In this document: in pieces, positions 1-64,000 of the stretch
How positions within the stretch are numbered: position 1 is the first letter of the stretch
How the letters are laid out: the number at the start of each line of letters is the position of its first letter
Source of the DNA: Scyliorhinus canicula
Taxonomy: Eukaryota
Direction: 5' to 3'
Assembly: GCF_902713615.1 (NCBI RefSeq)
Contig: NW_024055456.1
Span: forward strand, 1-64,000
DNA length: 64,000 bases
The notes under the pieces: generated by a model
What the model saw: the letters and a program-made list of their open reading frames with translations, nothing else
Told to the model about the DNA's origin: nothing
The model's database searches: none
Program-made: the position numbers and the translations under genes

Positions 1-12790: not shown

Positions 12791-12989
12791 GTGTATAAAA
12801 CAAAGGAATTATTTGTGCAGGAGTTTGGTGTGAAAATGTCCACATACACTAACACTCAGAAAAAAACGCACATATGTCTTAATGTATATAATCTCGAACG
12901 TGTAACGACGAACATCACACTGGGCCCTACATTGATTAACATTAATCTTGGGCCGACCCTGCAATTGACCCTGTCTCGCTTTGTACGAA

Positions 12990-13270
12990 TGTATACCCTG
13001 AATCAGTAATCACTGTATTAGACCTTATCTCAGTTTTCGTTAATCTAGACCCTGCATCAATAATTACGGCACTAGAATCTGTCTCACTTTATATTAATCC
13101 CGACGCTCTAACAGCAATTAGTGCTCTAGAACCCTGTCAAAATTCACATTACTGAAGACCCCCCCCCCATCAGAAATCACTGCACTCGGCCTTGTCTCAG
13201 TTTATATTAATCTAGACCCTGTATCAGAAATTACTGTACTAGACCCTGTTTCAGATTATATTTAATTTAG
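12990..13270 (+). repeat. Degenerate 54-bp (2 x 27 bp) tandem repeat
   Basis: Alternating AGACCCTGTATCAGTAATCACTGCACT and AGACCCTGTCTCAGTTTATATTAATCT monomers. Related decayed tracts at ~2850-3060 and ~8890-9140. Confidence 0.65.
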
Positions 13271-13279
13271 GCTTTTTTG

Positions 13280-13600
13280 CATTACATAGAACAATAGAAG
13301 TATAGAAGCACAGACAATAGGTGGAGGAATAGGCCGTTCGGCCCCTTGAACTTGCTCTTCCATTCATTCTGATCGTTGCTGATCATCCAACTCAGTAAAC
13401 TGTTCTCGCTTTCCCTCCATATCCTATGATCCCTAAAGCCACAAGAGCTATATATAATTCCTTCCAGCAAACATACAATGTTTTTGCCTCAACTGTTTTG
13501 TGTGGTAGAGAATTCCACAGGCTCACCAGTCTAGGTCAATAAATTTCTCCTCATCTTTATCCTTAGACTGTTTCCCTGATTCTGGACTCCTCTCCATGAA
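13280..13600 (-). mobile_element. CR1-type LINE 3' end relic
   Basis: Reverse complement of the CR1 tail (ATAGGCCGTTCGGCCCCTTGAAC) and GAATTCCACAGG block. Confidence 0.7.
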
Positions 13601-13874
13601 TCTTTGCTGCACACCCTGTCTCCGTTATTATGAATATTTACCCTGTAACAGTAACCCCTGCATTAGAACCCTGCCCCAGCTATTGTGAATCCCGGCCTTT
13701 TCAAAGAATCATAGAATCCCGCAGTGCACAAGGAAGCCAATCGGCCCATCGACTCTGCACCCGCCCTCCAAAACGCCACCCCACTGAGGACCACTCCTCC
13801 ATCCTATCCCCATAACCCCACCTAACCTTTGCACACTCAGGGGAAATCTTTAGAGTCGCCAATCCACCTAACCT

Positions 13875-14640
13875 TGATTTGATTCATTTTGGAAGGAATA
13901 ACAGGAAGACAGAGTACTGGGCGAATGGTAAGATTCTTGGGAGTGTGAACGAGCAGAGAGATCTTGGTGTCCATGTCCATAGATCCCTGAAAGTTGCCAC
14001 CCAGGTTGAGAGGGTTGTTAAGAAGGCATACGGTGTGTTAGCTTTTATTGGGAGAGGAATTGAGTTTCGGAGCCATGTGGTCATGTTGCAGTTGAACAAA
14101 ACTCTGGTGCGGCCGCCTTTGGAGTATTGCGTGCAGTTCTGTCCGCCGCATTATAAGAAGGATGTGGAAGCATTGGAAATGGTACAGAGGAGATTTACAA
14201 GGATGTTTCCTGGTATGGAGGGAAGATCTTATGAGGAAAGGCTGAAGGACTTGAGGCTGTTTTCGTTAGAGAGAGAACAAGGTTAAGAGGTGACTAAATT
14301 GAGACATACAAGATGATCAGAGGATTAGATAGGTTGGACATTGAGAGCCTTTTTCCTCGGATGGTGACGTCCAGCACGAGGGTACATAGCTTTAAATTGA
14401 GGGAAGATAGATATAGGACAGATGTCAGAGGTAGATTCTTTACTCAGAGAGTAGTAATGGCGTGGAATGCCCTGCCTGCAACAGTAGTGGACTCGCCAAC
14501 TCTAAACGCATTCAAATGATCATTGGATAGGCAGATGAACGATAAGGGAATAGTGTAGATGGGCTTTAGAGTGGTTTTACAGGTCGGCGCAACATCGAGG
14601 GCTGAAGGGCCTGTACTTCACTGTAATGTTCTATGTTCTA
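13875..14640 (+). mobile_element. CR1-type LINE ORF2 3' fragment
   Basis: ORFs 13879-14286 and 14313-14519 (HFGRNN...DLGVHVHRSLKVATQV...LVRPPLEYCVQF; VVMAWNALP); GTTCTAT tail. Confidence 0.9.
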
Positions 14641-14922
14641 TGTAACCTGCGCATCTTTGGACTGTGGGAGGAAATTCTCGGTTTCCACTGCACTGTCTCC
14701 ACTTGTATTAATCAAGGCCCTGTTTTAGTAATTCCGGTAAACCGCCGGCTCTGTTTATTTAATGCCAGTTTCTGTACCTGTAAATGATGCGCTTCTCTCT
14801 ATTTTAGTTATTACTGTGCGAGACAATACCAATATTGATGGTGATGTGGAGATGCCGGCGTTGGACTGGGGTGAGCTCAGGAAGAAGTCTTACAACACAA
14901 GGTTGAAGTCCAACAGGTTTAC

Positions 14923-14969
14923 TTCAAACACTAGCTTTCGGAGCACTGTTCCTTCCTCAGGTGAATGAA
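14923..14969 (-). ncRNA. Minimal type I hammerhead ribozyme motif (PLE family A)
   Basis: Minus strand: TTCATTCAC-CTGAGGA-A-GGAAC-AGT-GCTCC-GAA-AGCT-A-GTGTTTGAA. Intact core, one mismatch in stem II, palindromic stem III, CUA cleavage triplet. Confidence 0.7.
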
Positions 14970-16303
14970 AAGGTATGTTCCAGAAACATATTTATCGACA
15001 AAGTCAAAGATGCCAGACAATGCTTCGAATGCGGGCATTTGCAGGGTCTTTACAGATCCAGAGATAGGGGTAACCCGAGGTTAAAGAGGTGTGAATTGTC
15101 TCAAGCCAGCACAGTTGGTAGGATTTTGCAAGCCCAAGCCAGATGGTGGGGGATGAATGAAATGTGACATGAATCCCAGGCCCCGTTTGAGGCCGCACTC
15201 GTGTAGGCGGAACTTGGCTATAAGTTTCTGCTCGGCGATTCTCCGTTCTTGCAGGTCACCTCACAATGTTCCACTTCTCCAGCTTCCACCCTAAACATAC
15301 TAAAGAATCCATCCCCTATGGACAAGCCCTCCGTATACACAGGATCTGCACAGACGAGGAGGAGCGTAACAGACATCTACAGACGCTGAGTGATGCCCTC
15401 GCACGAACGAGATATGGTGTTTGACTCATCGATCAACAGTTCCAATGCGCCACAGCAAGAAAACGCACCAACCTCCTCAGAAGACAAACACGGGACACAA
15501 CCGACAGAGTACCCTTCATCATCCAGTACTTTCCCGGAGAGGAGAAACTATGACATCTTCTTCGCAGCATTCAACACATCATCGATGAAGATGAACATAT
15601 TGCCAAGGTCATCCCCACACCCTCACTACTTGCCTTCAAACAACCGCGCAACCTCAAACAAACCATTGTTGGCAGCAAACTACCCAGCCTTCAGAACAGC
15701 GACCACGACACCACACAACCCTGCCAGGGCAATCTCTGCAAGACATGCCAGATCATCGACATGGATACCACCATTACACGTGAGAACACCACCCACTAGG
15801 TACATACTAGTGCAACTTGGCCAACGTTGTCTACCTCATACGCTGCAGGAAAGGATGTCCTGAAGCGTTTTACATTGGTGACACCATGCAGGCGCTGCAA
15901 CAAGGAATGAACGGACATCGTGCGACAATCACCAGGCAGGAATGTTCCCTTCCAGTCTGGGAACACTTCAGCAGTCGAGGGCATTCAGCCTCTGATCTCC
16001 GGGTAAGTGTTCTCCAAGGCGGCCCACAGGACACGCGATAACGCAGAATCGCCGAGCAGAAATTTATAGCCAAGTTCCGCACACATGAGTGCGGCCTCAA
16101 TCGGGACCTGGGATTCATGTTGCATTACATTCATCCCCCACCATCTGGCCTGGGCTTCCAAAATCCTACCAACTCTCCTGGCTTGAGACAATTCACACCT
16201 CTTTAACCTGGGGTTACCCCTATCTCTGGATCTGTAAAAATGTAATTACCTGCAAATGCTCGCATTCTAAGCATTGTCTTGCATCTTTGAATTGTCTACA
16301 TAT

Positions 16304-16647
16304 AGAATAGAATAGAATAGTACAGCACAGAACAGGCCCTTCGGCCCTCGATGTTGTGCCGAACAATGATCACCCTACTCAAACCCACGTAGTCACCCTA
16401 TACCCGTAACCCAACAATCCCCCCTTTACCTTACTTTTTAGGACACTACGGGCAATTTAGCATCGCCAATCCACCTAACCCGCACATATTTGGACTGTGG
16501 GAGGAAACCGGAGCACCCGGAGGAAACCCACGCACACACGGGGAGGACGTGCAGACTCCACACAGACAGTGACCCAGCCGGGAACCGAACCTGGGACCCT
16601 GGAGCTGTGAAGCATTTATGCTAACCACCATGCTACCCTGCTGCCCC
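16304..16647 (-). mobile_element. HE1-type SINE nested in the Penelope pLTR
   Basis: Full head, core and tail inserted in the (TA)n tract of the pLTR; compare the uninterrupted tract at ~33005-33030. Confidence 0.9.
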
Positions 16648-16683
16648 AATGTGCTGCCCCAATATGTTTATGGAACATACCTC

Positions 16684-16730
16684 TTCATTCACGTGAGGAA
16701 GGAGCAGTGCTCTGAAAGCTAGGGTTTGAA
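16684..16730 (+). ncRNA. Degenerate hammerhead motif (PLE family A)
   Basis: TTCATTCAC-GTGAGGA-A-GGAGCAGTGCTCT-GAA-AGCT-A-GGGTTTGAA. C3 is mutated to G and stem I is disturbed, so probably inactive. Confidence 0.55.
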
Positions 16731-17559
16731 AAAAACCTGCTGGACTATAACCTGGTGTTGTAAGACTTCTTACAATATTAATCGTGCAATGGGTTACATC
16801 TCATTTATTACCGCACCCCTCCATATCTCTGTTTAAAATAAAATAGATCCTTTCTCAGTTCTCTCTAAATTAGACCCTCTCAGTGTTTTTATCTTTCGGT
16901 ATTATTCCAGTTATTAATACATCAGATCATGATTCTGTGGCCTGTATAATTTACTCTAGTTGAGTTTTTACTTGTAGTTAGACCATTTACTGCACATTGT
17001 GTTTCGTAGTATTACATTCATCCCGGCTTCAGTTATCACTGTACTTAACCCTGTACCAAGTTTTATTATACTTGGTCTTGTCTCTGGAATGATTGAACAG
17101 GACCATGTTTCGTTTTATCCTTCCCTCAGCATTGTATCTGTGTATATAATTCTATCTACAGTTAAACATTTGAATAAGAAGGACCATGTTTCTATACATA
17201 CTACCATTTCTCAGTTATGACTGCACGAGATTCTGTTTACTGTTTTAACAAATAGGTGCAGTCGCATTCAGAAATGCACTGAGCAACACATCTCTCTCCT
17301 GCAATTGACTCTTTTTTAAACATTGCATTAGACCTTATATCTATTAATATTACATTATGTGCGGATTAATTAATGGATGCATGAATCTATGCTGCTATAC
17401 ATGTTAGAAGTCACCATTTCGGAGCAGTTGTTCAACTGCACCAAGTTTCCATTTATATTATGTTGAGCCCATTCTCTGATATTATTTTGTTAGACTCGGT
17501 TTCATTCAGGGCTGAAGTCTTCCCCCACAGAATAATGTAACAGATTTATTTTCATTGAT

Positions 17560-19370
17560 TCCCGCACAATCAACATCCTGGGGGTTGTCATTGACCGGAA
17601 ACTGAATTGGCAAGCCAGACGAATGATGTGGCCTCCAGAGCAGTTCAAAGGGTAGAGATCCTGTGGCGAGTAACTCAAATCCCGATTGCCCAAAGCCTGT
17701 CCATCACCTGCTAGGCAAAAATCTGAAGTGTAATGGAATAAAAGCTCCACTTCTCTGGAGTGCAGCTTCAACAAATCTCAAGAAGCTTTCCACCATCATG
17801 GACTTCAGTAAAGCATTTGATAAAGTTTCCCATGGCAGGTTGATGGAAAAAGTGAAGTCGTATGGGGTTCAGGGTGTACTGGCTAGATGGATAAAGAACT
17901 GGCTGGGTAACAGGAGACAGAGAGTAGTGGTGGAAGGGAGTGCCTCAAAATGGAGAAAGGTGACTAGTGGTGTTCCACAGTGATCCGTGCTCGGACCACT
18001 GTTGTTTGTGATATACATAAATGATCTGGACGAAGGTATAAGTAGTCTGATGAGCAGGTTTGCAGATGATACTAAGATTGGTGGAGTTGCAGATAGCGAG
18101 GCGGACTGTCAGAGAATACAGCAAAATATAGATAGATTGGAGTGTTGGGCAGAGAAATGGCAGATGGAGTTCAATCCAGGCAATGTGAGGTGATGTATTT
18201 TGGAAGATTTAACTCAAGAGCAGACTGTATGGTCAATGGAAGAGTCTTGAGGAAAATTGATGTCCAGAGAGAACTGGGAGTTCAGGTCCATTGTACCCTG
18301 AAGGTGGCAACGCAGGTTGATAGAGTGGTCAAGAAGGCATACAGCATGCTTGCCTTCATCGGACGGGGTATTGAGTACAAGACTAGGCGGGTCATGTTAC
18401 AGTTGTATAGGACTTTGGTTAGGCCACATTAGGAATACTGCGTGCAGTTCTGGTCGCCACATTACCAGAAGGATGTGGATGCTTTAGAGAGGGTGCAGAG
18501 GAGGTTCACCAGGATGTTACCTGGTATGGAGGGTGCTAGCTATGAAGAAAGGTTGAGTAGATTAGGATTGTTTTCGTTGGAAAGATGGAGGTTGAGGGGA
18601 GACCTGATTGAGGTCGACAAAATTATGAGAGGTATGGACAGGGTGGATAGCAACAAGCTTTTTCCAAGAGTGGGGGTGTCAGTTCCTACAAGGAGTCATG
18701 ATTTCGAGGTGAGAGGTGAAAAGTTTAAGGGAGATGTGCGTGGAACGTTTCTTACGCAGAGGGCGGTGGGTGCCTGGAATGCTTTGCCAGCGGAGGTGTT
18801 AGAGGCGGGTACGACAGCATCATTTCAAATGCATCTGGGCAGATATATGTACAGGTGGGGAACAGAGAGAAGTAGACCTTGGTAAATAGGGAACAGGTTT
18901 AGATAAAGGATCTGGATCGGCAGAGACTGGGAGGGCCGAAGGGCCTGTTCCTGTGCTGTAATTTTCTTTGTTCTTTGTTCTTTGTACCATCCAGGACAAA
19001 TCAGTCGCTTGATTGTTGCCATCCACAAGATTTACTGTTGGAACTAATGATGGTTTCATATTCAGCATCGACCAGACCCACGGCTACAACCATCAACAAG
19101 GACAAGAACAGCAGATAATTTGGAACATCAACACCTGGAGGTTCCTCTCCAAATCACTCAACACTTTGACTTGGAAATATATCGCCGTTCCTTCACTGTG
19201 GCTGGGTGAAAATACTTGATTTCTCTCGCTCATACAGTATGGGTGCAACTGCATATCAGGGATTGCAGCGATTCAAACGGCAGCTCACCACCACCTTCAG
19301 AATGGCAACTTGGAATGGGCCATAATTGCTGACCAATCAGTGGCGCCATATCGCGCAATTGAATGAAAAA
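17560..19370 (+). mobile_element. Second non-LTR family (L2/CR1-clade-like) 3' fragment, host of a nested CR1
   Basis: Halves at 17560-17797 and 18986-19370 read continuously once the insert is removed. The same family occurs on the minus strand at ~26020-26960. Confidence 0.65.
17798..18985 (+). mobile_element. CR1-type LINE, 5'-truncated, nested
   Basis: MDFSKAFDKVSHGRL...SGVPQ*SVLGPLLFVIYINDL...FADDTKIGG through to the TTCTTTG tail. 6-bp TSD ACCATC at 17792-17797 and 18986-18991. Confidence 0.92.
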
Positions 19371-19395
19371 AATAAAGGTTGTCTAAACGATAGGC

Positions 19396-19494
19396 AGATA
19401 GATAGATAGGTAGGTAGGTAGATAGATAGATAGATATAAAGAAAGAAAGAAAGAAAGATATAAAGAAAGATATAAAGAAAGAAAGAAAGATATA

Positions 19495-19574
<80 letters not shown>

Positions 19575-19576
19575 AG
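19396..19576. repeat. Compound (GATA)n/(AAAG)n microsatellite
   Basis: Directly visible. Confidence 0.97.
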
Positions 19577-20451
19577 GAATTTTATTTTCAATATATTGAA
19601 TGTTTTTTATTCGTTCATGGTGTGTGGATGTCGCTGGCTGATCCTACAGTTCTTACACATCCCTGAGGGCATTTAAGTGTCAACCACATTGCTGTAGAGT
19701 CATCTGGAGTCATATGTAGACCACACGAGTTAAGGGCGACAGGTGTCCTTCCCTGAAGGATATCAGTGAACCAGATGCGGTTTGATTACACAGAACAATG
19801 GTTTCATTGTCATCATTAGACTTTTAAGTCCAGATCATTCTTGATTCAAATTTCACCAGCAGCCGTGGTGGGAGCCCGGGTCCCCAGAGCTTGACTCTGG
19901 GTCTCTGGATTACTAGTCCAGCGACAATACCACTGCGCCACTGCCTTGTGCGTGGAAAGGGGCACTCACTTGTGTTTGGAAGAATACATTTTGTCGTGTC
20001 AATAAGTATTAGCTGTTATGGAAGTTCGTTGCAAAGGCAAATACATCTTTAAATCTGCCGATCTGTTCTCATCTCTTTGTTTCAGACTAAACCTAGATTA
20101 ATTAATGTCTCTGTTCTCTCTCAGACTTAATTCACTTACAAAAGCACAATGAATAACTATTTGGTGTTGTGTGATTTGTCTGGTAATGGGTGTGTAATAT
20201 TTTGCTATAAGGTTGGAGCGAATCTTATGACATTCACTTCATCACCAGGCGGAGGAACAGAAACACAGGAGCCATATTGAACTTCACATTGCACAACACA
20301 GTCACAAACTCCATTGTGTTGGATATGACTAATTCAGCCTTGTGTTCATTTGTGGCAATTACCCATTGTTTCCTTTCATGGTCCGAATTGTATTTCACCC
20401 TTTTTGCTGAATGGATTTCTGTTTGCTTTTGCTGTGGCCACTGATTGTGAG

Positions 20452-20594
20452 NNNNNNNNNNNNNNNNNNNNNNNNNNNNNNNNNNNNNNNNNNNNNNNNN
20501 NNNNNNNNNNNNNNNNNNNNNNNNNNNNNNNNNNNNNNNNNNNNNNNNNNNNNNNNNNNNNNNNNNNNNNNNNNNNNNNNNNNNNNNNNNNNNN
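20452..20594. other. Assembly gap (143 N)
   Basis: Run of N. Confidence 1.
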
Positions 20595-21374
20595 GTCTAT
20601 GTGGGCCGGTTAGTCTGGAACACATCATTATTCAGTGTTTGCAAAATGGCGTTGCCAATAATTGCAATTATTTTTCAGCAGATGACGATATTTTATTGAG
20701 ATTACCTTCCACATCCTATGCTACCCCTAATATGTACTTGTAATGTATTGTCCTGTGTGATCTAGACAGTAATATCAAGCTGTCCATTCCATTGAAAAGG
20801 CAAATGTATCTTTCAAATTACTTACAAATCGGTTCAGCTCGCTTTCTCTGTCTCAGGCTGCACCTAAATCAGTTGAACCCTCTTCTCTCTCTCAGACTTA
20901 ACTCACTCACACAGGCACACAGCAGCCGAGTCTGGAACCTAGTGTTTAAATGGCACCTCGTGTTTAAATCTTTTTTACTGAAGGCACTTCTGGAAATAAT
21001 TAAGCACCAAAACGTCATCAGAGGAAAATTCTGTGCCAGAAAGGCACCAGCTCATTCATTTAAACGCTCTGCCCCCCCCCCCCCTCTCGCTCTGACATCA
21101 AGTACCTTCAAACTTTCTACATTAGTATAACCTCTGTTAACAGATTGTTGCTTTAATTTCCCTTCAACTCTCCAGATTAATATTAGTATTATGACCACTG
21201 AAGATCATCTGTGCATCTCCCGATCGGTTACTGTGCTTCTAAACAAATAATCTAACTTTTTCAAGGCAATGGGAATGGAGGTGAATGTAATGCTGAGACC
21301 GGCAGTAATCTGTGTGGGTGTTCTTGATGCTGTCACAGTGAGATCAGCCTCACAGGCAGGAAGACTGTTCACGG

Positions 21375-21572
21375 TGATAACATGAAACTGACGCCTGCTG
21401 TTTCATTCTCAGGTAACACAACTTCCTGTTTCTCTGCTGCCGGTTCCAAACCGCACATCTCACTTCTGAACAGAAAATAAATCCAGGGACCACAATCTGG
21501 TGAGAACATCTGTTAATGCGGCTTATCGCTGCCCACAGAGTCAGTGCAGACTCACACAGATCACATTGCGGT
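21375..21572. promoter_or_regulatory. Candidate lymphoid enhancer (ETS/RUNX/GATA/E-box cluster)
   Basis: ACTTCCTGT 21421, AACCGCA 21449, ACCACA 21489, TGCGGT 21567, TGATAA 21375, CTTATC 21522, CATCTG 21507, all in non-repeat sequence. Motif inspection only. Confidence 0.3.
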
Positions 21573-22456
21573 GACATTTACAAATCAACCTGTTGTGATC
21601 TGTTCGAACCTTCCATTCCATGAAATAACTGGATGGTCAGTGGATCAGTCACTGAGTTTCCCCGGTTCTCTGAAGCCAGGAAATTATATCTCGCCCCATT
21701 TCACTATTTTATCATTCTCCCTCTCTGTGTGCAATTTGCTTTTACTGTTTCTCAGCCTTTATCTCCCACACAGCGTCTTTTTCTCATTTCTTCGCTCAGT
21801 TTTACTCTCTCTCTCTGTGTCTTTCTCCATCTTTATGTGTGTCTGTTTAATTAAACTTCTAAAACAAAACCATCAAGGTTTGAATAGAGTAATTAAAGAG
21901 AGACTATTACAACTGGCAGGAGGGTCTGTAACCAGAGGACACAGATTTACTGTGTTGAACAGGAGGGTTGTTTTTACACAGCCAGTTGTTATAAACTGGA
22001 ACACACAAGGGGAAATTATGATGGAATCAGATTTAACAGCAACTTTGGAAAATGATGGATAAATATTTGAAGGTATTAAGACCTGAAGGATGAGTGGGAA
22101 TGGGACCAGTTGGATGGATCATCTCTAATCATTGTCCCAGCACCTTTTCTGTATCTAACCCTGTCCTTCGTTGAGACCGAATAAAATACAATCATTACAC
22201 AGCTTTGCTCTTGTGCTAATCCTGTCTTTAGGCAGAACCTGGGTGTGTGTCGATAATTGCCACGAATCTTTCAGAGGTTCATTGTTGTTTGCAATCCACT
22301 ACTTTGGACAAAGTAACAGTGAATAGCACTTGTTTCGAAAAAGAACAATTATCGTTAACATTTGTGGCACTAATTCTTCCTGTGATGAGGCTTTGGCTTT
22401 TAGTCTTTGTGAGATAATCTGATGATTTAAACCTAAGTGCCCATAATTTGAGACGG

Positions 22457-22680
22457 TACGTTGGTGCAGTGGTTAGCACTGCGGCCTGCGCTTCTGAGGA
22501 CTCGAGTTCGATCCCGGTCCTGGGTCACTGTCCGTGTGGAGTTTGCACCTTCTCCCCGTGTCTGTGTGGGTTTCACCCCCACAACCCAAAACTGTGAAGG
22601 GTCGGTGGATTGGCCACGCTAAATTGCCCCTTAATTGAAAATATAAATAAATGGATACTCTAAATTTACAAAATAAATGT
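22457..22680 (+). mobile_element. V-SINE
   Basis: GGTGCAGTGGTTAGCACTGC head, GTTCGATCCC B-box, V-core, A-rich tail. Confidence 0.85.
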
Positions 22681-23049
22681 AGTGTCCATAAGCTGCCGGA
22701 ACCGGCTCTTGCGTGTCTGTGTAAATGGAGAACTGTTCGTAACAATAAGAAGAAACAGATGGTTTTGTTTCCCCCGACAGAGGCACCATTATCGAGTCTG
22801 CCATAATTGTCCTCCCATTAGCTATAAACGATCCAGGTGGAGTCAATCACACGCACCTCACTCAATTAAGTTTCCAATCCGCTTTTCCCACACACATCCC
22901 TGTCACTCAGCATGATAATGAAGCCTGGGCTGGGGCCCGGAGCATCATTGCTTTCCGATAGTTTCACTTCCTCTTAAAATCAGCTGTTCATGAGGTCCCC
23001 TGCCTCCCTTCACAGAAGATTATCACCAGTCTCTGTTACTGATACACTG

Positions 23050-23650
23050 GGTCTCTGTGATTATTATTATACCAGACCCCAGTCTGACCCCGGGCCCGAC
23101 AGTCTCTGTTATTGATACACTGGAGCCGGTCTCTGTGATTATTATTATACCTGACCCCAGTCTGACCCCGGGCCCGGCAGTCTCTGTTATTGATACACTG
23201 GAGCCGGTCTCTGTGATTATTATTATCCCTGACCCCAGTCTGACCCCGGGCCAGGCAGCCTCTGTTATTGATACACTGGAGCCGGTCCCTGTGATTATTA
23301 TTATACAAGACCCCAGTCTGACCCCGGGCCCGGCAGTCTCTGTTATTGATACACTGGAGCCGGTCTCTGTGATTATTATTATACCAGACCCCAGTCTGAC
23401 CCCGGGCCCGGCAGTCTCTGTTATTGATGCACTGGAGCCGGTCTCTGTGATTATTATTATACCAGACCCCAGTCTGACGCCGGGCCGGTAGTCTCTGTTA
23501 TTGATACACTGGAGCTGGTCTCTGTGATTATTATTATACCAGACCCCAGTCTGATCCCGGGCCCGGCAGTCTCTGTTATTGATACAATGGAGCCGGTCTC
23601 TGTGATTATTATGATACCAGATTCTATGTATCTATGTATTAGACCCCGGT
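23050..23650. repeat. 78-bp minisatellite, about 7.5 copies
   Basis: Unit starts at 23050, 23128, 23206, 23284, 23362, 23440, 23518 and 23596. This explains the 26-aa repeat ORF 23057-23491. Confidence 0.97.
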
Positions 23651-23759
23651 CTGTTTCCGGGTTCCGGCAGTTGTAAATCACTTCACAAATCCATGGAGAG
23701 TGAAGATGTTTGTTTTTTTCGAAGTTGGAAGGAATGTCAAACATCAATGATGTCCCAGG

Positions 23760-23950
23760 AGAGCGGCACGGTGGCACTACTGTCTCACGGCGTTGAGGAC
23801 GCGGGTCAGATCCCGGCCCCGGATGCACATTCTCCCCGTGACTGTGTGAGTCACCCCCTTCCAACCCAATGATATGCACCGTGCTGGATTGGCCACACTA
23901 CAGGCCCTTTAATTGGAAAGAAAAAAATGGGTACTTTAAATTAATAAAAG
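23760..23950 (+). mobile_element. Degenerate V-SINE
   Basis: GAGCGGCACGGTGGCAC head, partial V-core, ACTTTAAATTAATAAAA tail. Confidence 0.65.
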
Positions 23951-24089
23951 AATGATGTCCCAGGAACCCGAGTTTCACTGGATGTAGATGGATGGTTCAG
24001 AGTTGTTCTGTCCTTCACCCTTTAGATTCTGAGGGGGTAAGATAGCGTACATGTAGGGAGGATCTTTTCACTCATTGGATAGTGTCTGC

Positions 24090-24370
24090 CCAGTGGGTAG
24101 GGACACAGAATAAGCCGGATTTGAGGAAGGTTTTGTTCTCTGAAAGAGTGGTGAACCTTTTGAATTCGTCACCCCAGGAAGCTGTGGAGAACGAGTCATT
24201 GACCATTTTCAATGCTGAGATCGAAAGGTTTTTAATCAGGAACGGCATAAATGTTTACGGAAATTACGCTTGAATGTGGATTTAGTGAGTGTTCGATCAG
24301 CCATGAATCTGACATATTCAATGGTGAAGCGGGCTCGAAGGGCTGAATGGCCGACTTCTGGTCCTAATTC
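24090..24370 (+). mobile_element. CR1-type 3' relic
   Basis: ORF 24082-24273 FSERVVNLLNSSPQEAVE; GGGCTCGAAGGGCTGAATGGCC tail. Confidence 0.75.
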
Positions 24371-25449
24371 TGAGAGTCCTTTTGGTTCCCTCAATCCAGC
24401 TGAGTGTATAAAAATAATGAAGACAAAAAACAGAAGGAATTTCATCTAAACTGTCACCGTGAGAATTGAGAGTCAGGAGTGAGAGTGTCACGAACATGTT
24501 AATGCCGACAAGACCTGTTCGCAGTTCCCATCACATTAATACAAAGATAACACAATACAGGTACTATAAATCTAAAATAAACACTTAACCTGCTGGAAAG
24601 TCTCAACAGGTAAGAAAGTGGATGGAAAATCGGTTTGTTTTTCGTACATTCACATTATTTCCACTCTCACAGGAAGGTCCGGGAAGTTGAAGGATTTTGG
24701 AGGCTGATTCAGTTGCACGAACACTTCTCCCATGGTCAACAATCCTGGAGTGGAATTTGAACCCAGGTCAAACAGCTCAGAAACAGAAGTGCTGCCAAAT
24801 GTGTTACTCTGGCGGGTCGCAGTTTCAGAGTGGAATACAGTTACTTTCAGGCCGAAGAACCTGGTGCTGATAATCTGTCAGTGACTTGTACGTGAACTCT
24901 GTTTATTTCAGAATCTGCATGACATGCAGAGCAATTCCAGCAATTTCGTTTTTTATTGCCATCACACTAACTTCATCCAGTTCATATTGAAATGGTGCTT
25001 GACTTCGTAATTGAGCATTTGGGGGGAAATCTGATATATGAATAGGCGCCATTTGCTCTGATATCAATAGACGCTGTCTCTCTCTGTCACACACACATGG
25101 TTACTTCATACCCAACGTTGATTGGCTGTACTCCATTATCAGACTCGGCCCACTGATGTGGTCAGTAATGCAGTGCAGGTTTCAACTTTGAAAAATGCAC
25201 CGATAACTGTACTGTGTGCATTTAAGGTAAATATGCAATAAGGGTGGACACAAAGACGCTACCTACGCGATGGTTAATTAGTTTAACTGCCATTCAGGTT
25301 TTAATGCTCTGATTCTCTGTTACTAGTCCCATTATTATTAACGTCCCGGAAGACGTGTTTGTTAGGTGAATTGAACATTCTGAATTCTCCCTCAGTGTAC
25401 CCGAACAGACGGCGGACTGTAGCGACTAGGGGATTTTAACAATAACTTC

Positions 25450-25675
25450 GACAGGGAAAATGCTGGAAAATCTCAGCAAGTCTGGCAGCATCTGTAGGGA
25501 GTGAAAAGAGCTAACGTTTCGAGTCCGATGACTCTTTGTCAAAGCTTTGACAGAGTCATCGGACTCGAAACGTTAGCTCTTTTCTCTCCCTGCAGATGCT
25601 GCCAGACTTGCTGAGATTTTCCAGCATATTCCCTTTCGTTTCAGATTCCAGCATCCGCGGTAATTTGCTTTTCTC
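25450..25675. mobile_element. Penelope-like family B mini-element: two pLTRs in inverted orientation (226 bp)
   Basis: About 90-bp arms (25454-25544 and 25545-25633) with no loop, 3 mismatches and a 2-nt indel. Perfect 16-bp TSD TTTTAACAATAACTTC at 25434-25449 and 25676-25691. Confidence 0.85.
25510..25545 (-). ncRNA. Minimal hammerhead ribozyme variant with U3-A8 core (PLE family B)
   Basis: Minus strand: GCT-TTGACAA-A-GAGTC-ATCG-GACTC-GAA-ACGT-T-AGC. Same topology as the family A motif, with C3>U and G8>A and a GUU triplet. Confidence 0.6.
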
Positions 25676-26019
25676 TTTTAACAATAACTTCATTCCCGTG
25701 TTAATGTGAGCCTACTTATGATAATAATAACAATTTTTTTCATAATGGTTTCTGGAAACTGTGCCCCTGTCGGTTCTAAGAGCCTGTTTCCTGTATTGTT
25801 ATTTTGACCTATTCCAATCATTATTGTGCAAAGTATTTTTACGATTATAACCACACAAATACACGCTTATTCCAATGTTAGATCACGTGCTGTCTTTCAT
25901 ATGCCTACGTAATCCATGTATCACATTTTATTGCTCTCTTGACAAGTTCGTGTGATCACTACTTTCGCATATATCTCTGTCTATATTGGGCCAGGCCCTG
26001 TCTCTGTTATTACTGCACT

Positions 26020-26960
26020 GTATTTTTTAATTCATTGATGGGATTGGGGCATGGCTGGTTAGGTCAACATTGCTTTCCGATCTCTCGTTGCCCTTCAGAA
26101 GGTGAGTTGCCTTCTTAAATCGCCGCAGTACCTGAGGTATATGTACCACAGAGCTGTTTGGGAGAGAAATCCAGAATTGCGACCCAGCGAAAGTGAATGT
26201 ACGACGATATATTTCCAAGTCAGGGTGGTGAGTGGTTTGAAGGGGAGCCTCCAGGAAACGGTGATCCCAGGTTTCTGCTGCTTTTGTACTTCCAGAAGGT
26301 ACTGTTCGTGGGTTTGGAAGTTGGTGCCTAAGGAACCTTGTTGAGTTGTTCTAGTGCATCTTTTAGGTGGGACAGAAAGCTGTGATTATTCGTCAGTGCG
26401 TAGGGATTTAATGTTTTTGGCAGGGTTAGCAATCAAGCGGACTGCTCTCTCCTGGATGGTGTCTTGCTTCTCGAGTGTTGTTGGAGCTGCACCCATGCAG
26501 ACAAGTGGAGAGTGTTCCATTACACTCCTGACTTGTGCCCTGTAATGGTGGACAGGCTTTGGGGAGAGAAAGTGAGTTACTCGCGGCAGGATTCCTCACG
26601 TTTCACCTGTTCAGTTAGCAACAGTATTTATATGGCTAATTCAGCTAGTTCACCAGTTCAGCTTCCGGTCAACGGCAGCCCCTGGATGTTAATACTGGGG
26701 ATTCCGTTGTAATGCCATTGAATGTCAAGGGGAGATGGCTCGATCTTCTCTTGTGAGATCGGGCCTGCACGCCACTTGTTAGCCCAAGCCTGAATATAGT
26801 CCAGATCTTGTTGCATTTTGACATGGACTGCATCTAATGAGTCGCAAACGGTGTTGAACATTGTGCAGTCACCAGGGAACATCCTCACTTTTGTCTTTAT
26901 GATGGACGAAAGGCCAATCATGAAACAGCTGGATATGGTTGGGCCCAGACCACTACCCTG
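26020..26960 (-). mobile_element. L2/CR1-clade-like LINE fragment (same family as 17560-19370)
   Basis: ORF 26658-26921 RMFPGDCTMFNTV...MQQDLDYIQAWANKW resembles the RT (F.DD) region. Confidence 0.65.
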
Positions 26961-27589
26961 AGGAACGTAGCAGCTTCAGGTAAAGCAATAACTGAGACAG
27001 TGGCTCAAGTAATACAAACAGGAGCATGTTCGGGTTAGTATCAGTTGAGTCTAGTGAAGTAACAATTCAGGCATGGACATTATAATAACCGATTCCATGC
27101 TATCGTAACCTCCTCAATACAGTGGGAATATAAAATGGGCCTTAGTTTATCATGTTAACAGCTGAGATTGACCACAGAAACAACTGAGAACTGCTGTCAT
27201 AAAATCAGAAACCTGGCTTAGCCTAATATAAGAGACAGTATCCAGGGTCCTTGGCAGTCACAATTGAGAAATGCTCTGCTTCATGTAATGTCAGCAATCA
27301 CGGTGTCGCTGCCATCAACTGGCCAAACCTTGCTATTGCAGTTATTGATTTAAAAAATATATTTCACTAGATGTGGCCCTCACAGGCAAGGCTAGCGTTT
27401 GTTCACCATGTTACCTGGTAAGTTACAGGGCCATTCCATTTGCATTTTTCAAGCACACTGTCAGCTGGAGCAGGATTTGAACACGGCCTCAGTGACTGAG
27501 GCTGGGCATCTCAATTACTGGCCCAGTGACATGCTAGCTAACCCACTGCCGTTCCCTTTAAACATAGTCAGAGGGCGTTTTAAGTAGAG

Positions 27590-28200
27590 AAGAAGGCCGT
27601 TTGGACCGACATATATGCGTCGGCCCTCTAATTATGCAATTTGCGGAATGCCATTATTTTCCCCGTAGTCTAGCACTGTTTTTCTTTTTGAGATTATAAT
27701 CTAATTCTGCTTTGAAAGCATCAATAAACCCTACCACCACCACACAAACGAACAGTCCGGTCCACATCCTAACCACTCACTGGTTGAAACTGTTTGTCCT
27801 CATGTCTCCAAGCTTATTTCCCCAATTCCTTCAATCTGTGACCTCAGGTACTCGGCCCTCTCAGCAGTGGGACAAGTTCCTCCATATCTACTCTGTCTAG
27901 AGCCCTCATGATTTTGAATATCTCCGTCAGATCACTTCGTAACCTGATGGTCAAGGGAAATAGTCGCAACTTTTCCAATCTATCTTCGTCGATTAAGTTG
28001 CTCATCTCTGGAGCCATTCCCGTGAGCATTTTCTGCACCCACCCTAATGACTCACATTCTCTCCTCAGTGTGATACCCACAATGCTTCAGTTCAGTGGGT
28101 TCAGGATTTAATACAAGTTTAACATAACGTCCTTTCCTCTGTATTTTATATACCCATTGATAATTCCCATTAATTGTTTTAATGACCGGTCTTACAATTG
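27590..28200 (-). mobile_element. Old CR1-type 3' relic
   Basis: ORF 27844-28080 DRLEKLRLFPL...RLRSDLTEIFKIMRALDRVD. Confidence 0.75.
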
Positions 28201-28264
28201 TCCTACCCTCATCAGTAATCTATCAACATATACATACAGGTCCCTCTGATAAAAGCAAATTACT

Positions 28265-28445
28265 GCGGATTCTGGAATCAAAAACTAAAAGAGAAAATGC
28301 TGGAAAATTTCAGCAGGTCTGGCAATTCTCACAGTATCTTCATTGGAAAGTAAGCCTACTTGTGACAGTGAATATTATTATTATAGAATCTGTAAGGAGA
28401 GAAAAGAGCTAACGTTTCGAGTCCAGATGACCCTTTGAAAAGCTC
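28265..28445 (-). mobile_element. Penelope-like family B pLTR relic interrupted by a SINE tail
   Basis: GAAAATGCTGGAAAATTTCAGCAGGTCTGGCA ... AAAGAGCTAACGTTTCGAGTCCAGATGACCC. Confidence 0.7.
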
Positions 28446-29526
28446 CCTCCGATCCTGAATTATTCATTTTATTTTATTTTGCCTTTCTGCATTCTGCAGG
28501 ACATTTGAATTATTTCACACTTTTCTGCACTAAATTTAATCTGCCAATTTCCCGCCCATTCCACAAACCTGTTCTTGTTGTTTTGAAGTTGTACATTATC
28601 CGACCGATGGTTCGCAATGTTGTCACATTTCATATCATCTATAGATATTGAAAATCGCCCCTCTCAGACAAGGTTCAGGTCATTAATGTGTCATATAAAA
28701 TGCTGATCCCTGGAACATTCACTACAAATCTCCCTTCACTCCGAAAAACAGCTGGTCTACACTGTTAATTGTTTCCTGGAAATTTCCTTTCGATCTTGAT
28801 TAATTATTTCCATTGCTTGAAAAGGAAATAAACATTTGCTACTCTGTCTTAATTTCGACTCCACATCATCCCTTCTTAACGCTTTAGCTTCATTTCACGA
28901 TAATAATCATTATTAGTGTCACAAGTAGGCCTACATTAACACTGCAATGAAGTTACTGTGAAACGCCCCTAGTCATCACACTCCGGCGCCTGTTCGGGTA
29001 CACGGAGGGAGAATTCAGAATGTCCAATTTACAGACAGAATGAGAAGAATTTGACGGGTCTCCTTTAACACATATAATAATTGAGACTTTCTGCAGCAAA
29101 ACAACAATGGGATTTCAATGAGTTGCCTGTAAACATTGGCGCTGTCCGCCTGAACCCCACTTACCGGCCGCCCATGGAAACAGTCTTCTTGTGCTGTCAA
29201 CATCTTTGCCTAAAATCCGATCCAAGACCTCGGAAATGAGTGCAACTTCTATCCTTTCCTCTCCGGCCTCATTCCCATCACGGATACAGCCAGAATGTGC
29301 TTGTCTGCAAAACATAAACCCATCCATTCAAACCTTTTCACCAAAAGCGTCCTCAGTATAGTCGTTTTATAAATCGATCCTCATGGTTAATGAGAAATAC
29401 ATCCCAGGGTTAATATCTAACACATTACCACGCTGACAACCTCAGGGAATTCCATTTTAGAAAGCTCACTCTGAAACGTCCAAGAAATTTGATAGTGTCT
29501 CTGACGGTATTTCTCTTTTGTGTTTC

Positions 29527-29878
29527 ATAGAACATAGAATTTACAATGCAGAAGGAGGCCATTCGGCCCATCGAGTCTGCACCGGCTCTTGGAAAGAGCA
29601 CCCTACCCCCTACCCAAGGTCAACACCTCCACCCTATCCCCATAACCCAGTAACCCCACCCAACACTAAGGGCAATTTTGGACACTAAGGGCAATTCAGC
29701 ATGGCCAATCCATCTAACCCGCACATCTTTGGACTGTGGGAGGAAACCGGGGCACCCGGAGGAAACCCACGCACACATGGGGAGGATGTGCAGACTCCGC
29801 ACAGACAGTAACCCAAGCCGGAATCGAACCTGGGACCCTGGAGCTGTGAAGCGATTGTGCTATCCACAATGCTACCGT
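29527..29878 (-). mobile_element. Full-length HE1-type SINE
   Basis: Head, V-core and LINE-like tail on the reverse strand. Confidence 0.9.
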
Positions 29879-30208
29879 TTCTATGGCTGTCTTAATCTGG
29901 TTGCTTATCTACTTTAGTGGTTGGCTGTGTGTCTGTTTGAGAGATCAGTTTGGGGATCTATCACTGTGTTTATTTGTCAACATGTCTATGTTTGTGTTGA
30001 TTTTGTGCTGTAAACGAGGCTGCTGCTGAACACGGGAGGTGGACCTATTCACTTACTTTGATCGTTGACAATTCAGACTAATATGTAATCGAAAATCAAG
30101 TCAACACTTGTTGGAATTTATTTCAGTGTCTGTGCATGTCTGTATGGATGTTTTACGTCCATGTCTTTGCACGTGGCCGTGTGTGTTTCCAATAGACGAT
30201 TCTACTGT

Positions 30209-30223
30209 GCACAGGAGGGCGCT
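30209..30223 (+). promoter_or_regulatory. CTCF-like motif upstream of V1
   Basis: GCACAGGAGGGCGCT, 12/15 to CCASYAGRKGGCRSY, about 190 bp 5' of the ATG. Confidence 0.35.
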
Positions 30224-30411
30224 CTCTGATCACTTCTCAAACATCACCAACTCATTCCAGAGGAAGCGACTGTTTTAAGACGTAAAAGTGGGCGGAGCGA
30301 AGAAATCGGATTAGACCTCATAACATCTCTCTATCTCTTTCATCTTCTCCAATTACAGGTCTGATACAGTCAGTGAAAACTGTCTCTGTTTCTGGAGTTC
30401 AGACACGAACC

Positions 30412-30894
30412 ATGGGGCTGATACTCTGCCTGTCTCTGGTTATTGTCCTGACCACAGGTTTGTTATATTGACCCTCTGGTCGAAATCCCCCAATTCCCAA
30501 ATTTATTCGTATTTCCATGTCCTGGTACTCCTCCTCCTGACGTTACTCCTTCTAACCCGCTTTGTGCCTGTTGTTGATTTTCAGGGATGAGTAAGGGAGA
30601 CTCAATTTCCCAGGTACAACAAAGAGTGGAAGCAGAAGAGGGTGAAGGTTCAGCAATACCCTGCAGTTACTCGGTATCGAGTTCAGCTACAAGCTATGGC
30701 ATGTTCTGGTATCGCCAGTATCCACACCGAGCTCCCCAGTATCTGCTCAGAGCCGATAGTTCTGGGTTTAACGAGACGGCTCCCGGCTTTGATCACTTCA
30801 GCGGGAAACTCAACCCGACACAAAGCACTTTTCACTTGGCCATGACAGATTTGAAGATGACAGACAGCGCCGTGTATTACTGCGCGCTGAGACC
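30412..30894 (+). CDS. TCR alpha/delta-type V segment V1, apparently intact (leader 30412-30457, V exon 30585-30894)
   Basis: Leader MGLILCLSLVIVLTT with phase-1 GT/AG intron. V exon GDSISQ...IPCSY...MFWYRQYP...DSAVYYCALRP is open. RSS follows. Confidence 0.93.
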
Positions 30895-30932
30895 CACAGT
30901 GAATGAGGGCCCGGCGGGCTCATACAAAAACT
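30895..30932 (+). other. 23-type RSS of V1 (22-nt spacer)
   Basis: CACAGTG + 22 nt + ACAAAAACT. Confidence 0.92.
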
Positions 30933-31276
30933 GATTGTCGCTGTTGGAAAATGTATCATGTTTCTAACTCCAGGATCAGATTCCATAATTTTCCGACCTC
31001 ATTCGCACAAACCTGCAAGTCTCCCGGGTGAATAACGGAATATATCTGTAACTTTAAACGTTCTAGATCAGGTGACAACATATCAGGCGGCACCTTTTAA
31101 AAGTTATCTAATTTCAGAGTTGTCACATTCTAAATTCCCTAGGGCAGAAATAAATACTGACTGAAATCAGTACTTTACCGGTACAAGGGACCCCAGTGGA
31201 AACGCATCTTGGTGTGGAATTGGGTGACTATTTATCCCGGGTAACTTTAATTCAATAATTATTCATTATATTTCAT

Positions 31277-31291
31277 GCACTGGATGGCGCT
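31277..31291 (+). promoter_or_regulatory. CTCF-like motif upstream of V2
   Basis: GCACTGGATGGCGCT, 13/15 to consensus. Confidence 0.4.
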
Positions 31292-31680
31292 TGACTGATT
31301 ATAAGATATTTATTTAACCTTTCACCATAATTAGAGACAAATATCTTCCTCAGGAAGGATGTAAACACTGAGATCGAAGCAAAACGATTTAAACGGAGAA
31401 AGAAGCAGAATGGCTGATAATGTGACGCAGAGAAAGTGAGTGAGAAAGACCAAAACGCACAGTCAGGATTGGAATGTGATTGGAGAGAACAAGCCGCAAT
31501 CATTCCCCAGCTAACAGTGATTGGTCCACAACTGGCGTCAGAGCTGAGAGACCGGCCAATCGCAGCACTGAGAGACGCCTCTCAGTTTCCAGGAATTGAT
31601 CAGCGTTTACTCTTTGATATTAGGCTCGACGCAGCAACATATTTGAAAAAGTGCCGCTGTTTACTGTCCCGTCAAGAACC

Positions 31681-32122
31681 ATGTGCTCCCTGTGTGCTTT
31701 ACTGGTAATAATGGTCTTGCCGTCCGGTGAGTCTGAGCTCAATTCCTCAATGTTGTTTCATGGGTTATATTTACTCCCAGATTTCTGACACATTCCATAT
31801 CTTGTTACAGGAACCAGTGGCCAAGATTCAGTTTCCCAGGAGCCGCCTGAATTACCGGTTCAGGAAGGACAGACGGCAATACAGTATTGAACTGCAGTTA
31901 CAATACAGATGTCACTGGCCAAACTCTCTTCTGGTACATCCAGTATTCCGGCGAACCTCCGAGATATCTACTGAAGAAATATAGCACGGGGACTGGAGAA
32001 GGGACTTCCGATTTCCCAGACCGGTTTTCTGCTGATTTAGACCAAGATAAGAAAACCGTTCCTTTAAATATCACCGGGATCCGTGTCTCTGACTCCGCCG
32101 TGTATCTCTGTGCTCTGAGACC
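31681..32122 (+). pseudogene. TCR alpha/delta-type V segment V2, single frameshift in FR1
   Basis: Leader MCSLCALLVIMVLPS (31681-31726). Exon from 31811 GTSGQDSVSQEPPELPVQEGQTAIQY* stops at 31888-31890; the rest (LNCSY...LFWYIQY...DSAVYLCALRP) is in another frame from 31887. Confidence 0.9.
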
Positions 32123-32161
32123 CACACTGTTACACAGACACAGTCACTTCGTACAAAAACC
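32123..32161 (+). other. 23-RSS of V2
   Basis: CACACTG + 23 nt + ACAAAAACC. Confidence 0.93.
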
Positions 32162-32697
32162 GGCAAGGCACTCTCACCTCCTCTCACTGAATCCGATCTG
32201 AGGCATGAATTGTGAACTGTTAGTACAAACAAAACTATATTAGAAATAACAGCTTGCCCAGATGATCTCTTTCTCTGGTGCTGAATGTTTTTCATTCTGT
32301 GTAAAATCCCGATTTACGGTGGTTTTCCTGGTCTCCGAGCTGATCTCTGAATGGGGAACTCTCGTTCTGTTATCGGAAAAACATGGACTGTAACCAATCC
32401 GTGCCCCACTTTAAATATTAACCCCGATAATGCCCGTTAGGAACTTAGTTGTTCAGTCGCTCAGTTTATTGAAGGAGGGTTCCAAATGATCTGCGATATT
32501 AAGGCAAATACGACATTTTTGCGATAGTGCAGTCAGGTGGATGTGAGTTAGATCAGCCATGATCTTATTGAATGGCTGAGCAGGCCCAAGTGAAGGAGCA
32601 AATGGTCCACTGCAGCTCCTGTTTCTTACTCTCTCATGATATTCTGTTCGGTTCATTGTTCTGAGAACAGTTTCATGTGGTTCCAGGTTCCTTGCTC

Positions 32698-32705
32698 TGA
32701 CGTCA
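32698..32705. promoter_or_regulatory. CRE palindrome, probably the displaced V3 promoter element
   Basis: TGACGTCA. CRE motifs are established TCR V-promoter elements; this one is now separated from the V3 ATG by the Penelope insertion. Confidence 0.4.
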
Positions 32706-32861
32706 TGGAGGAACAAAGTCACTCTGAGCTGATTGGCTGAAAGGTAGGACATAAGAGCTGAGGGATGATTGGGTGTCACCTCCACATTCTGGCAGGAATG
32801 AACGAATCAGTAGAGAGGTGGGATATTACTCAACAGCTTATCAATTCTTATCTGAAACAAT

Positions 32862-33998
32862 GATGTGGAGATGCCGGCGTTGGACTGGGGTGAGCACAGT
32901 AAGAAATCTTACAACACCAGGTTAAAGTCCAACAGGTTTGTTTCAAACACTAGCTTTCGGAGGGCAGCTCCTTCCTCAGGTGAATGCAGAGGTATGTTCC
33001 AGAAACATATGTATATATATATATATATAGACAAATTCAAAGATGCCAGACAATGCTTAGAATGCGAGTATTTGCAGGTAATTAAGTCTTTACAGATCCA
33101 GAGGAAGGGGTCACCCCAGGTTAAAGAAGTGTGAATTGTCTCAAGCCAGGACAGTTTGGCAAGTCCAGGCCAGATGGTGGGGGGTGAATGTAATGCGACA
33201 TGAATCCAAGATCCCGGTTGAGGTCGCACTCATGTGTGCGGAACTTGGCTATCAGTTTCTGCTTGGCAATTCTGCGTTGTCGCGTGTCCTGATGGCCGCC
33301 TTGGAGAACGCTTACCCGGAGATCAGCGGCTGAATGCCCTTGACTGGTGAAGTGTTCCCCGACTGGAAGGGAACATTCCTGCCAGGTGATTGTCGCACGA
33401 TGCCCGTTCATTCATTGTCGCAGCGTCTGCATGGTCTCGCCAATGTAAAACGCTTGGGGACATCCTTTCCTGCAGCGTATGAGGTAGACAACATTGGTCG
33501 AGTCACACGAGTATGTGCCACGTACCTGGTGGGTGGTGTTACCATGTGTAATGGTGGTATCCATGTCGATTATCTGGGACGTCTTGCAGAGAGTGCCATG
33601 GCAGGGTTGTGTGGTGTTGTGGTCGCTGTTCTGAAGGCTGGGTAGTTTGCTGCAAACAACGGATTTTTTGAGGTTGCGCGGTTGTTTGAAGGCAAGTAGT
33701 GGGGGTGTGGGGATGACCTTGGCAACATATTCATCTTCATCGATGACGTGTTGAAGGCTGCGAAGAAAATGTTGTAGTTTCTCCGCTCCGGGAAAGTATT
33801 GGACGACGTAGGGTACTCTGTCGGTTGTGTTCCGTGTTTGCTTTCTGAGGAGGTTGGTGCAGTTTTTTGCTGTGGCTCGTTGGAACTGTCGATCGATGAG
33901 TCGAGCGCCATAACCCGTTCGTACGAGGGAATCTTTCAGCATCTATATATGTCTGTTACGCTCCTCCTCGACTGAGCAGATCCTGTGTATACGGAGGG
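32862..33998 (-). mobile_element. Penelope-like element family A, 5'-truncated
   Basis: Minus-strand ORFs 33412-33942 and 33121-33411 encode the RT C-terminus and GIY-YIG domain. pLTR at ~32862-33120. Perfect 13-bp TSD TATCTGAAACAAT at 32849-32861 and 33999-34011. Confidence 0.93.
32942..32986 (-). ncRNA. Minimal type I hammerhead ribozyme motif, intact (PLE family A)
   Basis: Minus strand: CATTCAC-CTGAGGA-A-GGAG-CTGCC-CTCC-GAA-AGCT-A-GTGTTTGAA. Confidence 0.75.
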
Positions 33999-34057
33999 TA
34001 TCTGAAACAATTCAGCTTTAACTCACTCTGTTTAAATACACAACCAGCTCTGTGAAC

Positions 34058-34541
34058 ATGTTGGCTGTTATATTTTACACATTGCTCGCAGCTGCAGCTC
34101 TCTGAACTGGTAAGTTCCCAACTTTGCTCGTGTTACCGATATGGAAATTAACCATTTAGATGTGTCTCGCCTATTTTGCAATGTATTCCGTTAACGTGAT
34201 AACATCGTGATAATAAAAAAACTAAAGTCCTCTATTTGTAAATTTCTGCAGGTGTTCGAAGTGCAGACTCGGTCTCACAGGAGCCATTTACAACGACAAT
34301 GTGAGATGGAGACTCGCTGACCATCAATTGCAGCTATTCGACCACAGCTACTTCATATTCCTTACAGCTGTACCGGCAGGACGTGGGTAAATTCCCCAAA
34401 TTTTTGATCTACATCCATAGCTACGGTGGGTGTGGGGACTCGATTTTCAGCATCTCTGGACACTTCGAGGAGTGAGGGGAATTTCAGCATCCGGGAGCTG
34501 CGGCTGTCTGACAGCCCGGTGTATTACTGCGGACTGAGAGA
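34058..34541 (+). pseudogene. TCR alpha/delta-type V pseudogene V3
   Basis: Leader MLAVIFYTLLAAAAL*T (34058-34109) contains a stop. Exon from 34252 has TGA in FR1, Leu in place of the conserved Trp and a frameshift near CDR2, and ends DSPVYYCGLRD. Confidence 0.9.
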
Positions 34542-34580
34542 CACAGCGACAGCAACCAGAGGGAGCCTCGTACAAAAACA
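34542..34580 (+). other. 23-RSS of V3
   Basis: CACAGCG + 23 nt + ACAAAAACA. Confidence 0.88.
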
Positions 34581-35688
34581 CTGCCGCAGTGTGACAAAGA
34601 GAATAGCGGGGGAAAGCTAGACTTTATGAACTTATCAGCAGGTATTTCTGATTGAACTAAAGCCAAATTATGCACAAGCCGAGAGCAGCAGATGCCGCGC
34701 TAGGGATGGTTTATTCTGCTTATTTTACACCCAAAATATTACAGTATTTATTTCGGTTTCCAGCTTGAAGATATTGTGACAAAAATGCTGATTTGGCATT
34801 GACATTGTGAACCAGTCTTTCACACACCAGGTAAATGCAGCAGCGGGTATGTAACACTGAGGGGTGCTCAGGTCAAATGTACAAAGAATGTGTTTGTGCA
34901 GAACGCCGTACCCGATATGTTCAGATTTCCCAGAGCGCTTCTGTAGCTGATGGAAAACTCTTTGATGTTCATTTCTATTCGGTTGTTATAGTCAGATGGT
35001 TTTGTTACCATGAGTCCGGGTGTCTAGAACACCAAGTCTGTCCTAATGGATAATTTACTGATGAATCATTCTTCATCAGCTCCTAACCATGTTCGGAATA
35101 TAACCTCTGCACTTTCTCTATATTAAGGAGTGGTTGTTCGGTAGCACAGACCTGAGCATTGCTGAAATTAATTGTCGAAGTGTTTCGTATTGTGCTCATC
35201 AGAACAATGGTAAGAACAGCAATGTCAGGGGAAACAACAATACATTCAGCAATATTAAGGATTCTTAGATTTAATATGTGTCAGTGGCATTAACATCGAG
35301 AGGTGTTTAATTGAGTTATTATAATTATTGAGCTTTTCTCACCCAGTGGCCATTGGTTTGCACTGTGGACTGGTATTTCAAACCAGAAATGAATTGTCGC
35401 TCAGAGATTTCCTGAACAGCGGTCAGGGATATAAATAGTTCCAGGGCACCTGCACAGTTTACTTTCTCAGTGGTTGTGGCCAGTTCTCCGATATCCTCGT
35501 ATCAACATCAACTAATTCCGCTCTCAGTAAATGCAATAATCGGACTGATTCTGTCTTCGATGTGAACAATTTGATATGGAGCACAATGCTCGGGGTCTGT
35601 GCTCACAGGAAACCATTCACGCTTCAGTCTGAGCCGCTGTTATAAACAGCTCTCAACAGACAGCAGCTGTGACCCAGAAACCTGCGGT

Positions 35689-35727
35689 AGTTTTTGTACG
35701 AGGCTTGCCCTCGTTCCCATCACTGTG
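35689..35727 (-). other. 23-RSS of V4
   Basis: Minus strand CACAGTG + 23 nt + ACAAAAACT. Confidence 0.95.
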
Positions 35728-36744
35728 AGACTCTGTGCACAGTAATATACCGCGGTGTCAGATAGCAGCAGCCCCGAGATCGTCAATCGGTACAACTTCT
35801 CTGACTGCTGGACTGCATGAGAAAACCGGCCCTGTGCGAAATCCGCCTTCAATTCAGAACGGCCGTCCGTGCGCCTCCGGACCGCAAACTCGGGCAGTCT
35901 GTCTGGGTACTGACGGTACCAGAATAAATAATAAGCATCGTCGGTATAGGTGCAGGTTAGAGTGACATCTTCTCCCTCTGTCTGTGTGAATGAGGATTCC
36001 CGTTGAGTCACAGAATCTCCATCGCTCAGACCTGCAACACACGGTTATAGAAAGCGGAAATCATTGATTTAAAATTCAACTGAACTGAACTGAGGGTGAA
36101 AATTCCGATGGTGTAACATAAAAATTGATATAATTTAGAGCACGAGAAAGCTCATTCGGCCCAATTGCTTCATGTCAGTCTTTACAATCTCCAGGAGAAT
36201 CCTCCATCTCTCCTCCTCTCATTGTATCAACAAATCCCACCGTCCCTTTCTCCCTCATCTGTTTATCTAGTTTCTCTTGAAATGCCCCATTACTCTGCTC
36301 TTCAGCTCTTCCTTGTGTTTATTTTAGCCACGTTCTACCGACTCTCTTTCTAAAGTGGTTTCTCCTGATTTCCCAGTTAGAGAATTTGGTGGCGCTTCGA
36401 TTTCTGGCACCGAGATTTGGAACATGTGGAATTATCATTGTAAAGACATCAAGCTTGACTTCTCGTCAGTACAGAAAAGAACCAGAACATTTACATTGGT
36501 TTCTGATAGCTAGCATCCGCCAATTCCGGTACCGTCACTCTAAATCACGTATGCTTTGTGTTTTGCCAACATAAACTCCCGTGAGGAAGAGACTGGGGCA
36601 CAGACTAGTCTGCTCTCAGGGAGGTCCGATACTTGACTAACACGGTGTACTGCTTTTCAAATATATTGCTCCAGAAATTAAATTTTTAAAAGTCTTACCA
36701 ACAATGAATATCACCCAGATCACAGCGAGAACGGGGATCCGCAT
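35728..36744 (-). CDS. TCR alpha/delta-type V segment V4, apparently intact (leader 36744-36699, V exon 36031-35728)
   Basis: Leader MRIPVLAVIWVIFIV then GTAAG donor; 667-nt intron. V exon GDSVTQ...VTLTCTY...LFWYRQYP...DTAVYYCAQS is open. Confidence 0.93.
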
Positions 36745-37441
36745 TGCTGCTGGTCCTGGATTCTCAGAAACCTGCAGAATACTCAACAAGATAAAGCTGA
36801 GGGCATTGGCTGGGGCTGCTCTGACGTTACAACCTACGGAATGAATGATCGGAAGAGCTGGGTTAGCTGGCTCTGATTGGTCTGATGTCACCTATTTAAC
36901 CACACGTGTTTGTTACAAGGCACTGAGGCAGTTGCCCTGCATTCTACTGATAAGAGCCAGACGAGAAACACAGACTGCTTGACCCTTAATTGGATGTGGG
37001 GGCATTTTTGCCTTCGGTTCACCTGAAAGAAACAGCCTTGAAGAAAGGAAATACAAGTGCTGAATGTAGATGAATGTGTTCCGGGCATTTAAATCACTAA
37101 AAAAGACTTAATTTGAGGCGGGGATGAAAGGAAATGTGTTCTCAGATTTTTTTTTTGTATTCGTGCGGTATCAAACAGCGGAAAAAAAAAGACAATGACA
37201 ATCAACAGGAGAAATTTTCAATTTAACAAATGTTAAAATGTCAGTTTGTCAAATAGATCTTAAATGATTCCACTCAATTGCTCATTATTGGGTGAATCAA
37301 ATCTGACATCTAACATCTCTGTTCAGAGCTGCTAGGATCTGTCTTGTGGCTACATTCTCCAGTCCCTCCGCTCATTGCTAGCATCAGCGATATATTCCTC
37401 TACAGTCCGCTATTCCGTCCACTCTGTCAGACTGCGGCAGT

Positions 37442-37480
37442 GATTTTTGTACGAGGCTCCCTCTGGTTGCTGACACTGTG
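37442..37480 (-). other. 23-RSS of V5 fragment
   Basis: Minus strand CACAGTG + 23 nt + ACAAAAATC; spacer 22/23 identical to that of V3. Confidence 0.9.
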
Positions 37481-37538
37481 TCTCTCAGCTCGCAGTAATA
37501 CACCGCGCTGTCAGACAGCCGCAGCTCCAGGATGGTGA
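37481..37538 (-). pseudogene. V5: isolated FR3 end of a V3-like segment
   Basis: Minus strand TILELRLSDSAVYYCELRD; no FR1, FR2 or leader in the same orientation. Confidence 0.85.
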
Positions 37539-37799
37539 TTTATCTTGTTGGAATCCAGGACCAGCAGCAATGCAGATCCCGGCAGGAATAAATTTGGAAA
37601 GCAGGACCCGTGTTAAACAAGCATCAGACCAGCCTTAGAGCACACATGAGTCTTTGTCCTGGTCTCCTCCTTACAGGGGTTTATGTTCACAAAACACAAT
37701 GCAAACCGGAATTCGAAGATCAGATCTAGGAAAAAGGAATGTAAATGTTGTAGTTCTTGTCTGTACTCACGGAAAGTCAACCTTGATGCCTTTACAATG

Positions 37800-38075
37800 A
37801 TGACCCCGGCTTGGGTCACTGTCTGTTTGGAGTCTGCACCATAATCCCGTGTCTGCGTTATTCCTCCGGGTACTCCGGTTTCCTCCCACAGTCCAAAGAT
37901 GTGCAGGTAAGGTGGATTGGCCATGCTAAATTGCCCTTAGTGTCCAAACAAGTAAGGCGGGATTACTGGGTTACAGGGATAGGGTGGAGGCAGGGGCTTA
38001 GGTAGGGTGCTCTTTCCAAGGGCCGGTGCAGACACGATGGGCCGAGTGGCTTTCTTCTGCACTGCAAATTCTATG
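37800..38075 (+). mobile_element. 5'-truncated HE1-type SINE
   Basis: V-core and GGGCCGAGTGGC...CTGCACTGCAAATTCTATG tail. Confidence 0.85.
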
Positions 38076-38139
38076 ATTTTATGTGATGGACGTATGGAGA
38101 GGATAATTCCACTTGTCGAATGTTCCAAATCTCCGTGCC

Positions 38140-38330
38140 AGAAATCTGCCTAACCTACACATCTTTGGACACTAAGTGTCAATTGTTCATGGCCAGTCCA
38201 CCACTGCACATCTTTGGACTGTGGGTGGAAACCGGAGCACCTGGAGGAAACCCACGCAGACTCGGCGAGAACGTGCAAACGTTAACACCTGCGTTATGAG
38301 GAAACAGCGCTAACACTGGGGGCTAATTGG
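38140..38330 (-). mobile_element. Degenerate V-SINE
   Basis: Reverse V-core (GGACTGTGGGTGGAAACCGGAGCACCTGGAGGAAACCCACGCAGAC). Confidence 0.7.
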
Positions 38331-39068
38331 GCGTTGTTGGGATGTACAATCATAGACAGTATTTTCAACGTGAATAATATTCATATAATCACAGAAAGTA
38401 AATTACCAATTCATCTCTGGTGCCTTGGCGTCAATGGTAAATGATCTGGGCCCAGGTTTCTCATTTATTCTCTTCATAATAATAATCTTCATTAGCGTTA
38501 CAACTAGGCTGACATTAACAATGCAATGAAGTTCCAATGAAAATCCAATAAAAGGAGAAGATGTCTCCTTGAACACCTGACGTTCTGATTGGCCACGTTG
38601 TGCTTCGAGGAGAGCCACATTGATTTCGAAATGCTAACTCTTGTTCAATGATCCACAGATACTGCCAGACCTGCAGCTTCTTTCCATCATTTTCTGTTTA
38701 TATTTCAGAACTACACCATCTGCAGCATTTTTTAAAAATAAGGATGGTCATATATTGTGTTTGATGGAGACTGAGAACACACGTTGGTTTATTGCTGCGA
38801 TATTCCTGAATTGAATTAGAGTCCATAAAATGAGAAGAGGCCTCATTTCATTTTCAGAACGAATGTCTTGATATGAATGCTGGAGTGTTTGAGGTCTGTT
38901 GTTGTGGCCGGGCCCAAATATACATGACCACAGTTTCTATTGGCTGCACACCAGTGACTAACCTCGCCTTCTCCAACAGTACCTGCCAACTACTCCCAAA
39001 GAACCTCCAAAAAATGGAATGCAAAATGCACTGGCATTTCACTGCGCGGGAAACTTACGTTGGACCAA

Positions 39069-39083
39069 AGCACCATCTGGCGG
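39069..39083 (-). promoter_or_regulatory. CTCF-like motif
   Basis: Minus strand CCGCCAGATGGTGCT, 13/15 to consensus. Confidence 0.4.
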
Positions 39084-39356
39084 CCAACTGGCGACTTGTT
39101 TTTTTAAACGTGCATGTGAGGGAGAGGCAAGGCGAGAAACAAAAACAGGGAGATAAATAATAGGAAACACAGTGGCAGATAATGAAAGAGAACATGGAGG
39201 CAGACAGAGCGAGACAGAGAGAGAAGGGGGATTTTAGATGAAGGTACAATGTGAGAGAAAAATGCAGCAATACGGAGAAATACGAACTTGGAAATCAAGA
39301 AAAACAAATGACAGATTCAGAGGGAGAAACCGTGATAGAAATAGTGACCAAAATAG

Positions 39357-39590
39357 GGGCAGCACGGTAACACAGTGGTTAGCACAGTTGCTTCATAACT
39401 CCAGGGTCCCAGGTTCGATTCTCAGCTTGGGTCACTGTCTCTCCAGAGTCTGTACGTTCTCCCCGTGTCTCCGTGGATTTCCTCCGGGTGCTCCGGTTCC
39501 CTCCTACAGGGCAAGATGTGCAGGTTAGGTGGATTGACCATTATAAATTGCCCTTAGTGTCCAAAAAGGATAGGTGGGGTTACTGGTTAC
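39357..39590 (+). mobile_element. V-SINE
   Basis: GGGCAGCACGGTAACACAGTGGTTAGCAC head and V-core. Confidence 0.88.
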
Positions 39591-40682
39591 ATAATCAGAA
39601 AAATAAGGGAGAGGTGGAGGCAAGAAGGGAAAGAGATGAAGATATGGTGGAGAAACTGTGAATGGCACAGATATATGCAGACAATACAGCTGGAGGAACA
39701 AAGAGAGAGAAATGATCAGAGAATAAGAGGGACAAGGAGATAGACAGTGAGGTTAAAACGGTGTACAATGAGTCAAGTAATGTCTTACATTGAATCTAAT
39801 GAGCACAGACCCCAGAAATAAATAGAAAAAACGCATGGATCTAACATTGCTTAGGCAGAACCTCGACGTCAAATCATCTTTAAGACGAGATGCAAATTTG
39901 TTCCGAGGGAGTCAGCTTATGTGGTGAACGCAGTAAAGATGAACTTCCAATGTTGTTGTGGTACCAAAGCCAGAGAACAACTGCTCACTAATCTTTCAAC
40001 TACCTACATCATGTATAATGCAGTCTCCAGAGGTCAGTGCCAATTCTGCACCTTTTCATTGTTCAAGTGACTGAGGGGAAAAAAACAGGTATGTGGGCAG
40101 GATGGACCCAGAATCACAACATTTAGGGAAGGAATGAGGCCTACTTGAAAGTGCGACACCAAGCGGTTTTAATACCAGTATTTTCCACGTTGTCTTCCGT
40201 TTTCAATTTATGACAATATCCCTTTGACAAGTTTTTGTGTATCTTCGCCCTTTACCACTTTGATCGGTATTCCTGACAATAAGAAATCACAATGGAAAAA
40301 ATAAAATTCATCTTTCACTAACCATTTTCCATGAAAGTGAAGTGATTTTGTCATTGAATCTTCTACCAATGAAAATAATTACACGCGATCTACTCCAACA
40401 CAAGGGCAGTAATTGTGAGGATGTAAATTCCTTCTCCTTTCTACCTTTTTTGTGACAAGCAAATTAATCCAAGATTCCCTTGTCTGTTTCATAAACGTTT
40501 TTCATTCCTGGTACTCTTCTGATATATGATACTGTCATTCTCTCCAACTTGCAAACATTCTTTGTACTTTGTCTTTCACTGCATTTGGACAGCAATAATT
40601 ACTGCAGAATTTGGAATACGCTTCGATATAAACAGCATCGATGACAAAACCAGTATCTAAATGGCTCCAATTTATAAAATAG

Positions 40683-41015
40683 AATCATAGCATCTCTATA
40701 GTGCAGAAGGAGGACATTTGGCCATCGAGTCCGCACCGATTCACTGGACGAGCACGCCACCCAAGCCCAATTCCCCGCCCAATTCCTGGAATCCTTTAAC
40801 CTAATCTAAACATCCCTGACACTGAGGGTAATTTATCATGACCAATGCACCTAATCAGCAAATCGTTGGACTGTGGAAGGAAACTGGAGCACCCGGAGGA
40901 AACCCACGCAGACACGGAGAGAAAGTGTATGCTCCACAGTCACCCAAGGCCAGAATTGAAACTAGGTCCCTGGCGCTGTGAGGCAGCAGTGCTAAGCACT
41001 GTGCCACCGTGCTGA
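40683..41015 (-). mobile_element. HE1-type SINE
   Basis: Reverse head, V-core and tail. Confidence 0.85.
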
Positions 41016-41312
41016 AATTTAGCTTTCTGGCAAACGTTCATGTCTGCAGATAAAATACTCACCCAATCTACTCAAGGACCTCCTCCTAAAATGAATTACT
41101 TCGAACGGGTCAGCATAGGGTTCCAAAGTCAAGCATGCGCCTGATTAAATCACGTGTTAACATTAACAAAGTTATCCGTAGTGATGTCATATATTGCCTG
41201 CCCCCCTGCAGTGTGTGGCTGGAACAATAACCTGAACAGAGCCGGGTTCCCTCTCTGCTTCTCAATCTCTGCCTCATTCCATTCCCATTCCGTCAGAGGG
41301 ATTCGGTCAGAA

Positions 41313-41752
41313 ATGTCTCTGTTAATACTGGCGGCGCTTTTGCACAGTAAGTACTGGATTATGGGCTGGATTCTCCGGCCCACCAGCCACGTGTTTATAA
41401 CTCGCAGATTCTCGCAATGTTTGTTTAACTCTTCCTCTACTTTAATTTCTCTACTTTCGCAGGCGGACTATGCGCAGATCCAGTAACTAAATCACCGGAG
41501 ACAATATCTGCATCAGAAGGGGGTTCAGTGCAGTTAGATTGCGAATATACAGACCCGACTGTGCCACATGCTATAATATCAGCAAAAACCGGCACAGCCG
41601 CCGAAATTGATCATCATGAACATATCGGCGATGAAGAAAGAGGATATCTTAAGGCGATATCTGGCGGCTGCCAAGAAGTCTAAAAAGAATGGTTATCTCA
41701 ATATAAACGCGCTCAGTGTGGAGGACGGGGCGGTCTATTACTGTGCAATGAG
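41313..41752 (+). pseudogene. TCR V pseudogene V6
   Basis: Leader MSLLILAALLH (41313-41346). Exon from 41463 ADPVTKSP...VQLDCEY, then a frameshift and TAA at the conserved Trp position (41574); ends EDGAVYYCAMS. Confidence 0.9.
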
Positions 41753-41791
41753 CACAGTGTCACAAAGCCGCTACAACCATGTACAAAAATC
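41753..41791 (+). other. 23-RSS of V6
   Basis: CACAGTG + 23 nt + ACAAAAATC. Confidence 0.92.
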
Positions 41792-43164
41792 TCAGAGAGT
41801 ATTTTCAATTCCACTAATTTTGCGTTCCTGCCCTTAAAAGCACAGAAAGGCACTCAAGTCTATTTATCCACCAATTCCATTGCTGTCTCAATCCTTGTAC
41901 AGCTCAATAAAGGAGCCGTTTGGGATTCGTGAGATTAATCTGCATACCGCGATGCACAGTAAATTTACGCTTGGAATATCCACTTCTGAGCAGAAGTATT
42001 GTAAGCACTCAGATGTGGGGATGATAAAATCTTCCAAAGGATTAACTTAGGTGGATCTAAGGCCACTGAGTCTGAGCCCCCCTGTAGTCTTCAGCAGAAC
42101 ATGGATTTTCCGATCAAAAATATATCAAATATATGTTGACACTTCCTGCTTTCTGTTATGGAGTCGCCCCGATAAGGGATGTGTTTCAGCGAGGCGGTGA
42201 ACGAGTGGTGCTGTCCATGGTGAGTGCTGTAAAATTCAAGGGGCTCTGATGACTCACCGACTCGGAAAGGTCCACGACCGCGGGGCCATGTGTTTGTCCG
42301 ATCCTTCCAGATCTTTTCTGCACTGCCTCAGGGGACAGGTGTTCTCTTTCGATCGCTGGCAATCAGAAGATTGTGCGTCACTGCTGAGGTGCACAGATGT
42401 TGTGATCCTGTTCTGATAACAAGTACCGTGCCCCCGCTGTGGCATGGAGTTACCTCTACCATTGGAGCATCCTTCATGGCGCTGTGTTGGGACAGCTCAA
42501 CGATGCTGTGTCTCCCTCGATAAGAAACACCGACTCAGGAGATTGCGATACCTCTTCACGGACCCACGAACAAAACAAATTTGAGCAGGATTTGTTTATT
42601 CACTCCCCGAGCCTCCTCCATCGTTCAACAAGTTCGTGGCCGATGTGATCTTGACCTCAGATTCACATTTCGCCTACCCCGGATAAACTTTAAATTCATT
42701 TTTAATCGAGAATACAACCACGTCTGCCTCGAAATATTCAATGGACCCACCTCAGCGGTCTCTGCGGGAGAATTCCATAGATTCACGAAGCTCGCTCAGA
42801 AAAAAAGACAAAGATCTACATCTTGCAGGGTGATCATGGCTCGGCACAACATTGAGGGCCGAAGGGCCTGTTCTGTTCTGTACTGTTCTATGTTCTATGT
42901 TCCCGTCTTGCTCCGTTTTCACATATTCATTATAAATGGCGATGGTCTTTCTGATCGCCCTCTCGCACCCACCTTGAGAGAAAAATATCACCCCCCCCCC
43001 AACCTACCCCTCCCCCTCTTGGTGTTGGTTTGTTTCTGGGATCGACTGTCTTTCTGCTATAATGTGACTGCCGACACAGGCATACCTAGGGATATTTGTA
43101 TTTGTGTACTGGTATTTCTCTATATATGGGTCATATTGAGATCACTTTTATCTTTGCTGCTACG

Positions 43165-43470
43165 CAGATTCTCTCCAATCAGACGAAACATGTACCGTGC
43201 AGGCCGCCCGGATACAGACTGTGGATCCTCAGGATCGTCAGGATCGATTGTATTGGTGTGTGGCGTCAATATCCACTTCAACCCTCATTTCAGCGTCCCG
43301 ATGTTCCGCTGGGTCTTGGTGGCTCCAGTCTGATACAAACGAACAGAAAACAATAACAATCTCAAAATTCAGAATCAGCCTCATATTGACCAACGTAACG
43401 GTCACCCGCACCATGATCATTATTATGTAATTAACAATAATATCTGGTTACACAGTCAGGGGAGAATGGG
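43165..43470 (+). pseudogene. Possible highly decayed V-like relic
   Basis: Frameshifted pieces read ..DCGSSGSSGS.., LYW(C)-RQYPLQP (4-nt insertion), ..FRISLILTNVTVT..DHYY, then CACAGTC with no nonamer. Confidence 0.3.
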
Positions 43471-44072
43471 GGTTTTGCAGTAAAGGAAATACTGAGCAGC
43501 GAGATCATAAAGAGGAGAGCGAGAGGCGGTAGTTCCTGAATCAATCGCTCTTCAGGTCAGGCAATTATCTGTCAGAGCAGCAATCCAGATTCAGGTCCCA
43601 CTGCATTGCTGATCCAACCAATGACAGGAATCGAGCAGCGGCAGCAATGTCTAGAATATCCCAATGGTGTTGGGGCGAGAGCACCAAACGGAAGCTGTGA
43701 CCTGGGCACCGCAGACTCAAAGCTGAAAAATGTGTGCGGCGGTTATCAGCTGCAGTCACAAGTGATGGAGCGGAAATAGCGACAGTTGAGCACCCAGCAG
43801 CCCGTGACCATCCTGCACCTGCTCAACTCACTGAGAACAATATAGTGTCGGAGGGGTGGGGGCAGATTGAACTGACGCTACCTGCGCCTATTTGAAAGAA
43901 CTTTTTCTATTGCCCTCTTCACCCTGCATGTAAATCCCGCGGGATTTTCCGTTCTCAAGTTCTGACAATACATTATTAAATGTTCTATTGATTCTTCTTC
44001 TCTCATCAATTGTTACGCCAGACTCCAAATGATAACAACTCACAGTGCAATCAACATCATTACCTTGCCTAA

Positions 44073-44144
44073 GGTGCGGTGGCCAAGAGGAAAGGCGTTG
44101 GTCTCGTAAACCAAAAATCGCGGGTTCGAATCCCGCCCGTGCCT
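44073..44144 (+). tRNA. tRNA-Thr(CGT)
   Basis: 72-nt cloverleaf: GGTGCGG/CCGTGCC acceptor, TTGGT-CTCGTAA-ACCAA anticodon arm, GCGGG-TTCGAAT-CCCGC T arm. D-loop differs from the human-type consensus and no T4 is nearby. Confidence 0.8.
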
Positions 44145-44610
44145 CGGTGCTGATCCATTCAAACGCTTAATTCACTTGCAGCATGAAATCTCATTCATCT
44201 ATCTTCTTTATAGGACATTTAACCTTCAGCTAATGAAAATAATTCCAGACAATCTGGTCTCTGAAAAAAGCGATGTTCAGCGCAGTTCCCCTTTTGTACC
44301 TTCGTCAGAACCAAAATAAAGAAAACTAGTCTGTTGAGCCCTGCTATTATTCTGAGTTCTGACCTCCGCATGTTCACCAAAGTCTTGGCATTCTTTCGAC
44401 TTCGTCGCATCCATGGTGTGAACCGAGGACTCCAGGGATGATTTGCACAGATTAAGCATCATTTTTGATTAGAAACACCTATAGTGACAAAGATAGTGTA
44501 TAAACAGTTGGAATTTAGATTTCTGTCTAGGTTTCCCGCCCTGATATGCATTGCAGTCAACACTGAATCCACTCAACAGCCGAATTCTAACACGGAGTAA
44601 ACCGAATCCG

Positions 44611-44625
44611 GCAGCAGAGGGCGCC
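44611..44625 (+). promoter_or_regulatory. CTCF-like motif upstream of V7
   Basis: GCAGCAGAGGGCGCC, 14/15 to CCASYAGRKGGCRSY, about 175 bp 5' of the ATG. Confidence 0.55.
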
Positions 44626-44800
44626 AAATTCAAGCACGGGCGTCAGAAACTCACCTGATGGTGTCGGCCAAGCTGATAGGATGGGAGGCGAGTCATGTCA
44701 CAATAGACCCTCTCCCTGCACTGCATAAGTTCCCTCTCTCCTACACAATCCCTGACTCAGTTCAGTTCAGTTCAGTTCACTGGGAGAGATTCAGTCAGAC

Positions 44801-45430
44801 ATGGTTGTGATAATACTGGCGGCGCTTTGGCACAGTAAGTAGTTATAGTGTTAATTAAACCAGATTAGCATATTAATACACATAGGCTAGAGTATAATTA
44901 ACGATCGGGAATGTCTATGAAGTGCCTGCATCAGAGGTCCCAAAAAAATGCCGCAGATACAAGCAAATTTGTATCAACTCTGTTTAAACTCAGGGCGGCA
45001 CGGTGGCGCAATGGTTGGCACTGCTGCCTCATTACACTGAGGACATGGGTTCGATCCCTGTCCCAGATCATTGTCCGTGTGGTGTTTGAACATTCTCACT
45101 CCCGTAACCTAGATGTGCAGGCTAAGTGGAGTGGCCACCCTTAATTGAAAAAAAAACCTCTAAATTTATAGAGGAACAACAATCTGTTCATTTCATTCCT
45201 TCACTTTCGCAGGCGGACTATGTGCAATCCAGTAGCTCAGTCAGCAGTGACAATAACAGTGTCAGAAGGGGGTTCGGTGAAGTTAAATTGCCAATATAAA
45301 GGCCCCAACATATACAAAATGCAATGATATCAGGAGAAACCGGCACAGCCACCGAGATGGATTATCACCAACACCTTAGTAATGAAGAAAGATGTGGGTT
45401 CAGGACAGTTGCTGACAAATCTAAACATGA
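44801..45430 (+). pseudogene. TCR V pseudogene V7 (V6 family), 3'-truncated
   Basis: Leader MVVIILAALWH (44801-44834). Exon from 45213 has a 1-nt deletion, TGA at the Trp codon, and no YYC or RSS. Confidence 0.85.
44990..45172 (+). mobile_element. V-SINE in the V7 intron
   Basis: GGGCGGCACGGTGGCGCAATGGTTGGCACTGCTGCC head; CTCTAAATTTA tail. Confidence 0.8.
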
Positions 45431-45585
45431 GACCAAAATCCAGACGTATACTCAGTGATGTCACAGTGGGCCTGGCTCCCTTGCTGTGTCTGGGTGGGAC
45501 ATTGAGTTGAACAGAGCCCGGGTTCCCTCTCTCCTCTCAATCCCTGACTCATCCCATGCCCATTCACTGAGAGATCCAGTCAGAC

Positions 45586-46001
45586 ATGTTTCTAATACTA
45601 GTGGTGGGGCTCTTGCACGTTAAGTACTGGATTGTGCTCATCAAGACAGTTTAACAGATTGATGGGAATTTACACAGACTCATACAGTTAGATAGAGGTT
45701 AATATCTCAATCCTGTTTAACCTCCTGCTCTTTAGATCCTCTACTTTCACAGGCGAACTACTTGCAGATCCAGTTTCCGGTGACAGTAGCTGTGTTTGAA
45801 GGGTTGGATTGCGAATATACAACCCAGGTAATAAGAAACATCCACTGATATGGACAGAAACGGGCACAGTGTCCAAACTGAATTATTAATGATGTAGTAA
45901 GACTGTAAAAACTATAAAAAGATGGAATCTGAAGACAATGTCTACCTGTTGCTCATAATATAAGCGGTCTAAGTGTGGTGTATTTTTCCTGTGCAGTGAA
46001 A
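45586..46001 (+). pseudogene. TCR V pseudogene V8 (V6 family), heavily decayed
   Basis: Leader MFLILVVGLLH with damaged donor; acceptor CTACTTTCACAG as in V6. Multiple indels and stops; ends ..GTGTATTTTTCCTGTGCAGTGAAA. Confidence 0.8.
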
Positions 46002-46040
46002 CACAGAATCAGATAAAAACCAAGAACCCGCACAAAAATC
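46002..46040 (+). other. Degenerate 23-RSS of V8
   Basis: CACAGAA + 23 nt + ACAAAAATC. Confidence 0.75.
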
Positions 46041-46687
46041 CTCTGCGAGTATTTGTGTCGTCTTCTTTAGCGCCTTGATCAGCCGGGTTAATTCCATCCC
46101 AGGCCCACGGAGAACAAACATTGTCAGGTTTGTTTATCAAATATTTCCACTGTTGTCCTTGTTCAAATCAACCGATCTGAGAAGTCTTGTGACGTAGCTC
46201 AATGTCTCAGCCGATACCTCATCGGTAAATATCTCGCAGTTATTCCGTAATATTGACTTGCCGACCTAGACAGAGAAAGCTCTTGCACATGGAGTGATTA
46301 TAACTGAACTGTCTTTCTAGAGCCTTCAACTCTGACGGATCCTGGGAGACTGATTGTGCATCACTCATCCCTGTAACAAAACTGGAATGTGTCTCAGTCT
46401 GGAATTTGATTTAAAACAAGAAATAGACAACGGCCTCTGAATATTGGCTCGCCGAACGGCACAATGATTATTATCTTGAAGCACCATGGAACCCGTGTTC
46501 TCTGGTTCTGACTTCTAAATAAATAAAATGAATTTAAATGGATTCTGGCCCTTCTTTTCTGATATGAAAGAGCAAAAAAAAATCATGAACAGACCTCACT
46601 CATTGCGGCATATCCACGGAACAGTGTTACTAACATCCTTGCTCTCGGATAACTGCACAGGCTACACACTTTCAGAATCACCCGGCA

Positions 46688-46726
46688 TGTTTTTGTACGG
46701 CGCTGAATGGTTTTTAGTTCACTGTG
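46688..46726 (-). other. 23-RSS of V9
   Basis: Minus strand CACAGTG + 23 nt + ACAAAAACA. Confidence 0.95.
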
Positions 46727-47238
46727 CCTCCACTGCACAGAAATAGGTAGCGGTGTCTGTCACTCGAACGTCACTAACATTCAGAGAGCTGTGTTTCTCT
46801 GCTGAAATGAACCGAGCTGTGATCCGGCCCTGAGCACTGGTACCGCTCGCCAGGTGCTGCACGGTTCCATCCGGGTATTGTCTGTACCATTGTAGGATCT
46901 CTCCTGCTACTGTGGTGGAACAGGCCAAGGATGCAACATCTCCCTCTGCAACAACGATTGACTCTGGAGACTGTGGTACCTCGTCACTGCCAGCAGCATC
47001 TGAGATGTAAAATAACATGATAAATTTAATATCACACATACTACGAGAATATAATATAGCACAATCAAATACAACATGACATAGCAAGATATACAATAGA
47101 GGAAACTGTATGTTACTATTACTACAGCATGACAGATCTGATGTGTGAAATATTCCGCCAGATACAGTGATCACACTCACACGGAGAGAAGAGTAAGAAA
47201 TTCAGGGAGATAATCACTAAAGTGAAGCTCAGCTTCAT
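46727..47238 (-). CDS. TCR alpha-type V segment V9, apparently intact, short CDR2 region (leader 47238-47181, V exon 46999-46727)
   Basis: Leader MKLSFTLVIISLNFLLFSP then GTGAGT donor. V exon DEVPQSP...ASLACST...LQWYRQYP...DTATYFCAVE is open. Confidence 0.92.

Positions 47239-64000: not shown

Follow-up and report, generated by a model that had tools for sequence, protein, structure and literature searches.

In the hammerhead ribozyme the core pair C3-G8 is established (Martick and Scott 2006, as summarised in PMC3884650). Several natural hammerheads have U3 and A8 instead, the two positions covarying, and such cores are active in vitro (Perreault et al. 2011, PMC3088659). The minimal hammerheads (min-HHRs) of Penelope-like elements (PLEs) are characterized by a base between positions 9 and 10.1, a G10.1-C11.1 pair and a palindromic 15.2-16.2 segment (Cervera and De la Peña 2014, PMC4209133). 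The same study describes a U3-A8 core variant in a Cercyon PLE, with about 1,300 matches in Schistosoma mansoni, and reports that metazoan min-HHRs cleave poorly in vitro, activity requiring either a dimer or an artificial helix III. The non-LTR retrozymes of vertebrates need dimers to cleave (Cervera and De la Pena 2020, PMC7229834; preprint by Li et al. 2026, 10.64898/2026.07.22.740005).

PLE insertions typically show an inverted copy abutting the 5' end, partial tandems and a 30-40-bp tail at one end only (Craig et al. 2021, PMC8557442). In vitro, the protein of an Anolis PLE acts on both target strands, cutting and extending each of them (Frangieh et al. 2024, PMC11167929), with reverse transcription starting from two adjacent internal sites whose spacing equals the tail; the hammerhead is located shortly upstream. 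This hammerhead requires protein and its 3-8 pair, with partial rescue by the double mutant. Insertion in vitro proceeds without it, and no RNA-seq ends mark its cut (PMC11167929). PLEs have also been reported as expanded in a shark genome.

The window, that is, the whole 64-kb stretch of Scyliorhinus canicula DNA analysed here, contains at 25.5 kb what is likely a min-HHR with the known U3-A8 core, placed at the 5' end of a short, non-coding, high-copy unit that PLEs have probably mobilised. The motif shares with the Cercyon PLE min-HHR a type I topology, a short open helix I, the bulge, G10.1-C11.1, the palindromic 15.2-16.2 segment, which permits a dimeric helix III, and the U3-A8 core. As in Schistosoma mansoni, the copy number is high and the copies are mostly solo or close together on opposite strands. 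The differences from the Schistosoma min-HHRs are the host, here a cartilaginous fish, a helix II of 5 bp rather than 7-8, and the position of the motif, which occupies the extreme 5' end of a ~135-170-nt unit and not the pLTR of a documented ORF-bearing element. Sequence variation is also almost absent from the present family, in contrast to the high heterogeneity of the S. mansoni sets.

The compensated exchange of C3-G8 for U3-A8 is the same as in the variants of Perreault et al. 2011 (PMC3088659), although those are full hammerheads recovered by homology and structure searches from diverse genomes, not PLE-borne minimal motifs. The Anolis Poseidon PLE PAc (PMC11167929) likewise has its hammerhead upstream of the 3' ends or start sites and an optional tail of 30-40 nt, both target strands are cut and extended (as we infer for the unit described here), and no RNA-seq ends occur at the cut site. 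However, PAc is a C3-G8 hammerhead with an ORF starting inside it, whereas no ORF is linked to the present motif. The non-LTR retrozymes (PMC7229834; 10.64898/2026.07.22.740005) are similarly short, non-autonomous hammerhead repeats related to PLE pLTRs; unlike their tandem arrays with canonical tertiary-stabilised hammerheads and circular RNA, the family here consists of dispersed copies, either solo or fold-back, for which neither a cut nor circular RNA was observed.

The earlier note on this DNA had suggested a cryptic and perhaps undescribed ribozyme class, but the U3-A8 core was published in 2011 (PMC3088659) and, as a Penelope min-HHR, in 2014 (PMC4209133). The U3-A8 Penelope min-HHR is thus already known, and the cartilaginous fish family adds to it; a literature search of incomplete coverage found no report of the variant in cartilaginous fishes.

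The U3-A8 motif and a second hammerhead family

The motif and its parts, all on the minus strand, are as follows.

25509-25546, minus strand: minimal type I hammerhead motif with a U3-A8 core (direct reading, descriptor match and minimum-energy fold)
25546-25543 with 25512-25509, minus strand: stem I, 4 bp, AGCU/AGCU (direct reading)
25542-25536, minus strand: core UUGACAA, that is, U3 U4 G5 A6 C7 A8 A9 (direct reading)
25535, minus strand: bulged A between A9 and G10.1, one unpaired nucleotide (direct reading)
25534-25530 with 25525-25521, minus strand: stem II, GAGUC/GACUC, 5 bp, loop AUCG
25520-25518, minus strand: GAA, that is, G12 A13 A14
25517-25514, minus strand: palindromic, self-complementary ACGU (A15.1-C-G-U16.1)
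25513, minus strand: U17, with the predicted scissile bond between 25513 and 25512

Read directly on the minus strand from 25546 to 25509, the motif is composed of AGCU, UUGACAA, A, GAGUC-AUCG-GACUC, GAA, ACGU, U and AGCU, and stem II is closed by the G10.1-C11.1 pair (G25534-C25521). This reading confirms the minus-strand fold given in the earlier note, with stem I one base pair longer than claimed. Every sequence feature of the PLE min-HHRs is present: the core boxes, a Watson-Crick 3-8 pair, the bulge, G10.1-C11.1, a short open helix I (4-5 bp), a paired helix II, the palindromic 15.2-16.2 segment, A15.1/U16.1 and U as H17.

The minimum-energy fold of the isolated 46-nt RNA includes helices I and II and has exactly the hammerhead secondary structure (-10.6 kcal/mol, z = -1.55); by itself, the fold energy is unremarkable. 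Two copies of the motif folded together with RNAcofold give an extended duplex, not a dimeric hammerhead, an uninformative outcome. The motif differs from canonical tertiary-stabilised hammerheads in that no covariance model matches it and helix I is open and loopless. Since helix I has only 4 bp and no loop for tertiary contacts, poor activity is predicted at physiological Mg2+.

A descriptor was constructed that calls for the core boxes, allows a bulge and further specifies stem II (at least 4 bp), GAAA, a helix III that is palindromic, U16.1, any base but G at position 17, and stem I (at least 3 bp). Set to a U3-A8 core, it has a single match in the 64-kb window, the 25.5-kb site, and with a C3-G8 core again a single match, at 32948-32982 on the minus strand, which belongs to the 'family A' of the earlier note. 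In 200 dinucleotide shuffles, 0.01 (U3-A8) and 0.005 (C3-G8) matches are expected per window, so the hammerhead observation is real rather than due to chance. Copies of the second repeat family are the following.

32948-32982, minus strand: canonical-core (C3-G8) minimal hammerhead of a second repeat family (descriptor)
14929-14963, minus strand: further copy of the C3-G8 family
16690-16724, plus strand: further copy of the C3-G8 family

The C3-G8 family is built from CUGAGGA, a bulged A, GGAG/CUCC, GAAA, a palindromic GC, U16.1 and A17, a layout identical to that of the U3-A8 motif. The earlier note's claim of a compensated core within a shared layout is borne out, with both motifs found by the descriptor. 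This exchange between the two repeat families, C3-G8 against U3-A8, is the only compensated change. The copy at 16.7 kb has G at position 3.

No hammerhead match was obtained with Rfam for the 25.5-kb locus or the whole window, either at the gathering score or at E <= 10, and the Rfam hammerhead models likewise leave the C3-G8 family in the window unmatched; for min-HHRs the missing match is expected. A search for CUGANGA would, as the earlier note anticipated, overlook the U3-A8 motif, which CUGANGA and Rfam searches both miss.

The head-to-head insertion at 25.5 kb and other copies of the unit

The motif forms the inner end of the minus arm of a head-to-head insertion, whose parts and surroundings are given below.

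25343-25449: left half of an unrelated, very abundant SINE-like interspersed repeat, which resumes after 25691
25436-25449: target-site duplication TTAACAATAACTTC, left copy, 14 nt, up to 16 with the preceding TT
25450-25544, minus strand: minus arm, short-form copy of the repeat unit without the 3' tail, 5' end at the palindrome centre
25545-25677, plus strand: plus arm, long-form copy of the repeat unit
25639-25677, plus strand: 3' extension ('tail') of about 38-41 nt, plus arm only
25678-25691: target-site duplication TTAACAATAACTTC, right copy

The ~230-bp palindromic block is one head-to-head insertion inside the older SINE-like repeat. Its arms (25449-25535 and 25552-25638, 87 nt) form a near-perfect palindrome with 95% identity, and the SINE-like sequence after 25691 is the continuation found in the loose-end consensus of reads and contigs at 25449. 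The arms join at AAAG/CTTT and each starts with (AG)CUUUGAC, so the self-complementary AGCT can be shared by both. The minus arm has its outer end at ...CCCTGTCG (25450), and the plus arm extends ~38-41 nt beyond the equivalent point to a long 3' end, ...GTAATTTGCTTTT, which is also the end of the copy at 28251. These 3' ends lie ~62 nt and ~102-105 nt after the predicted cut. In the hammerhead region of the plus arm (25543-25578), two core A's are missing relative to the minus arm (UUGACA-GAGUC). Among contig joints, fold-back junctions at 25540-25546 occur in further genomic copies, and at least one head-to-tail junction exists elsewhere in the genome, in which 25546 is joined to 25456 across six intervening bases.

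An inverted copy abutting the 5' end, a one-sided tail and a target duplication of 14-16 nt together constitute PLE insertion anatomy, and on these signatures the unit was most likely mobilised by PLE machinery. The locus is one insertion event, with two copies of the unit head to head and the self-complementary AGCT as the meeting point of their 5' ends. Such an arrangement is the expected outcome if target-primed reverse transcription took place on both DNA strands and began at two alternative internal sites, as shown in vitro for an Anolis PLE. The assignment to a Penelope family in the earlier note stands as far as these signatures go; no reverse transcriptase or GIY-YIG ORF accompanies them among the ten longest of the 25 ORFs of at least 110 aa in the window. 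Domain matches of these ten are limited to a weak zf-RVT and an immunoglobulin V-set. The V-set domain is encoded by the ORF at 46719-47180 on the minus strand (Pfam E = 2.8e-10). A run of 143 N (gap or masked) occupies 20452-20594.

Further copies of the repeat unit are present in the window.

28251-28443, minus strand: solo copy, with the duplication ATCGGAGGGA / ATCAGAGGGA at 28444-28453 and 28241-28250
1789-1875, minus strand: short-form copy with the core region decayed or truncated
53396-53487, minus strand: older subfamily copy within a tRNA array unit, with UUGACAA and with ACGAC replacing ACGUU
54921-55012, 57214-57305, 60218-60309 and 62531-62622: paralogues of the 53396-53487 copy

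From the solo copy on the minus strand at 28251-28443, with its flanking duplication, the 5' end of the unit can be set at (A)GCUUU. This copy has a decayed core (UUUUCAAAGGGUC) and contains an internal foreign insert of ~58 nt. The stem I flank pairing that the earlier note had described at 28.4 kb (GGAGCU/AGCUCU) does not hold, as the extra bases are target-site duplication. Both types of 3' end recur, the short one at 1.8 kb and the long one at 28.25 kb, differing by ~40 nt. The foreign stretch at 28340-28397 on the minus strand partly matches the SINE-like repeat flanking the 25.5-kb insertion (TCACAAGTAGGCTTAC), and could derive from a template switch or from an insertion at a later time. 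In two exact-pattern scans of metagenome contigs, no more copies were found.

The copies at 53.46, 55.0, 57.3, 60.3 and 62.6 kb are located at a constant offset after a tRNA-Val gene, and the array units align through both flanks, so the five copies represent one insertion multiplied by array duplication. Their recurrence consequently lends no support to A8 as the family state, contrary to the use made of it in the earlier note. That note had also placed the core in every array unit: repeat copies are indeed there, but four of the five read UCGACAA, with C4 replacing the invariant U4, and ACGAC replaces ACGUU in all five, with loss of the palindromic helix III feature. In the four copies with C4 the 3' strand of stem I is ACUU. 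The tandem tRNA array itself spans 52977-63935 in units of ~2.3-3 kb and carries tRNA-Val (CAC, AAC, TAC) and tRNA-Arg-ACG. At 59251-59326, a Val-type tRNA body (67 bits) has an anticodon loop assigned by ARAGORN to Glu-TTC, possibly an anticodon-shifted paralogue or a pseudogene.

The young family across genomes and in RNA

DNA contigs of two species and raw RNA reads of one species were compared with 25250-25560 at a likeness of at least 80%, and differences were tallied at places where they reach 5% of depth. Five A>G places reach this level in each DNA run, and T>C places number two in DNA run X1 and one in X35; all of these are located outside the motif. A>G at 25542 or 25543 and T>C at 25536 each remain below 5% of depth in both species. 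U3, U4 and A8 are thus kept in more than 95% of the family in both species, with C3, C4 and G8 each below 5%, and the abundant young family has UUGACAA as its state. Variants listed within the motif are limited to CpG transitions, one at 25515 (3-4%) and one at 25521 (about 4.5%).

The contigs of the two species therefore uphold A8 as the family state (U3, U4 and A8 each above 95%), as proposed earlier. The earlier note had allowed that the young consensus might read CUGANGA or lack the paired stems; in the contigs it does neither. An origin of U4 by CpG decay of UCGACAA, suggested by the array copies, was rejected for the young family, as no A>G reaches 5% at 25542. In the young family no stem variant reaches 5%, and a family so nearly invariant provides no covariation support for the helices.

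From the summed depth over the motif relative to unique flank, copies with the core were estimated at ~10^4 and those with the tail at ~10^5, figures to be read as orders of magnitude and not as copy numbers. In RNA run X22, the majority of reads covering the motif derive from one or more other genomic copies, which have variants of their own at 25515, 25524 and 25525. These reads share an upstream flank that begins exactly at the 5' end of the unit (loose end 25546), which indicates that at least one solo copy elsewhere is highly expressed; this copy probably sits inside a host transcript.

Cleavage, alternative readings and meaning

The predicted cut between 25513 and 25512 shows no accumulation of molecule ends in two oligo-dT RNA-seq runs, where the threshold of one fifth of local depth excludes only a major cleaved fraction. 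RNA depth is smooth through this position in both orientations and tracks the 5'-ward fall in genomic copy depth from the tail. Solo and fold-back copies start 34 nt upstream of the predicted cut, from which it follows that the reverse-transcribed RNA was uncut. By its sequence and layout, the 25.5-kb motif is a hammerhead-type motif with a putative cleavage function. Any cleavage would be weak, occurring as a dimer in tandem transcripts or with the help of protein, as in other PLE min-HHRs.

Copies that begin upstream of the cut, and hence derive from uncut RNA, together with the absence of RNA ends at the cut, make it quite possible, albeit short of probable, that the element is hammerhead-derived and catalytically silent, its fold being carried along or kept for another role in the retroelement. 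Such roles might include a 5'-terminal structure or protein-binding site, and RNA cleavage would then have no part in the life cycle. The literature is in part favourable to this possibility: hammerhead mutants of the Anolis PLE show unchanged insertion in vitro, with no RNA-seq ends at the cut (PMC11167929), PLE clades without a hammerhead proliferate well (PMC8557442), and metazoan min-HHRs are poor cutters in vitro (PMC4209133). Against it, all catalytic core positions are conserved in over 95% of the family, positions 3 and 8 have changed as a compensated pair and not singly, and natural and engineered U3-A8 cores have been reported as active (PMC3088659); a young family would, however, look conserved even without selection. 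An active and probably protein- or dimer-assisted U3-A8 ribozyme, fixed in at least two cartilaginous fish genomes at a copy number that a rough depth ratio puts at ~10^4 or above, is unlikely.

The palindrome itself raises a further possibility, that a perfect hairpin of ~190 nt is the relevant structure at 25.5 kb and, if transcribed, would give double-stranded RNA and possibly a small-RNA precursor. A 211-nt transcript through the insert folds at -162 kcal/mol (z = -22) into a hairpin of ~95 bp that hides the motif, and because of this hairpin and the core bases lost from the partner arm, the ribozyme is not expected to act at 25.5 kb. RNA reads with opposite-strand joints indicate that some fold-back copies are transcribed somewhere in the genome, and miRNA-precursor models in Rfam match both strands below threshold. 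Nevertheless, the hairpin is a by-product of the head-to-head insertion and leaves the family-wide motif unexplained, which makes this reading decidedly improbable. The miRNA-precursor matches are far under the gathering score (46 versus 90 bits), and a miRNA-precursor identity was rejected, the matches being likewise a by-product of the palindrome.

Finally, it is most improbable that the 5' part of an ordinary SINE or LINE tail merely resembles a hammerhead once C3 and G8 may vary, since, for all that Rfam gives no hammerhead match, the fold z-score is unremarkable, no PLE ORF is at hand and the motif came to light in the earlier note only when two invariant positions were relaxed, chance matches to the full descriptor are expected 0.01 times per window, the bulge, G10.1-C11.1 and the palindromic ACGU match beyond the core as listed PLE min-HHR features, and the element has the fold-back, one-sided tail and duplication anatomy of PLE insertions.

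The preferred reading is thus a PLE-type min-HHR with a known core at the 5' end of a short mobile unit, and knowledge of hammerhead catalysis is unchanged by it unless cleavage is shown. If the motif is active, nature would have set up a test of the 3-8 core pair in a vertebrate, with a C3-G8 family of like layout alongside, and the 5'-terminal AGCU, identical to the four bases after the scissile bond, would reflect a role in processing or joining that is undescribed for Penelope-like elements.

The 25.5-kb locus is a clean in vivo fossil of features recently demonstrated in vitro with a Penelope enzyme, namely both strands primed, two alternative start sites and a one-sided tail. Both minimal-hammerhead families of this genome escape standard tools (CUGANGA patterns, Rfam), so that ribozyme counts for shark genomes come out too low. 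With this family, a high-copy U3-A8 hammerhead core in a vertebrate joins those of trematode Penelope elements and scattered other genomes.
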